Shown here in pieces: positions 1 to 64,000 of a stretch of 64,000 nt of DNA (the stretch's first letter is position 1; every line of letters begins with the position of its first letter). The stretch lies in the sequence record OZ195776.1; one strand, written 5' to 3'. Below the pieces are notes generated by a model that was given only the letters and a program-made list of their open reading frames with translations, did not search any database and was not told the DNA's origin. Made by a program: the position numbers and the translations under genes.

Positions 1-243
1 GTTCATACAATTGATGAAATCATGGTTCGTGTTAAACAAGTAGTTGAATCAACTGATATGCTGACTTCTCTTGGTCTAACTGATGCAAACATCAACGAAC
101 TAATGGATTGGTTGGAAGATAACCTTGACCAACTACGTAGCCTTTCACTTCGTACTTGCTTGCATATCGCTGATATGATCAAGACAAGCCCATCACAATG
201 GAAGATGCTTGCGAAAATGACCATGCTTCGCAAAGGTCGCTAA
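1..243 (+). CDS. C-terminal part of a probable AAA-family ATPase (5'-truncated)
   Basis: Frame open from base 1; 'ELMDWLEDNLDQLRSLSLRTCLHIADM' resembles the C-terminus of an ATPase conserved in large myophages (recalled, not searched). Confidence 0.4.
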   Translation, partial: VHTIDEIMVRVKQVVESTDMLTSLGLTDANINELMDWLEDNLDQLRSLSLRTCLHIADMIKTSPSQWKMLAKMTMLRKGR

Positions 244-263
244 GAAAACCCAAATCAAACAAC

Positions 264-285
264 AAAGCCTTCTTCGGAAGGCTTT
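264..285 (+). terminator. Rho-independent terminator with UUCG loop
   Basis: aaagcctt-c-ttcg-g-aaggcttt directly after the stop codon. Confidence 0.65.
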
Positions 286-288
286 CCT

Positions 289-296
289 CATAAATA
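289..296 (+). promoter_or_regulatory. T4-type late promoter variant (CATAAATA)
   Basis: One mismatch to TATAAATA, just upstream of the AGGAGG RBS of gp2. Confidence 0.55.
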
Positions 297-312
297 CGTG
301 AGGAGGGTGTAT

Positions 313-990
313 ATGGCCAAAAGAGTAGATCCAGATCCTCGTGTTCGTAAGTTGCTTAAACAACTCGACTTCGAAAAAGATAAAGGCAATTGGAAGAAAG
401 TTGCTGATATCGCTATGAAGTTGAACGCACTTGAACAAGAGAATCCTGAAAAATATCGTATCACGCTTAAACAGTACCTTGCGCGTCTCGGCATGAAACC
501 CGGCGATGCTAAGTCTCAGGAATGGTTTAAACGCACATACGGACAATTAAAACGCAAGAAGTTTAAACCAGAAGACATGAAGATTGGTGGTTTATACTTC
601 TACAAATACAAACCGGAAACGGAAGGTACGTGGGATTTCGCACCATTGATGTTGAATCTTGGTCCTCATAAAACTAGAAACGGACATACGATTATGTTGG
701 GTTTGAACTTGCACTATATTCCTGCGAATAAACGTGCTAAGATTCTAATCTCATTAAGCGATCTGATGGTATTAGGTTCACGCCAACGTTTACTTTCACA
801 AAGTCGTATGGCAAAGTTGACGTGGGAAATCGTGAAGAAAGAACTTGGTATCAATATCGCCAAGCTATTGATTCATAGTTACCGTCTCGATCGTTTCCAA
901 TCTGCACCAGAAGAAATCCACCCAGCAGACTTTGCGAGTGTGATTCGTATGCCGTTGCAGAAATTCAAAGCAGTTAAACGAAAGTCATGA
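313..990 (+). CDS. 2: DNA end protector protein (T4 gp2-like)
   Basis: GGLYFYKY...WDFAPL...LGLNLHYIP motif typical of gp2; RBS aggagg before ATG 313. Confidence 0.8.
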   Translation: MAKRVDPDPRVRKLLKQLDFEKDKGNWKKVADIAMKLNALEQENPEKYRITLKQYLARLGMKPGDAKSQEWFKRTYGQLKRKKFKPEDMKIGGLYFYKYKPETEGTWDFAPLMLNLGPHKTRNGHTIMLGLNLHYIPANKRAKILISLSDLMVLGSRQRLLSQSRMAKLTWEIVKKELGINIAKLLIHSYRLDRFQSAPEEIHPADFASVIRMPLQKFKAVKRKS

Positions 991-997
991 GGAATAC

Positions 998-2287
998 ATG
1001 AAAAAAAGACCATTAACGGACATCATGAATAACGAAGCGTTGGACTTCGCACTTTATACTTTGCATCATCGTGCACTACCAAGCATGATTGATGGGTGCA
1101 AGCCAGTTCACCGTTTCGTTTTGTATAGCACGCTGAAAGATGCGAAATCGGAATTTGCAAAGGTTGCTGCGTTAGGTAGTAACGTTGCCAAACTCGGATA
1201 CAACCACGGTGAAGTAAGTGCACAGGATGCATTGAAACTAATGGCCGCTGAATGGACGAACAATCTTCCATTGGTAGCTGGTCGTGGTAACTTCGGTTCA
1301 CGAATGATTCAGGATTCTGCTGCTGCACGTTACGTGTATGCGAAGATGCACCCGAACTTTCCGAAGTACTTCAAAGACATCGAGTTGTCGCCAGAGCATC
1401 CAGATCCGGAACATGTACCACCAGCGTTTTACGTTCCTGTAATTCCGGTCGTCCTTGTGAATGGTATGTTGGGTATCGCTACTGGCTACTCGACAAAGAT
1501 TTACCCTCATGATTTGGATTGGGTAAAAAAAGCTGTTACGGAACACCTCGCTGGTAAAGAAATCAGCGAACCTGTAGTAAGCTGGCCTTGCTTCGATGGT
1601 GAAATTACGTACGATGGAACCAAGTACACTCAGCACGGAACGTTCGATGTTTCTGGACTAACTGCTGTGGTTACTGAAATTCCAACTACATACGATCATC
1701 CGAAGTATTGTGCTGTTCTCGACAAGTTGGTGGATGAAGGCAAGATAAGTAGCTGGACCGATGAAACGTCGGATACGTTTCAGTTTCGAGTTCGTTTCAA
1801 ACGAGGCAGTAACATGACAGACGACTTCATTAAGAAGACGTTGAAGCTAACAAAGTCATTTACGCCAAATGTGAACGTAATCAACCAGCACAACCGTCTT
1901 GCAAGTTACGACGACGTGCGTGATCTGGTCAAAGATTTCGTTGACTTCCGTCTTGAGTTCCTTGAAGATCGTATCTCTAACGGTCTAAAAACGTCTCTAA
2001 GACGTTCTTCGTTAGCAGATGCAAAAGTGCATTTCATTAAGTCTGTAATCGCGGGAGAGACGATTCTACACGGTAAAACGAAGGCTGTTTTAACGAAAGA
2101 ATTGTCAATTCAAGATAACCTTAAACCATACGTTTCTGAGTTATTGGCTATGACAGTTGATAAGATGACTTCGGACGAAGTAAAGCGTCTGGAGAAGGAA
2201 GCGAACGATGCTCGGAAAGAACACGAGTATTGGCAAAAGACGACTCCAAAAAAAGAGTACGTCAAAGACATTAAGGAAATACAATGA
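998..2287 (+). CDS. 52: DNA topoisomerase II medium subunit (gp52, GyrA/ParC-like)
   Basis: RALPSMIDGCKPVHR, YNHGEVS, GNFGSR, AAARY catalytic Tyr motif. Confidence 0.96.
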   Translation: MKKRPLTDIMNNEALDFALYTLHHRALPSMIDGCKPVHRFVLYSTLKDAKSEFAKVAALGSNVAKLGYNHGEVSAQDALKLMAAEWTNNLPLVAGRGNFGSRMIQDSAAARYVYAKMHPNFPKYFKDIELSPEHPDPEHVPPAFYVPVIPVVLVNGMLGIATGYSTKIYPHDLDWVKKAVTEHLAGKEISEPVVSWPCFDGEITYDGTKYTQHGTFDVSGLTAVVTEIPTTYDHPKYCAVLDKLVDEGKISSWTDETSDTFQFRVRFKRGSNMTDDFIKKTLKLTKSFTPNVNVINQHNRLASYDDVRDLVKDFVDFRLEFLEDRISNGLKTSLRRSSLADAKVHFIKSVIAGETILHGKTKAVLTKELSIQDNLKPYVSELLAMTVDKMTSDEVKRLEKEANDARKEHEYWQKTTPKKEYVKDIKEIQ

Positions 2288-2466
2288 AACACGCACCACA
2301 GGTAAAAATCGAACAAATCGTACTTGAAGGCTATTCAACGTGCGACTGTTGTAGCAAAACTGGACCTGGTATTCAGATTCATTCAAACTGCTACTCTTCA
2401 ATGCGCTTATGTAAATTATGCGTAACTTCGATGAAAGAATCGTTTGACGGTGAAGACGAAGAATAG
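2284..2466 (+). CDS. Small Cys-rich hypothetical protein (possible Zn finger)
   Basis: CDCC...LCKLC; ATGA overlap with gp52 stop. Confidence 0.6.
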   Translation: MKHAPQVKIEQIVLEGYSTCDCCSKTGPGIQIHSNCYSSMRLCKLCVTSMKESFDGEDEE

Positions 2467-2514
2467 TAATATGATGCCGTAGCGCGTTGCTACGGCTCAA
2501 TTGAGGAAATTATT

Positions 2515-2814
2515 GTGAAGAAATTGTTAACTACCGCACTATTAGTGTGCGCACTTCCCGCATCCGCAAATGGCTTATTGGTCGTCGAAAAGATTGACGC
2601 TGCTCATGTAGTATACGTCAAAGAAGTTACAGACTTCTGCAAAGATATCGCCAACGACACAAAGACTCGCATGGTTACCGCATCATCGATGGGTGGTTAT
2701 GACCGTCCACATGTAATAGGCAACGAATCGTACGAATCTGCGATCATCTCCTGTACCAACAAATTCCGAAACATCGAACTCTTTATGGTCCAACAAGGTA
2801 AGAAGGCAAAATAA
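2515..2814 (+). CDS. Hypothetical exported protein
   Basis: GTG start after gagg; signal-peptide-like MKKLLTTALLVCALPASA. Confidence 0.65.
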   Translation: MKKLLTTALLVCALPASANGLLVVEKIDAAHVVYVKEVTDFCKDIANDTKTRMVTASSMGGYDRPHVIGNESYESAIISCTNKFRNIELFMVQQGKKAK

Positions 2815-3062
2815 TGGATATCAATATCGTTGTAGACAACGAATTTGTTCAACCTACCGACGCTCCTACATTATTTGATGATGTTCCGTTGACGATCATT
2901 CCAGCATCATTTACAATGACTGACCTTGTAGTGGAGCTTGGATTGTTCAAATCAAAATCACAAGCACGTAAAGCAGGGCGCGTAGGACCAATTCCAACTG
3001 GGTGGTCAGAATTAAAAGGTAACAAGAAAACATTCTTGTTCGTATGGAATCCAACAGAGTAA
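2814..3062 (+). CDS. Small protein with S4-like RNA-binding motif
   Basis: DLVVELGLFKSKSQARK resembles the S4 helix motif of the TyrRS C-terminus; TAATG coupling. Confidence 0.55.
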   Translation: MDINIVVDNEFVQPTDAPTLFDDVPLTIIPASFTMTDLVVELGLFKSKSQARKAGRVGPIPTGWSELKGNKKTFLFVWNPTE

Positions 3063-3066
3063 TTTT

Positions 3067-3969
3067 ATGAAAAATACAAACAAAATTCGTTATTCAGAAA
3101 TGTTCATGTCAGTCCAAGGTGAAGGCGCTTATACAGGTCGTCTTTCAGTTTGGATTCGTATGCACAAATGTAATCTACAGTGTCGTGGTTTCTCTCAACC
3201 AGATCCGTTAGATCGTAGTACTTGGAAACTTGAGTACGATGAATTTGCAAAATCTGACCAATTGATTGCTCTGCAGAAAATCGAAGATCTACCAGTGTTC
3301 AAAAGCGGTTGTGATTCGTACTACTCTTGGCATCCTGCATTCAAACGTTTCATGTTTGAAGATAGCGCAGAAGACATTGCAACACAGTTGCTTGATCTAA
3401 CACCACAAAAGTCTTTTGTGTGTCAACCAGCAAATGCTGACGTTCATCTTTGTTTCACCGGTGGTGAGGCGATGATTAACCAAGACAACATTCAAGCAAT
3501 CATCGAAGAGCTGATTGACGGTGGGGATTTCCCAACGCACATCACAATCGAAACAAATGGTACTCAGAAAATGCGTCCGCATTTCCGTAACTTCTTGCAA
3601 ATGATTCGTGAAGAACATGGCGTGAAGGTTACATTCAGCATGAGTCCTAAGCTACCAAGTGTAACTGGTGAAAGTGCGAAGAAAACAATTCGTCCAGAAG
3701 TGGTTCGTTCATACGAAGAAGCTGGTTACAACAGTTTCTTGAAGTTTGTAGTGAATCCTGACGAGCGTTCTTGGAACGACCTAGACAAAGCAGTAGCGAT
3801 GTATCGTGAAGCTGGCGTGACTGTTCCGATTTGGGTAATGCCAGTTGGTGCTACGCAGCAAGAACAAGAATCTCATGCTGGTGAATTGGCTAACCGAGCA
3901 ATTGCTCTTGGTTACAATGTTTCTGCTCGTGTTCACAATTACCTTTGGGGTAATGCAGTTGGTGTTTAA
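3067..3969 (+). CDS. queE: 7-carboxy-7-deazaguanine synthase (QueE-like radical SAM)
   Basis: YSEMFMSVQGEG, RMHKCNLQC...GCDS, FTGGE, IETNG, SPKL, RVHNYLWGN motifs. Confidence 0.88.
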   Translation: MKNTNKIRYSEMFMSVQGEGAYTGRLSVWIRMHKCNLQCRGFSQPDPLDRSTWKLEYDEFAKSDQLIALQKIEDLPVFKSGCDSYYSWHPAFKRFMFEDSAEDIATQLLDLTPQKSFVCQPANADVHLCFTGGEAMINQDNIQAIIEELIDGGDFPTHITIETNGTQKMRPHFRNFLQMIREEHGVKVTFSMSPKLPSVTGESAKKTIRPEVVRSYEEAGYNSFLKFVVNPDERSWNDLDKAVAMYREAGVTVPIWVMPVGATQQEQESHAGELANRAIALGYNVSARVHNYLWGNAVGV

Positions 3970-3982
3970 TTTCGAATAAGTG

Positions 3983-4010
3983 TTGCCTTTGAGATAGAGT
4001 CCTGTAATAT
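3983..4010 (+). promoter_or_regulatory. Sigma70-like early promoter
   Basis: TTGCCT-16 nt-TAATAT upstream of the ORF at 4056. Confidence 0.4.
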
Positions 4011-4055
4011 GGGCTCTGTCGGCCAACAAAGGCTACTAACTTTCGGAGAGACGTT

Positions 4056-4535
4056 ATGAACATCACTAATCTTGAAAAAGCAATGATTTTGGCAATTCCT
4101 GAATCAGAATACGCAGACAACTTCGATCACTCAGAACCTTGTCGTTTTGATTGTAACGTATGGACTTGGTCTGTTGTTGAAACTGCTCAAGACAAAGGTG
4201 TGATTTCGTCTCTTGTTAAGAAAGACATCGTAACCGTTTCTGGAGATGGAAACGATTCTGCAATTCTGTTTACCGAAATGGGAATGGAGTTGTGGAACAA
4301 GTTTTACAACGAAACTGATTCATCAAAAACTCGTCCGGAATACACGGAAGGTTCTAAAATGAACTATGTTCGTGAGTTATTGGTGTGGCTTACAGATAAC
4401 AAAGTCGTGTTTAAACGCGGTGAGTTGTCTGAGTTAATCTGCACTGAAACTGGTTTAGGGAAGAATACAGTTTCAAGTTACCTTCACACTCACTTGAAGG
4501 AAGTGTACCAAGCGTACAAAACAGCCGTTGAATAA
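4056..4535 (+). CDS. Hypothetical protein, possible C-terminal HTH
   Basis: RBS ggag; 159 aa ORF; ELSELICTETGLGKNTVSSYLH. Confidence 0.7.
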   Translation: MNITNLEKAMILAIPESEYADNFDHSEPCRFDCNVWTWSVVETAQDKGVISSLVKKDIVTVSGDGNDSAILFTEMGMELWNKFYNETDSSKTRPEYTEGSKMNYVRELLVWLTDNKVVFKRGELSELICTETGLGKNTVSSYLHTHLKEVYQAYKTAVE

Positions 4536-4569
4536 CGGCTCTTTAAATCTCTAAGTGTAAAGGTATTAT

Positions 4570-4836
4570 ATGTTGTTAGTGTTTGGCCATGTTATTGGCA
4601 CTATTGGTATGGTTCTCGTTTGTATTGCGTTTTGGTTAACTACGTCAGAACGACGTAAACCAACAGACAACGATTACCTTTGGATTAACTTAACCGGCGC
4701 AATTCTGCTGTTGGGTAGTCTTCTAATTAATTTTAACCTTGGATCGTTCATGATTGAAATCTTTTGGTGTGCAATCTCGATCCATGGACTTTGGGTAAAC
4801 TATAGGAAAAACAATGGAAAACAACTGGGTAGCTAA
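4570..4836 (+). CDS. Small multi-pass membrane protein (CBU_0592-like)
   Basis: Three hydrophobic segments; YLWINLTGAILLLGSL...FMIEIFWCAISIHGL pattern. Confidence 0.7.
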   Translation: MLLVFGHVIGTIGMVLVCIAFWLTTSERRKPTDNDYLWINLTGAILLLGSLLINFNLGSFMIEIFWCAISIHGLWVNYRKNNGKQLGS

Positions 4837-4942
4837 ACACGCACGCGACTTCAACAAGGCAACTGTTCAAGTTGACCGTAAGAAGAAGCAAAAGCGTATG
4901 ACTAAGCGTAAAATGAAACATAAGGGGAAACTCGATGTTTAA
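4814..4942 (+). CDS. 42-aa basic protein (not in the supplied ORF track)
   Basis: Translated by hand: MENNWVAKHARDFNKATVQVDRKKKQKRMTKRKMKHKGKLDV; RBS agga; resembles small basic proteins of T4-like phages. Confidence 0.65.
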   Translation: MENNWVAKHARDFNKATVQVDRKKKQKRMTKRKMKHKGKLDV

Positions 4943-5321
4943 TGGTATTAACTCTCTGATGAGAATGAATCGTAAGGCGCCGGTGGTTCCGCCTCCGGCA
5001 CCTATTTCAGACCTTAACGCTTATGCTACACCACCATTTTTCAAGCCTGACCCAGAACCAACTCGTCCAAAGAACGACGTTGAAATATTTTTCGATCAGT
5101 GCGCGTCATTTGATTGGTACCATGAATTTTCAGATGACCATTCTAAATGGTTAGAAGGCTCACGAGCGCTTGCGCAACTCGAAGCAACAGCGAGAGCTAG
5201 AGAGGTATTCCGTGAAATCTACATTGACTGGAGAGTCTACATGTTTTCCGGCGAAAACTTCGGTACGGAACGTGCACCAAAACCAAATATAAAAAATTAT
5301 ACGGTAACTGTTGATGCATAA
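4935..5321 (+). CDS. Hypothetical protein
   Basis: 128 aa ORF coupled to its neighbours. Confidence 0.7.
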   Translation: MFNGINSLMRMNRKAPVVPPPAPISDLNAYATPPFFKPDPEPTRPKNDVEIFFDQCASFDWYHEFSDDHSKWLEGSRALAQLEATARAREVFREIYIDWRVYMFSGENFGTERAPKPNIKNYTVTVDA

Positions 5322-5589
5322 TGATGCTTTAGGTAAGGTAATGGAAATCGGAGATATTGCTATAAGAATTTCGCAATATCTCGTATCGGCTGAACCAGTC
5401 GTAATTGTAGGTTTTACAAAAGAACGAGTGAAAATAAATGACGGAGCTGTTGTCGATTCATCTTGTTTGGTAGTAATATCTGCTCAGCTTTACGCAAACG
5501 GAGGGGACATATGGACCCATAGTTTGCACGCAAAATATAGTGAGCAAATTGCTCAAGGTTTAAAACGTCTTTCTAAACAAAAATCATAG
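5314..5589 (+). CDS. Hypothetical protein
   Basis: ORF overlapping the upstream stop; ATG at 5314. Confidence 0.65.
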   Translation: MHNDALGKVMEIGDIAIRISQYLVSAEPVVIVGFTKERVKINDGAVVDSSCLVVISAQLYANGGDIWTHSLHAKYSEQIAQGLKRLSKQKS

Positions 5590-5601
5590 GAACAATATAT
5601 C

Positions 5602-5898
5602 ATGACTACAAAAACTACTAACCCAATCGTTGCTTTCTTCGCTAAACTTTTCGGCGGTAAATCAGAACCACGTACAGTTGGTGCAATCCTTCTGGAAATG
5701 GAAAATCGCGTGAAAGAGCTTAACGAACGTGCATCATTTGAAAAAGCTGAGCAAGCAAAGAACGACGCGGAAGCTAAACGTGTTCGTGAAGAAGCTGCGA
5801 AGAAAGAGCAAGAACTTGCTGATAAGAACACCGAACTAGGTGAGTCAATCGAGCGTGCGAATCGCGTAGCAGAACGCATGTCTGGTTTTATCGAATAA
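5602..5898 (+). CDS. Hypothetical coiled-coil protein
   Basis: RBS agga; charged helical sequence. Confidence 0.7.
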   Translation: MTTKTTNPIVAFFAKLFGGKSEPRTVGAILLEMENRVKELNERASFEKAEQAKNDAEAKRVREEAAKKEQELADKNTELGESIERANRVAERMSGFIE

Positions 5899-5916
5899 CA
5901 CCAAAAGCCCAATTAC

Positions 5917-5941
5917 AAAACCCGCCTAGTGCGGGTTTTTT
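5917..5941 (+). terminator. Rho-independent terminator
   Basis: aaaacccgc-ctagt-gcgggtttttt. Confidence 0.8.
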
Positions 5942-5974
5942 GTATCCCTTAAATATGTTTTTAAGGAGGGCAAT

Positions 5975-6460
5975 ATGAAAAAAGCCAAACACTTTAAGAT
6001 TTACGAGTTAGTCTCGCGTGAGATCTACGAACGTCGTGGTGAAAGAGCGTGGCAACTAATCGATCCTCTTTTGATTGACACTCTCGACGCTCTACGTGAA
6101 CAATTCGGTCCTTGTACAATTAACAATTGGAAATGGAATGGGGTATATCATCAGAGTGGACTGCGTGATAATGGACATTACAAGTCGCTTTCAAAGTATC
6201 ACGAATCTCTAAGTCAGCACAAGTACGGCAGAGCCGCTGATTGTAAATTCAAGAACCATTCCGCACAAGAAGTACGCAAATACATTCTGGAGCATCCAGA
6301 GCAATTCCCACACATCACGTTCTTGGAAACAGGACCGTTGAATAGTGGTAAGGCAATGAATTGGGTACACGTCGATGTTCGAAATGGCGACGGTATTGTT
6401 TGTTGGAGTCCTGGAGAGGGCGCAATGAAGAAAGAAGACGTAATCCGTAGAAAACTGTAA
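5975..6460 (+). CDS. Peptidase M15 family Zn peptidase (candidate endolysin)
   Basis: GLR...SQHKYGRAAD...WVHVD Zn-binding motifs. Confidence 0.85.
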   Translation: MKKAKHFKIYELVSREIYERRGERAWQLIDPLLIDTLDALREQFGPCTINNWKWNGVYHQSGLRDNGHYKSLSKYHESLSQHKYGRAADCKFKNHSAQEVRKYILEHPEQFPHITFLETGPLNSGKAMNWVHVDVRNGDGIVCWSPGEGAMKKEDVIRRKL

Positions 6461-6480
6461 CTTAACCAGATAGGTGTCTT

Positions 6481-7185
6481 ATGGGCAAGAAAAAGCAAAC
6501 AGAACATCACGCTCCTAAAGTAGAGCTTCTTACGTTTAATCAAGAACAATATGCATCAGCGCTAGAAGCGCCAGTGCAAGACGACGGTTCTGATGCGTTT
6601 GTGTTCGCAATTGGTTCCGCAGGTACTGGTAAAACGTGGTTGGCGACAACCCTTGGTGCTGACTTATACAGCATGTTTGGATACACCCAGTTTGTTATCA
6701 TCAAGCCAACACTATCGTGTGGCGAAGAACTTGGATATCTACCAGGTACTCTTGAAGAGAAGATGCAACCTTGGATCGAAACCGTGGTTCAGCCGTTGAA
6801 AGACCGCTTGGGCGTAGACAAATTCAACTGCGATTGGAATAAGCGTATTTTTGCAGAACCTCTGCAATTTGTGCGTGGTAAGACGTTTGACAATTGTTTC
6901 ATCATCGTTGACGAAGCTCAAAACTTGACCAAGACAGAAGTTAAGACCATCATGACTCGTATCGGCGAAGGCAGCAAGATGGTGTTCTGTGGCGACCTTA
7001 AACAGGACGACCACAAAATGATCTACCGTACAGGTCAGAAAGAGATTTCTGGGTTGGCTTGGATCATCAATGAAATCCAACGTCAGCAACGTAGCGGCAT
7101 CGAAATCATTGAGTTCACCAACAAAGACGTTGTTCGTTCTGGTGCTTGTAAAATGGCTCTTGACATCATCGACAAAGCAGAGTAG
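6481..7185 (+). CDS. phoH: PhoH family ATPase
   Basis: GSAGTGKT, LGYLPGTLEEKMQPW, FVRGKTF, IIVDEAQN, RIGEGSK, GDLKQ. Confidence 0.95.
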   Translation: MGKKKQTEHHAPKVELLTFNQEQYASALEAPVQDDGSDAFVFAIGSAGTGKTWLATTLGADLYSMFGYTQFVIIKPTLSCGEELGYLPGTLEEKMQPWIETVVQPLKDRLGVDKFNCDWNKRIFAEPLQFVRGKTFDNCFIIVDEAQNLTKTEVKTIMTRIGEGSKMVFCGDLKQDDHKMIYRTGQKEISGLAWIINEIQRQQRSGIEIIEFTNKDVVRSGACKMALDIIDKAE

Positions 7186-7189
7186 TAAA

Positions 7190-7498
7190 ATGTACCTAAG
7201 ACTCACTGACTTGGGGAACTTCGACGTTCTTACAAGTCACATGTACGACGCGGCTGGTAACAAGATTGATCGAGATTTGATGCTCGGGGATGTTGTCACT
7301 ATTAACGAAACAGTAGATAATACTGTTCCTGGCGGCGTCTACACGCGAATAACTCGTGTATCAGATAAGAGTTGGATTACTGTGATGGGTCATGTCTTGT
7401 TCGATCGTTCATCTAAGATGTATCGAATGAAAGAAGACCGATTCCGAATGCAGTTTGAAAAACTCAAAGCCAGAGAAGTGGCTGATATCGTTAATTGA
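7190..7498 (+). CDS. Hypothetical protein
   Basis: ATG 7190 just after the phoH stop; followed by a terminator. Confidence 0.65.
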   Translation: MYLRLTDLGNFDVLTSHMYDAAGNKIDRDLMLGDVVTINETVDNTVPGGVYTRITRVSDKSWITVMGHVLFDRSSKMYRMKEDRFRMQFEKLKAREVADIVN

Positions 7499-7503
7499 TT
7501 TTT

Positions 7504-7528
7504 AAAGCCGGCTTGTCCGGCTTTTTTT
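7504..7528 (+). terminator. Rho-independent terminator
   Basis: aaagccgg-cttgt-ccggcttttttt. Confidence 0.8.
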
Positions 7529-7542
7529 GTTTTGATGGGAAC

Positions 7543-8217
7543 ATGATAGAGAATACCTCAATACCTCTTAATCTGCACAACGTTTCCAACTACCAGTGGC
7601 AATACGTCGATTCCACACGACTAAGTTACGAGCATATTCGATGTGCTTGTAATACTTGGTTTGATAATAGATCGACGGAAAACGACAGAAGCGATTTGGT
7701 AGTTGAAATCAGTTTAATGGATGCAGAAGTACAGCGTTTTCACGACTCTGTAAGGCTATATGCCAACTTTAAGCCTCATGATAAGGCAAATGGTGGTTTT
7801 ATGCGAACGAAGCGCTTAAAACACGATTTTAGAACGTTCTACGATGCACAGGAGGTTTGGTTCAAACAGATCCTTGCGGAACATCGAGTTGATGTGAAGC
7901 AGCGAAATGGAACAATGCGTAAGAAGAACCCAGTATTTTACACATGTGGCATTCGACCAGCTAAGATAAGAAAAACGTTGAATAAAGGATGTGGTTTGGT
8001 GATAATGGATACGGACGGAATTACACCTAAAGTATTCGCAATCGCAATCGGCAACGTTAGATACACATTCGAAGCAATGGACAGTTTAGGTAACGGTGCT
8101 TGTAATGCACAACAAGGTAGAAAAGTTGTTGACGTTAGCGAGTGTATCGATTACAATGACGATGTTGAAGATTGGGATTTTGATTCAGAAATCGAAGATT
8201 TATTATTAGACGAGTGA
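7543..8217 (+). CDS. Hypothetical protein
   Basis: ATG 7543 after ggga, downstream of the terminator; acidic C-terminus. Confidence 0.65.
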   Translation: MIENTSIPLNLHNVSNYQWQYVDSTRLSYEHIRCACNTWFDNRSTENDRSDLVVEISLMDAEVQRFHDSVRLYANFKPHDKANGGFMRTKRLKHDFRTFYDAQEVWFKQILAEHRVDVKQRNGTMRKKNPVFYTCGIRPAKIRKTLNKGCGLVIMDTDGITPKVFAIAIGNVRYTFEAMDSLGNGACNAQQGRKVVDVSECIDYNDDVEDWDFDSEIEDLLLDE

Positions 8218-8227
8218 GTATTACATA

Positions 8228-9073
8228 ATGGAAACTATTAACCGTAAAAACTTTACAAATGGCTTTGTTGCTGCATTGGCATTAGAAGATGGGATGAAAA
8301 TCGAAACCACAGCTACTTGCCTACCAGTCGCTACCGAAATGCGTGGTACTGGTCGAACAGACAATCGAGTCGATTACAACAATCACGACGATGTCAATTG
8401 GAAGCAAAAGTACATGATTGGTGTATCCACTCAAAGTGGTTGTCCAGTTAAGTGTAAGTTCTGTGCGGTTAATAAGCTGACTGAGAAACAAGGTTGGCGT
8501 AATCTAACTACAGAAGAAATCATCGAACAAGTTCAGTGGGCTATTGACGAGAGTGGTCACAATCCCAACGATGCTGAAATCTTCCGTGTGTTGTTTACTC
8601 GAATGGGTGAACCGGCAATGAACGTGAAGAACGTAATCGAAGCTGCTCGAATTCTGAAAGTGCAATTCCCACACGTACGCATTCAAATCAGTACAATTGG
8701 TTTTGGTGTACACAGCCGTCGTCTTGTTATTGAGTTGGCAAAACTAACAGAAGAGTTCGATGATGAGTTCATTGAACTTCAATTCAGCATTCATAGCACA
8801 GACAACGAGTTCCGCAAATGGTTGCAACACAACGGTGTGCTCGAGAACGAGACGATTAGTAACTTGATCGCCGCCCATTGGCAACCTGAAAAACGCAATT
8901 GGAAGGTTACGCTGAATTTTGCACTCGCGGAAGATACTCCATTTGATGTAGCGAAGCTACGTGAGCAATTCAACCCAGAGCAAGTTTTCATCAAAGTTTC
9001 TCCTATCAACGAGAATAGCGAATCTGATGACAACGGCATTAAAAGTCTATTCAAAAATGAAAACACAATTTAA
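8228..9073 (+). CDS. RlmN/Cfr-like radical SAM enzyme lacking the C-terminal Cys segment
   Basis: IET..., VSTQSGCPVKCKFC (CxxxCxxC), RMGEP, ISTIG, FSIHSTDNEFR motifs of the RlmN family; ends before the AACGQL region. Confidence 0.85.
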   Translation: METINRKNFTNGFVAALALEDGMKIETTATCLPVATEMRGTGRTDNRVDYNNHDDVNWKQKYMIGVSTQSGCPVKCKFCAVNKLTEKQGWRNLTTEEIIEQVQWAIDESGHNPNDAEIFRVLFTRMGEPAMNVKNVIEAARILKVQFPHVRIQISTIGFGVHSRRLVIELAKLTEEFDDEFIELQFSIHSTDNEFRKWLQHNGVLENETISNLIAAHWQPEKRNWKVTLNFALAEDTPFDVAKLREQFNPEQVFIKVSPINENSESDDNGIKSLFKNENTI

Positions 9074-9083
9074 AGGTATTATT

Positions 9084-9308
9084 ATGAACGGTAATGACGT
9101 AATGAAAGAAGTAAAAGAAGCTGGCTTTGACGCGGGTTTAGCGATCGCAACCGATGCTGAAGTAAACGCGGGTGCAGCGTGCGGTCAAATGGCAATTCTT
9201 GATGAAGTAAAAGAAGCGGGGTTCGATGCAGGTCTTGCAATCGCAACTGACGCGGAAGTGGATGCTGGTGCAGCATGTGGTCAAATGGCAATTTTGGAAG
9301 ATGCATAA
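9084..9308 (+). CDS. 74-aa peptide with two copies of an RlmN C-terminal-like AACGQ module
   Basis: Own RBS (aaggt) and ATG; 2 x 32-aa repeat EVKEAGFDAGLAIATDAEV[N/D]AGAACGQMAIL[D/E]. Confidence 0.85.
   Translation: MNGNDVMKEVKEAGFDAGLAIATDAEVNAGAACGQMAILDEVKEAGFDAGLAIATDAEVDAGAACGQMAILEDA
9108..9299 (+). repeat. Tandem 96-bp coding repeat (2 copies)
   Basis: 9108-9203 and 9204-9299: 30/32 aa identical, many synonymous nucleotide differences. Confidence 0.9.
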
Positions 9309-9562
9309 TGAGTAAGAAGCAGTTCAACCCAGCAGTTATTGAATTAGCAAAAGACATCGCAGCGTTTGCATCCATCACGGCCAAGGTCGGATTCGAAGAT
9401 TGTCTGACCAACCAAAAGTTATTTGTTGAAATGTGTAACGAAGCAGGATTTACCACAGTATCTGGTAAGCCACTAACTCAAATGAATTTCCGTCATATGA
9501 TGGGTCGATTGCCCGACGAAGTGAAACTAGAAATACGTGATTCGTTTGACTTCAACGCATAA
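9308..9562 (+). CDS. Hypothetical protein (possible DNA-binding)
   Basis: TAATG coupling; GFTTVSGKPLTQMNFRHM resembles recombinase-type DNA-binding helices. Confidence 0.6.
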   Translation: MSKKQFNPAVIELAKDIAAFASITAKVGFEDCLTNQKLFVEMCNEAGFTTVSGKPLTQMNFRHMMGRLPDEVKLEIRDSFDFNA

Positions 9563-9565
9563 AGG

Positions 9566-9589
9566 AAAAGCCGCATATGCGGCTTTTTT
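9566..9589. terminator. Bidirectional terminator between convergent genes
   Basis: aaaagccgc-atat-gcggctttttt. Confidence 0.8.
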
Positions 9590-9971
9590 ATTTTGTTATC
9601 TTAGACTCAAGTTTACCAACAGTCACTACAAGCTGGTTAGTGGTCTTGGTTAAGTTGTTCGTAGCAATTGTTAAGTTTTCAAGCGCTGTTGTCATTTTAG
9701 CGTTCGCCACTTCAAGATTGTTAATACGATCAAGCGTAATATTCTGAGCCTTTGTTAGGCTACTGAATTGCTGTTCTTTTGTCAAAATCTGACGTTCAAG
9801 TACAGCGATGCGCGTGTCTTTGTTAGCATCTTCTTGAATAAGATATCGTCTCTCGTCCATAGCCTTTGATAAGTCTTTGATATCGTCGTTCATGACGTAC
9901 AAAGCACCAATGGCGGGGATTGCGATGGCGAGTATGGTTAGTAAGTTCTTTCTGATCCAGTTGGTATCCAT
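9588..9971 (-). CDS. Membrane-anchored coiled-coil protein (possible holin/lysis protein)
   Basis: Single N-terminal TM (LLTILAIAIPAIGALYVM) plus coiled coil; follows the tail-fibre genes, where T4 has its holin. Confidence 0.5.
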   Translation of the reverse strand: MDTNWIRKNLLTILAIAIPAIGALYVMNDDIKDLSKAMDERRYLIQEDANKDTRIAVLERQILTKEQQFSSLTKAQNITLDRINNLEVANAKMTTALENLTIATNNLTKTTNQLVVTVGKLESKITK

Positions 9972-10033
9972 AGGATTTCCCTTAGATTAGTGGAGACAAT
10001 CCTGTCCCCACTTAGCTTATAGTTCAATGATAT

Positions 10034-13000
10034 TTAACGTTTGAAAAAGTCCAACAGCTTGCGCCACGTTGGTTTCTTCAATTGCTCGATTTGCTCTTGC
10101 TGCTCTTTTATAGCCTCAACTAACAAACCTACCATATTACCATACGCCACTGAATACTTGGCATCTGCGTCGTCCTCAGTAGGACCGCCCAATACAGCTT
10201 CTGGTAACACCTCAAGCACTTCCTGTGCAATAACACCCGTTTGACGCGAACAATCATCATCGATTCTGTCGTAGGTGTAGCCACCTAATTTCATCACTTT
10301 CTCTAACGGATTCTCAATCTTTTTGATGTTCGTCTTAACACGAAGATCTGAATATGCAGTAACGTTACCAGTACAAGTCAAGTCACCTGTGGATGATAGG
10401 GACATTTTCTCGACATACGTTACCGTTTCGCTACCAGCTGCGATACTACTATCAGTAGACCACTTCATTGCTGAGTTAACAGCATCGTTTGCTACTTCGA
10501 TTTCCCACGCACTACCATCTTCTCTTGATTGATCATGAGCAAGACCGCCACCAAATCTCAAACCAACGTTGCCGCCACCATCGTTCGTGAATACTTTCAT
10601 AGCACCGATAATAGCATCACCACCATTGGCATCACCTATCACCAACGAAGAATCGCCAATGTCGTTGATCTTCACACCAGCAGCAAAAGTAATCTTACCA
10701 GCAGCGGTATCACCTGCATCACTTCTCAGGAATTGACTTGCTTGTAATCCGTCAACCTTATCCGAGTCTGTGGCCTTTCCGTCACTTCTTAGGAACTGGG
10801 TTGAATTCAATCCATCCAATAGATCCGAATCAGCAGCTTTCGCGGTAATACCAAGATATCGAGCATCTCCCTCGGATTTACTGTATACGCCAACGTGTGT
10901 TCTAACGGCACCCATGTCACTACAGAATCGAACGTAATTGTCACTACTGCTATTGACACGATATGCAATCGCACCAGCGATCGTAGTTTGATTATTGTAA
11001 GTTGGACGAAGCAATCGACAATAAATGTCACCAGAACTGTTTCGTGCAGCGATTGTATTAGCGGTTCCACCCGTAGCTGATTGCAAACCATCCAACAGAT
11101 CAGCATCTAATCCACTACCAGCGCCATCGTTATTTGCGTTCCAAATCTCATGATCGGTACCGCCGCTATCTCTCCACACAGGAGGATTTTGACTGGCTAG
11201 TCTAACATCAGCACGTCCAGTACTACCCAGATACGCCGACGTCGCATTTACTTGAAGCAATGGCTTGTTGTCAGAACCGTAAATCGTATTCATTGAATTG
11301 ATTCGTTGGTTAAACGTTGCGATTGCTGAGTACGTATTAACAGCAGTCCATGTTTGGGCTTTTGTTAATTCACCAAATGCAGTACGCTGAGCGCCATCTA
11401 ACAAATCCGCATCAAGTCCACTACCAGTACCATCGTTACCAGCATGCCAAACTTCGTTGTCAAGAATCTTCAATCCGGTTTGAGACAACTGCATTACGTT
11501 GGTGCTTGCGGTATTCGAGTTGTAATGGTAGTCCCAATTGAACGTTGCTTGCGCAGATGTTCCGTATCTATGCGCGTTTAACAACCAACCATAGCCTGCG
11601 GCAGATGTCGATGATGCGAATGCAATCGAAGTACGGCCAGTTGTATTGGTTGTAGTGCTCGGTTGCAATACAATAGATGCTGCATCAAAGATCGTGCCAT
11701 TTGTTTGTGCTTTTGTAATATGAACTTTGTTTTTTGATACGATTCTGTTGTTGAAGTCGTTGTTACCAGTCCATGTATTAGCACCAGCTAATTTACCAAA
11801 TGATGCGTGGTCGTAACCATCCAACGAGTTTGCTTCTTGAGCATACGTGTATGCGTTTGAAATCGTCGTGCTTAGGTCTGGAATTGCGGTTGCATCGATA
11901 CTGATGTCCCAACCGTCGTTCCAACGATTTGTATCTGAGTCACCGTACCCATGTTGGAAATCTCGAATCGATACTTGGGTGTATGACCAACTCGTTGTTG
12001 ATTCACCGATCCAAACGCAGCAATTTGTACCATCGTGACCAAAGCGTACGTTGTAATTGTTGCCCTTTGGACCCACAATCGCAGCGCTTGCGTTCACCCA
12101 CGTAGACGAGCTACCGTAGTTGTAACCACCAATCAACACCGAAAATGTATGCCCAGTTGTATACTCATACACATCCACCCAGAATTTCATCATGGTGCTT
12201 GTCCACGATACAGGCAATGTAACTTTGATATATCCAGTTGAGGTTGAGGTTGTTGTTTCAAAATGACCACCACCGACTGAGTGATGAATACGACCGGTAC
12301 GGATACCGTTTGCCGCGCCGACGCTAAGGTTATTCGACATACCAACATCTTGGTCGCTTCGTAGGAATTGACTTCCTTGCAATCCGTCAACAGTGTCGGC
12401 ATTCAGACCGCTACCAGGACCGTCGTTCCCAGCGTGCCATACTTTATTACCGTTGTATTGAATTGCATCGGTTTGACTACCAGCCCCACCATTGATTTTC
12501 AGAATGTTCTGACCGGACTTGATGTGAACGGTACGACTAGTTTCATTGTCATTCGAATCCGCATTCAGCCAAATATCACCAACTGAAGTTAGCGTAATAT
12601 CCGTTGAGTTGAACTGCAACTCATAACTCGACGCTGCTCCTCGAATGTTGTTTGTGCCCATTGTTAACAGGCCAGTCATCGTATCGCCTGAAGCGTTTAT
12701 GTAACGCGCGTCTAGCGTAGTGTAACTATTGGCTGTAAAGATTTCCTTACCTAGCCAATTGAACGTAGATCCGCTAGCTACAAAACCGTTAGTTGCGGTG
12801 GATCCAACTTGAAATCCCCCATCTGTTCTTACAAAGCTGTTACCGAAATACACGCCTGATGTTGAATCGCCAGTGTCGTTAATTCGCAACCAACTGTCAG
12901 TGGTTCGTACGACAGTTTTGCCAGCTACTTTGAAGTTGGTAACTTTGAAGTCTGCATTACCGTTGTCTAATATGAATCGCTGAGTACCTGTGGTATCTTC

Positions 13001-13372
13001 TCTGATACCAAACTTAGATCCATCTACAATAACGTACCACTTTTTGCTACCCTCAGTCAGAGTCAGACGTGGTGACGTACCTTGGATTTCGATATCATTG
13101 CTGGTAACTGTCAACTTACCAGACATCGTATCGCCGTTTTTGCTTACATAGCCTGCACCGTTGATAGGAGCAAACCTTGCATCAGATTCGGTTTTCGTAT
13201 ACGCACTTGTAGTTCCTCCATTTCCTAATTCACCAGGAAGCGGAGTATCGTGCTCGGTATATATTTTGTAGCCTGAGTAGCGGACCGTCTCACCTTGCGT
13301 TTGAAAGCGCAGATTTCCGCTGTGCCAGACCAGATTTCCGCCAATTGACGTTGACGATCTTAACTCTGCCAT
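10034..13372 (-). CDS. Long tail fibre distal subunit (gp37-like) with C-terminal S74 autocleaving chaperone
   Basis: Start MAELRSS at 13372; repeated WHAGNDGxGSGLDADxxDG fibre motifs; YSDLRVKTNI...GYTY...GVIAQE...VAYGNMVGLLVEAIKE. Confidence 0.85.
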   Translation of the reverse strand: MAELRSSTSIGGNLVWHSGNLRFQTQGETVRYSGYKIYTEHDTPLPGELGNGGTTSAYTKTESDARFAPINGAGYVSKNGDTMSGKLTVTSNDIEIQGTSPRLTLTEGSKKWYVIVDGSKFGIREDTTGTQRFILDNGNADFKVTNFKVAGKTVVRTTDSWLRINDTGDSTSGVYFGNSFVRTDGGFQVGSTATNGFVASGSTFNWLGKEIFTANSYTTLDARYINASGDTMTGLLTMGTNNIRGAASSYELQFNSTDITLTSVGDIWLNADSNDNETSRTVHIKSGQNILKINGGAGSQTDAIQYNGNKVWHAGNDGPGSGLNADTVDGLQGSQFLRSDQDVGMSNNLSVGAANGIRTGRIHHSVGGGHFETTTSTSTGYIKVTLPVSWTSTMMKFWVDVYEYTTGHTFSVLIGGYNYGSSSTWVNASAAIVGPKGNNYNVRFGHDGTNCCVWIGESTTSWSYTQVSIRDFQHGYGDSDTNRWNDGWDISIDATAIPDLSTTISNAYTYAQEANSLDGYDHASFGKLAGANTWTGNNDFNNRIVSKNKVHITKAQTNGTIFDAASIVLQPSTTTNTTGRTSIAFASSTSAAGYGWLLNAHRYGTSAQATFNWDYHYNSNTASTNVMQLSQTGLKILDNEVWHAGNDGTGSGLDADLLDGAQRTAFGELTKAQTWTAVNTYSAIATFNQRINSMNTIYGSDNKPLLQVNATSAYLGSTGRADVRLASQNPPVWRDSGGTDHEIWNANNDGAGSGLDADLLDGLQSATGGTANTIAARNSSGDIYCRLLRPTYNNQTTIAGAIAYRVNSSSDNYVRFCSDMGAVRTHVGVYSKSEGDARYLGITAKAADSDLLDGLNSTQFLRSDGKATDSDKVDGLQASQFLRSDAGDTAAGKITFAAGVKINDIGDSSLVIGDANGGDAIIGAMKVFTNDGGGNVGLRFGGGLAHDQSREDGSAWEIEVANDAVNSAMKWSTDSSIAAGSETVTYVEKMSLSSTGDLTCTGNVTAYSDLRVKTNIKKIENPLEKVMKLGGYTYDRIDDDCSRQTGVIAQEVLEVLPEAVLGGPTEDDADAKYSVAYGNMVGLLVEAIKEQQEQIEQLKKPTWRKLLDFFKR

Positions 13373-13410
13373 TTTATGTTCCTTTAGGTATATGTTTCTA
13401 TTTAGCAGAT

Positions 13411-13438
13411 AAAGAAAAAGCACCCGAAGGTGCTCTTT
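13411..13438 (-). terminator. Rho-independent terminator (UUCG loop)
   Basis: Minus strand gagcacc-ttcg-ggtgctttttcttt. Confidence 0.8.
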
Positions 13439-13439
13439 A

Positions 13440-14606
13440 TTAATGAAGCTGAGCTTTTAGGTCTTCGACCGTTTGCATCAACATCTCTACTTTATTATTC
13501 AGTCCCTCAATCGCAGCAGCTTGAACTGCTACAAGACGACCGTAATCAAGCGTTTTGTAATTTTCACCAGATAGTGATTCATTACCATCTGGATTGTTGT
13601 CGAACGGAGCAAGTGGAGTAACTTCTGGATAATCTTTAGAGACCTTATCAGCAAGCAATCCAATCTCAATCTTATCCATGTTGAATCCAGCCAAACGATT
13701 GGCTGTCTCGTTCCAAGTGTATTTCACCTTATCCCAACTCAGTACCTGTTTGAGAGCCGTGTCTGGATCAAGATGTTCGACAATGTCTTTTAAACGTCCA
13801 TCAGAAGCGTACGCTATTACGTTACCTGTAGCAGATACATCAACCGTCGTCGTTAGTGTTCCAGTGATTGCAACACCGCCAGTCGCTGTTTGTAGTTTAG
13901 TGCTACCAGCGAACAATAAGTCAGCAGAACCCGTCGCCTGACAACGCAAATACCACTGCGAGTCGGTATCGTTGTATATGCCACTAGAGCTACCATCTGC
14001 CATGTAAGACCACAATTGCGAATCAGAAGCATTTGATATTTGAATACCTCCCCAACCGGTTGTTGTTGATTTGATTTGCAATAGTCCGGCACGGTCTGTT
14101 GATTCTTTTAACGTATTGGTACCAACAACAAATGATGTTGCTGATGCAGGACCTTCAACATCCAGTCCAGCTCCAGCAACCTGCAACGTATTATCTCCAA
14201 CGAGAATCAATCGCGCATCATAATCTTCTGTGCCGTTACTGAAGTCGATGTGTGGGCTTGCTTCACCTGCACCTTGAAGTTGGATCTGTGGATCGTTCGC
14301 AGAAGAAACACCAATGTAAACACCACGTTGGGTTTGAGACGTACCTAGACTACCATTGAATTTACCATATCCAGTGTTGACTAATAAGTTGCCACCAACA
14401 TCAACATCACCAACGACAGATAGGTCATCACCAAACGTTGCCAACCTTGCATTGACTATTAAGTTGCCGTCAATGGTCGTATCGCCCTTCACGGTCAAAT
14501 CAACACCAATGGTAGCCGTTCCATCCACCATTAGATTTTTGTTTATTCTACCATCAGCGGTGACCAGAAGGTCACCGTAAACAGTACTACTCGATAATTG
14601 AGCCAT
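13440..14606 (-). CDS. Tail fibre/adhesin with C-terminal S74 chaperone
   Basis: Beta-helix-like N-terminal repeats; ASDGRLKDI...LDYGRLVAVQAAAIEGL. Confidence 0.75.
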   Translation of the reverse strand: MAQLSSSTVYGDLLVTADGRINKNLMVDGTATIGVDLTVKGDTTIDGNLIVNARLATFGDDLSVVGDVDVGGNLLVNTGYGKFNGSLGTSQTQRGVYIGVSSANDPQIQLQGAGEASPHIDFSNGTEDYDARLILVGDNTLQVAGAGLDVEGPASATSFVVGTNTLKESTDRAGLLQIKSTTTGWGGIQISNASDSQLWSYMADGSSSGIYNDTDSQWYLRCQATGSADLLFAGSTKLQTATGGVAITGTLTTTVDVSATGNVIAYASDGRLKDIVEHLDPDTALKQVLSWDKVKYTWNETANRLAGFNMDKIEIGLLADKVSKDYPEVTPLAPFDNNPDGNESLSGENYKTLDYGRLVAVQAAAIEGLNNKVEMLMQTVEDLKAQLH

Positions 14607-17600
14607 TATACTTCCTTAATTTCGTGTACCGACACAGACCCATCTTCGTATATGGACATCGGAGATTCATTTGCAATGTAACTATTTAGTCTCAATGCTT
14701 CTTCCTCAGTCAATGCACGATCGTACGCTCGAATTGAACGAATTACCGAGCCTGGAATCTGGTCGCAGAACGTACCCACATACGACCTACCCAAATCAAA
14801 AGACGGATCGTGAGTTGTTGGAACTTTATCCCAAATCGTCTGAGCGCCTGATTTACTTCCGTTTATGTAATGATGTGACGTTGCAGTTCCATCACCATCC
14901 AACGCGTATGTGAATATCCACACCGCTCGCTCATCTGCAGCAAATGCACCTGCAGTGTGGATGCTATATCCGCCACTACCTTGATTGGAGTCCTTGTACA
15001 CTTGAACGTTTCCACTTTGGTCGAAGTTCACCGCGAACTCGTGCGTATAGTGCGTTTCTAATAGGCCAGTTCGACCACCATCAATTGTGCCATGAGGTCC
15101 TGGAACGAAATCGACTACCAACGTAATCTCTCCGGTTAGATCGGCCTTCCCAGCAATGTCACCGCAACTGTAATAGCCACCAATCAATCCACGACCATCG
15201 TGCACAGCACCTTGAGATGTTCCATCAATGCCGTTTCCAGATAAGTCGGTAGCATCGCCACGAGTAAAGTCCCAATACCCAACCAATCCTTCGGTAACGC
15301 CCACTTCACTAACCTCACCAAATTTAGCAACGCCAGTTTCGGTAACGCCCAAATGCGTAGAAAAGTCCTGCGAGTAGGCATCGGATGTTGTTGTTGTGGC
15401 GTTGTTTTTCCACCACTCCGTATATTTCCGACCACCCTTCTCTGCAATCATAGCGTAATGATCACGAGAATGAGTTACTTTGGAAATTTCAGTGGCTCCA
15501 AACGCATCGCTCATACAGGTGTTGATCTCAGCGGATGTATACATTGAATCGTATGAGTGGAATCCGCACAAATAACCATCCGGAATACCATTTACAAACT
15601 CAATGAATTTCTCATCCGCAGTATCAACAACAACCACAGTAGTTGGAGTCGTTGGATCATCAATGTAATCAATGATGTAATCATCATCGGTGTACAAATC
15701 GAAGTTTGCATACGCCCAAGGTTTTAGCGCTCGGTCAAATACAACAACGTTAATCCCACGCGTACGATACCCCACACGAGTACCATCAACAAAGAATCCA
15801 GAATCACCACGGTTTGGCGAATTGCCACCGGTACCAATTACTTTGAGATTGACTGATTCGCCTAACGGAGCGTCCAATCGCTCATTGAATTCACTGGCAA
15901 CTAACATTCCAGTATCTGACAACGATGCTTTTGTTTCGTACATAGCTTTCACGTCATCTGCAGAAAGAGCAGTTGCGTACACTCGAACATCATCCAATGT
16001 CAACTCTTTTGAGTAGTAACTTGCTGGTGGATTGTAGAACTGACCCATGCGCAATTCCGTACCAACCGTCAGGGTACCGGCATGAGTTGCACTACCAACT
16101 TGAACACCGTCAATGTATCCACGCATCGTAGTTCCATCAAATGTGGATGTTAGTAGATGCCAATTCCCATCTAGTAAACCAGATCCCCAGTTATACACTT
16201 TACGAGAACCGCTGATATTAAATCCACATCGAATGCTACCGCCAGATGATATCGACATTTCATAACGAGCATCGTTGATATTAAACGGAATGTGATATGC
16301 ATCACCACCAGTAACGGAAGTCTTTATCCAACACGACATCGTTACTCGATTTGAACCGCCTACGTTACATGGCGCATACGCAGCAGAATCATCAAAGTAA
16401 AATGCGCCCCCACCACTAGCAGAGTCCTTGGTCCAAACCGGAGCTCCTACCGAATATACCATACCAGCATCATACTCGTGACCAGATGAATCTCGAATCG
16501 TTGCTGTTGGATTTTCACCAATAGTAAATTTAGTTGCTTTTGGTCTGCGCTCAATCTGAACATTATCAATCCACTGCGTACTACCATCTGCGCTATAATG
16601 TCCGTAAAAATACACGGTCATGTTTTTTGTAATGTCAATTGTGCTTGGAATCGTTGTTGCGTACTCTTGACGTTCCCACTGACCAACATTCGTCTGGGTG
16701 TGGGTTTTCTTGCCTGGTAACCACGTCCGACTACCACTTGTATTGTATACATAAAACCCAACGTTTTGACCTGCTCCAGAAACGTTAACTTTTTGATCCC
16801 ATGAAACGACGATATCGTCATCAGTTGTGAATCCGAGATCGTCTAGGTTACCACCAGTTGCAGTAATTCCCATCCAACGCTTAGCATGACCAAATTGACC
16901 ATTGTCGTTGATGTGTTTTTGACAAGGTGAACCATCTTTGCCTTCACGCACCCATTGACCATGATAACCAATGGTCGGATCAGGAACACCACTATTGTAC
17001 CCACTTGAAAATCCAGATACGGTTAACGCGTTCGGATGTAAAGCAGCGTTCCAACCAGGATCGTAGTTTTCATTCGTAACCGAGTCTCCAGTCGGGTCTG
17101 ATTTTAGATTGTCAGTCACATCCACTTGATGATTGAAATCGTAATGAATTGCCAAACCCTTGGATAGGTCCTTGATTTCTTTTACTGATAACGTTTCTGA
17201 GTAGAATCGAATGTCTTGCATGTACGCATCGGAGTTAGCACCTCCTCCACCAATTCGCATATCTGGTGGCTCTGGCATGGGCGGAGCGTGCATATTGCCA
17301 CTTGATAATAAATTGCCGTTCAGATAACAGTACCACTTTGTACCATCCAACTGCCAAACGTAGTGATTCCATTCTGCCTTGGCGGTTCCGGCAATATTGC
17401 TGTTTGTGTACAATGCTCCATTCACCGCATCATTGCGACCTATCGAACAATACATGTCCTGGCCGCCACCGGTAGTAACATTACCACGTTCCCAACGACG
17501 ATCGTATACGCCATCGTGCCAATGAATCAGATTTGCCCAAGACCCTACGCTATCATATTCATACAAAAAGAACGACATCGCGAAGATGCCGCTATTCATG

Positions 17601-17779
17601 TACGCGTCTTTAAGTCGCTGAGGCCAGAGGATGTTCAATTCCCCAGAACTCAAATCAGCACATTTACCAAACATGCCACCGTCAACTAAACCTAACGTAT
17701 CGATTTCTTTTGTTGTAACGTTTCTGCTCCAATCGTCAGTATCAACGTGGAGCGGAAACCATGCTTCTAATTGTGCCAT
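14606..17779 (-). CDS. Large virion lectin-like protein (multiple LamG/concanavalin A domains, ILEI-like insert)
   Basis: WNHYVWQLDGTKWYCYLNG, WHLLTSTFDGTTMRGYIDG, LDDVRVYATALS, IRAYDRALT. Confidence 0.75.
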   Translation of the reverse strand: MAQLEAWFPLHVDTDDWSRNVTTKEIDTLGLVDGGMFGKCADLSSGELNILWPQRLKDAYMNSGIFAMSFFLYEYDSVGSWANLIHWHDGVYDRRWERGNVTTGGGQDMYCSIGRNDAVNGALYTNSNIAGTAKAEWNHYVWQLDGTKWYCYLNGNLLSSGNMHAPPMPEPPDMRIGGGGANSDAYMQDIRFYSETLSVKEIKDLSKGLAIHYDFNHQVDVTDNLKSDPTGDSVTNENYDPGWNAALHPNALTVSGFSSGYNSGVPDPTIGYHGQWVREGKDGSPCQKHINDNGQFGHAKRWMGITATGGNLDDLGFTTDDDIVVSWDQKVNVSGAGQNVGFYVYNTSGSRTWLPGKKTHTQTNVGQWERQEYATTIPSTIDITKNMTVYFYGHYSADGSTQWIDNVQIERRPKATKFTIGENPTATIRDSSGHEYDAGMVYSVGAPVWTKDSASGGGAFYFDDSAAYAPCNVGGSNRVTMSCWIKTSVTGGDAYHIPFNINDARYEMSISSGGSIRCGFNISGSRKVYNWGSGLLDGNWHLLTSTFDGTTMRGYIDGVQVGSATHAGTLTVGTELRMGQFYNPPASYYSKELTLDDVRVYATALSADDVKAMYETKASLSDTGMLVASEFNERLDAPLGESVNLKVIGTGGNSPNRGDSGFFVDGTRVGYRTRGINVVVFDRALKPWAYANFDLYTDDDYIIDYIDDPTTPTTVVVVDTADEKFIEFVNGIPDGYLCGFHSYDSMYTSAEINTCMSDAFGATEISKVTHSRDHYAMIAEKGGRKYTEWWKNNATTTTSDAYSQDFSTHLGVTETGVAKFGEVSEVGVTEGLVGYWDFTRGDATDLSGNGIDGTSQGAVHDGRGLIGGYYSCGDIAGKADLTGEITLVVDFVPGPHGTIDGGRTGLLETHYTHEFAVNFDQSGNVQVYKDSNQGSGGYSIHTAGAFAADERAVWIFTYALDGDGTATSHHYINGSKSGAQTIWDKVPTTHDPSFDLGRSYVGTFCDQIPGSVIRSIRAYDRALTEEEALRLNSYIANESPMSIYEDGSVSVHEIKEV

Positions 17780-17786
17780 TTTTCAC

Positions 17787-20006
17787 CTATACAAATTTAA
17801 AGTCAATTGACTTAGTAGAACTGTTGTAACTTACGGACGCTTTGGTAACCATAGCTTCTGCAAATTGCACTTCACCATTGGTTGTGATGTTACCACTATC
17901 CAAATCAACCGCTGCTCTTGCTGTTCCAGATCCACGATATTCGAATGAATTACTCGAGGTGTTCCAATACAATCCCCAGTTTGTAGCAGTCTTTAGCCAA
18001 TACTTACTCGAATCGTTGTACGTAATGCCACCATTGTTGCTATTGATGGTTAGATCGCCACCATTGATGGTTAGATCGCCACCAACTGTTGTATTGCCGG
18101 TCGTTGATAAAGTACCAGCAAATTCAGCAGAACCACGGACCAGTTTCAACCAACGGGTAAACGTGCTTGATGTTGCGCTCGTATCGTAATCACCAAACTC
18201 CATGTACTCAGTGCCGTTATCGTCCCAAGTAGAGAAACGCATGTATCCAGAATTCGAACCGCCCTTCATTTCGATGAATCCACCATCGCTTGATCCAGGT
18301 AATTGGAATTGGATTTGCGACACACTGGTCAAGCTCGTGTGATTATGCGAATCGTCAGCAACAGTAGCAGTCAACGAAACATTCGCCGTACCATCCATTG
18401 AAACAGAGCCACTCACATCACCAGCTAACGTCAGTGTTCTTGCGGTAGTCCACTTGTCAGCGTTTGGATGATATCCATCGTTGAATACCCATTGATCCAC
18501 CCCACCATGCCACACAGATAGCTTTCTACCAGCAGATGAACCAGATCCGTGTACTCGAGTGTGCGTTTCTGCGCCGGTTGAATTACCAATGCGTAGAATA
18601 TTATCAGCAGCAGTGTCAATCAGACGCTGGCCAGTGCGTGTCTGGAAGTTCTGAGCTCGAATGTTTGTACCAGTTAGTATGCCGGTCATCGTGTCGCCAG
18701 TAACGTTCAAGTAACGATTATCAAGCGTTGAGTAATCTCCAGCGTGGAATATGGCATTTCCTTTGTAACTAACGCCGTTATGATCCACGTAAAACGTCGA
18801 TACCCAAGCACCACCAGTTTTATACTGAACATTGAATTTGGACGAGTCGGAGTCGTTGTCATTATCCACTCGAACCATCAGTCCGCCGTCATCCACAACC
18901 AAATTCACAACGTCATCACCAGTGTTTGATGACGCATTACGTTTTAAACGGAATCCGGTACTGGTATCGAACTCAGTTGCACCGTTGAACTCCGACGTTG
19001 CGGTTGTTAGGAAATTACCAGTCACGCCTGCAAATGACCAAGTATCTCCAGATAGCTTATTGCCACGAACGAGGATGTTGTCGCCAGACGTGTTGCCCAG
19101 ATACGTGTTGGTTGCATACAGATACGTGTTCTGAACGTCTGATTGAATGTAGAAGTCACCGCCCTTATACGAAACTCGAGTACTGGAGTCGTTGAAGAAG
19201 TATCCAGAAGAACGATCTACAGATGCGTACAAACGACTACCTTGGACATATCGACTCGCGATTAAATCAGACGTTGCTCTTGCTGTGCCGTAAAACGCCG
19301 ATACGTAGTCGCTACTTCCAGCTCGTGTAAACGATAGGATGTTATCACCACCACCGTTGTTAATGAACATGACTGACGAATCTTCCATCGTACCCATCAT
19401 GCTGATTAGCGTATCACTTGAGGTGCCTGAGTGGTCAACTTGAATCATGCCATCAGTGACATGAAGCGTTGGTACGTTTAGCGTACCGGTCATTGTATCG
19501 CCAGCAGTGTTTACGTAACGACCATCCAATGTATTGTTGATATTGCCTGTGTGCAACATCGTGTATGTATTTGCACCATTAAAGTAATTAAAGTTACCGC
19601 TATGGTCCATTTGCCAGTATTTCGGACTCGCTCCGTATGTACTACCAAAACGGAGTTCGTTGCTACCAATACCACCACCAGTGCCCATGTAACGAATTTG
19701 CCACGCGTAGTGAGTATCAGCTTTACCATTACCCATACTAATCCACGAATCAGTGCTGCTGAATGCTGTATTGGTCAAATCCAGCTGTTCGCCCGCGTTT
19801 GTAATGCGTAGCGCACCAGTCATAGTATCACCGGAACGTTTAACAACCGACGTCGTTAAATCCGTGTGTGGGTCTGGCTTATCGTGTTCTGTGTAAATTT
19901 TATAGCCGGAGTAACGAATCGTCTCACCTTGAGTATCAAAACGAAGATTTCCGCTATGCCATACTAAGTTTCCGCCGATTGAGGTCGACGATCTTAACTC
20001 TGCCAT
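17787..20006 (-). CDS. Tail fibre protein (same N-terminal module as the 13372 gene)
   Basis: MAELRSSTSIGGNLVWHSGNLRF...YSGYKIYTEHD; YVNTAGDTMTG fibre repeats. Confidence 0.8.
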   Translation of the reverse strand: MAELRSSTSIGGNLVWHSGNLRFDTQGETIRYSGYKIYTEHDKPDPHTDLTTSVVKRSGDTMTGALRITNAGEQLDLTNTAFSSTDSWISMGNGKADTHYAWQIRYMGTGGGIGSNELRFGSTYGASPKYWQMDHSGNFNYFNGANTYTMLHTGNINNTLDGRYVNTAGDTMTGTLNVPTLHVTDGMIQVDHSGTSSDTLISMMGTMEDSSVMFINNGGGDNILSFTRAGSSDYVSAFYGTARATSDLIASRYVQGSRLYASVDRSSGYFFNDSSTRVSYKGGDFYIQSDVQNTYLYATNTYLGNTSGDNILVRGNKLSGDTWSFAGVTGNFLTTATSEFNGATEFDTSTGFRLKRNASSNTGDDVVNLVVDDGGLMVRVDNDNDSDSSKFNVQYKTGGAWVSTFYVDHNGVSYKGNAIFHAGDYSTLDNRYLNVTGDTMTGILTGTNIRAQNFQTRTGQRLIDTAADNILRIGNSTGAETHTRVHGSGSSAGRKLSVWHGGVDQWVFNDGYHPNADKWTTARTLTLAGDVSGSVSMDGTANVSLTATVADDSHNHTSLTSVSQIQFQLPGSSDGGFIEMKGGSNSGYMRFSTWDDNGTEYMEFGDYDTSATSSTFTRWLKLVRGSAEFAGTLSTTGNTTVGGDLTINGGDLTINSNNGGITYNDSSKYWLKTATNWGLYWNTSSNSFEYRGSGTARAAVDLDSGNITTNGEVQFAEAMVTKASVSYNSSTKSIDFKFV

Positions 20007-20048
20007 TTTATGTTCCTTCTCGTATATTTTTCTATTTATGGCAGATAC

Positions 20049-20073
20049 AAAAAAAGCGCCAAAAGGCGCTTTC
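20049..20073 (-). terminator. Rho-independent terminator
   Basis: Minus strand agcgcc-tttt-ggcgcttttttt. Confidence 0.75.
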
Positions 20074-20088
20074 TTAATTTAATCATTT

Positions 20089-20775
20089 TTACTGCTGGAG
20101 CTCACGTTCCAATTCGTAAGATTTACACTTCGCAACTTCGAGCATTACGTCACTGTAATCTTCGTCAGTTAGGAACTGCTTATTGTCTGTCAGACCAATC
20201 AACTTCACTTTAGCTCGGTTACAAGTCTTAGAAGCAGCGATTAGACGATCGTACAACGCCGGTTCAAGAACGTTTTCAACTTCACCGCTCATCGTTTTGT
20301 CTTCATCAATCACAACAACCTGTGTTGGAACAACAGTAACTGACTGAGCTGTTTCAACACCACACAAACGTTCCATTGTATTGCCGTATGTGTTCTTGAA
20401 CTGATTCGTGATAAACTTAGGACGTTGTTCTTCCAAACGATCTGGATATTGAATCGTGTATGCTAGCTCATCTTTCTTGATTTCATCGTAGTAATCACAG
20501 AACGGATACTTGCTCATGTCTGGTTTCGTTGACGTGAAGCCGTTACCAGCTTTTGCCGAACGAACATTTGAGATGCGATCTTCGTTCATCTTCTGAATCG
20601 TGATTTCGTACGACATTGCACGGTCACTGTTGATAAAGAAGTCACCGTCGTATGCTTTGAACATTGCCTTTTCGATAGGCGACACGTGATACTTTGCAAC
20701 TTCGTAGTCTGAACGACCACAAGCTGTTAGTAGAAGACCAAGACCGATAATTGCAATAGATTTTACGAGTTTCAT
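20089..20775 (-). CDS. Putative lipoprotein
   Basis: Signal peptide II with lipobox LTAC. Confidence 0.75.
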   Translation of the reverse strand: MKLVKSIAIIGLGLLLTACGRSDYEVAKYHVSPIEKAMFKAYDGDFFINSDRAMSYEITIQKMNEDRISNVRSAKAGNGFTSTKPDMSKYPFCDYYDEIKKDELAYTIQYPDRLEEQRPKFITNQFKNTYGNTMERLCGVETAQSVTVVPTQVVVIDEDKTMSGEVENVLEPALYDRLIAASKTCNRAKVKLIGLTDNKQFLTDEDYSDVMLEVAKCKSYELERELQQ

Positions 20776-21683
20776 AGTAGCTCCAATTTTAAGTAAACAC
20801 CGCCAGACACTTTATTTGCACCGTAGTAAGAAGTGCACTTGTAACGCCCTGGCTTAACTTTGACGATATCATAGCTGCCTTTCTCAGGAACGTCAACGTT
20901 ATTTTTACGACATTGCTCTTCTAAAATCTGAACGTCTACCATGCTCGTCCACCAAAGGTCAGTACAAACATAACCAACTTCAACTGCGTCAGGACCGCCG
21001 AGTGGTTTAGCTTCATCAGTTTCTTCATCGTAAGCAGAACCGATTAGAATCGTTCCGTCGTGATCCCAGATACGTGGACAGCTATTGCCGACAAATGAGT
21101 AGAAGAAACCGTAATCAGCATACGCTTCTGTGGTTTTACGAAGACCGATAAAACGATTGACGTCGTAGTCGTGGCCATCGTTATCACAAATCGTACGCAT
21201 TTCGCCAATGTAGTCGTTTACGTACAGCTCACCGGATGGACAATCGATGATTACTTCAAACGCTTCCAGACGTTGCTGACAAGGTTCGGATACACAGGTA
21301 ACAGTTTGACCTTTCAGCTCAAACGTAATGGTCTCACCACAAGTATCACAACCATGATAAGAAGGAGTCTTGATTACCACAACATCTTCACCTTTCAACG
21401 CTGCAACCAGTTTATCGGATTGTAGACGATGGAAGTATGGTTCGAAGTTGTACACAGAATGACCGTTTTGGTCTTTGCGATTGGCGTGTTTGAAAATCTT
21501 CTTCACGAGAGAATCCAGGAACAGAGCAGCATGATCACCAAACTCTACTTGAATCGCATCTACGTACTGGATTTGTTCTTCCAACGAAGGAAGTTTAGCT
21601 TTGTTATCAAAGATGTATTTGTTGCTAAATTCACTAACCGAAAATGTATCAGACATGTTATTCTCACTATATTTTAGAGACAA
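20772..21683 (-). CDS. Hypothetical protein (start uncertain, possibly MSDTF)
   Basis: About 300 aa ORF with CDTC/C motifs. Confidence 0.65.
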   Translation of the reverse strand: MSLKYSENNMSDTFSVSEFSNKYIFDNKAKLPSLEEQIQYVDAIQVEFGDHAALFLDSLVKKIFKHANRKDQNGHSVYNFEPYFHRLQSDKLVAALKGEDVVVIKTPSYHGCDTCGETITFELKGQTVTCVSEPCQQRLEAFEVIIDCPSGELYVNDYIGEMRTICDNDGHDYDVNRFIGLRKTTEAYADYGFFYSFVGNSCPRIWDHDGTILIGSAYDEETDEAKPLGGPDAVEVGYVCTDLWWTSMVDVQILEEQCRKNNVDVPEKGSYDIVKVKPGRYKCTSYYGANKVSGGVYLKLELL

Positions 21684-21706
21684 AAAAGGCGGGATTTCCC
21701 GCCTTT
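21682..21706 (-). terminator. Rho-independent terminator
   Basis: Minus strand aaaggcggg-aaat-cccgcctttttt. Confidence 0.75.
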
Positions 21707-21713
21707 CAAAGGT

Positions 21714-23156
21714 TTAACCGCGGAAGAATTCCAGATCGTAGCGCTCGTTGCCAACCGCTTGCATCATGATCTTCACAGGTTCAAGCTCACCACCCAACAA
21801 GTTGGTTAGGATGCTTGGCGAACAGCCGCTTACTAGAGCAGTGCCCACTTCACCAGACTTAACTGGTACGTTGCCGATACGACCACGTAGGTTCCAGAAA
21901 ACCAGTTGTGGCATTTCGTAACCAGCTCGAGCGTACTCTTGCTTGATTACTTCCAAGTTGGTCTTCTGACCACCGCCCCAGTAACCTGCACCAGCTTGGT
22001 CGAATTCCATGTCTGACAGAATCAGCATCTTGGTTGGTAGGTCTTCTTGCGATAGACCCGCTTGAACTGCACGTTGCAATAGGACTCGGAAGACCTTGTT
22101 CACGTCAGTCGACATGTTTTCGCCTGAGCGATCCATGTTCATTAGGCGTTCGTGCAACGTTGCACCTTTCAGTGCGTGGAAGTGTGGGTCGCTTGAGAAC
22201 GAAATGAATTGGTTCTGGAAGATACCTTCATTGCGCTCTGCGATGTAAATGCCCAAAGACATTGCAACATCTTTACAAGTTACCGAACCAGTACCTGCGT
22301 TGATTGGAGTCTGCATAGAGCCAGACACGTCAACGATTGGCATGATGCGTTCGTCGCTACCTTCCATGTAGTTAGGTAGAGCCTTCCACTGTGCATCCGC
22401 TACGCGAGCATCACCTCGGTTGACTGACTTAACAATGTCGTATGGGTAAACCGCACCAGCGTTGATCTTCTCAGTGCCTTTTTCAAGACCTTGAATGTAC
22501 TGAGTGTACGTTTCCTGAGCGTTGCGACCAAACGCTTTTTGGTATCGAGCAGAAGCTACCGATGGTAGTTTGCCGAATTCAATTGCGTCCCACTCACGAG
22601 CACACATCTTCTGTTCAACGGTATCAGACAACATTGACAGAATCTTACGAAGCTGTTTGTTCTTGATATCAGCAGCTTTTGCAAGCGCTTTGAAGACATG
22701 ACCGTTTGCAGACTTCTCACGAGGAGTCCACTTCGCAGCAAGGCCGTTGCGCTCGTTTACCAACGCGTTCAGCCAAAGAGCTTCTGCATCAGCTTGAACT
22801 TGCGTACCAAAGGCAACCACAAGATCATCCCAACGACCAAGAGCTGGAACTTTGAACATTACTGCTCGCGCCAAATCTGGTTTCTCGTTACACAGTTTTG
22901 CGAATACCGTACGGAATACGTTACGCTCACCTGCACCACCACGAACGTCACGAGCCCACATCAAGATGCGAGTTGCAACTTCTTGGTTTTCACCGAACGC
23001 TCGGCTAAACAGAGTTACTGCTTCATCAGGAGTACGGCGAAGCGCACCAGCTGTGAAGAACCAGTCCAGACAAGCTGTACCGGATGTTGAATGTGTTACC
23101 GCACCGTTTTCAGTACGTGCGTCGTTTGTTTGCATTGCGTTCATAAAGTTGCTCAT
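21714..23156 (-). CDS. DUF2828-type Ro60/TROVE-like vWA protein
   Basis: T.NGA...STSG.ACLDWF, WARDVRGGAGER, GRWDDL, AAKWTPRE, IVDVSGSM MIDAS, ILSDMEFD, FWNLR. Confidence 0.85.
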   Translation of the reverse strand: MSNFMNAMQTNDARTENGAVTHSTSGTACLDWFFTAGALRRTPDEAVTLFSRAFGENQEVATRILMWARDVRGGAGERNVFRTVFAKLCNEKPDLARAVMFKVPALGRWDDLVVAFGTQVQADAEALWLNALVNERNGLAAKWTPREKSANGHVFKALAKAADIKNKQLRKILSMLSDTVEQKMCAREWDAIEFGKLPSVASARYQKAFGRNAQETYTQYIQGLEKGTEKINAGAVYPYDIVKSVNRGDARVADAQWKALPNYMEGSDERIMPIVDVSGSMQTPINAGTGSVTCKDVAMSLGIYIAERNEGIFQNQFISFSSDPHFHALKGATLHERLMNMDRSGENMSTDVNKVFRVLLQRAVQAGLSQEDLPTKMLILSDMEFDQAGAGYWGGGQKTNLEVIKQEYARAGYEMPQLVFWNLRGRIGNVPVKSGEVGTALVSGCSPSILTNLLGGELEPVKIMMQAVGNERYDLEFFRG

Positions 23157-23196
23157 TTTCAGAAATCCTATTTTCAAATGTGTGCTGTATAATTTC

Positions 23197-23502
23197 TTAA
23201 CAGCGTGGCATTACCACGCCATTTTTATGGATAGTAATTTTCAGACCGTTTCCAGTCTTATTGATGCGAACGTTCTTGTAGCCGTTTTGACGAAGAAGCT
23301 CGCTAATAATCTGACTACCCATATTCTGAGTGTCTTCGAGATGGTGTTGTATGTCCATTTCTAAGGGGAACTCTACACCATCTTTTAAAGAAGTAAACCC
23401 TTTATCCATTTCTTTTGAATAAAAATCAGTTAGAGTTTGGCGAACGTCGTGGTTTCGCTGTGTAATCTGCTTGTTCAGATCATCGTAATGAGGAATTGTC
23501 AT
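23197..23502 (-). CDS. Hypothetical protein
   Basis: Start re-assigned to MTIPHYDD (23502). Confidence 0.6.
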   Translation of the reverse strand: MTIPHYDDLNKQITQRNHDVRQTLTDFYSKEMDKGFTSLKDGVEFPLEMDIQHHLEDTQNMGSQIISELLRQNGYKNVRINKTGNGLKITIHKNGVVMPRC

Positions 23503-23821
23503 TGTTTGCCTTAATAATAATTCGGAACATTCGATTCGAATCGCTGAATCGGCTGTCTGGTTCGTATCCAGGGACTTTAACTTCTGCGTTTCTAAAGCCA
23601 TGTAATGCCAGAAGTTCGCGCACTTGGTCAGCATGAGCTTCTGTCGTTTTGTTAACACATCCAATTTTGATGTGGAAATCAAATGGGAATTTCCCATTTA
23701 ACATACCAGAAAAGAACTTTTCAATTTCTTCACTAGCTTGTTTCTTCACCGTTTCCAGCTCACGAGCGTAACTCGCATCTGAAAGTGATTTAACTGCGTC
23801 GTACGTGATCATTACCACCAC
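23480..23821 (-). CDS. Hypothetical protein
   Basis: ORF within a coupled operon. Confidence 0.6.
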   Translation of the reverse strand: MVVMITYDAVKSLSDASYARELETVKKQASEEIEKFFSGMLNGKFPFDFHIKIGCVNKTTEAHADQVRELLALHGFRNAEVKVPGYEPDSRFSDSNRMFRIIIKANNDNSSLR

Positions 23822-24318
23822 CCTTTATTAGCTTGATCAATCCAGAATTGACGCACGTTTGGTTGTGCATCTTCCCAACAAGAAGTTGTTGGAATCGCTT
23901 CGCGGTACTCATTGTAGAGCTTTTGAGCACGATCTAACATGCGACGAGCGTGCACGTCTGCAGGTTTCGCGAACACGTTTGCACGAACATCAACGGTAAC
24001 AAAGTTGGTAGAGTCACCTGTGCAGTGCATCGCGCGAGCTTTGATAATTTCAACCCAAACATTGTCGTTGTGAACTGCACGAACGATACCAAGTTTCTTG
24101 GTATCGTCACAATCGTTATACATCGGACGAGCAAGACCATCAATCGGAGGAATACCGAAACCATCCCAGCCGTCATCTTTAGCAGAATCAGGTACTAACT
24201 CCCACTCATTAGGAGAAAAGTAGTTGCGTTTGGCTTCCTTACCCCACTGCGATGTAATGTTCTTCGCTCGGATTAGACGAATCTGAGTTGAAGGTTTGTA
24301 ATGATTTGCGTTTAGCAT
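23812..24318 (-). CDS. Hypothetical protein
   Basis: 168 aa ORF. Confidence 0.65.
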   Translation of the reverse strand: MLNANHYKPSTQIRLIRAKNITSQWGKEAKRNYFSPNEWELVPDSAKDDGWDGFGIPPIDGLARPMYNDCDDTKKLGIVRAVHNDNVWVEIIKARAMHCTGDSTNFVTVDVRANVFAKPADVHARRMLDRAQKLYNEYREAIPTTSCWEDAQPNVRQFWIDQANKGWW

Positions 24319-24644
24319 TCTTTAACCTTTTTCTTTGGAATTGGATCATTGGTAAACAAACGATCACCTTTAGAAGCAATAATGATATCGATTTGAGTGA
24401 TATACATTGGAGCACGAGCAAAACTTTGCATCATACAACTTGCACCGGACGTACCCTCTTCGAATTTGTCGTAGAGACCTAACAGACCAGCAGCATTGCC
24501 CAATAGAGTTGGGATGCGCTCAACGCTTACATCAAGCGTTTCTGCGATTTGAGGATACGTCAGACCACCAAGAAACAGTTTGCCAGCGTAAAGTGAACGA
24601 CCTTGCTTGTTAAGACGTTGTTTGATTTTGCCTACTTGATACAT
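24312..24644 (-). CDS. Hypothetical HTH protein
   Basis: LTYPQIAETLDVSVERI; RBS ggag. Confidence 0.65.
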   Translation of the reverse strand: MYQVGKIKQRLNKQGRSLYAGKLFLGGLTYPQIAETLDVSVERIPTLLGNAAGLLGLYDKFEEGTSGASCMMQSFARAPMYITQIDIIIASKGDRLFTNDPIPKKKVKEC

Positions 24645-24709
24645 AATTTACTCTCCAAATGCTTTGTCAATGCCCTGCATCTTACAGGGCTCAATTTTTA
24701 AGTCAACTA

Positions 24710-25039
24710 TTATTTTCGAACAAATAGCGAACCAATTTGACGATATTGTTGTGTGTATTCCAATAGCTTGCTCATTTTCATACGAGCAACAGGATTTGAT
24801 GTTACCAACATTACACGATGCGGCAAGTTGTTAGCATCAATCGCACACGATAAGATATCGTATCCTTCGTGACCAGGAGTTTCATCATCCAAGTCGTTAT
24901 CCATCAACAATGTAATGTCTTGCAAGTTTGTGTGTTTAACAAAGGACATTCCCTCATCAAACGTACGAATCACCAGCTTTTTGTCACTAGGACGTACGAA
25001 CTGATTGATGTCTCGGAGATCGTCGATTAGTACGAACAT
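24710..25039 (-). CDS. Cyclic-phosphate processing receiver-domain protein
   Basis: VLIDDLR...LLMDNDLD...GYDIL...VTSNPVAR matches the LDDxR/DHDLG/GYD/SANPVG family pattern. Confidence 0.7.
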   Translation of the reverse strand: MFVLIDDLRDINQFVRPSDKKLVIRTFDEGMSFVKHTNLQDITLLMDNDLDDETPGHEGYDILSCAIDANNLPHRVMLVTSNPVARMKMSKLLEYTQQYRQIGSLFVRK

Positions 25040-25280
25040 GTATTACCTTCTCTTTAAATTGAACCAACATGCGATGGCTGAAATCGTCAGGATGCTCGTT
25101 CAACAATTCTGCGTTTCGCCAAAGCCCACACTCGTTACGGACTGCTCGTCCAAGACCCATGTGGTAACGACTCGGGTCCGATTCCAAGAAAGCATCTTGA
25201 ACTTCAGATTCCGTGTGATTCCACGCTTCGGATAGAAACTTTTGACAGCGACGTTCCAAAATAGTAATGATGATAGCCAT
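24987..25280 (-). CDS. Hypothetical protein (DUF6794-like)
   Basis: YHMGLGRAVRNECGLW motif. Confidence 0.5.
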   Translation of the reverse strand: MAIIITILERRCQKFLSEAWNHTESEVQDAFLESDPSRYHMGLGRAVRNECGLWRNAELLNEHPDDFSHRMLVQFKEKVIHVRTNRRSPRHQSVRTS

Positions 25281-25331
25281 AACAACCTCTTTTCATAAGT
25301 AATTACAATCATTATCCATTTTGATACGAGG

Positions 25332-25619
25332 ATGTCAACGGTGAAAACTAAAATAAACATAGGAAAACGTTTGAAAGCGGTAAAGAACGCATTTGATGCG
25401 CGCCGTTTCAGAAAGATGAGTGGCTTGGAGACAAAGCTAATGAAAGCGGAACGTGACTTGAATTACAAGGATGCTAAGAAATATGCGTTTGAATTGCGCG
25501 ACTACGCAACGAAGAGTATGAGAAAGGCGACTTCTGATGAGGAACGCAACCACGTTCAAGGTTACATTGACAAGGCGAAGCAGTCGTTGTACGAATTGAC
25601 AATCAATCACGCCATATAA
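25332..25619 (+). CDS. Hypothetical basic protein
   Basis: RBS gagg; ends at a bidirectional terminator. Confidence 0.6.
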   Translation: MSTVKTKINIGKRLKAVKNAFDARRFRKMSGLETKLMKAERDLNYKDAKKYAFELRDYATKSMRKATSDEERNHVQGYIDKAKQSLYELTINHAI

Positions 25620-25621
25620 AG

Positions 25622-25647
25622 AAAAAGCCGCTATATAGCGGCTTTTT
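25622..25647. terminator. Bidirectional terminator
   Basis: aaaaagccgc-tatata-gcggcttttt. Confidence 0.8.
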
Positions 25648-25648
25648 A

Positions 25649-25861
25649 TTAGGATTTACGTCGTAGTTTCTGAGAGATCGTTTGATCTACAACCGTGGAG
25701 TAAGTTAGATGTCTTTTGTAGAACTTTTTGTCGTGATTGGTGCATTCGAATCGATTGATCTCTTTGCGAATTTTCGCAAGTACTTTGTTCAACGATTTAC
25801 GAAGGCTGCACACTTCTGAAAGGTTCATACGGTTTAGGTCATCTGCTGTTAGGAATTCCAT
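25649..25861 (-). CDS. Hypothetical protein
   Basis: 70 aa ORF with RBS gagg. Confidence 0.6.
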   Translation of the reverse strand: MEFLTADDLNRMNLSEVCSLRKSLNKVLAKIRKEINRFECTNHDKKFYKRHLTYSTVVDQTISQKLRRKS

Positions 25862-25948
25862 GATTGTTACCTCTATTGATTGACAAAAAAAGAGGGAGCA
25901 AGGAATCGAACCTCGATGTACCAGTCTCCCTCATAGGAGAACGACTAG

Positions 25949-26155
25949 TTAATACGCCAACATCATTGCACGACGCATACGTTCTTTTTCGGTTAGCTCT
26001 TCTTCGACAACATCGACTTTCGGAGCTTCTTCCGGTTCTTTCTTAGCGCCACCTTTAGCTTCAATGCTATCCCACAAAGGACTGTTGCGCCACTTTTCAT
26101 TGTGCCCGTTTCCAGCGCCACGACCTTCACGAGCATGAGATTTGAAATTACTCAT
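25949..26155 (-). CDS. Hypothetical protein
   Basis: Start MSNFKSH (26155) overlapping the upstream stop. Confidence 0.55.
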   Translation of the reverse strand: MSNFKSHAREGRGAGNGHNEKWRNSPLWDSIEAKGGAKKEPEEAPKVDVVEEELTEKERMRRAMMLAY

Positions 26156-26348
26156 TTGACTTCCTGGTTGCAGCACGCACAGTAGCGGCAGCCGCAACTG
26201 CACCAGCGACTTTAGCACCAGTCTTTGCACGACTACCAGCCTTGCGCGCGCCAGATTTCACTTTGCGTTTAACACGATCGCGTCTACGCTCTTTTGGCTT
26301 CTCTTCTTCCATAAATTGGTCGAAGGTTTTAAGTTTGGACATATCCAT
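26148..26348 (-). CDS. Small basic protein, internal-head-protein-like N-terminus
   Basis: KLKTFDQFMEE resembles the T4 capsid-targeting sequence; Arg/Lys-rich. Confidence 0.6.
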   Translation of the reverse strand: MDMSKLKTFDQFMEEEKPKERRRDRVKRKVKSGARKAGSRAKTGAKVAGAVAAAATVRAATRKSNE

Positions 26349-26383
26349 AACATCTCTCCTTTGAGTATTATGGACTATTTAAG

Positions 26384-26776
26384 CTAATCAGCAAATGGGT
26401 CCGACAAGTCATGTGCCAAACGAACGCGGTGCTTCTTGGAGACTCGGAATCCAGCTCGGTCAATGACTTCATCCAAGTTAATCCAATTCTTCATATTAAG
26501 CTCGAGATACTTTCCACTGCCGTGCCACGTACGATCACATACGATACGCGTACCAATGGACTGGTATTTTCCAGCAATAGTAGCGTACATCGTTTCTTCT
26601 TTCGTCTCGTACATAAAATCCCCATGTATAACGCGTATTCTAACGCGTGAGAACGATTCTACACCGAGGAACTCGTTGGAGATGAATCCGTTTACAGATA
26701 ATTTCATAAACGTCTGAGAATCCGGCATATCGCGGATTCTCTTCATCTTTTCAATTGATACTCGTTTGTTTATCAT
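26384..26776 (-). CDS. Hypothetical protein
   Basis: 130 aa ORF; ATGA overlap with the Sir2 gene. Confidence 0.65.
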   Translation of the reverse strand: MINKRVSIEKMKRIRDMPDSQTFMKLSVNGFISNEFLGVESFSRVRIRVIHGDFMYETKEETMYATIAGKYQSIGTRIVCDRTWHGSGKYLELNMKNWINLDEVIDRAGFRVSKKHRVRLAHDLSDPFAD

Positions 26777-27570
26777 AAGTCCATTCGCTTTTCAATATCT
26801 TCACGAACCAATTCGAACCCACGAGATGCTCCAAACGGAATCTTGCGGTCGATGATTGGCATGGCCATTGTCATTTCAGAGTAACCGTTCGACGGCATGT
26901 ACTCAGAATCTTCTGGATCGTACTCAGGGATCGCAGGATCAATCATGATTTTGTACGGGTATGGGTTTGTTGAGAAGAACCAACCAACGTAGTCGACGAC
27001 GCTTAGCTGCGTACCAACAACCACTACAGTGTCTTGAGGTCGAACTGCACCAGCACCACGTAGCAAAGAATTCATTTTCTCGTAGGCAGGCGCCATCTCA
27101 CCAAAGAAGATTACATCTGGCTTGGCGTTTAATTCAAACGTACGTGAATCGATACGGTCTTTCTCGTAATCGTACGCTGCGTAACCGATGTCTTTCGAAT
27201 CGCAATCAGGCGTCGTGTAGTCAGTAACGACTTTGGTCAGCTCACCATGAATATGCAGTACGTCTTCAACGCCAGCGCGTTCAAGCAAGTCTGATACATT
27301 TGCAGTAATGTTGATAACACGATCTTTACCGTATTTCTTTTGCATTTCAGCAATGAAATGGTGCGCTGCGTTTGGCTCAACATTTCCAAGTTGCATACGA
27401 CGTTCGTTATAGAACGAATGCACTTTTTCGTAGTTCTGAGCCCACGTACGGATGTTACAGACTTCGTTCAAATCAAACTTATCCCAGGTACCACCAGTAT
27501 CACGAAAGGTATTGATGCCAGACTCTTTGTCCAGACCAGCACCACTTAAAATAAAAAGTCTTGGTAACAT
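26773..27570 (-). CDS. Sir2/CobB-family NAD-dependent deacylase
   Basis: ILSGAGLDKESGINTFRD, PNAAH, TANVSDLLERAG, HIHGEL, KPDVIFFGE, VVVGT. Confidence 0.9.
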   Translation of the reverse strand: MLPRLFILSGAGLDKESGINTFRDTGGTWDKFDLNEVCNIRTWAQNYEKVHSFYNERRMQLGNVEPNAAHHFIAEMQKKYGKDRVINITANVSDLLERAGVEDVLHIHGELTKVVTDYTTPDCDSKDIGYAAYDYEKDRIDSRTFELNAKPDVIFFGEMAPAYEKMNSLLRGAGAVRPQDTVVVVGTQLSVVDYVGWFFSTNPYPYKIMIDPAIPEYDPEDSEYMPSNGYSEMTMAMPIIDRKIPFGASRGFELVREDIEKRMDL

Positions 27571-27579
27571 CAGTTACTC

Positions 27580-28263
27580 CTATGTGTATTGTTGCATTAA
27601 CTCATCACGAAACGCTTGTTTACGTTTCTCTTCACGCTTTTGTTGTTTGGCAGCTTGCGCTTGTCGTTGTCTACATACCACAAACCACAACGCATTCGCA
27701 ATCACTCGATTCTCAGTCTCGGTAAAACAAGAAGGAATGGTCATTTCAAAACGACCAATGTGATTATTGTAAACAGCCACGAATTTAACTTGCGTGTCTT
27801 TATCTACAATAACACATGAACTGCCGTGTCTAAAGCCCTCAGTTTGGGTCGCAATGTGAAAACGTGTTGGTGTATTGATCATTTTATCGATTATAGCAAT
27901 AGCAGGTTCTTCAACATCGTATTTGAAATCATCAGCAGTCATCATACGGTATTTTGCATAATCTGCACGCATTTCGATCATTTTCTTGGCATTAATTGCC
28001 CAAGGGTTCTCGTAACAATTACCAATGCGACGATGGTTACGGTAGCCAGGACTAAAGCCAGAATTGTCAGGTTGCGTAACGACGTACATCTTGTAAATCG
28101 AAGCAGGACTGTTCAAGAAGGTTTGGAAGTATTTGTGTTTGGGATTTTGGCTTATAAAGCCGCCAATGGTTCCATCACCGTAAGCGTGGACATTGATTTG
28201 AGGTTTGCAAAGAGGGGTGTGAAGAATACTATGGATGTATTCTTGTGCTGTGGTAGTTGACAT
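27580..28263 (-). CDS. Hypothetical protein
   Basis: 227 aa ORF with RBS aggag. Confidence 0.7.
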   Translation of the reverse strand: MSTTTAQEYIHSILHTPLCKPQINVHAYGDGTIGGFISQNPKHKYFQTFLNSPASIYKMYVVTQPDNSGFSPGYRNHRRIGNCYENPWAINAKKMIEMRADYAKYRMMTADDFKYDVEEPAIAIIDKMINTPTRFHIATQTEGFRHGSSCVIVDKDTQVKFVAVYNNHIGRFEMTIPSCFTETENRVIANALWFVVCRQRQAQAAKQQKREEKRKQAFRDELMQQYT

Positions 28264-28289
28264 AACGTTCTCCTTTGATTGATACGGAG

Positions 28290-28318
28290 ATATTAAGCCA
28301 ACTACGTTTTCAGGTCAA
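28290..28318 (-). promoter_or_regulatory. Sigma70-like early promoter
   Basis: Minus strand TTGACC-17 nt-TAATAT. Confidence 0.6.
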
Positions 28319-28321
28319 CGA

Positions 28322-28525
28322 TTAATCCATTCGGGTTAATTCGTGATCGCGAACTTTCTGACCATTACGAGTGTTTTCGTATAATCGATCTGCGCGGATG
28401 TAAGACCAGTCGTAAGGCGAACCATCACGGTGAGCAGCAAGTCGGTAACATACCGATGCAATGTTGCGTCCACGATGATCCTTATCCAACTGGAATAGAT
28501 TTTTGACAACCTTTAGTAAATTCAT
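28322..28525 (-). CDS. Hypothetical protein
   Basis: 67 aa ORF, RBS ggag. Confidence 0.55.
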   Translation of the reverse strand: MNLLKVVKNLFQLDKDHRGRNIASVCYRLAAHRDGSPYDWSYIRADRLYENTRNGQKVRDHELTRMD

Positions 28526-28556
28526 GCTAGTTCTCCAATTAATAAACTCCGGATAA

Positions 28557-28580
28557 AGAAAAACCCGCTCGAGGCGGGTT
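28557..28580 (-). terminator. Rho-independent terminator
   Basis: Minus strand aacccgcc-tcga-gcgggtttttcttt. Confidence 0.65.
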
Positions 28581-28698
28581 ATTTATTGAAGCGATGGCGT
28601 GACAAGCACCATTGAATTTGTGTATAGATTCGCTTGCGGCAATCCTACTGCATACCAGTCTTACCTGGTCCTATATGAGTCACACTTCAAAAATCTTA

Positions 28699-29046
28699 TT
28701 AATCGTAGTACCACCAGAAACCGATGTACTTTTTAGCTTTATCGTAGAAGTCCCAGTTATTTTCAGGATCTTTCCAGAATCGAGCTTGTTGCTGTTGCCA
28801 ATGTGAACGTCTCGCTTTACGAGTGTACCACTTGACTGCAGCGGATTCTTTGTAGTTGTGGTCTGTTTCTTCAACCAAGCACCAAGAGTCATACTCATCT
28901 TCTGTGTTAATCCAATTAGCGTAACGCTCTGGATCCTCATCGTAACGATTGCGAAGCCCGTAATCCATACGGTTGATGTATTCGTCTAATGCTCCGTGAC
29001 GACGCCACGGACGGTTACCTTTTTGCTTACGATATGTTTTTGACAC
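28699..29046 (-). CDS. Hypothetical protein
   Basis: MSKTYRKQKG...; RBS gagg. Confidence 0.65.
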   Translation of the reverse strand: MSKTYRKQKGNRPWRRHGALDEYINRMDYGLRNRYDEDPERYANWINTEDEYDSWCLVEETDHNYKESAAVKWYTRKARRSHWQQQQARFWKDPENNWDFYDKAKKYIGFWWYYD

Positions 29047-29105
29047 TTTTGATTTCCTCTATTGATGACATTCAATAGAAAAAATCGTTCTCAAAATAAT
29101 TCATT

Positions 29106-29369
29106 TTAGCTACCTGTAAACAAGAATGATATCAAACTACCCAAGTCTCCAAAAGACGTGGCACCAAAAGAAAATCCTGATATCCACATTGAAACTGTGA
29201 ATAAAAGTGAAACAAAATGAACACCGAGTGCTCCAAGTTCCATCATTCTTACCGTGTTGCTACTGTTGTATGCTAACGTCAATGCGTTGATTATCAAGAT
29301 TCCGTACCAAGGTACATGAACGCCTATCATCCAACCAATGACAACAAAAAAGATGCTTACGACCACCAT
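29106..29369 (-). CDS. Small membrane protein
   Basis: Three hydrophobic segments. Confidence 0.6.
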   Translation of the reverse strand: MVVVSIFFVVIGWMIGVHVPWYGILIINALTLAYNSSNTVRMMELGALGVHFVSLLFTVSMWISGFSFGATSFGDLGSLISFLFTGS

Positions 29370-29661
29370 TATATAAATTCCTCACAATGAATTTGTGGAT
29401 GCCACTACCATCCTGCACATATTGAATCTTACATTCTGACGTGTGCACGTGCCGCGTGGTTCTCTTTCGATAATTTATACACCACTGAGACTCATAAGAG
29501 GTGTTTGACTGCATACCCAATTCCATCAGTCGCTACTGGCACCAAAACTTCCTTCAAACCAGCTCCCCTGCAGGTTGATCAACTCTATCTCACGACAGTA
29601 TTTGACCTATACTTCTTTAACGTCAGTGCAGACCCGACGATTACACAGTTAAGTGATAATG

Positions 29662-29737
29662 TGGTGGAAGTGGTGGGACTCGAACCCACGACCGACGGCT
29701 TATCGGGCCGGCGCTCTACCAACTGAGCTACACTTCC
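29662..29737 (-). tRNA. tRNA-Ile(GAT)
   Basis: Cloverleaf folded by hand; loop CCGATAA (C33); CCA encoded. Confidence 0.88.
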
Positions 29738-29744
29738 ATTAATA

Positions 29745-29820
29745 TGGTGCACCCTACTGGAATCGAACCAGTGACGCGAAGATCTTCAATCTACCGCTCT
29801 ACCATCTGAGCTAAGGGTGC
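29745..29820 (-). tRNA. tRNA-Phe(GAA)
   Basis: Cloverleaf; loop TTGAAGA; CCA. Confidence 0.92.
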
Positions 29821-30029
29821 ATATTGTATTCGTTTATATCAAAATCGGTTAACGACTCAACGAGAATAGTTGCTTTGTAACCTACGTACAATTCATCTCC
29901 GTACCACAAGTCGGTGCATTCCTCTACAATATAAGAAGAACCAAGAACGATGTGCTTGATGTTAAAGAATTGCAAATTGCGTTCAAGAACTGTTTTAGCT
30001 CTATCTGTCAATGGTTTGATTTTGATCAT
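29811..30029 (-). CDS. Hypothetical protein between tRNAs
   Basis: 72 aa ORF, RBS aggag. Confidence 0.55.
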   Translation of the reverse strand: MIKIKPLTDRAKTVLERNLQFFNIKHIVLGSSYIVEECTDLWYGDELYVGYKATILVESLTDFDINEYNMHP

Positions 30030-30060
30030 AACATTCTCCTATTTGGAGAATATTTATAAT

Positions 30061-30136
30061 TGGAGCGAATGATGAGGTTCGAACTCACGACCTGTTGCTT
30101 GGCAAGCAACCGCTCTACCAACTGAGCTACATTCGC
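30061..30136 (-). tRNA. tRNA-Gly(GCC)
   Basis: Cloverleaf; loop TTGCCAA; CCA. Confidence 0.93.
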
Positions 30137-30597
30137 ATTTGAACTTTTCGGTTCCCGTGTATATTTTGTATGTGGCACGGACCACAACCCCTACGCCTTG
30201 GTGCGTCAATGGAGCTAGTATTCGTTATCAAGTGCTGCTTCCATGTGCTACTCCTTATAGGTTTTCCAAACCCTGATTTCGCACTCTCGGCAGTTTCTAC
30301 GTCAACTTTTCTTCCGATATCCTTTTGAAACACTCACTATCCAGTTGGATTCGCATTGCTAAGTGAGGTCCGCATCCTTAATCGATTTGTCGTACACCTG
30401 AAAATTTTAATTGCTTTGATCGAACAAATTCTTTATTGCTTTCAAATTAGTCAAATCAACTTGAAGTTGCCGTAGCATTACTTCGTTCTTTGTTGATTTA
30501 ATCTGCCTCTCCAAATCCTTTATCAGAAATCCAATAGATGACTTGGTGATATTGAAATAGTTTATATTGAAACTCGCATCTGTTAAACCTTTTTGTT

Positions 30598-30674
30598 TGG
30601 TGGATAGTGCTGGATTTGAACCAGCGACCAACGGATTATGATTCCGACGAACTACCAGACTGTTCTAACTATCC
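30598..30674 (-). tRNA. tRNA-Met(CAT), probably elongator
   Basis: Cloverleaf; loop ATCATAA; CCA. Confidence 0.85.
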
Positions 30675-30676
30675 AA

Positions 30677-30752
30677 TGGTGGAGAATATCGGAATCGAAC
30701 CGATGACCTCCTCCTTGCAAGGGAGGCGCTCTACCAACTGAGCTAAGACCCC
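30677..30752 (-). tRNA. tRNA-Ala(TGC)
   Basis: G3-U70 wobble; loop TTGCAA; CCA. Confidence 0.92.
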
Positions 30753-30846
30753 ATTTATTAAATTCAAGATTGTCTATTGCAGGTGTCCGGACTTACTACT
30801 GCATAAAGCTGCTGCCTTCGTTACCTGGTTCAACAATCTTGGAAAC

Positions 30847-30924
30847 TGGCAGGAGATGTGGGACTCGAACCCAACAACCTTCGGATTTGGAATCCGCTGC
30901 TCTACCAATTAGAGCTAATCTCCT
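30847..30924 (-). tRNA. tRNA-Trp(CCA)
   Basis: Cloverleaf; loop TTCCAAA; CCA. Confidence 0.92.
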
Positions 30925-30978
30925 ATTGATGATTTTATGTTTTTAACGTGGAGATAATCAACAACTCTCACAATCAAT

Positions 30979-31054
30979 TGGGGTGACCTGCGGGGTTCGA
31001 ACCCGCGACCGCCGGAATCACAATCCAGAGCTCTACCAACTGAGCTAAGGCCAC
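30979..31054 (-). tRNA. tRNA-His(GTG)
   Basis: Loop TTGTGAT; C73 discriminator. Confidence 0.92.
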
Positions 31055-31299
31055 ATCTAAAAACACTCAACGAATGCGCTTAGATGTGATTGCCTCACAT
31101 CGAATAGTTTCTCGGACTATTCCAAGACTCTGTTACAAGTCACCGCCCTATTCTATCTGTTGTTATACTCGTGAAGGGTACCGAGTGGTCTTTTGCAAAA
31201 CTATCAAGAGTTTAGCTTCGTGCAAGGCTCTTGGACCTTCTACCGATTAGCGATCGGTATTTCCAGCAATAGAACTAATCGCTCTACTCGTAAAGTTTT

Positions 31300-31410
31300 G
31301 AAGAATGATGGGAATTGAACCCACTTCGGATAACAGCATTGTAAAGAGGCTATCGATTATTTCCTACCGGCTTGTTTCAGACCTGCATTTCCTCTTTGCG
31401 AGCATTCTTT
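31300..31410 (-). ncRNA. tRNA-like RNA with non-tRNA central domain (T4 RNA C/D-like placement)
   Basis: Acceptor AAGAATG/CATTCTT and T arm GTGGG-TTCAATT-CCCAT, but no canonical D or anticodon arm. Confidence 0.5.
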
Positions 31411-31415
31411 CAAAT

Positions 31416-31506
31416 TGGCGGAGAGACAGAGACTCGAACTCTGACGACGCTATTAACATCGAACGGCTTTCAAGGCCGCGGCAGTACCAATTATGCTTAC
31501 CTCTCC
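31416..31506 (-). tRNA. tRNA-Ser(TGA)
   Basis: Long variable arm; loop CTTGAAA; CCA. Confidence 0.92.
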
Positions 31507-31512
31507 AGAATA

Positions 31513-31597
31513 TGGTGCGCAGGGTGGGACTCGAACCCACACGCCCTAAGGCCACGGAATCTAAATCCGCGTTGTCTACCAATTCCAGCACCTGCGC
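31513..31597 (-). tRNA. tRNA-Leu(TAG)
   Basis: Variable arm; loop TTTAGAT; CCA. Confidence 0.93.
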
Positions 31598-31599
31598 AT

Positions 31600-32015
31600 G
31601 TTATTTCTACACCAGACAATAGGACTTACTTCGACTTATTCCAACGTCTAACGTATTAGCTTCACAAGGTCGTCACCTATCATATTCGGATTCACCGTGG
31701 TTGCCACCTATTCGATATAACGTCATCGAAAACGACCTGGTATTCACAAGGGCATAATGCCTATTTCCAAGTAAACCAACTTCGTCGTAATCATGCTAAA
31801 GAGCAAGAATCGAGGTAGTTACCTAATCAACACTCCGTAGAGCTGTTTCCAAGTATTGAAAACGCATCAAAGAGGCGTGGCCTATCATTCTTAGTTAGGT
31901 TTTATTGTTTGCTGGACACTGTCTTCTGTGCAGAACTTTTAATGTGGTTGTTTTTACGATTTCAAGAGAGCCACACTTCCTTGAGTAACCGTCCTAATCA
32001 AGTTAGGAAGGATAA
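31600..32015 (-). ncRNA. About 415-nt structured non-coding RNA (GOLLD/ROOL-like setting, family unassigned)
   Basis: No ORF; multiple nested stems (cttcct/aggaag, cctaa/ttagg, tgtgg/ccaca); between two tRNAs. Confidence 0.5.
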
Positions 32016-32017
32016 TA

Positions 32018-32094
32018 TGGCGGATCCTCAGGGATTTGAACCCCGAACCTTGCGCTTAACAGGCGCCCGCTCTAACCATTGGAGCTAAGGATCC
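32018..32094 (-). tRNA. tRNA-Asn(GTT)
   Basis: Loop CTGTTAA; CCA. Confidence 0.93.
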
Positions 32095-32100
32095 GTAATA

Positions 32101-32177
32101 TGGCGCACCGAGTAGGACTCGAACCTACCTCAATCCTCGTTCGTAGCGAGGTGCCAATCCAGATTGACTACCGGTGC
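32101..32177 (-). tRNA. tRNA-Arg(ACG)
   Basis: Loop CTACGAA; CCA. Confidence 0.9.
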
Positions 32178-32184
32178 AAAAATT

Positions 32185-32261
32185 TGGCGGGTGTGACGGG
32201 ATTTGAACCCGCTACCTACGACGTGACAGGCCGTTATGCAAACCAACTACACCTCACACCC
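32185..32261 (-). tRNA. tRNA-Asp(GTC)
   Basis: Loop CTGTCAC; CCA. Confidence 0.92.
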
Positions 32262-32262
32262 T

Positions 32263-32478
32263 TTAAGAAACTACATGTACAATACCTAGGATTGGAAGAA
32301 CTATAAACCAACAAAGCAAAATTAAGAAGAACAATCCTGTACCAATGATACCAGGTAATTGCTTTAGACGATATCCCCAAAGTCCATACTTCTTGATCTG
32401 TTTCTGACGTTCTAACTCTGCTCGACGAGCGATATTCTCGGAGCTAAAGTAGTTCAGTATATCTCTTGTATCAAACAT
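32263..32478 (-). CDS. Small membrane protein
   Basis: C-terminal hydrophobic helix; lies between tRNAs. Confidence 0.55.
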   Translation of the reverse strand: MFDTRDILNYFSSENIARRAELERQKQIKKYGLWGYRLKQLPGIIGTGLFFLILLCWFIVLPILGIVHVVS

Positions 32479-32493
32479 ATAATTCTCATAAAC

Positions 32494-32571
32494 TGGTCGG
32501 AACTGTAGGATTCGAACCTACGACCCCTTGCTCCCAAAGCAAGCGCTGCTACCAAACTGAGCTAAGTTCCG
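32494..32571 (-). tRNA. tRNA-Pro(TGG)
   Basis: Loop TTTGGGA; C1-G72; CCA. Confidence 0.93.
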
Positions 32572-32646
32572 AAAATAACTGGATACGTTTGTCTTTTTTT
32601 TCAAATAAAAAATTAGATTTAATGTTTGCTGAATGTATCCATAAAC

Positions 32647-32722
32647 TGGCTGGCGTAGGAGGACTCGAACCTCCGACCATCGGTATCAAAAACCGATGCG
32701 CTACCAACTGCGCTATACGCCA
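32647..32722 (-). tRNA. tRNA-Gln(TTG)
   Basis: Loop TTTTGAT; U1-A72; CCA. Confidence 0.92.
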
Positions 32723-32729
32723 ATAAAAC

Positions 32730-32806
32730 TGGTGGGTGTAGAAGGACTCGAACCTTCGACCACTCGATTAAAAGTCGAGTGCTCTAACCAACTGAGCTAC
32801 ACACCC
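32730..32806 (-). tRNA. tRNA-Lys(TTT)
   Basis: Loop CTTTTAA; CCA. Confidence 0.94.
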
Positions 32807-32878
32807 AAATCTTGTAACTGAGATAAGCATCTCATGTTTCCATTTGAAAGTAAACCAGTTATTTGATTTACTTTGAAA

Positions 32879-32955
32879 TGGAAGCGGGAGGTGGATTTGA
32901 ACCACCGACCTTTGGGTTATGAGCCCAATAAGCTACCAGACTGCTCCATCCCGCT
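32879..32955 (-). tRNA. tRNA-fMet(CAT), initiator-like
   Basis: Three consecutive G-C pairs (GGG/CCC) in the anticodon stem; loop CTCATAA. Confidence 0.88.
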
Positions 32956-32961
32956 ACAATT

Positions 32962-33045
32962 TGGTGGGAACACATACCTCCGTGGGCTTATCAACAATAC
33001 TTCACTGACTCGTAAAGTTGATTACCTTCTCCGAAGAGAACTCCC
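32962..33045 (-). pseudogene. Degenerate tRNA-like element, possibly tRNA-Val(TAC)
   Basis: GGGA.../...TCCC-A-CCA ends and a TT-TAC-GA loop, but no TTCGA T-loop. Confidence 0.4.
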
Positions 33046-33051
33046 ATAATT

Positions 33052-33128
33052 TGGTTCTCGAGACGGGAATCGAACCCGCTAATCCCACCTTGAAAGGGTG
33101 GTGACTCAACCAGATGGTCTGCCCGAGA
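33052..33128 (-). tRNA. tRNA-Glu(TTC)
   Basis: Loop CTTTCAA; CCA. Confidence 0.9.
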
Positions 33129-33134
33129 ATTGTT

Positions 33135-33220
33135 TGGTGGGCCATCCTGGACTCGAACCAGGAACTCCGTGAGGAGGACGGATTTACAATCCGCTGCAAT
33201 CGCCATTCTGCCAACGACCC
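33135..33220 (-). tRNA. tRNA-Tyr(GTA)
   Basis: Variable arm; loop TTGTAAA; CCA. Confidence 0.92.
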
Positions 33221-33245
33221 AATGTATTTTTAACTAATGTTATCC

Positions 33246-33320
33246 TGGTGCTCTGTGACGGATTCGAACCGCCGTCACCTCATTACAAGTGAGGTGCTAA
33301 ACCAACTCAGCTAACAGAGC
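33246..33320 (-). tRNA. tRNA-Thr(TGT)
   Basis: Loop CTTGTAA; CCA. Confidence 0.92.
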
Positions 33321-33372
33321 AACGTATTTGTAGTTATTATCCAGCATTCCAGCTGGTTGTAAACTTGAAAGC

Positions 33373-33402
33373 AAAAAAAAAGCCGCTTTAATAAGCGGCT
33401 TC
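33373..33402 (-). terminator. Rho-independent terminator inside the tRNA cluster
   Basis: Minus strand agccgctt-atta-aagcggct followed by a T9 run. Confidence 0.8.
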
Positions 33403-33431
33403 TATAAATCTTTGGAATATAGAAGACGCAG

Positions 33432-33488
33432 TTAGCTCGCAGGATTTGTTTCGTAAATGTAAAATTTTTGAAGTGAATGTGCGAACAT
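33432..33488 (-). CDS. 18-aa mini ORF (possible leader peptide)
   Basis: MFAHSLQKFYIYETNPAS with RBS aaggaa, just upstream of the terminator. Confidence 0.35.
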   Translation of the reverse strand: MFAHSLQKFYIYETNPAS

Positions 33489-33610
33489 AATTGATTCCTT
33501 TGGGAAAAATAAACTTTTTTTCTTTCTCTTACTTTATATATAACAGCTTACTCAAGGATTCGGCTGTTTTAAACAAAAAATTTGAATTTTTTTCAAATTA
33601 ATTTAGAATG

Positions 33611-33702
33611 TGGCGGAAGGAGAGGGACTCGAACCCTCAGACCGGCTATTAACCAGTCGATTCCTTAGCAGGGAACTCCGATACCAATTATGGGATCCTT
33701 CC
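33611..33702 (-). tRNA. tRNA-Ser(GCT)
   Basis: Long variable arm; loop CTGCTAA; CCA. Confidence 0.92.
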
Positions 33703-33712
33703 GTTGTATATC

Positions 33713-33797
33713 TGGTACGGGTAGCGGGAGTCGAACCCGCACCTCCTAAGAGAGTGGATTTTAAGTCCACAGCATATGCCAATTTCGCCATACCCGT
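33713..33797 (-). tRNA. tRNA-Leu(TAA)
   Basis: Loop CTTAAAA; variable arm; CCA. Confidence 0.92.
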
Positions 33798-33804
33798 ATA
33801 AATT

Positions 33805-33891
33805 TGGTGCCAGTGGCCGGACTCGAACCGGCACGGTATTTCTACCACAGGATTTTGAATCCTGCGCGCCTACCAATTACGCCACACTGGC
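33805..33891 (-). tRNA. tRNA-Leu(CAA)
   Basis: Loop TTCAAAA; variable arm; CCA. Confidence 0.92.
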
Positions 33892-33892
33892 T

Positions 33893-33970
33893 TGGAGCTG
33901 CGTGAGGGATTCGAACCCCCGAAGCTTGGATTTGCAATCCAGTACATTAGACCAACTCTGCCAACACAGC
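33893..33970 (-). tRNA. tRNA-Cys(GCA)
   Basis: Loop TTGCAAA; U73; CCA. Confidence 0.9.
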
Positions 33971-34057
33971 ATTTTTCAAGTTCACACTTTTGATTAGTAC
34001 GGTAGTGACTCTCCGTAATGTGGTGACCCGCCGTGGACTCGAACCACGCCCTATCGA

Positions 34058-34534
34058 TTATTCTGAACGCTCTGTGCGTCTGCGTCTATACGTTGATGTT
34101 TGTGAATGACAATTTGGACACAACCAGGATAGGTTTTCCTTCCGATTATCGTTGCTAATTCCATTAACATGTTCCAGCTCCAATGTAAGAGGTTTCCCAT
34201 TCCAAGTATCCGGAATTCCACACTCATCACAGTGGTTTCGATAGAACCCTAATCGAATTGATATTTGTCGGGCGCTGCTACGAGGTGCAGTGCAATTCTC
34301 TACAAAGAACGATTCTTCGGTGTGTGAAAATTTATTACGCTTAAACGTCTTTTTAACATCAAAGTGTTCAGTAGACACGTCGTACTTATCACACAGCACT
34401 TTCAATCGATTTATATTGTATGTACAGACCGTTATACCAACACCACGGCACACATCACTCCAACAAAACGAATCACTTGCTACGGTGATTAGCTGTTCTA
34501 ACGTATAGTGCTTAAAATCTTTATTGCTTTTCAT
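34058..34534 (-). CDS. HNH homing endonuclease
   Basis: CDEC...LELEHVNGISNDNRKENLSWLCPNCH; stop codon overlaps the tRNA 3' exon. Confidence 0.92.
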   Translation of the reverse strand: MKSNKDFKHYTLEQLITVASDSFCWSDVCRGVGITVCTYNINRLKVLCDKYDVSTEHFDVKKTFKRNKFSHTEESFFVENCTAPRSSARQISIRLGFYRNHCDECGIPDTWNGKPLTLELEHVNGISNDNRKENLSWLCPNCHSQTSTYRRRRTERSE

Positions 34535-34540
34535 TTTCTA

Positions 34541-34578
34541 CTCCTACTGCTGATGTGTTATTTATACAGCAGTAGGAG
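34541..34578 (-). promoter_or_regulatory. Late promoter TATAAATA inside an RBS-sequestering hairpin
   Basis: 12-bp inverted repeat ctcctactgctg/cagcagtaggag; loop holds TATAAATA (34566-34559); 3' arm holds AGGAG 6 nt before the ATG. Confidence 0.85.
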
Positions 34579-34627
34579 ATAATGAGTCGATTGCTCTCAA
34601 CCAGGTGAGCTATCGGGCCACATAAAC

Positions 34628-34704
34628 TGGAGCAAGTGACGGGACTCGAACCCGCGACCACCGACTTGGAAGGACGGAACTCTACCAACTGAGTTTACAC
34701 TTGC
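34628..34704 (-). tRNA. tRNA-Gly(TCC)
   Basis: Loop CTTCCAA; CCA. Confidence 0.9.
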
Positions 34705-34710
34705 AAAACT

Positions 34711-34815
34711 GGATGTACAAAATAGCTCACCATTACCTCAACCCAGAGTAACGTTAGTCTTTTACGACTTGGCTCCTGATATGTAATTTTAGGTTATTGT
34801 TTGCGGTAGACATCC
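34711..34815 (-). ncRNA. Permuted copy of the tRNA mini-intron element flanking about 70 nt of non-tRNA sequence
   Basis: Minus strand GGATG-TCTACCGCAA-AC-AAT ... TATTTTGTA-CATCC. Confidence 0.6.
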
Positions 34816-34843
34816 AAGGTCGAACCTTGACGAATCAAGATCT

Positions 34844-35173
34844 TTAAAACTGTTCACCTTTCGGCTCTTCGGTATTTAGAAGAGTAACCAAATCGTTTAG
34901 CGCATTATACTTGTTTATTTCAAGTTTTGTCGCTGGACGAAGGATTTCAGTGCTTTCCCAAGAATGAGATGTGTAGTGTTCAACATCATGAACCCAATCC
35001 CAATTGTGTAGATATGCACTATCCGGAAGTTTAATGGAATGTTTGAAGTTGGTTTTCAACTTACGTAAAAGAGTATCTGTGCTAACTGAGCCAGAGTAAA
35101 CCGCTTTTGCCAATTGTTCATCGGTAATTCGCAATTTTCTTGTAACCAGTTCGCTACCTTCAATCATGTTCAT
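34844..35173 (-). CDS. Hypothetical protein (paralog of the 35170 gene)
   Basis: Shared TDEQL..A...GS and LR.AT..EI..Y.A.N.L motifs. Confidence 0.7.
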   Translation of the reverse strand: MNMIEGSELVTRKLRITDEQLAKAVYSGSVSTDTLLRKLKTNFKHSIKLPDSAYLHNWDWVHDVEHYTSHSWESTEILRPATKLEINKYNALNDLVTLLNTEEPKGEQF

Positions 35174-35481
35174 TTCTTCATCCCGTATTCGTGACGTAGA
35201 ACATTGATTGCATCATAGATCGCAATCTCACCCATTGTTGCTTTGCGAAGAAACTTCTTCTCGATCCAGCGACCGGTACCATCCATATCTTGGTGGTAAT
35301 GCCAATTGCCGTGTTCTAAGAATGCTTCTTTACGAAGCTCACCTTGCTTGCGCAGGTTCAATCCAAGTTTGTCAATCAGAACCTCAGATGGTATAGAACC
35401 GTCTGAGAACGCTTCTAAGAGCTGTTCGTCTGTAACTTGAATCTCACAAGGAACAAGACGAGTACCTTTAATAGTATTCAT
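35170..35481 (-). CDS. Hypothetical protein (paralog of the 34844 gene)
   Basis: Same shared motifs; RBS gagg. Confidence 0.7.
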   Translation of the reverse strand: MNTIKGTRLVPCEIQVTDEQLLEAFSDGSIPSEVLIDKLGLNLRKQGELRKEAFLEHGNWHYHQDMDGTGRWIEKKFLRKATMGEIAIYDAINVLRHEYGMKK

Positions 35482-35500
35482 TATATCCTCTTTAAATGAG

Positions 35501-35576
35501 TGGCACGCCTGGAGGGATTCGAACCCACGACCCGAAACTTAGAAGGTTCCTGCTCTTCCAACTGAGCTACAAGCGC
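35501..35576 (-). tRNA. tRNA-Arg(TCT)
   Basis: Loop CTTCTAA; CCA. Confidence 0.93.
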
Positions 35577-35577
35577 A

Positions 35578-36051
35578 TTATTTCAACGTAAATTTCAAAT
35601 TGCGATAATTGTACTTAGAGCCGTTATTACGACAAGTGTTAGTCCAGAAGTCACTCCAATCAATTTTGACGGGACATTTATCTGATCCAACGCGAGTACA
35701 GAACACATCCAAGTGCGGATATTTCAATTGCAGGTTAGCTGCCGTTTGGCGAACTGCCAGTGCATGCTCAGTACGTCTTTTAGCAAGTTCTCTACGAGAG
35801 TACGTGTTTTGCCAAAAATGACTACGCCAAATATTAACACGCTTCTCATCCCAACCCATGCTAAACGAATGTTCAACATAACCAGATAATTTACCAGTTT
35901 TAGGGTCACGAGCGAATATTGCGTAACAACGATGTCGAGTGAAATCGGTTCGTTCATATTTGTCGCAGTTAATAACGTTACCTTTCTTGGTGGTACGAGA
36001 GTGTTTAATCATCGGACACCTCGAAAGATTTAAAGCGTTTATCGAACTCAC
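35578..36051 (-). CDS. Hypothetical basic protein (start may be MIKHSR)
   Basis: Long ORF between RNA genes. Confidence 0.6.
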   Translation of the reverse strand: MSSINALNLSRCPMIKHSRTTKKGNVINCDKYERTDFTRHRCYAIFARDPKTGKLSGYVEHSFSMGWDEKRVNIWRSHFWQNTYSRRELAKRRTEHALAVRQTAANLQLKYPHLDVFCTRVGSDKCPVKIDWSDFWTNTCRNNGSKYNYRNLKFTLK

Positions 36052-36190
36052 TTAGACAAGTATCAGCCCAAGACGTTGCTACGTCTTTTTCTCTGCAATC
36101 ATTTGCATTTGCTGTTGATGTCCACGCTCGAACCCACACATCACGACGTTGTTCTTCGTGACGAGCTTCTGCTTTTGTAAATTTTGGCAT
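36005..36190 (-). CDS. Hypothetical protein
   Basis: MPKFTKAEARHEEQRRDVW..., RBS gagg. Confidence 0.6.
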   Translation of the reverse strand: MPKFTKAEARHEEQRRDVWVRAWTSTANANDCREKDVATSWADTCLSEFDKRFKSFEVSDD

Positions 36191-36206
36191 TTTAATTTCC
36201 TCTTGA

Positions 36207-36475
36207 TGCCCCACCGTGGATTCGAACCACGCAGTCCATTCATTTTCCTAATACGCAAGGGGCTTGTTAGATTTAGAACCTTAACGTCAATAGAAACTAC
36301 AATTCATCGCTTTCCTGGTGTTAATAACTAACACTGCTTTCACACCAGTAATTACTCAACTCTGTATCTCAATGAAACAAGTTCGTCGGTGAAATTGTCG
36401 TTAATTAGACGACGCATTCTCGGAACAAGTTAGTCTGAGCATGACCATGTCAACGGTCTCCAGTTAGAATGGGGC
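36207..36475 (-). ncRNA. tRNA-like RNA with a large internal domain (5' end uncertain)
   Basis: 3' CGTGG-TTCGAAT-CCACG-GTGGGGC-A pairs with GCCCCAT 270 nt upstream; a closer alternative is GCCCCTT at about 36265. Confidence 0.4.
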
Positions 36476-36497
36476 TTTGTTTAATACATAATGTAAT

Positions 36498-36616
36498 CGG
36501 CCGGTGTAGGACTCGAACCTACGACCACGAGCTTAACGGGCTATTGAGTTTAGTGTGCGGTATCGATTCTTGACAGAATCATTTCATACGTGCTCTACCA
36601 ACTGAGCTAACCGGCC
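36498..36616 (-). tRNA. tRNA-Asn(GTT) with a 46-nt insert (36543-36588) at position 28/29
   Basis: Removing the insert gives stem CG|AGC / GCTCG with loop CCGTTAA. Confidence 0.8.
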
Positions 36617-36626
36617 ATAATTTATT

Positions 36627-37034
36627 TTACTCTGATTTAACATCCAAAGTAAACAGTTTTGCATTGCTTTCTTTCATCGGTTGAACGCCGACTATTTCTT
36701 CTGCAAGTAACGATGGGACAACTTGCTTCGGAATTTTGACGGTAACGCCACTTTCCTTTGCTTGCTCGCGAAGTTCTTTTGAACGTTCACGTAACATTGC
36801 AAGATGTTCTTCACGTTTTGTTACTATGTCATCAAGGTGCTCGTCGATAGTACCGATTTCGTACTTCTCACCGTAAGCAAAGGCAGTATGCCAGTGAATC
36901 TTTTTAAATTCAGCAATCTGCTTGATGTCTTTGATGACGCGTACTTCGTCGTAAACCCAACCACAGTTGATACATTCAATTGCGATTTGATCTCCGTTTT
37001 CATCGAAGAATAAAGCGTTACTTGGTAAACTCAT
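36627..37034 (-). CDS. Hypothetical protein
   Basis: 135 aa ORF. Confidence 0.65.
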   Translation of the reverse strand: MSLPSNALFFDENGDQIAIECINCGWVYDEVRVIKDIKQIAEFKKIHWHTAFAYGEKYEIGTIDEHLDDIVTKREEHLAMLRERSKELREQAKESGVTVKIPKQVVPSLLAEEIVGVQPMKESNAKLFTLDVKSE

Positions 37035-37060
37035 AATATAATCTCACGAAATAAAACAAT

Positions 37061-37190
37061 TGGTAGAGGGTGCAGGATTCGAACCTGCGCCACGGAATTT
37101 AAGAGTTTCAATGCAATTTTGGTTGCCGCAACTATTCTTTCCAGAATAATGTTTGTGCTACGTGTGCTTGCCGTTTTACACCAACCCTCT
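37061..37190 (-). tRNA. tRNA-Lys(CTT)-like with a 51-nt insert (37110-37160) at position 28/29
   Basis: Removing the insert gives CG|GAA / TTCCG around A-CTCTTAA-A; CCA encoded. Confidence 0.7.
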
Positions 37191-37289
37191 ACGAATTGTT
37201 CTAGTTGATAGATTCTGAGTTCATCTTTCACACTCAAGGTTCTATCGGACCTGCGGCTAAGTGACTAAGCTTCGCCGTTAAAATAAACA

Positions 37290-37431
37290 GGATGTACAAA
37301 TCTTCTGGTGCGTTTTCCAATTCGCTACCTCCCCGTCGATACATTATTGGTGGGGAGGGTTGGGATTCGAACCCAACTCATCACAAAAGTGAACCAGTTC
37401 TACTCGATTAATATTACGCTGTAGACATCCT
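37290..37431 (-). tRNA. Circularly permuted class II tRNA (Leu-like) flanked by the split mini-intron
   Basis: Minus-strand order: intron 3' half, 3' exon (variable arm, T arm, CCA at 37348-37350), 13-nt linker, 5' exon GGGGAGGTAGCGAATTGGAAAACGCACC, intron 5' half. Confidence 0.7.
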
Positions 37432-37436
37432 TAAAT

Positions 37437-37515
37437 TGGCCAGTAGTAAGGGACTCGAACCCAAGCACGGACTCCACGAGGGCGACTGCTTTACCTAACA
37501 TAAGCTAAACTACTT
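37437..37515 (-). pseudogene. Degenerate tRNA (anticodon stem unpaired; possibly Arg TCG)
   Basis: Acceptor, D and T arms and CCA present; anticodon arm does not pair. Confidence 0.55.
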
Positions 37516-37522
37516 TCAAATT

Positions 37523-37641
37523 TGGCGCGTGTGACAGGACTCGAACCTGTGACCTCCGGCGGGATTAATGTAATTGCTGTAACGATTCATTACTGAATCC
37601 ATTTATTAGGCCGGCATTCTAACCAACTGAATTACACACGC
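37523..37641 (-). tRNA. tRNA-Asp-like with a 42-45 nt insert in the anticodon loop (about 37564-37608)
   Basis: Asp-type D arm (ATTC/GAAT), stem CCGGC/GCCGG; same insert consensus; possible mature loop CT-ATC-CC. Confidence 0.7.
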
Positions 37642-37659
37642 GATGTTAAAAACAATTTG

Positions 37660-37780
37660 AGCAGCGTACAGGATTCGAACCTGTGTTACCTCCTGGAAAT
37701 GGAATTAGCGTTAGTTGCTGAAAGCATCTTTACCAAGATACATTGCTTTTAGGTGTCCTAGGCCACTAGACGAACGCTGC
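37660..37780 (-). tRNA. tRNA-Glu(TTC) with a 48-nt insert (37704-37751) at position 28/29
   Basis: Removing the insert gives CC|TCC / GGAGG with loop ATTTCCA; Glu-type D arm. Confidence 0.8.
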
Positions 37781-37807
37781 TCAAATTGTTTTTATTAAGT
37801 CTTATTG

Positions 37808-37931
37808 CCGGCGGGGCTGGATTCGAACCAGCGACCTCGTGCTCCCTATGCAATTAATAATTGGTTGCGGTACCCAATCTTTTCAGATTGGTTTATTAAT
37901 ACGCGCGCTAACCTGACTGCGCTACCCGCCG
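37808..37931 (-). tRNA. tRNA-Pro(AGG) with a 49-nt insert (37853-37901) at position 28/29
   Basis: Removing the insert gives CG|TGC / GCACG with loop ATAGGGA; Pro-type body. Confidence 0.8.
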
Positions 37932-38010
37932 GCAATAAGACCTAATTGTGTTCATATCTTCCCAAAGAGACAGCAACGATATGACTGGGCTGCTTAATCA
38001 ACTTGCGGTT

Positions 38011-38039
38011 ACTATATAATCAAATGATTCAGAAGTAAA
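38011..38039 (-). promoter_or_regulatory. T4-early-type sigma70 promoter (tRNA cluster)
   Basis: Minus strand (G)TTTACT-17 nt-TATAGT. Confidence 0.7.
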
Positions 38040-38120
38040 CCGTTTTTTACATCTTCCTAAAAGAGGCGGTAACGATGTAACAGGACCGCTTTTGCAACCG
38101 TAGTTGCTTCAACAGGGCTT

Positions 38121-38149
38121 ACTATCTGATAGTTAATTTCAAAAGTAAA
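38121..38149 (-). promoter_or_regulatory. Second tandem early-type promoter
   Basis: Minus strand (G)TTTACT-17 nt-GATAGT. Confidence 0.6.
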
Positions 38150-38159
38150 CCGCTTTTTT

Positions 38160-38420
38160 CTACATCCGAGATGGATCAAGAATGATGCCAGCTTCGGATA
38201 CTCCACAACGTTGAGCTTCCTGCATATTTTGCAATTGGGCAACAGCGTGTTGAAGTTCTGTTAGAAGTTTTTCGTACATACTCTGATTGTCTTTTAGTAG
38301 CGCAATCTGATCCGACTGCATGCCAACAATGTAAGTCAACAGAATGACGTTTTCCGGATCGGTAAGTGATTCCGGATCTTCGTGGTACTTAGCAAGTACC
38401 AATTGAGTTTCATTATCCAT
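38160..38420 (-). CDS. Hypothetical coiled-coil protein
   Basis: Start re-assigned to MDNETQL (38420). Confidence 0.6.
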   Translation of the reverse strand: MDNETQLVLAKYHEDPESLTDPENVILLTYIVGMQSDQIALLKDNQSMYEKLLTELQHAVAQLQNMQEAQRCGVSEAGIILDPSRM

Positions 38421-38466
38421 AGTAAATCTCATTTGACAACAATTAATTTGTGATTTAATTATACGC

Positions 38467-38498
38467 AAAGAAAAAGCGGGATAAACCCGCTTCTTTTT
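38467..38498 (-). terminator. Rho-independent terminator
   Basis: Minus strand aagcggg-tttat-cccgctttttcttt. Confidence 0.75.
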
Positions 38499-38787
38499 AG
38501 TGATCTTCCGAACCGTATTCCCAATCGTCATACAATTCATCAGCACCCTTTTCGTTTCTTCCTACCCAGATATCTTCCGGTTCCAGAACATTCACATCAG
38601 AGCCATTTACAACGCCCCAGAACACGATATACTCGCCGTTACGTTTGATTGCTTTGAATACATAACTGTTCTTCGGAACTGCCTTAGAATCGAATCTACG
38701 GCGTTCTACGACCGTTTCGATAGCATGAGCAAGATTAACGAATCTCCAGTTCATAGTTGCTTCTGAATAGAAGTCCATAAAACCCAT
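38497..38787 (-). CDS. Hypothetical protein
   Basis: 96 aa ORF, RBS aggag. Confidence 0.65.
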   Translation of the reverse strand: MGFMDFYSEATMNWRFVNLAHAIETVVERRRFDSKAVPKNSYVFKAIKRNGEYIVFWGVVNGSDVNVLEPEDIWVGRNEKGADELYDDWEYGSEDH

Positions 38788-38789
38788 CG

Positions 38790-39218
38790 TTATCTCCTTG
38801 TAAGCAAGAAATTACCGTTGCTGAATGAATACGCATATCCAATATCGCCAGCAAATCGTCTAGTTAAACGCTCATAGAGTTTCTTACGTGACGGTTCGTT
38901 ATCTGCCGCCTCGAAGTACAAATACATTGGTTGGTGATCGTGTAGCACCTCACGTACACCAGCTAACACTGTTCCCAATACAGTCAACTCACTGCCCGTA
39001 CCAGTAATACTCATATCTTGACCACGATCTCCAATTAACGCGAAGCTAATCGTCATCATGTCTTTCTGATATTCATACGAGGTTGTTAGTACGTACGTTT
39101 CTCCACCCACTTCAAACTCACCGTGTGATTGGTCGTGGGTATAGTTGTTGCTGTGATTCCAACGAATTGGTACAGATCTCTTGAGCGCCTCAACCATGTA
39201 TGTTTGAAGCGTCTTCAT
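38790..39218 (-). CDS. Hypothetical protein, paralog family 1 of 3, capsid-targeting-like N-terminus
   Basis: MKTLQTYMVEA; shared F.VG..Y...V...V...P..F.A...SRKKLY.RL..RFA...GY domain. Confidence 0.75.
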   Translation of the reverse strand: MKTLQTYMVEALKRSVPIRWNHSNNYTHDQSHGEFEVGGETYVLTTSYEYQKDMMTISFALIGDRGQDMSITGTGSELTVLGTVLAGVREVLHDHQPMYLYFEAADNEPSRKKLYERLTRRFAGDIGYAYSFSNGNFLLTRR

Positions 39219-39219
39219 A

Positions 39220-39921
39220 TTACCATTCCTCGAATGTAGCGTAAGCGTCATCGATATCGTCAGTTACGTACGAATCATCTTGATCAAGAATAATGTGACG
39301 TTTGCTTGTACCACGAACCACACCTGAGATAACAACAACATCGAAGCCGTCTTGCGACATGCCAAGAATTACCATTTCTTTACCAGGTTTCAACCAACGG
39401 AACTCACGAACTTCGAATGGGAACATCAAATCGTTTGAGTTATCGATTGCCAATTGCACTTCTTCTTCTGTCCATTCTGCATCTTTGCGTTGTGCACGAA
39501 CAAGAGTGTATTTGTTGCGATCGATTGTAAATGTGTAACCAGCGTCTTCTGCAAAGCGCTTAACAAGACGGTCGTACAATTTCTTACGGCTATCTCGTTT
39601 GTCGTCATGTTCGTAAGCAGTGAAGAAAATCTTCGTCGGGCTCTTGCGATCAATGTACTCTTTCACAGCTTTTAAAACTGAGGTGATAACTTTTAGCGTT
39701 TCGCTTGGTGAACCAGTTACGTTATTCGCAGAGACATTCATTCTGCCGCGTTCATTAACAGAACCGTAAGCTACTTCGGTGTATCCACCAAAACCAGCAA
39801 ATTCAATCACATACTGCGTTGAACCAACACGGAAGTTCGCGTCGTTGTCGTTTTTCCATTGAATTGGTGCGGCTTTCGCTAAGTCAAGCGCTTCCACCAT
39901 AAATTGTTTAAAGTCGTTCAT
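39220..39921 (-). CDS. Hypothetical protein, paralog family 2 of 3
   Basis: MNDFKQFMVEA; same domain plus a C-terminal extension. Confidence 0.75.
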   Translation of the reverse strand: MNDFKQFMVEALDLAKAAPIQWKNDNDANFRVGSTQYVIEFAGFGGYTEVAYGSVNERGRMNVSANNVTGSPSETLKVITSVLKAVKEYIDRKSPTKIFFTAYEHDDKRDSRKKLYDRLVKRFAEDAGYTFTIDRNKYTLVRAQRKDAEWTEEEVQLAIDNSNDLMFPFEVREFRWLKPGKEMVILGMSQDGFDVVVISGVVRGTSKRHIILDQDDSYVTDDIDDAYATFEEW

Positions 39922-39925
39922 TTCA

Positions 39926-40705
39926 TTACCTATCGTATTCGATGCGATGCTTATCAAGCACCTTGTAAGTTTCTGGATTTTTGAAAGATGTGCGCATATG
40001 TTTGACGTAACCGTTGGAGTAACCGTTAGCAGCCATCATCTCTCCAATCATTTTATCCAACGTGTCGACGTAATCGCCAAGAGGACCGATATGAGATAGA
40101 TCAACCACACCAGTAGTTGGTTCGTCTTCCATTGGATGAATGTTTACCACAACACCACCTGCGCCATTCGAGAACATACCAACACGTTTTTGGTCATTCT
40201 GATAGTTGATATCGTACAACACGCCTTTTGGAGCGTCTTTAACCAAATCATATTGCATTTTGTTCTTGAACGTGGCTGTTGATAACGAGTAACCGTATTG
40301 TTTACCCATTTTCTTAAACAACATCGAATACAGACGTTCGCGCTTCTTACGAAACTCTTCGTTTGAATCAGGATATGCCCAAGTTTGAATGCGAGTTGGT
40401 GAACACCAATCCATTGCTTGTTTTGCTGCTTCAATAACTGTCGCGAAAACTTGCAAAGCGTTATCGGTGTCTGTTTGATCGTTTGTCCAATCTCGCTTAG
40501 ATGCATCGAACGCCATGAAATGAATTTCCATGAGGTCGCTGGTCTTTTCCTCTGTCACGCCGCGATGAATAACGATCGCTTTGTACATCACCTTACCAAC
40601 TTGAAATATCCCCTCAAGTGGTCGATCGGAACGAACAGCATTGCTTTTCCAAGTAATCCGAGCTGGTTTATCAAACGCTTCAGTTAAGAAGGTTCTGAAT
40701 TCCAT
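39926..40705 (-). CDS. Hypothetical protein, paralog family 3 of 3
   Basis: MEFRTFLTEA; same domain plus a different extension. Confidence 0.75.
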   Translation of the reverse strand: MEFRTFLTEAFDKPARITWKSNAVRSDRPLEGIFQVGKVMYKAIVIHRGVTEEKTSDLMEIHFMAFDASKRDWTNDQTDTDNALQVFATVIEAAKQAMDWCSPTRIQTWAYPDSNEEFRKKRERLYSMLFKKMGKQYGYSLSTATFKNKMQYDLVKDAPKGVLYDINYQNDQKRVGMFSNGAGGVVVNIHPMEDEPTTGVVDLSHIGPLGDYVDTLDKMIGEMMAANGYSNGYVKHMRTSFKNPETYKVLDKHRIEYDR

Positions 40706-40758
40706 TTGATTTCCTTTTAATATAGCTATATGGGACTACTTATACAAAAAGAGCGCCA

Positions 40759-41214
40759 TTAGGCGCTCTTCTCAACCCAGTCTAAATCCAGTGGTTCGCT
40801 ATACTCGTCAATTAAATTGATGGGTTGCGAAATGTCCAGTGGTTTGACTGCATCGTCATATGACAATGTTATGTGTGCGTTGTACTCAGGAAAATCGTGA
40901 GTACCGCCTGCATCGATTAAATCATCGTGTCGATTTTTCAACCCTTCCGATTTCAATTTAACGATGACTACTGACTTGCCTTCTTGATCTTTCCAACTAT
41001 CAACTCGATAGGCTTCCGCGTCATACGAGTTACCGGTAGATGGAACTTCAATCCCATTACGACTGTATAACACAGTCGCGTGAAACTTACTTGATTCAAG
41101 AGGATTGTTCAGTTTGAGCGTTTTCTGCAGCTCTTGTAACCATTCAGAGCTCGCAGAGTCTACTTTGACACCAACATAAGTGCCTTGGTTTTCAAGAAAC
41201 TGCTGAAACTTCAT
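40759..41214 (-). CDS. 57B: Anti-CBASS nuclease Acb1 (gp57B, 2H phosphoesterase)
   Basis: FHATVLYSR and HDFPEYNAHITLSY (two HxT motifs), EYSEPLDLDW C-terminus as in T4 57B. Confidence 0.9.
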   Translation of the reverse strand: MKFQQFLENQGTYVGVKVDSASSEWLQELQKTLKLNNPLESSKFHATVLYSRNGIEVPSTGNSYDAEAYRVDSWKDQEGKSVVIVKLKSEGLKNRHDDLIDAGGTHDFPEYNAHITLSYDDAVKPLDISQPINLIDEYSEPLDLDWVEKSA

Positions 41215-41483
41215 TACTCGCCTTCTGCTTCGGTCTCAACCGGTTCGTAAGCTGCAAGTTTTTCTTTTAGCTCAACAACACGATCGATGTAATTTTGTAG
41301 AGATTGTGCATCTTCGCCTTCGATAGAAAGCAATTCTGCTAGAATATTCACAAATTGAGAAATGTGCTGACGCTCACCGTTAAGAGCTTCTTGAAGATCG
41401 AATGTACGAACTTTCAGTTCTTTTAGTTGGCCGTTCAGCGCTTCAAATTGTTTTTCAGGGGTTTGTTGCATTTTAATCACCAT
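41214..41483 (-). CDS. 57A: Tail fibre assembly chaperone (gp57A-like)
   Basis: Coiled coil LKELKVRTFDLQE; immediately upstream of 57B as in T4. Confidence 0.7.
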   Translation of the reverse strand: MVIKMQQTPEKQFEALNGQLKELKVRTFDLQEALNGERQHISQFVNILAELLSIEGEDAQSLQNYIDRVVELKEKLAAYEPVETEAEGE

Positions 41484-41546
41484 TGTTTAAACAGGATGAG
41501 CTTTCGCTCGGATACATGTACTTAGATTTAAAATTGTATAGTAAAT

Positions 41547-41852
41547 CTACTCAGGATAAACTTCGTCGTTCATATAATCTGCAAAGTCATCTTCTTCTGC
41601 GGCAATACCGTCAAGTACGTTTAGCATATCCGAAATGCTTAACATATTGTGTTCCGCTAGTACAAAGTAGTAGACTTCGTCGTAACTTACCGAGTAGCCA
41701 AGCGATTTACTTGTTGTTAAAATAATTTCTGTTGCTTCCGAGTACGGGAATATTCTTTCTTTCGTATCGAAATCGTCTCCACCAGCTACGTCTGTCGGCT
41801 CATAACCGTAAGGCGCAAGTGAGTGGGCCAGTGCTTTAATGTGGTCATTCAT
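41547..41852 (-). CDS. Hypothetical acidic protein
   Basis: 101 aa ORF, RBS ggagg. Confidence 0.65.
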   Translation of the reverse strand: MNDHIKALAHSLAPYGYEPTDVAGGDDFDTKERIFPYSEATEIILTTSKSLGYSVSYDEVYYFVLAEHNMLSISDMLNVLDGIAAEEDDFADYMNDEVYPE

Positions 41853-42068
41853 AACGACCTCCGTTTGTTAATTGTGCATTCATAGTACAGCATCAACCAG
41901 CACGGATAAACCACAGCCCACTTGACCAGAACCACCATCCCTTATATAAATTATAAAATTATTAAAAGCCTTTTTTTAAACCCCTAATATAATAACTACT
42001 ATAAGAAGCTGGCGGATTTTAGCGCCAGTTCGTATTGGATTGGTGGTTTATAATCGCTAGTAAATCGA

Positions 42069-42587
42069 TTATGCTACTGGTCCAACTAAAGTTTTGCCGT
42101 CCATTAACATATCGAAATATGAATACTCGAATGTTACATCACAAGTAATTGCATCGACATCACCTTGTTCCGTATAAGTCCATTCAATATCCCCAATGGA
42201 TTTTGGAAAAGGATTGATAAACTTAAATGATGCCATTATCTTGTCCTTGTTATTATCAAGGATATGCAAAAGCATAGTAGCTGGAATCTTGCCTTCAAAT
42301 TCACTACCACCTGTTGGATTGTTCATTGTAAGCATCCAAGAAAGTAATTCCTTGTATGTTAAAAGTTCCTCGTCAACGATAAATGTGATAGTTAAGTCAT
42401 CGTAGCTAGTTGCAGAACCAGCTACATGATTGTTTGCAATCTTGGCATACTTCGGACCATTTACTATAGGAGCAATCTCTAGCGATACTCCTGGAATAGT
42501 CAAATTCTGAATCTGCCAAACGAAGTTATCAAATGCCGAATCTGGAATATCCAATCGGAAGTTGTTCTTCATTGCTAGATTTTTCAT
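42069..42587 (-). CDS. 3: Tail tube terminator / sheath stabilizer (gp3)
   Basis: NFRLDIP...Q...IPGVSL...YDDLTITFIVDEEL..YKEL..WM...F.Y.YF. Confidence 0.88.
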   Translation of the reverse strand: MKNLAMKNNFRLDIPDSAFDNFVWQIQNLTIPGVSLEIAPIVNGPKYAKIANNHVAGSATSYDDLTITFIVDEELLTYKELLSWMLTMNNPTGGSEFEGKIPATMLLHILDNNKDKIMASFKFINPFPKSIGDIEWTYTEQGDVDAITCDVTFEYSYFDMLMDGKTLVGPVA

Positions 42588-44524
42588 AAAGCACCGCCTG
42601 GTCTTGATGTTTTAGCAGAACCACTAGTTGTTAGTGGTGCACTCATTGAAACTTTGGAACTACTATCTGATACGCTATTGTTAGTAACTTGGTTTTGAAC
42701 AACGACTTGTTGTCTTTGCATTTCAGCACCATTTAATTTACGATTTGCGTTTTCTAATTCCAACGATCGTCTACGTGCATCCATGACTTGGAGACGTGCC
42801 CACAAACGTTCTTCTTCTGGAGTTGATAAATCATCTTGTTTGCGATTCAACAATGCTTTCATCTCTTCATCCGTCATTGTTTGAAGAGCTAGGTTATCGT
42901 TCAAGTTTTCAATTGAAGTGCCAACTGCATCTAGTGGATGACCAATCGTATCGCGAATATCCTTGCCAACCTGCTTAACAGAATCAACGGTCGCCTTCGC
43001 AGCATCTTGAACATACTCTTGTTTCATACGTTCAGCCATTCGCTCGCTTAATTCCATCTGAGCTTTATCGATTTCCGATTGACGTTTTTCTGAATCAGCA
43101 ATCATCTCTTCGCCGGTATCGCCGAACCCTGGAATGTAGCTAATCATTTTACCGATGCCTAACTTAACATCATTCATCATGTCTTCGATAGAAAGGATCA
43201 TGTACTGGAAAGCGTCAGGAATCGATGCAAACGCACCTATGACCTTATTAACACCATTGATGACCATCATGAAGTTGTTCTTCACTGTTTCAATATACCA
43301 TTCAACTCCGCTTATAACAGAATCTAGCATACCTTCTGGCATCATCTCTGCGATGTCGGATCCAGTATCGGTAAACCAACCCGTAATAGAACCTATAACA
43401 CTACTAAACCAGCCAGTTATGTTTTGCCATAGAGCAGCTCTCTTTTTGGGGTCTCCAAAAATACTAGCTAATCCAGCAAATATACGATCGAACTCTTCTT
43501 CAAATATCTTGTATATTGAGTATCCGGCGACCAATCCAATTAGGACCACAGGGTTCATCATCATACCAATGACGCGCGTTAATCCCATAAATGTTTGACG
43601 GACCAGTGTAACAAACCATTTCGAAATGGTGCCACGGAAGTCAATCATCAACTCACCGGTACCTTTTGAAAGTAGACCAAGTCCCTTTAAGGACCCCGAA
43701 ACCACTCTCGCCATGCCACCAAGCAATTTATTCGATGTAGCTAATGCTCCAACCTTACTTGATAAGAACATCAATCCACTTGATGCCATCACAAAGCCCG
43801 TACCAACAAACGTCAGTATTTTCTGCCACATAGAGACATTCGGACCGATTAAATGGGTTAGGATGCGACGTACGTTATCGCCTAAAGTACGTTGAAATTT
43901 ATTTGATTCTTTCCAACGAGCTGTTGCGGTTTTACGAGCACGAGTATCTGTAATTAAGTTGTATGTGAATATCTTGTTGTACAAACCAGAAACCCAACCA
44001 ACTGTTAGTGGTGCGTTCTGTCCTGTAGATGCGTTCAGATAATCCTGCATCCCTTGTTGAGCCAGCTTCTGCATCGCTGCATCGCGTCTCATTTCCTTCG
44101 TGCTATTCGTAACTGTGTCAATCAGTCGTTGTTCGAGAGTAACCATTCGAATAAAGCCATTTTTCGTAGCTGTTTTAATCGAATCCCAAGTGTTCTGCAT
44201 TTTCAAGAAATGCGAGTTGAAGTCCAAAGCTGCAACGATGGTATCGCGTACGTTTTGCAACGCAGCAGACATTCTGCTTTGTTGACTCTGCCATGCCTCT
44301 TGCCACTTCACAAATAAACTTTTCTGTGCTTCCGCTTGCTTGTCGTTAGCACCAAACGCTTCTACCAGTTTATCGAAAATTTTGCTTGTGGTTAAATCAA
44401 CGTTGCTTGTGTACATCGCAACGCGTTGCATGGAGGCTGCTTCTGGACTATCGTCAGATTGCATAACGATGAGATCGAGACGTGCGATAATCTCATCAAT
44501 CTGCTTTTTATTGTCCGATGCCAT
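42584..44524 (-). CDS. 29: Tape measure / baseplate hub protein (gp29-like)
   Basis: 646 aa helical protein with hydrophobic segments, downstream of gp26/gp51. Confidence 0.65.
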   Translation of the reverse strand: MASDNKKQIDEIIARLDLIVMQSDDSPEAASMQRVAMYTSNVDLTTSKIFDKLVEAFGANDKQAEAQKSLFVKWQEAWQSQQSRMSAALQNVRDTIVAALDFNSHFLKMQNTWDSIKTATKNGFIRMVTLEQRLIDTVTNSTKEMRRDAAMQKLAQQGMQDYLNASTGQNAPLTVGWVSGLYNKIFTYNLITDTRARKTATARWKESNKFQRTLGDNVRRILTHLIGPNVSMWQKILTFVGTGFVMASSGLMFLSSKVGALATSNKLLGGMARVVSGSLKGLGLLSKGTGELMIDFRGTISKWFVTLVRQTFMGLTRVIGMMMNPVVLIGLVAGYSIYKIFEEEFDRIFAGLASIFGDPKKRAALWQNITGWFSSVIGSITGWFTDTGSDIAEMMPEGMLDSVISGVEWYIETVKNNFMMVINGVNKVIGAFASIPDAFQYMILSIEDMMNDVKLGIGKMISYIPGFGDTGEEMIADSEKRQSEIDKAQMELSERMAERMKQEYVQDAAKATVDSVKQVGKDIRDTIGHPLDAVGTSIENLNDNLALQTMTDEEMKALLNRKQDDLSTPEEERLWARLQVMDARRRSLELENANRKLNGAEMQRQQVVVQNQVTNNSVSDSSSKVSMSAPLTTSGSAKTSRPGGAL

Positions 44525-44696
44525 TTTTCATTTGTTCCTCTTTTTGTTTGATGTGTTGTGTTAACAACATCGCGTATATTTCCCGCTCGAACGGAAGCAT
44601 ATCCTCCACATCTCTCAAGGAAAAGCTCCCGTGTTCAACGAGAGCAAAGTTTTCCTGGTAGTATTCTTGTAGAGAATGACGCCCGAGCGTTACACG
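44508..44696 (-). CDS. 51: gp51-like hub/tape-measure chaperone, no own start codon (probable -1 frameshift product)
   Basis: Hand translation RVTLGRHSLQEYYQENFALVEHGSFSLRDVEDMLPFEREIYAMLL...; frame closed upstream by TGA TGA. Confidence 0.75.
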   Translation of the reverse strand, partial: RVTLGRHSLQEYYQENFALVEHGSFSLRDVEDMLPFEREIYAMLLTQHIKQKEEQMKNGIGQ

Positions 44697-45571
44697 AAAA
44701 AATCATCAATGCCGCTAAGTGCAATCTTTTCAAAATTACCACACTTAGGACATTTCACATCAATAAACACGGTCAAACGTGGAGTTTGGTCGATAAAGTC
44801 ACGAATTTGTGTAAACGCAGCAATACTCAACTGATCCATGATCTGAACCAACATACCTTGCTGTTGCAATTCCTGTTTCGTGTACATAGTATCACCTACA
44901 TGCACTTCGCTAATCGCTTCTGTTGCTAAGTTAAACAACCCGATTGACGTGGTTGGATCATTTTCTTCGAATCCGCGAATGTTTGGGTGTTTCAATTTGA
45001 TTGCCACCTGGTCATTCACTTTAACCATGTCCGAACCAGCAAACGGTGTTACGAACGTCTTGTTCAAGTCAATCTCACAGCGAATACGTTCGCCACAAAC
45101 CTTCTCATCCGGACGTAGTAGTTCGTCAACCAGTTCATCTGCCGTCATTTCGCGTTCTGGCTCAGGACGTACAATTAAATCAGCAAATTCGTCACCTTCC
45201 GCGATTGCATCGCTACGCACTTGTTTGCGTTCGTCGATAATCGCTTGTAGTTCTTCATCGGATTTAGGCGCAGCACAGTGGTATTCTGCTGTTAACACAG
45301 GAGAACCGTTGCTATTTGCGTACATCTGAACAAACAGATATTCTGCATCTGCCACATGCAAATCTTCAATCTTGACATCAGATAGAATGCTTTTCTCGAG
45401 ACATTGCTCAATTGCATCGATTTTCTGTTCAGACTCGTTAGCCAAGTTAAGCAACTTGTGCTCACCTGCCGTCAATGAACGCATTTTAATCACTTCGCCA
45501 GATTGCGGTAGAGTTACCGTGGTATGTGGCGTTTTCATTACATTCAAATCGAATTTTTTCATTTCAGTCAT
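44690..45571 (-). CDS. 26: Baseplate hub assembly protein (gp26)
   Basis: LPQSGEVIKMRSLTAGEHKLL, DAEYLF...S.G, IKLKHP, KCPKCG...LSGIDDFF. Confidence 0.88.
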   Translation of the reverse strand: MTEMKKFDLNVMKTPHTTVTLPQSGEVIKMRSLTAGEHKLLNLANESEQKIDAIEQCLEKSILSDVKIEDLHVADAEYLFVQMYANSNGSPVLTAEYHCAAPKSDEELQAIIDERKQVRSDAIAEGDEFADLIVRPEPEREMTADELVDELLRPDEKVCGERIRCEIDLNKTFVTPFAGSDMVKVNDQVAIKLKHPNIRGFEENDPTTSIGLFNLATEAISEVHVGDTMYTKQELQQQGMLVQIMDQLSIAAFTQIRDFIDQTPRLTVFIDVKCPKCGNFEKIALSGIDDFFV

Positions 45572-45583
45572 TTCATTATTCCT

Positions 45584-46417
45584 TTATAAACCAATGCCGT
45601 TTAAAGCACCTAACGATGCGTTATATTTCGAACCAAAATCAGTGTTTGCGTCTGCAATTTGGTCGAATGTGTTGCCTTTGATGATACTAGCCATCTCTTC
45701 ACTGATCGCATTAACGTAGTTGAATGTGCTGAATGTAAATTCAACTTCAAACGTTGATACTTCGTTGTTATTCTCGTAAGATAACTCAACGTCGCCAATT
45801 CTCATTGGAAACGCTTTGGATAGCGATGTTACTGTAGCTGGATCACCATTGCGCTTTAATGTAATTATCTCGATGCTTTTTTCGTACTCAGCCGCAAATG
45901 CAACTTGACACGTAGTTGAGCTAAAGATCGATTTCTGCCAGGCCAACATAATCTGGCGTTCTTCGTGACCAGGTGATAGATAGAATTGCATCGTTACAGT
46001 TCCAGAATCCTTACCTTTAACCACTTTTTGAGTTTTGCGACGTTGATAGTCTGACTCAACTTCAAGTGTACGTCCTGGTAGATTTGCACCTTTGGCCATC
46101 ATTGCTAATTTAGCTTCTCTTGTCGGATCAGCGCCAAAATAATCAGCTACCATTGAAGAAGCATCACCGTTCAACACACCCTTAATGCCGGTACGTTTCA
46201 AAGCACCAAATTGAGAGCGAACTTCTGATGCAGTTTTTAGCGCACTATCTGCTGCTTTGAACCACCCATCGACTTGATCTAGTGTACCTTGTGGACTACC
46301 CACCACACCATTGTTGTTGATGTAGTTTTCGAGAGATGGAAACGCCACCAAGTACAAATTACTTCGTGCTACGTCGTCCTGATCCATCTTTGCAACAAAT
46401 TGCCTTACGCTAAACAT
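45584..46417 (-). CDS. 54: Baseplate-tail tube initiator (gp54)
   Basis: ARSNLYLV, ANLPGR, FPMRIGDVELSYENNNEVSTFEVEFTF. Confidence 0.8.
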   Translation of the reverse strand: MFSVRQFVAKMDQDDVARSNLYLVAFPSLENYINNNGVVGSPQGTLDQVDGWFKAADSALKTASEVRSQFGALKRTGIKGVLNGDASSMVADYFGADPTREAKLAMMAKGANLPGRTLEVESDYQRRKTQKVVKGKDSGTVTMQFYLSPGHEERQIMLAWQKSIFSSTTCQVAFAAEYEKSIEIITLKRNGDPATVTSLSKAFPMRIGDVELSYENNNEVSTFEVEFTFSTFNYVNAISEEMASIIKGNTFDQIADANTDFGSKYNASLGALNGIGL

Positions 46418-46418
46418 G

Positions 46419-46871
46419 TTACACCTTCAATCCTATTAATTTTCGTAAAGACACTTCAGTTAAAACCTTAAATGTCCAACCCTTCTGTCTGGCAAATTTC
46501 GACGCCGCTTCCCATTTATCCGAATTCACTTTAAACGTGTATGCTTCGTGCAACAATCGCTTCTTGGCTTTCTCGGTCATGCGTTGAGGCTTCTCAGGTG
46601 GCTTGGTTTCCTTGAGAGGTTTGATTTCGAAGATAAACTCACGTCCATCTTCCAACTTCATGTAAATGTCCATAAAGTAGCGACGTTTCTTGCCGTCTGC
46701 TGTACTGAAATATGGAATTACTATGGTTTCTGACCCCCATCTGACCACGGCCGGATTATTGTCTAACCATCTAAACATCGACAATTCCCACGAACTGCGA
46801 TACTCAATGTTACTCAAGTTGCCTTTGTATTTGCTCAGATTACGAGGCTTGTATTTTCCACTATATGCCAT
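46419..46871 (-). CDS. 4: Head completion protein (gp4, TnsA-like)
   Basis: MAYSGKYKP.N..KYKG...YRSSWE...W.SE...IPY...RYFMD...EIKP...KW.AA. Confidence 0.93.
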   Translation of the reverse strand: MAYSGKYKPRNLSKYKGNLSNIEYRSSWELSMFRWLDNNPAVVRWGSETIVIPYFSTADGKKRRYFMDIYMKLEDGREFIFEIKPLKETKPPEKPQRMTEKAKKRLLHEAYTFKVNSDKWEAASKFARQKGWTFKVLTEVSLRKLIGLKV

Positions 46872-46895
46872 AATACCTCCAAACTCTGTGTCTAC

Positions 46896-46903
46896 TATTT
46901 ATA
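46896..46903 (-). promoter_or_regulatory. T4 late promoter TATAAATA (divergent AATAAATA on + strand at 46912-46919)
   Basis: Exact consensus upstream of gene 4. Confidence 0.8.
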
Positions 46904-46922
46904 GCAACGACAATAAATAGGT

Positions 46923-46970
46923 GAGGAAAACAAATGGCGAAGAAAACAAATGGCGAGGAAAACAAATGGA
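46923..46970 (+). repeat. 3 x 16-bp tandem repeat, each unit an RBS plus ATG
   Basis: gaggaaaacaaatggc / gaagaaaacaaatggc / gaggaaaacaaatgga. Confidence 0.9.
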
Positions 46971-48051
46971 TAATTTTATTGGTGGTGATTTGTGGGATAG
47001 TATCGTTGGTACGAATACGAACCCAGTTCAGCCAAAAGGTGGTACCCAATCAACCACACAACCAGCGGAATTCAAACAAGCGGAGTTGAATTTGGATGAA
47101 CAGCAGAATTTTGTGTATCCATCCAACTTGCTACAAGATAGCGAACACAACAGCTTCTTCGTTTACCGTGCTTACGATTTGAGCAGCTCTACGCGTCAAT
47201 ATTACGGAAATATGCGTAGCTCGTTCACATCCACAACGAAGAAAACAACAACCGATCAGAATGATAGTAAGACGCAAGAACTACTAGCGGTAATCACACT
47301 AAACTCTCCTTTGTTGCAAGAAGAATTAGCTCACGATTTTGGCGAACATGCAACTAGTGTAGCTGCAGATTTCGTTCAAAACATGATGAACGTGAAGGGT
47401 GGGGATACGATTGGCGAGACAGTGTCAAACGTAGCAGGTACTGCCAAATCCGCTGGATTACAAGGTGCGGGTGGTTTAGTTGCAAACATGCAACGTGGAT
47501 TGATTGAATCAGGACAAGGTGGTTCTGCAGCTCAATTGAGGAAAAGCAGCACCGTGTTAGCGGATTACGCATCGACTACGGCGTTCAAAGGTACATCTCT
47601 ACGTACACAAACCGTTGAATATACGTTCAATCCAACTAGCGTCGAGGAATTGAAAATCGTTGGTGGTATTTTACGAACCTTTATGCGTCTATCGTTAGCT
47701 ACTCGCTCTCAATTATCTCTTCCAGTTGAAGTGGAGAATCGTGAGTTCCAAAAAGGATATGGCAAATACGCGACGCTATTGAAAACACCTCCGGTATGGA
47801 TGATTGAAGAAGTTTCAGATGATCCGGCAGCATCGTTCCGATACACGCCACGATTTGTATTTGGACCGGCTGGTATCACAAGTGTTCGTATCAATCGCAC
47901 GCCAGATCAATACTGGAAAACGTTTGTAGGTTCTGCTGGCGATTCAGCTTCGATCGTTATGGAGGTTACATTTACTGAATTGATTCCGATGGATCGTGAT
48001 GTATACGATGCTGACCTGAAGAGCTCGATTCGTGGTTACACAGGAGAATAA
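46966..48051 (+). CDS. 48: Baseplate tail tube cap (gp48)
   Basis: LRTQTVEYTFNP.S..E, PPVWMIE, FGPAGITSVRINRTP, MEVTFTE. Confidence 0.85.
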   Translation: MDNFIGGDLWDSIVGTNTNPVQPKGGTQSTTQPAEFKQAELNLDEQQNFVYPSNLLQDSEHNSFFVYRAYDLSSSTRQYYGNMRSSFTSTTKKTTTDQNDSKTQELLAVITLNSPLLQEELAHDFGEHATSVAADFVQNMMNVKGGDTIGETVSNVAGTAKSAGLQGAGGLVANMQRGLIESGQGGSAAQLRKSSTVLADYASTTAFKGTSLRTQTVEYTFNPTSVEELKIVGGILRTFMRLSLATRSQLSLPVEVENREFQKGYGKYATLLKTPPVWMIEEVSDDPAASFRYTPRFVFGPAGITSVRINRTPDQYWKTFVGSAGDSASIVMEVTFTELIPMDRDVYDADLKSSIRGYTGE

Positions 48052-48053
48052 TA

Positions 48054-48632
48054 ATGATATTTTCATTATTGGACACAGTTACGTATGGCGGTAAACAAAC
48101 CGCTGACATTTTTCGGAATTTAAACTATTACCACAAACAAGTGATTGGTAATTTTGATACAGTAACGTACCAAGTTGTTGGCGATTCTCGTCCCGAGCAA
48201 ACAGCTTATGAGATATACGGCGATCCGTCGTTGTATTGGATTTTATTGTTGATTAATGGTGATGTGGATCCTTATTACGATTGGTTGTTGCCAAACGAAA
48301 CGACGATTGCTACTTCGGAATATCGATACGAGGATGTTGGTGGCGCTGACGTGGTTCACCACTGGGTTGATGAAAAAGGACGCTGGTGGTACGACGTTAT
48401 CGAAGATCCAGACAAACCATTACAGTGGTACAACAGATACGATTTTCTAAACAACGCTCCAGAAGACGGCCAATTGGACAAACGTCAATTATTATATGTT
48501 GGTGTTATGACTCCAGTATCTCGTCGTGAGCATGATTTTAACGTGAATGAGCGTAATCGTACGATTGAAATTCTTCACCCAAGTGACGTTTCGTCGTATA
48601 TCAGCTCATTCTTAGCAATTGCAGGAGTGTAA
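48054..48632 (+). CDS. 53: Baseplate wedge protein (gp53)
   Basis: RPEQTAYEIYGDPSLYWILLLING..DPYYDW, VHHWVD. Confidence 0.92.
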   Translation: MIFSLLDTVTYGGKQTADIFRNLNYYHKQVIGNFDTVTYQVVGDSRPEQTAYEIYGDPSLYWILLLINGDVDPYYDWLLPNETTIATSEYRYEDVGGADVVHHWVDEKGRWWYDVIEDPDKPLQWYNRYDFLNNAPEDGQLDKRQLLYVGVMTPVSRREHDFNVNERNRTIEILHPSDVSSYISSFLAIAGV

Positions 48633-48635
48633 CAA

Positions 48636-49913
48636 ATGTTAGCCAAGCAATCCTTATCTCCGGCGGAGAATTATCTAGTATCTCGGGTGCACATTCGTGG
48701 TGTTGATAAAATCGCTGATATGACAGACACGCTAGTCAAACTTGATATCTATGAGACGTTGGATGGTTTGGTTAGTGGAATGGTAGCTCTAAACGATACA
48801 ATTGGCGTAGTGGATGATCTACTGATGATGGGCTACGAAGCAATTGATATTGAATTTGCATCCGGTGTTGGTAATACATACGAAAGAGTATTCAAGAAAT
48901 CATTTCGATTGACCAACATATCGCGATCTCAAAACGGACCATCTTCTCAGGAATTTATCCTGATTACGTTCGCGAATAATATGATCGTGACTAACGACCT
49001 CATTAAACGTCCGTACGTATTCAAAGCGACGAGTATTTCGGCAATGATTAAGGCGATTTTGGATGGAATGGGCGATGAGACACCGACTTATGAAATTGAA
49101 GATACTCTATATCAACGAGATTACGTCCGTCATATCGCCAAACCACTCGATACGATATTCGATTTGAAAGATCATGCATCTAGTCGTGATAGCGATAGCT
49201 GTCATTTCTTGTTCTACGAAGATCGTGATAGTGTCAAGTTTAAGTCATTAGGTACGTTGCGCGCGCAGGATTACGACTTCATTATTCGTAAAGGTGCATC
49301 GACAGGCGATGAGAAGTTTGATGGTGGTGATACCAATATCCTAACAGCGATTCGTATTTCAATACCAGAACAAACAAATGTTGAGCAAATGTCATCTGGC
49401 ATGTACGGAACTCGTACAATATCACATAGCCTTATTCGCAAGAAGCTGGTCACTAGTGATATTAAACGCACGCAATACGCGGATACTATGGGTGTGATGA
49501 ATGCAGTTCCTCACATGTTTACATCTCCAGAAGCGCTTGCGCCTGAGATGATCGAAACGGAACAACCTCTGAACGTCATTCAGACAATGCCGGCTGATGG
49601 GTTCTATCTGAAATCGGATACTCATACTCTTGGAAACGTGCAGGGTGTTGGTTATATGGAAGATACGTACATTAATGCTAAGAAAATTACCGTAGAGATT
49701 GCAGGGAACACGAATTTAACAGTGGGTAATGTGGTGTGGATGGATTACGCGAGTATTCAATCTGAAGGCACTGCATCTATCATGGCTTCGGGCAAATGGC
49801 TGATACACGATATCCGTCATTCGGTCGATCAAATGGCAAAAGTATTCAAAACCACGATTGATCTGGTTAATGATTCTACGCCAATGAACGCAGTAGCGGG
49901 AGCACAACAATAA
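48636..49913 (+). CDS. 27: Baseplate hub protein (gp27-like)
   Basis: Position between 53 and 5; FLFYED...FKSL, IAGNTNLTVG, GKWLIHDIRH. Confidence 0.7.
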   Translation: MLAKQSLSPAENYLVSRVHIRGVDKIADMTDTLVKLDIYETLDGLVSGMVALNDTIGVVDDLLMMGYEAIDIEFASGVGNTYERVFKKSFRLTNISRSQNGPSSQEFILITFANNMIVTNDLIKRPYVFKATSISAMIKAILDGMGDETPTYEIEDTLYQRDYVRHIAKPLDTIFDLKDHASSRDSDSCHFLFYEDRDSVKFKSLGTLRAQDYDFIIRKGASTGDEKFDGGDTNILTAIRISIPEQTNVEQMSSGMYGTRTISHSLIRKKLVTSDIKRTQYADTMGVMNAVPHMFTSPEALAPEMIETEQPLNVIQTMPADGFYLKSDTHTLGNVQGVGYMEDTYINAKKITVEIAGNTNLTVGNVVWMDYASIQSEGTASIMASGKWLIHDIRHSVDQMAKVFKTTIDLVNDSTPMNAVAGAQQ

Positions 49914-51085
49914 TGTTTATGGGAATGGACGGATTCAAATGGTTTCAAGGTGTAGTTGAAGATCGTATGGATCCATTAAAATTGGGTAGATTGAGAGTTC
50001 GAATGGTCGGACTTCATCCCGAAAAGAAATCATCGATTCAAGGTATTCGTACCGAAGAATTGTTGTGGTGTCATCCAATGCAGCCGATTACTGACGCTGC
50101 TATGAACGGTATTGGTCAAACACCGTTGGGAGTTGTTGAAGGCACGTGGGTGTTTGGATTCTTCCGAGATTGTCAGTTGATGCAAGATCCTGTAATCATT
50201 GGCACCGTTGGTGGGATTCCAGAAGATGCGCCAGTTGGATCTCGTGGATTTAACGATCCTAACGAAAAATATCCAAAATCGGATTTCTTGACAGAGCCTG
50301 ATACAAATCGACTTGCTCGAAATGAGAAAATTGATCAAACGATTGTTCAAGCTAAACGTGATACCGAAGAAGCTGATATTCCAACTGCTGGATATAATGC
50401 AGATGGAACGTCTTACAACGAGCCTACAACGCCGTATAACGCATCATATCCGTTTAATCATGTTCACGAGAGCGAAAGTGGCCACGTAAGCGAAATCGAT
50501 GATACGGCCGGCTCAGAGCGTTTACATACGTACCACAGAACTGGCACATTTGAAGAGATTCATCCTGATGGAAGTAAAGTAACTAAAGTTGTTGGTGATG
50601 ATTATGAAATCGTGGTGAAAGACAAGAAGTGTTATGTGAAAGGTAATTTAAACGTGACCGTGATTGGCGATGCGAATGTGTACGTTCAAGGGAATGTTAC
50701 TCAACAAGTCGATGGAAATTACGAACAGCATATCAAAGGCGATGTGGATCAACATGTTGAGGGTAACGTTACTCAAACAGTTGATTTGAACGTAACTGAG
50801 ACGGTTCATGGAAATGTTACTCAACAAGTCGACGGAAACGTAACGTCCACTATTGATGGGGATGTTAATCAAACCATTAGCGGTGGTACTGGATTAACTC
50901 AGAACGTTTCTAGTGACGTGAGTATCACATGTACAAACTTTACAGTCAACGCTTCGGCAAGTCACTCAACCACAGCTTCTTCTATCTCGAGGTCGGGTAG
51001 CACGATATCGGATGATGGTGGCGGCGCAACAGTAAATCTTGCTGGTGCTGCGTCAATTGACGGCTCAGCAATTAACTTAGGATAA
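49913..51085 (+). CDS. 5: Baseplate hub / spike protein gp5 (no lysozyme domain)
   Basis: WFQGVVEDRMDPLKLGRLRVR OB fold, YPFNHV.ESESGH..E.DDT, VxGNxxxx beta-helix repeats. Confidence 0.93.
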   Translation: MFMGMDGFKWFQGVVEDRMDPLKLGRLRVRMVGLHPEKKSSIQGIRTEELLWCHPMQPITDAAMNGIGQTPLGVVEGTWVFGFFRDCQLMQDPVIIGTVGGIPEDAPVGSRGFNDPNEKYPKSDFLTEPDTNRLARNEKIDQTIVQAKRDTEEADIPTAGYNADGTSYNEPTTPYNASYPFNHVHESESGHVSEIDDTAGSERLHTYHRTGTFEEIHPDGSKVTKVVGDDYEIVVKDKKCYVKGNLNVTVIGDANVYVQGNVTQQVDGNYEQHIKGDVDQHVEGNVTQTVDLNVTETVHGNVTQQVDGNVTSTIDGDVNQTISGGTGLTQNVSSDVSITCTNFTVNASASHSTTASSISRSGSTISDDGGGATVNLAGAASIDGSAINLG

Positions 51086-51090
51086 ACGAC

Positions 51091-51591
51091 ATGGCAGACA
51101 TTCTTCCGCTATTAACTACGTTGGACGAAGTCGTCGAAGGAAATGCAGTGAACGTCTCATTCACTGCAGATTTGGATTCTGCGTTAGGAGAGTCGTTGGT
51201 TGGATTATCAATCACGAACTTCCGTCAAAACGATGGCATCACAGTAGGTACTGCTGATTTCAGTGGCGCTTATCGAGACAGCTTCGATTTGGGTGCTAAT
51301 GGTATTCAATATCGAGATTTGACGGACGATACTCACAAATCGGTTTCGAAGTTTTCCGACTTACCAGCAGATCCAACAACCGCGCATGTGTATATGTTCA
51401 GAGCACCAGCTGTATTACAGACGAACTACACGTACGAGGTTACTTTGGATTATGAAATTACACCAGTTCCGCCAGCACCTCCTACTCCACCAACTCAACA
51501 TCAGTTGGTCAAGACGTACACACAATCAGTACGAGGAACCTGGGATATGTGGGGAACTCAACTCAAAGATTACATTGCGAGGGGCAACTGA
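51091..51591 (+). CDS. 5.1: gp5.1-like protein
   Basis: Position between 5 and the PAAR gene; W..W...L..YI C-terminus. Confidence 0.7.
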   Translation: MADILPLLTTLDEVVEGNAVNVSFTADLDSALGESLVGLSITNFRQNDGITVGTADFSGAYRDSFDLGANGIQYRDLTDDTHKSVSKFSDLPADPTTAHVYMFRAPAVLQTNYTYEVTLDYEITPVPPAPPTPPTQHQLVKTYTQSVRGTWDMWGTQLKDYIARGN

Positions 51592-51887
51592 TGCCAGCAT
51601 TAGCAAAAGCAGGTGATCCGACCACGGGTCATGGAACATACCCACCGACCACAGTATCTGGTGGAAGCAGCAAAGTGTCTGCAGATGGAATTGCGGTATT
51701 GTCAGTGGACAACGTAATCCATGATGGGCACACGAATACAGTAAAGCCGTACGATTTTCATCAAGGTACTGGCGTATCTGGATCGAGTAAGGTGTTTATC
51801 GAAGGAAGTCCAGCACTTCGGATCGGTGATACGTTATCTTGTGGTGATACAATCGCTGGCGGTAGTGGTAAAACAAACGGAGCATAA
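51591..51887 (+). CDS. 5.4: PAAR spike tip (gp5.4)
   Basis: GDPTTGHG.YPPT, H...H, GSSKVFIEGSPALRIGD.LSCG. Confidence 0.9.
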   Translation: MPALAKAGDPTTGHGTYPPTTVSGGSSKVSADGIAVLSVDNVIHDGHTNTVKPYDFHQGTGVSGSSKVFIEGSPALRIGDTLSCGDTIAGGSGKTNGA

Positions 51888-51891
51888 TCAA

Positions 51892-52314
51892 ATGGCAGTT
51901 ACAGAATTAGACACTCTATTGTTGGGTCGTTATCACTACAGCGATATTCCGGCAAATTTTGGTAAATCAGTTGCGTCAAATGATTTGGCAGCATCTTACG
52001 ATTTACGTGCAATCAACGAATCCTTGTTGGGTCTTGTACAGACAACTAAAGGCGAACGCCTGTTTCAACCAACAGTTGGGTGTAATATTAACAAACAATT
52101 GTTCGAAAATATCAACCCCGCTGCTGCGTTCACTATTAAGTATAACATTGAAACTACAATTCAGCAGTATGAACCTCGTGTGCAGATTCAGCAAGTTGAC
52201 GTTTCGCCGATATACGATCAGAACACTTATCTTGTGACAGTTCGATATCGATTGCGTACTGACGTCAATAAAGAATACGAGTTCTCATCTCAACTTAGAC
52301 AAGGATTGGTATAA
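51892..52314 (+). CDS. 25: Baseplate wedge subunit gp25
   Basis: AINESL..L..T.KGERLFQP..GC...LFE...YEPRV. Confidence 0.92.
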   Translation: MAVTELDTLLLGRYHYSDIPANFGKSVASNDLAASYDLRAINESLLGLVQTTKGERLFQPTVGCNINKQLFENINPAAAFTIKYNIETTIQQYEPRVQIQQVDVSPIYDQNTYLVTVRYRLRTDVNKEYEFSSQLRQGLV

Positions 52315-54278
52315 TGTCAGACAATTACAACTTGCCGGTAGCATCCGGCTCGTTTGAAACAATCAAGCAAGATTTAATTCAGTACATGAATTCGCAAACT
52401 GAATTTAAAGACTACGATTTTACCGGTAGTCGTCTGAACGTCTTGGTTGATTTGCTTGCGTACAATACGATGTACATGCAGCATTACTCAAACGCTGCTT
52501 TGATGGAAGGGTTTATTCGAACCGCTCAGAGACACAGCAGCGTAGTACAACACGCTCAGGATATGGGATACAACCCATCTTCTATAAGCGCATCAACAAA
52601 TACAATCGGCATTACAGCGTATCATGCTGCAAATCCAACAGAAATCACTCTACCAACAGGTACTCGATTTTCTGCGGATGTAGATCAGCTAACATACTAC
52701 CCGTTTGTAACTTGGGATCCGCATATCCTAATTGGTGTCCGTGAAGATCCACTTGATCCACTATCTCCTATGGTGTATCGCGGTAACATATCGTTAGTCC
52801 AGGGTACACTAGGACGTTACGAGACGGCATTTGATTCAACACAATCGATTCAGATAAAAGATCCTGATTTGGACCGTCAGTTCGTTCGCGTATTCGTTGA
52901 TGCTCAAGAATGGACAAACTGGACGGACAAAAGTATCGTAAACACCAATGGTGGTAGTAACGTATTCTACTTGAGAGAGACTGTTGATGGCCACACCGAA
53001 GTTTACTTTGGCGAAGGCGCTACCACTGACTTTGTTGAGTCAGGAAACGCGTATGATCCTCAATACATTGGTGGCGCAAAACCAGTGAATGGACAGAACG
53101 TAGTTGTTCAGTACGTTAAAACATCTGGTCCACTAGCGAACGGCTCACGACGCTTTACATTTGCGGATGATATCGAAAACTTCGTGTTGGATGATGCAAA
53201 TATCTCTGATAACCCTAATAACGATGCAAACTTCACAGGTTCACTTGGCGGTGGTTATCCAGAAGGCACTGAGCGTATTCGAGAGCTTGCTCAAATCTAC
53301 CGCGAATCTCAACGTCGTTGTGTTACAAAACTAGATTACGAAACGTTCGTTTCTCAGCGTTACGGTAATATCGTTCAAGCGATTCAAGCGTACGGTGATA
53401 GCGAAAGACCTGGCTACGTATTCATTAGTATCAAACCAAAAAGTGGATTGACGCTTCCTCAAGTCGTGCGTGAAGATATCGAAGCGTATTTGCAGGAATT
53501 CAACATTGTGACGGTAACTCCGAAAGTGGTAGATCCTGAATATTTGTACATTCGACACAATTTACGCGTCAACTATCGTATTGGTTCGTTATCAGAAGGT
53601 GCGGATTACTTGAAGTCTGCGATTACTGCGGCGATATCCGAGTATTATTCTCGAGAAGTTGAGATATTCGAAGCATCGTATCACACGTCACGTATGTTGT
53701 CATTTGTTGATGCTTCTCATGCGTCAATTCTTGGTAGCCGATGTGATATTTCACTTATCCGTGAAATTGAAACGTTCTCGCAAACTCCAATGGCTGGTAC
53801 GAGCTTCTTGAATCCGATTCAAGAGCGTAGCTTAACCACAGGAAATATGCTGTATCTGACCAAGGATTATAATGTTCAATTGAAGTCTACAGCAAGACGT
53901 GGTGGCGAAACAACCGCGGATGTGGGTTGGTTAGTACTTGGTCCGTTTGCACCAGGTGACGTAACGAACGCAACTGATCCAGAAACTGGAGAACCAACAG
54001 GTCCATACACAGGCGACGATTTTGATCGAGTTCCGGATGGTAACCGTACGGAATATTACCGAGTTGGTACAATCAATTACGTTACTGGTATGATGGATTA
54101 CAACTTTGGTGTGTTGGGTATCAACACTGAAGAATGGGATTCTGTTGGATCTGGATACGTGACATTTGAAGTATCGCCAGTGCGTACAAACGTATACACA
54201 AGTGGCGGAAGTCTAATTGTGTATGAAAATGATTTGCGTCCAGACTACACAACCATAGTGCTAGAAGGAATTTCTTAA
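52314..54278 (+). CDS. 6: Baseplate wedge subunit gp6
   Basis: FETIKQDL...EFKDYDFTGSRLNVLVDLLAYNT, Q.RCVT..DY. Confidence 0.95.
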   Translation: MSDNYNLPVASGSFETIKQDLIQYMNSQTEFKDYDFTGSRLNVLVDLLAYNTMYMQHYSNAALMEGFIRTAQRHSSVVQHAQDMGYNPSSISASTNTIGITAYHAANPTEITLPTGTRFSADVDQLTYYPFVTWDPHILIGVREDPLDPLSPMVYRGNISLVQGTLGRYETAFDSTQSIQIKDPDLDRQFVRVFVDAQEWTNWTDKSIVNTNGGSNVFYLRETVDGHTEVYFGEGATTDFVESGNAYDPQYIGGAKPVNGQNVVVQYVKTSGPLANGSRRFTFADDIENFVLDDANISDNPNNDANFTGSLGGGYPEGTERIRELAQIYRESQRRCVTKLDYETFVSQRYGNIVQAIQAYGDSERPGYVFISIKPKSGLTLPQVVREDIEAYLQEFNIVTVTPKVVDPEYLYIRHNLRVNYRIGSLSEGADYLKSAITAAISEYYSREVEIFEASYHTSRMLSFVDASHASILGSRCDISLIREIETFSQTPMAGTSFLNPIQERSLTTGNMLYLTKDYNVQLKSTARRGGETTADVGWLVLGPFAPGDVTNATDPETGEPTGPYTGDDFDRVPDGNRTEYYRVGTINYVTGMMDYNFGVLGINTEEWDSVGSGYVTFEVSPVRTNVYTSGGSLIVYENDLRPDYTTIVLEGIS

Positions 54279-57200
54279 TGGCAACAGCAACTATTCCGGC
54301 GCCTCCTGTAAGGGAGGTGGCCATCACCACCTTAACAAGTCACTTCGCGCGTATCAACTGGGAAACGGTTGGTGAGGGTTTCCGTTACGAAATTCAATAC
54401 CGTTCTGGTGCGTCGTCAGAAGATGTACAAAAAGAGAATTATCGTTCAGTTTATCCAAATCCATGGACCGGCGAAACCACGTATTTCACGACTATTTCAC
54501 CAGAGGTAAAATTCTGGCAGTTTCGTGTGCGTGCAGTATACAAAGGCTTTTTGGATGGGGAATGGTCGGAATCGTTGATTGGCCAATCGGCTATCGAAAA
54601 TACATACGATTTATTCTCACAAACTGAGTTTACTCCTGCTACGTCGTTTATTCAAAACCGATTGGAGCAGAACAATGAAGCATACTTGAATCCACTAAAC
54701 ACGCTTCAAGCAACGCTATGTCGTCCTGGATACTTGTTTGATCCAGCAATGACTGATTATCGCGCAGCACAAAACTTCTTCGTAACGAATCCGAAATTCA
54801 GTGCGAATTACGGAACGATTCCTCAGGTGTGTAATCCAATTACACAAAACCGTCAGGTGCCTGCAGTGATTGATGATGTAATCTACGTTTTCGAGAAGTG
54901 GCAAGAAGTGTGTAAGATTTCAAACGATGGTGGAGCAACTTGGCAAACGTACGATGCGTTGAACGATCGAATTGGATTTCCAGTTTACAACTGCGTTGTT
55001 CAGCAAAACGATACTTTCAGCTACGTACTTGGTTACAATAACCTAATTCAAGGCGTTAGTTCATCCGACGTTGATTTCTCTCATGATAACGGTACTCAGT
55101 ATTCTTACGCGTCGGTCGATTTGACATTTGATAAATTGGATTACGACTTGGGATTCGGGTTCGAGGTTGAACGATTCACAAACTTGGCACCATTACCACC
55201 ACAAGTTACTCAGAAAGCTGATGCATTTGCTGTTGATAACATAATGACGGTTGTCAACTATAATAACACTTGGGTTTGGCACAATAACCGTGTTCCTGAC
55301 ATTGACGATAACGTGTCTTCTCCACACTATGGTGAGCGTTTATTCAGATACACTGGTCACGATGGTAGCAACAATCCAATATACGAACAGGGTGTAATTG
55401 TACCAAATGATTCGTCTCGTCCTGAATTTGACGAGAATACGAGTCCAGTTGCTGTTAAAAAGATGCAATACTTCATCGACCCTACTGGCAATGCTGAGCC
55501 AGGTAATGACATTGGTGCGATATACGCATTGGTAATGGGCGAGTGGATCTTAGATGCTGACGGTAACCGTGCTGGTGTTGTAGATCCAAACGAAATCCGT
55601 GGTATTTGGAGATTGAATCGCACACCGGTACAAGATTCAGATGGTGTGGTTGTAGATTTCACGAACTTTTCTTGGACTCGTGTATACGGCGAAAGTATCG
55701 TTGAGCGTCAATCCGTAAATGAATTCTCGACAATATCTCGCGATGAAACTCATCTAATCGTTGGTCACGACCTCATTCCTTTTGTAGGTGAGCCAGGAAC
55801 ACCATTGTACGATAGTCGTCAACAATCAAGTGGAGCTTCTGTGAAACTTGTGAATGGCGATTTTGATAACACGGTTGGTGGTTGGACTGCGATCAATGCA
55901 GGATATACGCTAACGTGGGATGATACAAATGGTCGAGCTCGTGTTGATTCAGTATCAGCGTCTGACGATAAACCTGAGATTATCAGCTCTGGTAATCCAA
56001 TGACGATTACTTCAGGTTCGTTGTACCAAATTGGCGCTAATTTTGATATGGAAGGTACCAACGTCGTGCCTAAAATTGTTATTCGTGAAGCGGGCAACCT
56101 ATCGAATATCATTCATACGATTTCCGGAGCCGCGACTAACGGAACGAGCAACAATCAACAACTAGTTAATGAATATTGGTCAAGTACGTTTAGTGGTGAT
56201 GTTGTGGTTGGTCTTCAATCGGATGCATCAGCAGCTACTGAGTCACCAGAAACAATATCAACGTGGTTTGATAACGCTCGATTTGGTGGATATCACTCTC
56301 AGCCAAAAGATTTCTACGGCACGATCGACGATCCCGAATTGGTGTTGACTGACCCAGACGTGTCTGAGGCTGTTCAGTTCTTCTCTCGTCCATTGTATAC
56401 GACAGAGAAACAACCTGGTCGTCAAATCATCGCTACCACAACGGGCGATGTTGGAGATTGGTCACCAAAACCACAAGACTATTACGGCGCATCGGATTTC
56501 AACTGGATGCAGCGTGGCGGTACTCGTGATGTTAAGAGTTGGGCACTGGAAATCATTTACTTGAAACCAGCAACAACATTTACTGAGGATTTTGACAATG
56601 CTGATGCTGTTCGTTGGAAAGAGACGCAAATCGATGAAACGTACTTGTTCCAAGCACCTGATTTGACCGTTCGCGGATTTAACGGGTATGCTGATGGAGC
56701 AATTATCCACACATCGAATGATGCAAAAGTACTTGGGTACTACAAGTTCCCATATCGCGTGGATGTAACAGCTCCGATTCGTTGGAACCCAACAACCCAC
56801 GTTGTAAGTGGATCGTTGATTGCATATGACCCAATTGTGATTACGCCACCATCTGAAAATGTATTCAAAATCAATGATCCTGAGTTAAGTCAGTTGATTT
56901 ACAAGTTTGCGCCAGAAGCGTACTTGGACAATGATGGATACTTCAAAAAGTTCATTGAATACTACATGCAGTACGTATCGAAGGGTACCAACTCATCGTA
57001 TAATAACCTGTACAACTTGATGAACAGCAAAAATCCATCAACGGAGCAGTATACTGAATACTTGCATAAGATGATTTACCAACGTAACCGTTATCTTGAT
57101 GATGACAAGCGTACGGCTGTTACCAAGTTCTTCTTGGAGCGTCGTGGTGATTTCTACAGCACGAAAGGCATTATCGATTCTTATCAATTCTTGTTTAAGT

Positions 57201-58255
57201 TGCTTTACAACGAAGCAGTTGAAGTTGAAGTTGAATCGCTAAATCGTTTTGAATACTTCTTGGAGGTATCTTCGAATGATGTAACCGCCGATGTTGTTGG
57301 TCGTCGTATGTACTCCGACAACGGTTCTGCTGATATCACGTACTACGAACGTCATTACGAAGACGGCAAACGTTATTGGAAATTCAGCTTAAACAACCTG
57401 ATTGGTTCGTTTGTTGAAGGCGATGAAATACAAATCGATGGTCTTGAGTTCACAGCAACCTCAAGAGGTAGCGTATCAGGCGATATAATCGATTATCAAG
57501 CGAAAGACTTTGCTGATCGAAACAAGTCATATTACGTTATGAAACTACGTAGTGAGATGCAATTGAGCCAGTATTACGACGATGTAATTCGCTTCGTACA
57601 TCCAGTTGGATTCAATTTCGTTGGTATTACAGTACTAACCGCATTGATTAACCAAGGTGTATCAATTGCTCGTGTCGAAAACATTGTAGATTTCTTCTTC
57701 ACCAACCGTGCGGATAGTGGAATCGGCAAGACGTTCCCAGCAATCACGTCTTACTTGGACGTGGACGGCAATCGTCAATATGATGATAAAGGTAACTTAC
57801 TGACCCGTGTTCACCACCTAGCTGGCCAACTTTGTTTGGATCATAGCATTATCGATTATGTAGCTGGTACAACTGGCATTACAGAAACGCAGTATAATGA
57901 CTATTGGGGCAATGATTATTCGATTGCACTCGACGAAACCAAAGCGATTAACGAAACTCGTATAGTCGAAACTGCAACGGGTGATCCGACAGATGAGTGG
58001 GGAGGTTTTACTAGAACAGTGAATCCTGACTTCAACCCAACAGCAACGGTTCGTATGGCAGACGTAAATAACTCAATACAATGGGACTTGACGCCCTATG
58101 ATAGAACCGGTGAAAACGTTCCTGGTTGTGCGTCAGCTTGGGCATCTGTATCGGATATGCGTAACGATCCATCACGTCGATTGAAAGACAATGTTGGTAA
58201 TCCATACGATCCAGAGGTGCCGACTCAGAAACATGTAGGAGATTTGAGTGGCTAA
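54278..58255 (+). CDS. 7: Baseplate wedge initiator gp7
   Basis: Position 6-7-8; FYSTKG...YQFLFKLLYNE.V and VHPVGF motifs. Confidence 0.85.
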   Translation: MATATIPAPPVREVAITTLTSHFARINWETVGEGFRYEIQYRSGASSEDVQKENYRSVYPNPWTGETTYFTTISPEVKFWQFRVRAVYKGFLDGEWSESLIGQSAIENTYDLFSQTEFTPATSFIQNRLEQNNEAYLNPLNTLQATLCRPGYLFDPAMTDYRAAQNFFVTNPKFSANYGTIPQVCNPITQNRQVPAVIDDVIYVFEKWQEVCKISNDGGATWQTYDALNDRIGFPVYNCVVQQNDTFSYVLGYNNLIQGVSSSDVDFSHDNGTQYSYASVDLTFDKLDYDLGFGFEVERFTNLAPLPPQVTQKADAFAVDNIMTVVNYNNTWVWHNNRVPDIDDNVSSPHYGERLFRYTGHDGSNNPIYEQGVIVPNDSSRPEFDENTSPVAVKKMQYFIDPTGNAEPGNDIGAIYALVMGEWILDADGNRAGVVDPNEIRGIWRLNRTPVQDSDGVVVDFTNFSWTRVYGESIVERQSVNEFSTISRDETHLIVGHDLIPFVGEPGTPLYDSRQQSSGASVKLVNGDFDNTVGGWTAINAGYTLTWDDTNGRARVDSVSASDDKPEIISSGNPMTITSGSLYQIGANFDMEGTNVVPKIVIREAGNLSNIIHTISGAATNGTSNNQQLVNEYWSSTFSGDVVVGLQSDASAATESPETISTWFDNARFGGYHSQPKDFYGTIDDPELVLTDPDVSEAVQFFSRPLYTTEKQPGRQIIATTTGDVGDWSPKPQDYYGASDFNWMQRGGTRDVKSWALEIIYLKPATTFTEDFDNADAVRWKETQIDETYLFQAPDLTVRGFNGYADGAIIHTSNDAKVLGYYKFPYRVDVTAPIRWNPTTHVVSGSLIAYDPIVITPPSENVFKINDPELSQLIYKFAPEAYLDNDGYFKKFIEYYMQYVSKGTNSSYNNLYNLMNSKNPSTEQYTEYLHKMIYQRNRYLDDDKRTAVTKFFLERRGDFYSTKGIIDSYQFLFKLLYNEAVEVEVESLNRFEYFLEVSSNDVTADVVGRRMYSDNGSADITYYERHYEDGKRYWKFSLNNLIGSFVEGDEIQIDGLEFTATSRGSVSGDIIDYQAKDFADRNKSYYVMKLRSEMQLSQYYDDVIRFVHPVGFNFVGITVLTALINQGVSIARVENIVDFFFTNRADSGIGKTFPAITSYLDVDGNRQYDDKGNLLTRVHHLAGQLCLDHSIIDYVAGTTGITETQYNDYWGNDYSIALDETKAINETRIVETATGDPTDEWGGFTRTVNPDFNPTATVRMADVNNSIQWDLTPYDRTGENVPGCASAWASVSDMRNDPSRRLKDNVGNPYDPEVPTQKHVGDLSG

Positions 58256-59270
58256 GATTTACAGAAGTACGATTACTACGGAATATCGTACTAAAAACCT
58301 GATGAACTTTTTTGACCAGATCGGCGATACAGCCGATCTGAACACAATTTATTTGATGTTCGGTCGTACGGAAAGTTGGTCAGATCGCGAAGATGAAATT
58401 AACTTCGCTCCTCCGTATCCTGATGATTCAGCGGACGGTCAAGCAGATGCTTGGGCTCGTGCGTTGGGTTTTGTTAAAATTCCAAGAACTCAATTACGTC
58501 CGGTTATTCCACGACGAGATTGGGGTGATCCAGACGTTACGGATCCGCTACGATTTACGTTTGGTGATATTGTGGTTGTGAATACAATCGCTGAAAACAG
58601 TCACCCGAGCGCATATCCTGGATACATGGTATATCGTTGTGTTGATATTCCAGAGACGGATCCAAACAACCCAGCCATTCGTGGCACGTGTAGTAAACCA
58701 GAAATTACCAATAAGTCGGATTGTGTGGCAGTTGGTGGTACTTGGTCTGCTCCGCGTTCACCTGGATTGGAAGAGAATATTCCACACGGTACTGGCAATG
58801 CGGTTAATACCGGCGATGGTTACATTTGGGAATATTTGTACACCATTCCACCAAGCGACGTAATCACTGACGTGACCAACGAATACATCGTATGTCCAAC
58901 TCCGAGTGATGTTATTGGAAATCGGAAAGCATGGGGATTGCATGAAGTAATCACGTTTGATCCGTCTTTGGACAACACAATCTTTAGTGTTGGTGCTACG
59001 CAATTGCGCTTCCGTTCTAAATTAATTGGTGGTGACTTTGCACACTTGTTCGGTCCAGGAAACAACGGATATCGTCAAGTGAATGTGGTACTGAATCCTT
59101 TATTGAAACGTTTGTCGGCAACTGAACCAGCCGTGAAAGCAACTGCGACGACGTACAATCCTGGCGATATTGAAGAAATGACCGGTGAGGTGATTTACAT
59201 GGAGAATCGCCAGCCAATTAAGAAATCAATTGACCAGGTTGAAGAGTTCAACTTGATCTTCCAATTCTAA
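58248..59270 (+). CDS. 8: Baseplate wedge subunit gp8
   Basis: FGRTESWSDRE...PPYP.D, PRRDW, GDGYIWEYLYTIP, GEVIYMENRQPI. Confidence 0.94.
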   Translation: MAKIYRSTITTEYRTKNLMNFFDQIGDTADLNTIYLMFGRTESWSDREDEINFAPPYPDDSADGQADAWARALGFVKIPRTQLRPVIPRRDWGDPDVTDPLRFTFGDIVVVNTIAENSHPSAYPGYMVYRCVDIPETDPNNPAIRGTCSKPEITNKSDCVAVGGTWSAPRSPGLEENIPHGTGNAVNTGDGYIWEYLYTIPPSDVITDVTNEYIVCPTPSDVIGNRKAWGLHEVITFDPSLDNTIFSVGATQLRFRSKLIGGDFAHLFGPGNNGYRQVNVVLNPLLKRLSATEPAVKATATTYNPGDIEEMTGEVIYMENRQPIKKSIDQVEEFNLIFQF

Positions 59271-59279
59271 GGAAACACG

Positions 59280-60233
59280 ATGGGACGTAAAAGACTTGAA
59301 ACTGGTACCGCTGGCTCGGTTGGTACCGGTGACACCATCCATAATGGTGGTAACAAACTACGTGATAATTCAGATGAGTTTTATCACATTTCTGCTGACT
59401 TTGAATTAACAGATGCTGGTGAATCGTATATCCCTGTTCAAGGAGATACCGCACCTCGTCCATTTGCAGATGGTTATTATAACCGCATACCACCGTCAAG
59501 CACAGCCGGTGGTATTGGTGGTCCAAACAACACCAACTTACAAAACAGCATAGTAACGGGTGGCAAATACGACCTAGATTCATCTACTGTCGGTGGTGGT
59601 GGTAATATGATTATTACACTACCTCGAATCGGAGTAGCAGCTGGTCAAGCCAAGCGCGGTGAGCATGTTGTATTCCAGAATACAACTGGATCGTTTTCGG
59701 ACAACCCTCTGGAGCTTCGTCCAGAAGCTGGTCAAGCAATACTGGGTGCAAATACAACAACCGGTTCTTATGTAATTCGAGATAACCACGTGCAGATCGA
59801 TTGTATCGTTACTGATGATGGTACCGGTGCTGCTGCTGAACCACAATGGACGATCAAGATTTCGCCAATTGGTGGGGAGTTTGGTGCTCCTGTTAACCAC
59901 ACAGAATATACAATTCCTAGTGGTGACTCTCGAGTGGTTGACTTGTTTGATGTTAACTCCTATCCAGCAATCAAAATTATGATGTTCGGAGAGAATCGAG
60001 ATACTGGTACTTCATTACCAACGCGTTGGACAGCATCGGAAATTCTGCTATTAAATACAGGCAGTGACGTTTACGTTGATGAATACAGTGTTATCAATTC
60101 AGATTCGGCTTTCGGATCGATGTACTCAATTGCTTGTGATATTTCAACAGGCAGGGTTCGAATGACTGTGACCTCAAACGATGATAACGTATCTGTATCG
60201 ATTAAGTCAATCGAAACAATCCGCTTAGTATAA
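59280..60233 (+). CDS. 9: Baseplate wedge tail-fibre connector gp9
   Basis: GTGDTIHNGGNKLRDN N-terminus; position between 8 and 10. Confidence 0.8.
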   Translation: MGRKRLETGTAGSVGTGDTIHNGGNKLRDNSDEFYHISADFELTDAGESYIPVQGDTAPRPFADGYYNRIPPSSTAGGIGGPNNTNLQNSIVTGGKYDLDSSTVGGGGNMIITLPRIGVAAGQAKRGEHVVFQNTTGSFSDNPLELRPEAGQAILGANTTTGSYVIRDNHVQIDCIVTDDGTGAAAEPQWTIKISPIGGEFGAPVNHTEYTIPSGDSRVVDLFDVNSYPAIKIMMFGENRDTGTSLPTRWTASEILLLNTGSDVYVDEYSVINSDSAFGSMYSIACDISTGRVRMTVTSNDDNVSVSIKSIETIRLV

Positions 60234-60242
60234 GGAAAACCA

Positions 60243-62489
60243 ATGAAGCAGACGATTAACGTCGGTTCTGTGGTTGATGACGGCACTGGCGACTATCTTC
60301 GCGCCAGTTCCATCAAAACCAGAGACAACTTTGACGAAATTTATAGAAACCTGGGCGATGGTGCAAACATCTTCGCGGCAGGTGCATGGAGAACGTGGCG
60401 TTATTCAGCGACGTTCTTAAATGGCGATACAACTTGGGACGACGCTAATCGAGAAGCATACTTCGATGAAGATGGCAATGGTCGTGGTCCATACCTAAAC
60501 TTACGCTTTGGTGAATCGTGGGTTATTGATACTTCGATTGCCTCCGTAGAATTGCAACTACCACCAGGTGTTGAGGAAGTAGATTACGGTAAATCGATTC
60601 GAATTCGTGACGCTCGTGGTACTTGGGATCGCTTTAAAGTAACAATTAAACCAGATCCGCGCGATTCAATCAAACGAGTTGCTGGTAGTTCTTCTGTGGA
60701 ACTGGGCAAATCTGTTGAATTTACAGATGCGTATCAAGATCTAGAGCTAGTGTTTACGCCACCTCGTCATTGGGAATACGTGGCACAGAAATATGTAAAT
60801 GGATTGACGTTCGGCGACGTTCCATCAGTTCTACGTCGTGCTATCTTGGCTCGTGAAGGACAGCGTGATTTTAACATCGAAGCTGAACTAGGTGGTGAGT
60901 ACAACAGCAGTGCTGTGGAAGTGTATCGTCGTGGTAACTTGATGTACTACGGAAGCGCAGGTCTCCAAGACGCTTCAGATTACGGCTCTATTCCATTACA
61001 CACAGTTCCAGCGTGGATTCCAAACAACCCGAATGCGTACATGGTAGGTGATTTGGTTGTTGGTCAAGCTGGTACAGCTTACGACGATCGTATTTGGCAA
61101 TGTAATACAGAACATAACTCGACTGGCGCGTGGGAACCTACGTATTGGACTGAGTTTGCAGATAAGCCTGATTACGCAGAATTTGCTGGATCGACCGCGT
61201 ATACAGCAGGTACAATTGTTTACCAAACAATAGACACGTACGATGAACTATTTGAATGTCTAGTGGCTCATACGTCCGCAGCAGGTACTACTGATCTCAC
61301 CACAGACAACAGATGGCGTCAGATCACAAATGGTGATTTAGCTCCTCTTGATGGTCGTACAATTCGTCTTCGTTTGGGTGCCGTTGAAGGTGATCCGATT
61401 GCTTGTGTGACTTATTTGGCAGATGTGTCGAGTTTCCGAAGCAGTTATGTGATGCGTTCAATACAAGTCGTTGACGAAGGGCACTTGGCAGTTGAAGCAG
61501 TTCCAGGACAGATAGTATCTCGTGTGCTTGAAGATGGAATGCAATTAACTCTTGCTGACTTCGCATTTCCCGCGTATACGCAGTACAATACAGAAACTCT
61601 AGAAGTTCTTGTGAATGGTACGTTGTTAATCCCAGCAAATACGGCAGGTTTGGGTGATGCTAATAGTGGTACTGACTACGATTACGATACTATTCAAGAT
61701 GCTGATGGTCGTTGGAATGGACTTCAATTTAACGAACCGTTAGTTGATTCAGACATCGTAACAATTCGTTGGTTTGATAACGTCATTGGTACGCTATTAA
61801 CGTGGGATGAAGGTCAAGATAACATTCAGAGCCGCTCGCGTGACATATTCGTATCGCGTGACGATTGGAGTGAAATCCGCCGTACAAACACGATGACTTA
61901 CTCGGATCCAGCAAATCCTAATGCGGGCAACGCGACAATCGATCCGGACGCTGAAGTTAACGCACCTGGTAGCAACCTAACTGATTTGATGAAGACAATT
62001 TATCCAATTGGCTCGGTTTACATAAACGCGAATAACCCAAACAATCCGTTCGATTACATGGGCTTTGGTACGTGGGTGCGTTATGGTGAAGGTCAAGCAA
62101 TCGTTGGTTGGAACAGCCAGGATGATGGTACATTCCACCGTAACAACAATAACGGTAACATTGTACAAGCTGGTGGTACTGGCGGCAATATCGGTGTGAC
62201 TCTAGTCGCGGCGAACATTCCAGAACTAATTAGTACAACCAACCCAAATTACGCAAATCCAGGTGATCGAGATATTGGCGACGTTACAGAGCAATATTCT
62301 TTGGTAGCTCGTAGTACCGCGTCTGGTGGTAGCATTAACTTGAATGGTTGTTTGGGCGATCCAACTGACTACACACCGTTGTCATACTACGCAGAAGAAC
62401 CTATCAAGGTAAATCATGGCAATGTAGCAGTGGCGGTAGATGTAGTTCAGCCGTTTATTACAGCCTACACGTGGATAAGGACTGAATAA
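60243..62489 (+). CDS. 10: Baseplate wedge subunit and tail pin gp10
   Basis: MKQTINVGSVVDDGTGDYLR, IYPIGSVYINANNPNNP..YMGFGTW, VQPFITAYTWIR. Confidence 0.94.
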   Translation: MKQTINVGSVVDDGTGDYLRASSIKTRDNFDEIYRNLGDGANIFAAGAWRTWRYSATFLNGDTTWDDANREAYFDEDGNGRGPYLNLRFGESWVIDTSIASVELQLPPGVEEVDYGKSIRIRDARGTWDRFKVTIKPDPRDSIKRVAGSSSVELGKSVEFTDAYQDLELVFTPPRHWEYVAQKYVNGLTFGDVPSVLRRAILAREGQRDFNIEAELGGEYNSSAVEVYRRGNLMYYGSAGLQDASDYGSIPLHTVPAWIPNNPNAYMVGDLVVGQAGTAYDDRIWQCNTEHNSTGAWEPTYWTEFADKPDYAEFAGSTAYTAGTIVYQTIDTYDELFECLVAHTSAAGTTDLTTDNRWRQITNGDLAPLDGRTIRLRLGAVEGDPIACVTYLADVSSFRSSYVMRSIQVVDEGHLAVEAVPGQIVSRVLEDGMQLTLADFAFPAYTQYNTETLEVLVNGTLLIPANTAGLGDANSGTDYDYDTIQDADGRWNGLQFNEPLVDSDIVTIRWFDNVIGTLLTWDEGQDNIQSRSRDIFVSRDDWSEIRRTNTMTYSDPANPNAGNATIDPDAEVNAPGSNLTDLMKTIYPIGSVYINANNPNNPFDYMGFGTWVRYGEGQAIVGWNSQDDGTFHRNNNNGNIVQAGGTGGNIGVTLVAANIPELISTTNPNYANPGDRDIGDVTEQYSLVARSTASGGSINLNGCLGDPTDYTPLSYYAEEPIKVNHGNVAVAVDVVQPFITAYTWIRTE

Positions 62490-63175
62490 TGTCAAGTAAA
62501 GCAGTACAAAGCACTCGTGTCATTTCAAACGAAGCGAGTGCGAAACAATTTAACCAAGATACGGTGTCGGATGCGACGCTATATCCTGGTAACCGATACA
62601 ACTTTAGAGGAGCCGTTTTAGGCGACTCTACGGTTGATGAGATTCGTAACGGTGGTTGGTCACCAAACGCTCAATCAGCTCTAATGCAATTAGCAATGGC
62701 GTCTGTATTACCAGTTGGTAGTTTGTTGATGTCAACTGACGCAACCAACCCGTTTAACACTGAGCAATTTCAAGAAACGATTACGTTCGGCGGCAGCTCT
62801 ACTGTAACATACATTGAATTGTACAATGTGTCAATTGAAGTTGCTGTTGGCGATGCAGGTAATGATGTGGCAGCAAAGGCGTTCGATGCGCTCATCGCTA
62901 CTGATTTGTTTGACATCGATCCAGGTGATTACACACCTGGTACCGCTACGTTTATTTTGAAACACAAATCGTCACGTCCGCATGCTACGCAATACACTAG
63001 CGTACCAACGGTCATCGTTAATCCGGATGGTACCAACACTGGCATTACGGCAGAGACGACTATTACTGGTGCATCGGACGGAGAGTTCTCGGTAGGATAT
63101 GGAGTTTGGAGCTTGTTTCATACCGACACTTCGACGTTCCCTGCGCCTGTATACTACTATCAAAGGACTTCGTAA
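62489..63175 (+). CDS. 11: Baseplate wedge subunit and tail pin gp11
   Basis: Position; LPVGS...P...G.GVW...YYQRT. Confidence 0.82.
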   Translation: MSSKAVQSTRVISNEASAKQFNQDTVSDATLYPGNRYNFRGAVLGDSTVDEIRNGGWSPNAQSALMQLAMASVLPVGSLLMSTDATNPFNTEQFQETITFGGSSTVTYIELYNVSIEVAVGDAGNDVAAKAFDALIATDLFDIDPGDYTPGTATFILKHKSSRPHATQYTSVPTVIVNPDGTNTGITAETTITGASDGEFSVGYGVWSLFHTDTSTFPAPVYYYQRTS

Positions 63176-64000
63176 ATGGCTGGAGAAGGCACCAACACAA
63201 TTGGGCACGTAAGAGACGGTGCCCAGTATATCACACTTACGCCGTTCACGTCAGCAGGCAAGGCATTCGAAGCTGGTGGTGATGTGCAAAGCATAATGGA
63301 GCGATTCGTTCCATCATCGTTGGAGCCGTATCCTGTACCAGGTGATTCGAACTTCCGCGAAGCTGGTTTTGTACGCATCGCAACTGTAGCTGAGGCAGTC
63401 GCTCGCGAATCGGTTACGAGTGTGATGTCACCAAAGAAGTTAAACGATTTGAAGCTGGCGATATCACCCCCGCCAGCTAACTCATACGGATTTCCTAGAT
63501 TAGTATCTGCCGGTGATTTGGATCGTGATTACGCAACATCTGATGGCGAAAAGACAATCCCTTGGAGTCGTTTGTGGGACCTTCGAGGAACTCGACCTGC
63601 GATTACAGATGATTCTGGTAATGATTCTGGCATCGGTGGTACGCCATCTCTAGCTGGATTTACTCGACTAGCAAATACATCAGAATCGCTGACGTACGCG
63701 ACCAACCTATCAATTAGCCCTCGTAATACTTGGGCATTGGTAAATCAAGAAATTCTAACTCGTTGGAATGACGCTCTTGAGACGGACACTGGTATTATTC
63801 GAGGTATTGCTCCAGGCGATGCAAGAAAAGCGGACGTTAGCATTGGATTGACAAACCGAGGTTTGGATTACATGCGCGCTACGCCATCAATCAAATCTCC
63901 ATTTTATCTTCCAGACAATAACGTTGATCGAGAAGACCCACTAGCAGATCAAACCGCGATTACTCCTGGAACAATCAGCACAATTCAAGCAACAGATACG
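63176..64000 (+). CDS. 12: Short tail fibre gp12 (3'-truncated)
   Basis: ATG 63176 after the gp11 stop; MAGEGTNTIGHVRDGAQY; GFVRIATVAEA...SPKKL gp12-type repeats. Confidence 0.8.
   Translation, partial: MAGEGTNTIGHVRDGAQYITLTPFTSAGKAFEAGGDVQSIMERFVPSSLEPYPVPGDSNFREAGFVRIATVAEAVARESVTSVMSPKKLNDLKLAISPPPANSYGFPRLVSAGDLDRDYATSDGEKTIPWSRLWDLRGTRPAITDDSGNDSGIGGTPSLAGFTRLANTSESLTYATNLSISPRNTWALVNQEILTRWNDALETDTGIIRGIAPGDARKADVSIGLTNRGLDYMRATPSIKSPFYLPDNNVDREDPLADQTAITPGTISTIQATDT

What the first reader, a model, noticed from the sequence alone, without database searches (positions are those of the whole stretch)
36498..37931. New family of 45-51 nt intron-like elements inserted in five different tRNA genes
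Minus-strand alignment: Asn TATGAAAT-GATTC-TGTCAA-GAATC-GATACCGCAC-ACTAAACTC-AAT; Lys TAGCACAAACAT-TATTC-TGGAAA-GAATA-GTTGCGGCAA-CCAAAATTGC-ATT; Asp TAATAAATG-GATTC-AGTAAT-GAATC-GTTACAGCAA-TTACATT-AAT; Glu TAAAAGCAATG-TATCT-TGGTAA-AGATG-CTTTCAGCAA-CTAACGCT-AAT; Pro TATTAATAAA-CCAATC-TGAAAA-GATTGG-GTACCGCAA-CCAATTATT-AAT. All start TA, end AWT, and have a covarying 5-6 bp stem with a 6-nt loop followed by a TNCNGCA core. Four sit at the same site (28/29), and removing them restores the anticodon stem exactly. They are far too small for group I/II introns and show no obvious bulge-helix-bulge. Inference: an undescribed minimal self-splicing or phage-enzyme-spliced tRNA intron, or a mobile RNA module.
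Basis: partly seen in the sequence, partly recalled or inferred. Interest (0 to 1): 0.95.

Follow-up and report, generated by a model that had tools for sequence, protein, structure and literature searches.

The report
Structured mini-inserts splitting phage tRNA genes
Five extra tRNA genes of this Vibrio phage are each interrupted in the anticodon arm by the same conserved ~45-50-nt hairpin module, which turns out to be widespread in phage tRNA genes, was not found in a partial scan of cellular genomes, matches no described intron or RNA family, and is most likely a new kind of tRNA intron.

Summary
The window is Vibrio phage D479, a KVP40-like jumbo phage. Besides 25 ordinary tRNA genes it has five tRNA genes (Pro-AGG, Glu-UUC, an Asp-type body, Lys-CUU, Asn-GUU). 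Each is split by a 46-51-nt insert with one architecture: A-rich leader, 6-7-bp covarying hairpin capped U-GNNA-A, then N-U-N-C-N-G-C-A and a variable tail. There are five copies, not seven. A covariance model finds nothing else in 64 kb. Four inserts sit after nt 28 in the 5' strand of the anticodon stem, and deleting them restores a canonical cloverleaf. The same module occurs in KVP40 and Aeh1, where these genes were annotated as tRNA pseudogenes, and in about 90 unrelated IMG/VR phage contigs. It was absent from the first 120 pattern matches in cellular genomes. No Rfam family, bulge-helix-bulge, group I/II intron or known ribozyme fits. No insert-less alleles were found. Best reading (about 0.5): an undescribed phage tRNA intron, cut at the helix junction and resealed by RNA-repair ligases. 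Main rival (about 0.3): a retained protein-binding arm making a Y-RNA-like tRNA scaffold, since the phage encodes a Ro60-like protein. Splicing is unproven.

The parts
37808..37931 (-). Interrupted tRNA-Pro(AGG): exon1 37931-37902, insert 37901-37853 (49 nt, after nt 28), exon2 37852-37808
   Evidence: Sequence. Rfam tRNA 44.4 bits with a 60-nt insertion. CM R1 40.4 bits. Excision gives ARAGORN tRNA-Pro(agg), score 123.7. It has the C1-G72 pair that is characteristic of bacterial tRNA-Pro (my own knowledge).
37660..37780 (-). Interrupted tRNA-Glu(UUC), bacterial Glu-type D arm: exon1 37780-37752, insert 37751-37704 (48 nt, after nt 28), exon2 37703-37660
   Evidence: 30.9 bits; the only window copy that was not in the model's training alignment; tRNA-Glu ttc, score 114.8.
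37526..37641 (-). Asp-type tRNA body (G73, CCA encoded) with the module replacing most of the anticodon loop: intact stem CCGGC/GCCGG, insert 37609-37561
   Evidence: Rfam tRNA 59.6 bits with a 45-nt insertion in the loop. CM 41.3 bits. The excision point is ambiguous and the restored loop is non-canonical. Orthologue of KVP40 tRNA-Pseudo-5.
37061..37190 (-). Interrupted tRNA-Lys(CUU)-like: exon1 37190-37161, insert 37160-37110 (51 nt, after nt 28), exon2 37109-37061
   Evidence: 41.0 bits. The split stem CG|GAA/TTCCG pairs perfectly. After excision the loop is ACUCUUAAA. Same body type as two KVP40 genes.
36498..36616 (-). Interrupted tRNA-Asn(GUU): exon1 36616-36589, insert 36588-36543 (46 nt, after nt 28), exon2 36542-36498
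   Evidence: 36.1 bits; tRNA-Asn gtt, score 123.3. Orthologue of KVP40 tRNA-Pseudo-3. The split stem covaries: AGC/GCT here against TGC/GCA in KVP40.
37290..37430 (-). Permuted derivative ('X2'): module 3' stem strand + UACAGCG + tail + tRNA 3' half ending CCA (37430-37348), 13-nt linker, then tRNA 5' half + leader + module 5' stem strand (37334-37290)
   Evidence: Read from the sequence. Un-permuting it through an artificial loop and excising the module gives tRNA-Val(cac), score 110.7, with the junction after nt 28. The phage has no ordinary tRNA-Val. Weak Rfam permuted-tmRNA hit at 37326-37376. Only one instance is known, so its function is unproven.
21714..23156 (-). Ro60/Rsr-like RNA-binding protein (DUF2828 + DUF7788/vWA), a possible partner of the module
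   Evidence: Pfam hits. AlphaFold model with pLDDT 78.6. Top Foldseek hits are D. radiodurans Rsr 2NVO, Thermus phage phiLo Ro60 9L5Y and Xenopus Ro 1YVR. The same family occurs in 16 of about 90 module-bearing IMG/VR loci.

Best explanation
The inserts are a previously undescribed, apparently phage-restricted class of tRNA intervening sequence. Each is transcribed as part of a pre-tRNA. The two halves of the anticodon stem pair across it, so the insert is looped out of a continuous helix. Its conserved core is an A-run, a 6-7-bp hairpin with a U-GNNA-A cap, and single-stranded N-U-N-C-N-G-C-A. That core is the cis signal recognised by a structure-specific activity, either a phage or host protein or the RNA itself, which cuts at the two junctions with the helix. 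After the cuts the exons remain base-paired as a nicked duplex, or as a broken loop in the loop-inserted members. They are then rejoined by an RNA-repair ligase: T4-type Rnl2, Rnl1 with Pnkp, or RtcB. The product is an extra, unusual tRNA. Shown here: the module, its covariation, its position, its wide spread in phages, and the restoration of tRNA structure on removal. Inferred: transcription, cutting, ligation, and the enzymes involved.
For: (1) The module is one conserved structure. The hairpin pairs covary: 82.6% of cells are paired against 63.6% in shuffles, and 0 of 500 shuffles reach the observed value. U, C and GCA lie at fixed distances from the loop, though the regex used to collect the aligned sequences required them. 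An A-run in 58-62 of 74 sequences and an A-U pair at stem position 4 in 71 of 74 were not required by that regex. (2) It lies inside tRNA genes, always in the tRNA's orientation. In about 70 of 89 parsed cases it sits in the 5' strand of the anticodon stem after nt 26-29; the rest are in or beside the loop. (3) Deleting one contiguous piece makes ARAGORN call a canonical tRNA in 89 of 103 candidates, with scores of 103-129. All four stem-inserted D479 genes regain perfectly paired 5-bp stems. (4) The split stem shows compensatory change between orthologues: Asn AGC/GCT against TGC/GCA, and the Lys-type body GAA/TTC against ATC/GAT. (5) Identity features track the restored anticodon. All three Pro-anticodon genes have C1-G72, several Asp and Asn genes have G73, and one Gly gene has U73 (interpreted with textbook identity rules). 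(6) An insert in the anticodon stem or loop would be expected to block decoding, so a working tRNA requires its removal. (7) The permuted copy X2 is broken exactly in the hairpin loop. Like permuted or split tRNA genes elsewhere, it could yield a tRNA (Val, otherwise missing) only by cutting and ligation. (8) Phage tRNA arrays that carry the module also carry RNA-repair-type genes: a Ro60-like protein and a calcineurin-type phosphoesterase homologous to one in the RtcB/RNA-ligase cluster of Listeria phage LP-125. From my own knowledge, KVP40 encodes a nick-sealing Rnl2 with no assigned substrate (Yin et al. 2004, Virology).
Against: There is no expression or junction data. No tRNA-splicing endonuclease is known in bacteria or phages. 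There is no bulge-helix-bulge. No Rfam ribozyme or intron family scores at E<=10. Neither splice junction is conserved in sequence, and the leader (4-17 nt) and tail (8-14 nt) vary in length. No covariation links the module to the exons. So it is unclear how exact cuts would be specified. No single neighbouring gene accompanies all copies. Carriers are redundant with ordinary tRNAs in the same arrays. Many have odd loops after excision: A32 is common, KVP40-type 'B' genes have 8-nt loops, D479 Lys has a 9-nt loop, there is a class-I 'Tyr', and the Asp-type body gives a non-canonical loop. No insert-less alleles exist, which fits a required module at least as well as a removable one.
Confidence: 0.5

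Rival explanations
1. The insert is never removed. The ~120-nt RNAs are tRNA-scaffolded non-coding RNAs in which the module is a protein-binding arm. They would resemble bacterial and phage Y RNAs (a Ro60-binding stem plus a tRNA-like domain), or act as decoys or sponges for tRNA-targeting defence nucleases. The most obvious candidate partner is the phage's Ro60-like protein.
For: The conserved single-stranded bases and invariant base pairs look like a protein-binding site, and no guide-like covariation is present. The module appears obligate, with no insert-less alleles. Carriers are redundant copies with non-canonical loops. D479 encodes a Ro60-like protein with no Rfam YrlA hit within several kb of its gene (19.5-29.7 kb searched). 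The same protein family lies in 16 of about 90 module loci and, going by Vibrio and Aeromonas jumbo-phage records of the same size class, in KVP40-like and Aeh1-like phages. Y RNAs are known tRNA mimics encoded near Ro60, also in phages (PMC4201824, PMC12135203). X2 has the topology I infer for YrlA (from PMC4201824 and my own recollection of it): a closed acceptor stem with the RNA ends in an extension of the anticodon arm, and that terminal stem is the module stem. The restored anticodons are biased to Tyr, Asn, Asp, His and Glu, which I recall as the usual targets of anticodon nucleases.
Against: The Ro60-like gene sits inside large tRNA arrays and is not specifically next to the interrupted gene. 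It also occurs without the module in FelixO1a, Listeria LP-125 and mycobacteriophage Kingsolomon. The module does not resemble the known Ro-binding helix. The perfectly maintained 7-nt loops with U33, the identity elements, and the compensatory changes in the split stem are more than a scaffold would need.
Confidence: 0.3
2. The module is a small self-cleaving and self-ligating ribozyme. It would cut both junctions by 2'-OH attack and reseal the exons on the template of the anticodon-stem 3' strand, or leave the sealing to RtcB.
For: It has about 12-15 conserved nucleotides in 45 nt, which is typical of small ribozymes. The two scissile sites are adjacent in space because they flank one helix position. 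It is spread across very diverse phages with no common neighbouring gene.
Against: No known ribozyme family matches. The bases at the cleavage sites are not conserved, and the linkers between core and junctions vary in length. No natural RNA of this size is known to splice.
Confidence: 0.1
3. The genes are decaying tRNA pseudogenes that carry a DNA-level insertion (a MITE-like or homing-related scar) with no RNA function. This is how they were annotated in KVP40 and Aeh1.
For: They are annotated tRNA-Pseudo or tRNA-OTHER in KVP40, and three 'Pseudo' tRNAs are listed for Aeh1 (PMC1524935). Degenerate tRNA-like relics lie next to them in the window (37515-37436). [quoted passage not shown]
Against: Both the hairpin and the split anticodon stem show compensatory evolution. 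The module is conserved across phages whose flanks share about 70% identity or none at all. The insert is always in the sense orientation at one structural site. It has no terminal repeats or target duplication. No empty sites exist.
Confidence: 0.05

Closest known systems
Archaeal/eukaryal tRNA introns cut by the splicing endonuclease at a bulge-helix-bulge, including archaeal introns at non-canonical positions
   Same: They are short (tens of nt) and protein-free. They lie in the anticodon arm or elsewhere in the tRNA body. They are defined by structure rather than by junction sequence. The exons are held together by tRNA pairing and rejoined by a ligase.
   Different: There is no 3-nt bulge / 4-bp helix / 3-nt bulge here. 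The hosts are bacteriophages, where no EndA/Sen endonuclease is known. This module has its own conserved core (U-GNNA-A hairpin, UNCNGCA, A-run), which BHB introns lack.
Permuted and split tRNA genes (Cyanidioschyzon merolae; Nanoarchaeum equitans)
   Same: X2 has the 3' half upstream of the 5' half, with a short linker after CCA. A helix formed by the two transcript ends lies at the position of the intervening sequence.
   Different: The terminal helix is the module stem and not a BHB. It is a single case in a phage, and its processing is unknown.
Bacterial and phage group I introns in tRNA anticodon loops
   Same: They interrupt bacterial-type tRNA genes. They are often associated with homing endonucleases in phage genomes.
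   Different: Group I introns are at least ~200 nt, have a P1-P9 core and sit in the loop. These inserts are 34-55 nt with one hairpin, lie mostly in the stem, and give no Rfam hit.
'Enigmatic' tRNA introns of Lak megaphages (PMC6784885)
   Same: They are phage tRNA genes that are too long, were first called pseudo-tRNAs, and whose splicing mechanism is unknown.
   Different: The one Lak intron I looked at, in tRNA-Tyr, is 93 nt, lies in the anticodon loop after nt 37 and contains tRNA-like sequence. It shows no U-GNNA-A / UNCNGCA module.
Y RNAs / YrlA with Ro60 (PMC4201824; phage phiLo Ro60, PMC12135203)
   Same: A tRNA-like domain is joined to a protein-binding stem. The RNA is encoded in phages that carry a Ro60 homologue. 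By my reading of the YrlA description, X2 shares its permuted topology.
   Different: The five genes keep tRNA ends in the acceptor stem, and the extra arm leaves from the anticodon stem. There is no YrlA match in Rfam. The module is unlike the known Ro-binding bulged helix.
T4 gene 60 50-nt bypass element with MobA (from my own knowledge: Bonocora et al. 2011, PNAS)
   Same: It is a ~50-nt hairpin-containing insert in an essential phage gene. It is neutralised at the expression level and linked to a free-standing homing endonuclease.
   Different: That insert is skipped by the ribosome in an mRNA. Here the host gene is a tRNA, and no endonuclease link has been shown.

Membership tests
tRNA (the exons) | Cloverleaf with 7-bp acceptor stem, D arm, 5-bp anticodon stem, 7-nt loop with U33, and T arm with GTTCRANYC | tested here: met
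   After excision ARAGORN calls all five D479 genes (scores 112-124) and 89 of 103 candidates overall. Rfam tRNA passes its gathering score for two of the five unexcised genes. Exceptions: Lys has a 9-nt loop, Asn has C33, and the Asp-type body has no canonical loop.
BHB (archaeal/eukaryal) tRNA intron | Two 3-nt bulges separated by a 4-bp helix formed between exon and intron at both junctions | tested here: not met
   Inspection of all junctions finds no such pairing. A mutual-information scan over 62 non-redundant elements finds Watson-Crick covariation only inside the hairpin, and none between exon ends and the intron.
BHB (archaeal/eukaryal) tRNA intron | A splicing endonuclease (EndA/Sen) is present in the system | not tested
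   I did not screen the whole phage or host genome. None was seen among the neighbouring ORF clusters.
Group I / group II intron | Conserved catalytic core (P3-P9 with G-binding site; or domains I-VI with GUGYG...AY ends), length >= ~200 nt | tested here: not met
   Lengths are 34-55 nt. There is no Rfam intron hit at E<=10 in 35400-38600 or at gathering score in the window.
Known small self-cleaving ribozymes (hammerhead, hairpin, twister, twister-sister, pistol, hatchet, HDV) | Match to the family's covariance model / conserved core | tested here: not met
   There are no such hits in cmscan at E<=10. I found no hammerhead core (CUGANGA with GAAA) by eye.
YrlA / Y RNA | Terminal stem carrying the Ro60-binding bulged helix plus a tRNA-like domain; encoded near Ro60 | tested here: inconclusive
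   Rfam YrlA gives only 16-bit chance-level hits, and not on the five genes. None lies near the Ro60-like gene. A Ro60-like gene is present 13-15 kb away, and X2 has what I take to be YrlA-like topology.
Mobile insertion (MITE, IS-derived or homing cassette) | Presence/absence polymorphism with empty sites; terminal repeats or target-site duplication | tested here: not met
   Exact-pattern scans of IMG/VR for the uninterrupted form of three carrier tRNA scaffolds found nothing. No terminal inverted repeats or duplications are visible in the sequences.

The most novel reading that the evidence does not exclude
This is a new, phage-specific class of intron with its own splicing chemistry or enzyme. 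A ~45-nt module would direct its own precise removal from the anticodon stem. The nicked-duplex product would be the long-sought natural substrate of phage Rnl2-type nick-sealing RNA ligases. The same system would also assemble a permuted or split tRNA (X2).
Probability: 0.3. Interest if true: 0.95.

Novelty: new variant of a known kind. Interest (0 to 1): 0.85.

Why it matters
Apart from self-splicing group I introns, bacteria and their viruses are thought to lack tRNA introns and tRNA splicing. If these inserts are removed, there is an unrecognised RNA-splicing pathway in phage-infected bacteria. Well-studied T4 relatives (KVP40, Aeh1) would carry it, hidden behind 'pseudogene' labels for about 20 years. 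It might also give phage RNA-repair enzymes a constitutive substrate. If the inserts are retained, they define a new, widespread family of tRNA-scaffolded RNAs that may work with phage Ro60 homologues or against tRNA-targeting defences. In both cases the motif is small, sharply defined and easy to test. It would also improve tRNA annotation in phage genomes.

Tried and rejected
1. Homology to T4 stable RNAs rnaC and rnaD: the sequences were read and the module is not present.
2. gp57B as an RNA ligase next to the cluster: despite its 'RNA ligase' label it is Acb1, the anti-CBASS 2H phosphodiesterase.
3. A splicing enzyme encoded beside the inserts: clustering 1404 ORFs from about 90 loci gave no universal neighbour. 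The largest families were Ro60-like (16-18 loci), GIY-YIG (17), YkuK/RNaseH-like (10) and a metallophosphoesterase (8). Only the Ro60-like family is in the window.
4. A specific Ro60-like/module pairing: this is weakened because the gene is a general resident of phage tRNA arrays and occurs without the module.
5. A closing helix between leader and tail, a pseudoknot with the loop, and guide pairing of UNCNGCA to exons: none is supported by covariation.
6. Intrinsic terminator on the opposite strand (hairpin followed by a T-run): the stems are weak and spaced from the run, and this would not explain UNCNGCA.
7. REP/IS200-like element, CRISPR-repeat mimic, boxB, preQ1 aptamer, anticodon-loop or T-loop mimic: I considered these from the sequence and dropped them.
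8. Lak megaphage introns: these are a different kind.
9. BLAST of the two largest metagenomic carrier families against 50,697 phage genomes: no match.
10. The first gp57B locus search with a single protein found nothing. An alignment was needed.
11. Literature searches found no description of this element. The KVP40 genome paper was not available.
Full report
**Source and setting.** The window is part of Vibrio phage D479 (OZ195776.1, 257.8 kb; 100% identity). D479 is a KVP40-like jumbo T4 relative. On the minus strand, ARAGORN and Rfam find 25 ordinary tRNA genes between 29.6 and 35.6 kb. The finding lies just upstream of them in the same transcriptional direction. The depositors annotated four of the five loci as 116-124-nt 'tRNAs' with no product name.

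**Checking the observation.** Each insert is 46-51 nt and has the same order of elements:
- an A-rich leader;
- a 5-7-bp stem;
- a 6-nt loop that reads U-GNNA-A. In the Asp-type copy it reads A-GUAA-U, so the closing pair is swapped, which marks it as a base pair around a GNNA tetraloop;
- then, exactly 8 nt after the loop, U-N-C-N-G-C-A;
- then a variable tail of 8-14 nt.

The linear motif alone occurs 6 times in the window against 0.81 expected, and 0 of 100 shuffles reach 6. I built a covariance model, R1, from 51 non-redundant copies. It scores the five copies at 31-41 bits and nothing else in 64 kb above 14.7 bits; four of the five window copies were among the 51 training sequences, and the Glu copy was not. 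So there are five copies, not seven.

In Pro, Glu, Lys and Asn the insert follows nt 28, in the 5' strand of the anticodon stem. The remaining three stem nucleotides downstream pair perfectly with the 3' strand. In the Asp-type body the anticodon stem is intact and the module occupies the loop, and no single excision gives a GUC loop.

**The module is a conserved, covarying structure found in many phages.**
- KVP40 has five homologous copies. Three have been annotated tRNA-Pseudo-3, -4 and -5 since 2003. Relatives nt-1, phi-Grn1, phi-ST2, V07, VS1, R11Z and D482 have three to five copies each.
- I scanned IMG/VR for the loop, UNCNGCA and a T-loop 22-52 nt downstream. The pattern did not require the stem. 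It returned 92 stretches.
- In 80 of 97 pattern matches in those stretches, at least 4 of 5 stem positions pair, and 59 pair perfectly. Nearly all lie in tRNA-like genes of unrelated contigs, which range from a few kb to 523 kb and include Aeromonas phage Aeh1.
- The same scan of one genome per bacterial and archaeal species stopped at 120 stretches. There the stem-pair counts look random (3 perfect), and none of the matches is in a tRNA-like context.
- Among 80 loci of T4-like phages fetched through gp57B, only KVP40 and VH7D carry the module.
- Across 51 sequences, pairs 2-6 of the helix show many compensatory types: 82.6% of cells are paired against 63.6% in shuffles, and the covariation score is 0.56 against 0.17 (0 of 500 shuffles reach either).
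- The collecting regex required the loop G and A and the U, C and GCA of the tail, so their invariance across the alignment is by construction. What it did not require, and what is still conserved, is an A-U pair at the fourth stem position (71 of 74), a run of about five A just 5' of the stem (58-62 of 74) and, in the copies gathered without the IMG/VR pattern, a C-G pair next to the cap.

**What the carriers look like without the insert.** For every candidate I deleted every possible contiguous piece around the module and asked ARAGORN for a tRNA.
- 89 of 103 candidates give a canonical tRNA, with scores of 103-129. The failures include chance matches.
- The junction follows nt 26-29 in about 70 cases. 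It is often ambiguous by one or two positions because of repeated bases. In about 19 cases it lies in or beside the loop.
- The restored anticodons are biased: Tyr GUA 23 (mostly one clade), Asn GUU 12, Asp GUC 9, Glu UUC 6, then many singletons.
- Between orthologues the split stem changes in a compensatory way (Asn AGC/GCT against TGC/GCA; Lys-type GAA/TTC against ATC/GAT).
- All three Pro-anticodon genes have the C1-G72 pair typical of tRNA-Pro.

These points argue that the anticodon arm forms and that many carriers are, or recently were, real tRNAs. Against simple decoding, the carriers duplicate ordinary tRNAs in the same arrays, A32 is common, KVP40 'B' genes have 8-nt loops, D479 Lys has a 9-nt loop, and the 'Tyr' clade has a class-I body and a bulged T stem.

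**What it is not.**
- cmscan against Rfam 15 at E<=10 reports only tRNA plus chance-level hits. No intron, ribozyme or YrlA family appears.
- There is no bulge-helix-bulge, and no covariation between UNCNGCA, the leader or the tail and the exons.
- Junction bases are not conserved, beyond a tendency for the insert to begin UA.
- Exact-pattern scans for uninterrupted versions of three carrier scaffolds found none. The insert is therefore fixed in each lineage and is not a presence/absence polymorphism.
- In one Glu-type scaffold the insert is constant while the anticodon varies (GUC, GUU, UUC, UCU, UCG, UCC, GAU).

**Surroundings.**
- The 'RNA ligase' gene by the cluster (40759-41214) is Acb1.
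- Clustering the ORFs of the module loci gave no universal neighbour.
- The commonest family, DUF2828, has a strong homologue in the window at 21714-23156. Its model (pLDDT 78.6) matches Ro60/Rsr structures, including a phage Ro60.
- This protein occurs in 711 phage records, including Vibrio and Aeromonas jumbo phages of KVP40-like and Aeh1-like size.
- It is embedded in tRNA arrays in general, and it is also present in FelixO1a, LP-125 and Kingsolomon, which lack the module. It is therefore a candidate partner but not a specific one.

**A permuted copy.** Between the Asp-type and Lys genes lies X2. It runs: module 3' stem strand GGAUGU(C), then UACAGCG, a tail, and a tRNA 3' half ending CCA (37430-37348); then 13 nt; then the matching 5' half, a leader, and the module 5' stem strand ACAUCC (37334-37290). 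The break is exactly at the hairpin loop. Closing the loop artificially and excising the module gives tRNA-Val(CAC), score 110.7, with the junction after nt 28. D479 has no ordinary tRNA-Val. This is the layout of permuted tRNA genes that need cutting and ligation. As I read the published description of YrlA, it is also the topology of that Y RNA. It is a single case, so I treat it as a lead.

**Interpretation.** I favour a new class of phage tRNA intervening sequence (about 0.5). It would be looped out of the anticodon helix, recognised through its conserved core, cut at the helix junctions, and resealed by RNA-repair ligases. The nick left in a duplex is what Rnl2-type ligases seal (my own knowledge). 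The main rival (about 0.3) is a retained protein-binding arm that turns spare tRNAs into Y-RNA-like or decoy RNAs. A self-splicing ribozyme (about 0.1) and plain pseudogenes (about 0.05) are less likely. Only RNA data can decide between them.

**Novelty.** These genes have been visible as 'pseudo-tRNAs' in KVP40 and Aeh1 for two decades (PMC1524935). I found no description of the shared module or of its spread. The Lak megaphage authors wrote that, to their knowledge, introns in phage tRNAs had not been reported previously (PMC6784885), and the Lak intron I examined is of a different kind.

Noticed in passing
window 21714-23156 (-): Ro60/Rsr-like RNA-binding protein (DUF2828 + DUF7788). Its AlphaFold model matches Rsr, Xenopus Ro60 and Thermus phage phiLo Ro60. 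There is no Rfam YrlA hit within several kb of it (19.5-29.7 kb searched), so its RNA partner in this phage is unknown.
   Followed up: yes
window 37290-37430 (-): Circularly permuted tRNA-like gene (3' half, CCA, 13-nt linker, 5' half). Its transcript ends would form the module stem. Un-permuted and excised it reads as tRNA-Val(CAC), and Val is the only amino acid with no ordinary tRNA in this phage.
   Followed up: partly
window 37436-37515 (-): Degenerate tRNA-like sequence with weak anticodon and T stems, ending GGCCA. 44 nt of it (37467-37510) are 97.7% identical to a segment of unrelated 157-kb Vibrio phages (K476 group).
   Followed up: no
window 36205-36480 (-): A T arm plus acceptor 3' strand (CGTGGTTCGAATCCACG GTGGGGC A) lies about 260 nt downstream of a matching 5' strand GCCCCAT. 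This could be a tmRNA-like RNA or a tRNA-like RNA with a very long insert. ARAGORN and Rfam do not call it.
   Followed up: no
window 40759-41214 (-): The gp57B homologue, labelled 'RNA ligase' in the D479 and T4 records, is Acb1, the anti-CBASS cyclic-nucleotide phosphodiesterase (Pfam PF23474, E = 4e-40).
   Followed up: yes
window 36627-37034 (-): A 135-aa ORF lies between the Lys and Asn genes. Its last ~37 residues match the N-terminal part of the gp23 major capsid protein, which explains its 'major head protein' label.
   Followed up: no
window 38790-40705 (-): Three tandem paralogous ORFs (153, 245 and 259 aa) share an N-terminal domain (phrog_6387, weak DUF6934) of unknown function.
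   Followed up: no
window 26773-27570 (-) and 34058-34534 (-): A SIR2-family protein lies just beyond the tRNA cluster, between it and the Ro60-like gene. An HNH homing endonuclease gene lies inside the tRNA cluster.
   Followed up: no
L002 6225-6345 (KVP40) and orthologues in L003, L005, L006, L008: An unannotated interrupted tRNA ('B'). After excision its anticodon loop has 8 nt (AUUCAUAA, or AUUUCCAA in phi-Grn1-type phages). This is conserved across several phages and could mean quadruplet reading or a non-decoding role.
   Followed up: partly
IMG/VR loci such as L120, L133, L129, L103, L161, L179: One Glu-type tRNA scaffold always carries the module, but its anticodon differs between near-identical relatives (GUC, GUU, UCU, UUC, UCG). 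The discriminator base changes only sometimes.
   Followed up: partly
IMG/VR loci such as L099, L108, L150, L153: A clade of interrupted 'tRNA-Tyr(GUA)' genes has a short variable loop (class I, unlike bacterial tRNA-Tyr) and a covarying T stem with one bulged nucleotide. In at least two arrays (L130, L150) they sit alongside an ordinary tRNA-Tyr.
   Followed up: no
L305 12001-20232 (Listeria phage LP-125): A Ro60-like gene lies directly after the tRNA array. It is followed by genes for an RtcB-like ligase, a second RNA ligase and a metallophosphoesterase. This is a phage RNA-repair cluster with no copy of the module.
   Followed up: partly

What the first reader, a model, noticed from the sequence alone, without database searches (positions are those of the whole stretch)
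37290..37431. Circularly permuted tRNA gene built as a natural permuted intron-exon construct
Minus-strand order: AGGATG-TCTACAGCGT-AATATT-AAT (3' half of the same element), the 3' tRNA half with variable arm, T arm and CCA, a 13-nt linker, the 5' tRNA half (GGGGAGG acceptor and D arm), then ...TTTGTA-CATCCT (5' half). The element is opened at its 6-nt loop and its stem closes the RNA ends. Permuted tRNAs are established in some algae and archaea and mature through a circular intermediate; I know of none in phages. The layout independently supports the element being a splicing intron. The anticodon (TAG, Leu) and exact junction are uncertain.
Basis: partly seen in the sequence, partly recalled or inferred. 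Interest (0 to 1): 0.9.

Follow-up and report, generated by a model that had tools for sequence, protein, structure and literature searches.

The report
Phage Y-RNA-like permuted tRNA mimic
The permuted tRNA layout is real, but it is most likely a phage Y RNA (a tRNA mimic that partners a Ro60-type RNA-binding protein encoded downstream) rather than a tRNA gene that has to be spliced back together.

Summary
On the minus strand of 37431-37289 (one base longer than reported) lie, in order: one strand of a 7-bp stem, a conserved CUA-CAGCG motif, the anticodon-stem 3' strand, a variable arm, the T arm, the acceptor 3' strand with ACCA, a 13-nt linker, the acceptor 5' strand, the D arm, the anticodon-stem 5' strand and the other strand of the 7-bp stem. 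The same stem-plus-motif module, closed by a GNNA loop, interrupts five neighbouring tRNA genes.

The splicing/PIE reading is not supported. There is no group I core and no BHB motif, and no canonical anticodon loop can be formed.

The layout is that of YrlA-type Y RNAs, which are known tRNA mimics. I found 65 distinct units of the same design in IMG/VR phage contigs. Five of eight tested match Rfam YrlA below its threshold. In 19 of 19 loci that also hold a DUF2828/DUF7788 protein, the unit lies upstream on the same strand.

This window, Vibrio phage D479, encodes that protein at 23153-21732. Its predicted fold matches Ro60 structures.

Verdict: a new variant of a known kind. The module-bearing complete tRNAs next door remain unexplained.

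The parts
37289..37431 (-). Whole Y-RNA-like permuted tRNA mimic (143 nt)
   Evidence: Sequence read. The fold gives a permuted cloverleaf closed by the terminal stem. Family signature and flanks match 65 IMG/VR units.
37425..37431 (-). Terminal stem, 5'-proximal strand AGGAUGU (equals the 3' strand of the hairpin in the neighbours)
   Evidence: Pairs 7/7 with 37295-37289. Same 7-mer as IMG/VR units L183, L192 and L196.
37417..37424 (-). Conserved motif CUA-CAGCG (family consensus N-U-N C-N-G-C-R); proposed protein handle
   Evidence: U, C, G and C are invariant in 21 distinct copies. The CAGCG variant also occurs in an uninterrupted-topology copy, L076 396-515.
37393..37397 (-). Anticodon-stem 3' strand CUGGU
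   Evidence: Pairs with ACCAG 37309-37305.
37381..37392 (-). Variable arm UCAC-UUUU-GUGA
   Evidence: Fold; ARAGORN drawing.
37359..37377 (-). T arm, 6-bp stem GUUGGG/CCCAAC with loop UUCGAAU
   Evidence: With the 7-bp acceptor this makes a 13-bp stack. ARAGORN can only force the standard 7/5 arrangement by accepting two mismatches.
37328..37358 (-). Acceptor hairpin: CCUCCCC, A, CCA, 13-nt linker, GGGGAGG
   Evidence: Weak local match to Rfam tmRNA_permuted, which has the same local layout.
37310..37325 (-). D arm GCG-AAUUGGAAAA-CGC
37305..37309 (-). Anticodon-stem 5' strand ACCAG
37289..37295 (-). Terminal stem, 3'-proximal strand ACAUCCU, followed by GUUUAUUUU as in the family consensus
21732..23153 (-). 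Ro60-like protein gene (DUF2828 + DUF7788, 474 aa), same strand, 14.1 kb downstream; the inferred protein partner
   Evidence: tblastn 41% identity, E 7e-114. Pfam. AlphaFold2 model with its 13 best Foldseek matches all Ro60/TROVE structures.
36497..37931 (-). Five tRNA genes carrying the closed form of the same module: 37931-37808, 37780-37659, 37641-37526, 37190-37061, 36616-36497
   Evidence: ARAGORN with introns, Rfam, motif scan.

Best explanation
The element is a phage-encoded Y RNA of the YrlA type.

What it is. The RNA folds into a tRNA-like body with D arm, T arm, variable arm and a 7-bp acceptor stem. Its 5' and 3' ends pair to form a rod that extends from the anticodon stem. The rod consists of a 7-bp terminal stem, an asymmetric internal loop holding the conserved U-N-C-A-G-C-R motif, and a short inner helix (GAUU/AAUC).

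How it most likely works (inferred). The rod is the handle for the phage's Ro60-like protein (window 23153-21732), and the tRNA-like body is the effector end. This follows what is established for Ro60/Y RNA particles, which tether Ro60 to partners such as PNPase and are linked to RNA quality control and repair.

Processing (inferred). The acceptor stem has 7 bp and an encoded ACCA followed by a 13-nt loop. RNase P probably opens it at G37334 and the 3' side is trimmed back to CCA, giving a two-piece RNA held together by base pairing. This is what happens to Mycobacterium smegmatis YrlA.

What is shown and what is not. Shown here: the anatomy, the family and the synteny with the Ro60-like gene. 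Not tested: protein binding, processing and biological role.
For: (1) Anatomy.

(2) A family exists. Two IMG/VR pattern scans gave 65 distinct units built the same way. They share flanks that the patterns did not select for: TTTT before the unit in about 90%, and GTT after it in 80-100%. D479 has ATTTA|...|GTTTATTTT. Units L183, L192 and L196 share D479's terminal stem AGGATGT/ACATCCT and its ACCA-plus-linker acceptor loop. L161 shares the class II-like body with the module in place of the anticodon loop. Two units that were folded give permuted cloverleaves with z = -3.7 and -3.3.

(3) The Rfam YrlA model matches 5 of 8 tested units at exactly the unit coordinates, two of them over all 114 model positions. 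Scores are 32.9-37.3 bits.

(4) Synteny. Nineteen of 62 loci with a unit also hold the DUF2828/DUF7788 protein. In 19/19 the unit is on the same strand and upstream, 11 of them within 1.3 kb. D479 has the same arrangement at 14.1 kb, with the tRNA array in between, as in L082, L177 and L125.

(5) The protein is Ro60-like. The AlphaFold2 model (pLDDT 64) has Ro60/TROVE structures as its top 13 Foldseek hits, E 3e-7 to 1e-3, over about 500 aligned columns. GenBank annotators call homologues 'Ro-like RNA binding protein'.

(6) Literature. YrlA RNAs mimic tRNA with D, T, V and acceptor arms, lie near Ro60 on the same strand, and occur in phages. M. smegmatis YrlA is cut by RNase P and gains CCA (PMC4201824). 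Thermus phage phiLo Ro60 binds two Y-like RNAs encoded upstream of it (PMC12135203).
Against: - The D479 unit itself gets no YrlA match at E <= 10.
- Relatives that do match stay far below Rfam's gathering score (33-37 bits against 69).
- The YrlA motif GNCGAAN0-1G is absent. This family has U-N-C-A-G-C-R instead.
- The Ro60-like gene is 14 kb away, not within the 4 kb typical of YrlA.
- Pfam does not call a TROVE domain in the protein, and the structural model has only moderate confidence.
- About a third of the IMG/VR units, and the closed-module tRNA genes next door, keep covarying anticodon stems and canonical 7-nt anticodon loops. A pure Ro60 tether would not need these.
- D479 has no close relative in any collection searched, so conservation of this particular copy cannot be measured.
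Confidence: 0.7

Rival explanations
1. It is a true circularly permuted tRNA gene. The stem-plus-motif module is an intron that proteins excise (an endonuclease plus a T4-type RNA ligase). The halves are joined in the anticodon loop, and RNase P and 3' trimming open the acceptor end to give a working tRNA.
For: - All tRNA parts are present and every helix formed between the two halves is perfectly paired.
- ACCA is encoded.
- ARAGORN accepts the joined halves as a tRNA.
- In the neighbouring genes, removing the module restores 5-bp anticodon stems that covary (CGAUC/GAUCG, CGUGC/GCACG, CCUCC/GGAGG, CGGAA/UUCCG, CGAGC/GCUCG) and canonical loops.
- The in-silico spliced group-5 tRNA aligns without a gap to uninterrupted tRNAs of other phages.
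- KVP40 encodes RNA ligase 2, and T4 Pnkp/Rnl1 reseal broken anticodon loops (PMC2577357, PMC3400036).
Against: - No junction gives a loop with U33. The best analogy gives AGGUAGA with an A31/A39 mismatch.
- The acceptor/T stack has 13 bp.
- Most family members close the acceptor with 2-5 nt and have no discriminator or CCA.
- There is no BHB motif, no group I core and no known bacterial splicing endonuclease.
- The strict same-strand, upstream linkage to a Ro60-like gene has no place in this model.
Confidence: 0.1
2. It is a non-functional by-product of recombination in a tRNA array that is prone to tandem amplification: what is left of two tandem copies of a module-bearing tRNA gene, broken at the palindromic hairpin.
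For: - The region holds degenerate tRNA-like pieces at 37520-37440 and about 37260-37235.
- T-even phages amplify tRNA segments in tandem (PMC13096335).
- The copy is unique to D479 among 50,697 GenBank phage records.
Against: - The flanks show no homology to the 'missing' halves.
- Both break points fall exactly at the ends of the 7-bp stem.
- The same design recurs 65 times in unrelated contigs, with conserved flanks and conserved synteny.
- All helices are intact.
Confidence: 0.08
3. It is a tRNA-shaped decoy or sensor that works without Ro60, for example by soaking up host nucleases or toxins that target tRNA.
For: - Phage tRNA loci are known counter-defence loci (PMC13096335).
- Many family members display complete anticodon arms with varied anticodons.
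Against: - The D479 copy has no anticodon loop to offer.
- The linkage to the Ro60-like gene is unexplained.
Confidence: 0.07
4. It is a two-piece (permuted) tmRNA.
For: Weak local match to Rfam tmRNA_permuted over the T arm, acceptor and linker (18.6 and 16.0 bits).
Against: - Position 3:70 is G-C, not G-U.
- There is no room for a tag reading frame or pseudoknots.
- ARAGORN finds no tmRNA.
- The match covers only the part that any permuted tRNA would share.
Confidence: 0.01

Closest known systems
YrlA-type bacterial and phage Y RNAs (Salmonella, M. smegmatis, mycobacteriophages; Rfam RF02553; Chen et al. 2014, PMC4201824)
   Same: - tRNA-like body with D, T, V and acceptor arms.
- The RNA termini pair to form a rod where the anticodon loop would be.
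- The acceptor is closed by a loop.
- Encoded upstream of a Ro60-type gene on the same strand.
- A 7-bp acceptor stem, which in M. smegmatis YrlA allows RNase P cleavage and a CCA end.
- Relatives of the D479 unit align with the Rfam model.
   Different: - It lacks the GNCGAAN0-1G motif and has U-N-C-A-G-C-R after a 7-bp terminal stem.
- The partner protein is the DUF2828/DUF7788 branch, which Pfam does not recognise as TROVE.
- The Ro60-like gene is 14 kb away, across a tRNA array.
- ACCA is already encoded.
- The same handle also occurs in closed form inside complete tRNA genes.
Yrl1/Yrl2 of Thermus phage phiLo with phage Ro60 (PMC12135203)
   Same: Phage-encoded Y-like RNAs lie upstream of a phage Ro60. 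That Ro60 structure (9kop/9l5y) is the best structural match of the D479 protein.
   Different: The phiLo RNAs were found through a CGAA motif. No sequence relation to the D479 unit was tested. The host and phage type differ.
Circularly permuted tRNA genes of Cyanidioschyzon merolae, other algae and Thermofilum (PMC3978253, PMC3400036)
   Same: The 3' half lies upstream of the 5' half with a short intervening linker, and the flanks pair with each other.
   Different: Those genes mature through a BHB motif, a splicing endonuclease and a circular intermediate into ordinary decoding tRNAs. Here there is no BHB, no known endonuclease, no canonical anticodon loop, and a link to Ro60.
Two-piece (permuted) tmRNA
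   Same: The local order T arm, acceptor 3' strand, CCA, linker, acceptor 5' strand.
   Different: No G3-U70 pair, no tag reading frame and no pseudoknots.
Permuted intron-exon (PIE) group I constructs
   Same: Only the formal topology: intron halves outside, exons inside.
   Different: No group I catalytic core. The module is about 45 nt.

Membership tests
YrlA / Y RNA-like (RF02553) | 5' and 3' termini pair to form the Ro-binding stem; the tRNA-like domain is at the other end | tested here: met
   7-bp terminal stem plus an inner helix leading into the anticodon stem.
YrlA / Y RNA-like (RF02553) | tRNA-like D arm (GG), T arm (GUUCGAAUC-type), V arm and acceptor-like stem | tested here: met
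YrlA / Y RNA-like (RF02553) | GNCGAAN0-1G motif near the 5' end | tested here: not met
   The 5' region reads AGGAUGU-CUA-CAGCG-UAAUAUUAAUCGAG. The family consensus is AGGAUAC-UUA-CAGCAA.
YrlA / Y RNA-like (RF02553) | Score at or above Rfam's gathering threshold (69 bits) | tested here: not met
   No hit for D479 at E <= 10. Relatives score 32.9-37.3 bits.
YrlA / Y RNA-like (RF02553) | Encoded near a Ro60 orthologue on the same strand | tested here: inconclusive
   Same strand and upstream, but 14.1 kb away. At family level it is 19/19 same strand and upstream, 11 within 1.3 kb. The protein is Ro60-like by fold, but Pfam calls no TROVE domain.
YrlA / Y RNA-like (RF02553) | Bound by Ro60/Rsr in vivo | not testable with these tools
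   Needs immunoprecipitation or EMSA.
Circularly permuted tRNA genes (algal/archaeal type) | 3' half upstream of the 5' half of one tRNA | tested here: met
Circularly permuted tRNA genes (algal/archaeal type) | Bulge-helix-bulge motif formed by the flanks | tested here: not met
   The strands between the anticodon stem and the terminal stem carry 2+3 nt on one side and 8+15 nt on the other around a 4-bp helix. No 3-4-3 BHB can be drawn (manual inspection).
Circularly permuted tRNA genes (algal/archaeal type) | Product is a canonical decoding tRNA (7-nt loop, U33, 12-bp acceptor/T stack) | tested here: not met
   None of the enumerated junctions gives U33. The stack has 13 bp.
Circularly permuted tRNA genes (algal/archaeal type) | Circular RNA intermediate | not testable with these tools
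   Needs RT-PCR or RNA-seq.
Group I intron / PIE | P3-P9 catalytic core, omega-G, U-G pair at the 5' splice site | tested here: not met
   No Intron_gpI or ribozyme hit at E <= 10. The module is about 45 nt.
Two-piece tmRNA | G3-U70 pair, tag reading frame, pseudoknots | tested here: not met
   G3-C70. Only 17 nt lie between the D arm and the terminal stem. ARAGORN finds no tmRNA.

The most novel reading that the evidence does not exclude
The stem-plus-UNCAGCR module is a genuine intron removed by proteins. It interrupts the anticodon stem at nt 28/29, the anticodon loop or the variable region. On this reading, the closed-module genes and the permuted units that keep canonical anticodon arms yield real tRNAs. 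The Ro60-like protein could then act as chaperone, with a T4-type ligase sealing the nick. This would be the first tRNA splicing outside the group I type, and the first permuted tRNA genes, in viruses of bacteria.

A milder and likelier version: phages graft a portable Ro60 handle onto complete, anticodon-bearing tRNAs, so that Ro60 particles carry tRNA bodies as decoys, sensors or repair substrates.
Probability: 0.1. Interest if true: 0.95.

Novelty: new variant of a known kind. Interest (0 to 1): 0.55.

Why it matters
Y RNAs that mimic tRNA are known, but they have been found almost only next to proteins annotated as TROVE, using a model built around the GNCGAA motif.

Three points stand out here.
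It has a different handle motif and a DUF2828/DUF7788 Ro60-like partner, and it falls below Rfam's threshold. It is therefore unannotated. In D479, two spurious protein genes are annotated across the element.
- D479 is a cultured T4-type vibriophage, so the system can be tested at the bench.
- The same handle sits, closed, inside 4-5 otherwise complete tRNA genes in D479 and in every KVP40-like phage examined. KVP40 annotates these as pseudo-tRNAs. This links Ro60 biology to anticodon-bearing tRNAs and to the tRNA-centred arms race between phages and bacterial defences.

Tried and rejected
- **Close relatives of D479, to test conservation.** None found. Searches: blastn against 50,697 phage records with the native and the un-permuted order; an exact 24-mer in IMG/VR; a gapped acceptor pattern in JGI metagenomes; the neighbouring ORF against 5.8 billion proteins; gp57B-based loci, which brought only other T4-like phages.
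- **Permuted units in KVP40, nt-1, D482, R11Z, V07, ST2, VS1, QD01.** None.
- **Known ribozymes or introns in the module.** No Rfam match. A Dictyostelium Class I RNA hit (19.5 bits) is a chance resemblance of UUACAGCAA.
- **BHB motif.** Cannot be drawn.
- **gp57B as a splicing phosphoesterase.** It is Acb1, an anti-CBASS protein.
- **ORFs inside the tRNA cluster as processing enzymes.** No Pfam hits.
- **Decayed partner halves in the flanks.** No homology.
- **My interim view that G instead of A in CAGCG marks a pseudogene.** Dropped, because CAGCG occurs in an intact closed-module tRNA, L076 396-515.
- **My interim view that the inserts sit in the anticodon loop.** For most copies they sit in the 5' strand of the anticodon stem at 28/29.
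- **Representative IMG/VR units against GenBank phages.** No match.
- **Literature searches for permuted or intron-bearing phage tRNAs.** Nothing relevant.
- **Not attempted.** A covariance model of the new family was not built.

Full report
**Source and setting.** The window is 100% identical to Vibrio phage D479 (OZ195776.1), a 258-kb T4-type phage related to KVP40. Window position w corresponds to record position 186000 + w. The minus strand carries 25 ordinary tRNA genes at 29.6-35.6 kb. Upstream of them on that strand, at 37.9-36.5 kb, lies a group of odd tRNA genes. The GenBank record annotates two short 'hypothetical proteins' across the element in question.

**The observation.** Reading the minus strand from 37431 to 37289 gives the parts in this order:
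- AGGAUGU
- CUA
- CAGCG
- 19 nt
- CUGGU
- a UCAC/GUGA variable arm
- a T arm (GUUGGG-UUCGAAU-CCCAAC)
- CCUCCCC-A-CCA
- a 13-nt linker
- GGGGAGG
- UA
- a D arm (GCG-AAUUGGAAAA-CGC)
- ACCAG
- AAGAUUUGU
- ACAUCCU

The 3' half of a tRNA therefore precedes its 5' half, and the two ends pair over 7 bp.

- The minimum-energy fold is exactly this permuted cloverleaf (-43.2 kcal/mol, z = -2.4).
- Standard finders miss it.
- ARAGORN accepts the halves as an 85-nt tRNA once they are joined in silico.

**The shared element.** Five neighbouring genes are tRNAs interrupted by 37-55 nt: 37931-37808, 37780-37659, 37641-37526, 37190-37061 and 36616-36497. KVP40, VH7D, nt-1, D482, R11Z, V07, phi-ST2, VS1 and QD01 each have 4-5 such genes. 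KVP40 annotates them as pseudo-tRNAs.

All inserts share one module: a 7-bp hairpin with conserved top pairs C-G and U-A and a GNNA loop, then N-U-N, then C-N-G-C-A. The hairpin covaries strongly:
- 96.6% of stem cells are paired.
- All 7 pairs show changes on both sides.
- 0 of 500 shuffles reach this.
- Slid controls give 35-49% paired.

The D479 permuted element has the two strands of this hairpin at its two ends, the 3-nt spacer, and CAGCG.

**Where the inserts sit.** For most copies the insert is not in the anticodon loop. It lies in the 5' strand of the anticodon stem between nt 28 and 29. The two nucleotides after position 26, plus the three nucleotides that follow the insert, form a perfect 5-bp stem with 39-43. 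The sequence of that stem differs between genes: CGAUC/GAUCG, CGUGC/GCACG, CCUCC/GGAGG, CGGAA/UUCCG, CGAGC/GCUCG. The stem encloses loops such as AUAGGGA, AUUAGGA, AUUCUAA and CUGUUAA. The in-silico spliced group-5 gene aligns end to end with uninterrupted tRNAs of other phages. In KVP40 groups 3 and 4, and in the permuted copy, the module occupies the loop itself.

**No support for a self-splicing intron.**
- Rfam finds no group I intron or ribozyme at E <= 10.
- The module is about 45 nt.
- No bulge-helix-bulge can be drawn.
- For the permuted copy no junction yields a canonical loop.
- Its acceptor/T stack is 13 bp.

**The turning point.** Pattern scans of IMG/VR built from the module showed that it is widespread in large phage contigs. 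My permuted-layout scanner then found the same design again and again: 65 distinct units.

Each unit runs as follows:
- one stem strand
- N-U-N
- CAGCA
- a T arm
- the acceptor 3' strand
- a short linker, mostly 2-5 nt without CCA
- the acceptor 5' strand
- a D arm
- an A-rich stretch
- the other stem strand

The flanks are conserved, although the patterns did not select for them:
- Consensus: ...CCA-N-TTTT|unit|GTTtTaTT
- D479: ...CCA-ATTTA|unit|GTTTATTTT

Two units that I folded give permuted cloverleaves with z = -3.7 and -3.3.

Particular relatives of the D479 unit:
- Units L183, L192 and L196 share D479's terminal stem sequence and its ACCA-plus-linker acceptor loop.
- L161 shares its class II-like body, with a rod in place of the anticodon loop.
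- CAGCG also occurs in an intact closed-module tRNA (L076).

These contigs carry very large tRNA arrays and nothing else known to Rfam at its gathering threshold.

**Identity of the family.**
- A Pfam survey of 108 neighbouring ORFs showed DUF2828 + DUF7788 as the commonest families.
- tblastn found this roughly 470-aa protein in 19 of the 62 loci that hold a unit. In all 19 the unit lies upstream on the same strand, from 29 nt to 12 kb away, 11 of them within 1.3 kb.
- Homologues occur in 710 GenBank phage records, where some are annotated 'Ro-like RNA binding protein'.
- D479 encodes one at 23153-21732 on the minus strand. The unit is therefore upstream on the same strand, 14.1 kb away, with the tRNA array in between.
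- An AlphaFold2 model of the D479 protein (pLDDT 64, pTM 0.57) has Ro60/TROVE structures as its 13 best PDB matches: Thermus phage phiLo Ro60, Deinococcus Rsr, and Xenopus and human Ro60 (E 3e-7 to 1e-3).
- The Rfam YrlA model matches 5 of 8 tested units at 32.9-37.3 bits, at exactly the unit coordinates, two of them over all 114 model positions. All are below the gathering score of 69.

**What the literature says about YrlA.** The topology is the published one (PMC4201824). YrlA RNAs have tRNA-like D, T, V and acceptor arms, and their termini form the Ro-binding stem. They lie near Ro60 on the same strand and occur in 254 bacteria and 22 phages. M. smegmatis YrlA, which has a 7-bp acceptor stem, is cut by RNase P and carries CCA. 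Phage Ro60 with upstream Y-like RNAs has since been characterised in Thermus phage phiLo (PMC12135203). Jumbo-phage TROVE proteins with 'a tRNA-like partner' are noted in PMC7824862.

**Conclusion.** The element is best explained as a Y RNA of the YrlA type, not as a tRNA gene awaiting splicing. I put this at about 0.7.

Caveats:
- The D479 copy itself does not score with the Rfam model.
- The GNCGAA motif is replaced by U-N-C-A-G-C-R.
- The Ro60-like gene is distant.
- Binding is untested.

Rivals:
- A true permuted tRNA gene with protein-mediated splicing: about 0.1.
- A recombination remnant: about 0.08. The flanks show no trace of the missing halves, and the design recurs elsewhere.
- A Ro-independent decoy: about 0.07.
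- A two-piece tmRNA: about 0.01.

**What remains unexplained.** The same handle sits, closed, inside complete tRNA genes with covarying anticodon stems and canonical loops. About a third of the IMG/VR permuted units also keep a canonical anticodon arm. Either Ro60-type particles in these phages are built on anticodon-bearing tRNA bodies, or the module is removed by an unknown enzyme. Either outcome would be new. D479, being a cultured phage, is a good place to test it.

Noticed in passing
window 36497-37931 (-): 37931-37808, 37780-37659, 37641-37526, 37190-37061, 36616-36497; also L001, L003-L008, L049-L051: Five tRNA genes in D479, and 4-5 in every KVP40-like vibriophage examined, are interrupted by the closed stem-plus-UNCNGCA module. 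In most the insert lies between nt 28 and 29 of the anticodon stem, and removing it restores covarying 5-bp stems and canonical loops. KVP40 annotates them as pseudo-tRNAs. Whether the module is removed or kept is unknown.
   Followed up: partly
window 37647-37667/37774-37794, 37794-37815/37925-37946, 37049-37071/37184-37206: The module-bearing tRNA genes are bracketed by inverted repeats of 21-23 nt. These extend the acceptor stem into leader and trailer, so the discriminator/CCA region would be base-paired in the precursor. Ordinary tRNA genes do not usually show this.
   Followed up: no
L008, L007, L005 (KVP40, VH7D, R11Z group 2) and window 37190-37061: After in-silico removal of the module, some of these tRNAs have 8- or 9-nt anticodon loops (AUUCAUAA, AUUUCCAA, ACUCUUAAA). 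Several others have A34 anticodons (AGG).
   Followed up: no
window 37440-37520 (-): A degenerate tRNA-like element with a GCCA end, a 3-bp T stem and one acceptor mismatch lies directly upstream of the permuted unit. It gives a weak Rfam YrlA hit (16.6 bits). It could be a second Y-like RNA or a decayed tRNA.
   Followed up: no
IMG/VR loci L094-L213 (e.g. L097, L187, L133, L082, L089): The 65 permuted units fall into classes: module at 28/29 with canonical anticodon loops (UCU, GAU, UGA, GUU and others; 20 units); module after a complete anticodon arm (11 units); and forms without an anticodon. One scaffold (acceptor GCGTAGA/TCCACGC) carries several different loops, some with only 6 nt.
   Followed up: partly
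window 40759-41214 (-): The gp57B homologue, labelled 'RNA ligase' in the D479 record, is Acb1, the anti-CBASS 2H phosphodiesterase (Pfam PF23474, E 4e-40).
   Followed up: yes
window 38790-40705 (-): Three consecutive ORFs (142, 233 and 259 aa) all match the same PHROG families of unknown function (phrog_6387, 16075, 27801). They form a paralogous trio between Acb1 and the tRNA group and were not seen at this position in KVP40 or nt-1.
   Followed up: no
window 36627-37034 (-): A 135-aa ORF inside the tRNA group carries a short match to the N-terminus of the major capsid protein Gp23 (Pfam, residues 97-133) and is annotated 'major head protein'. Its only relative among 5.8 billion proteins has 41% identity.
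   Followed up: partly
window 34021-34619 (-) (L002 9282-9880): With introns allowed, ARAGORN calls a tRNA-Ile(AAU) split by 522 nt that contain the annotated HNH endonuclease gene. It may be a spurious call or a tRNA gene disrupted by a homing endonuclease.
   Followed up: no
L128 2902-2989 (+): A weak tRNA-Sec match (35.1 bits, below the gathering score) lies just downstream of the Ro60-like gene in an IMG/VR contig.
   Followed up: no
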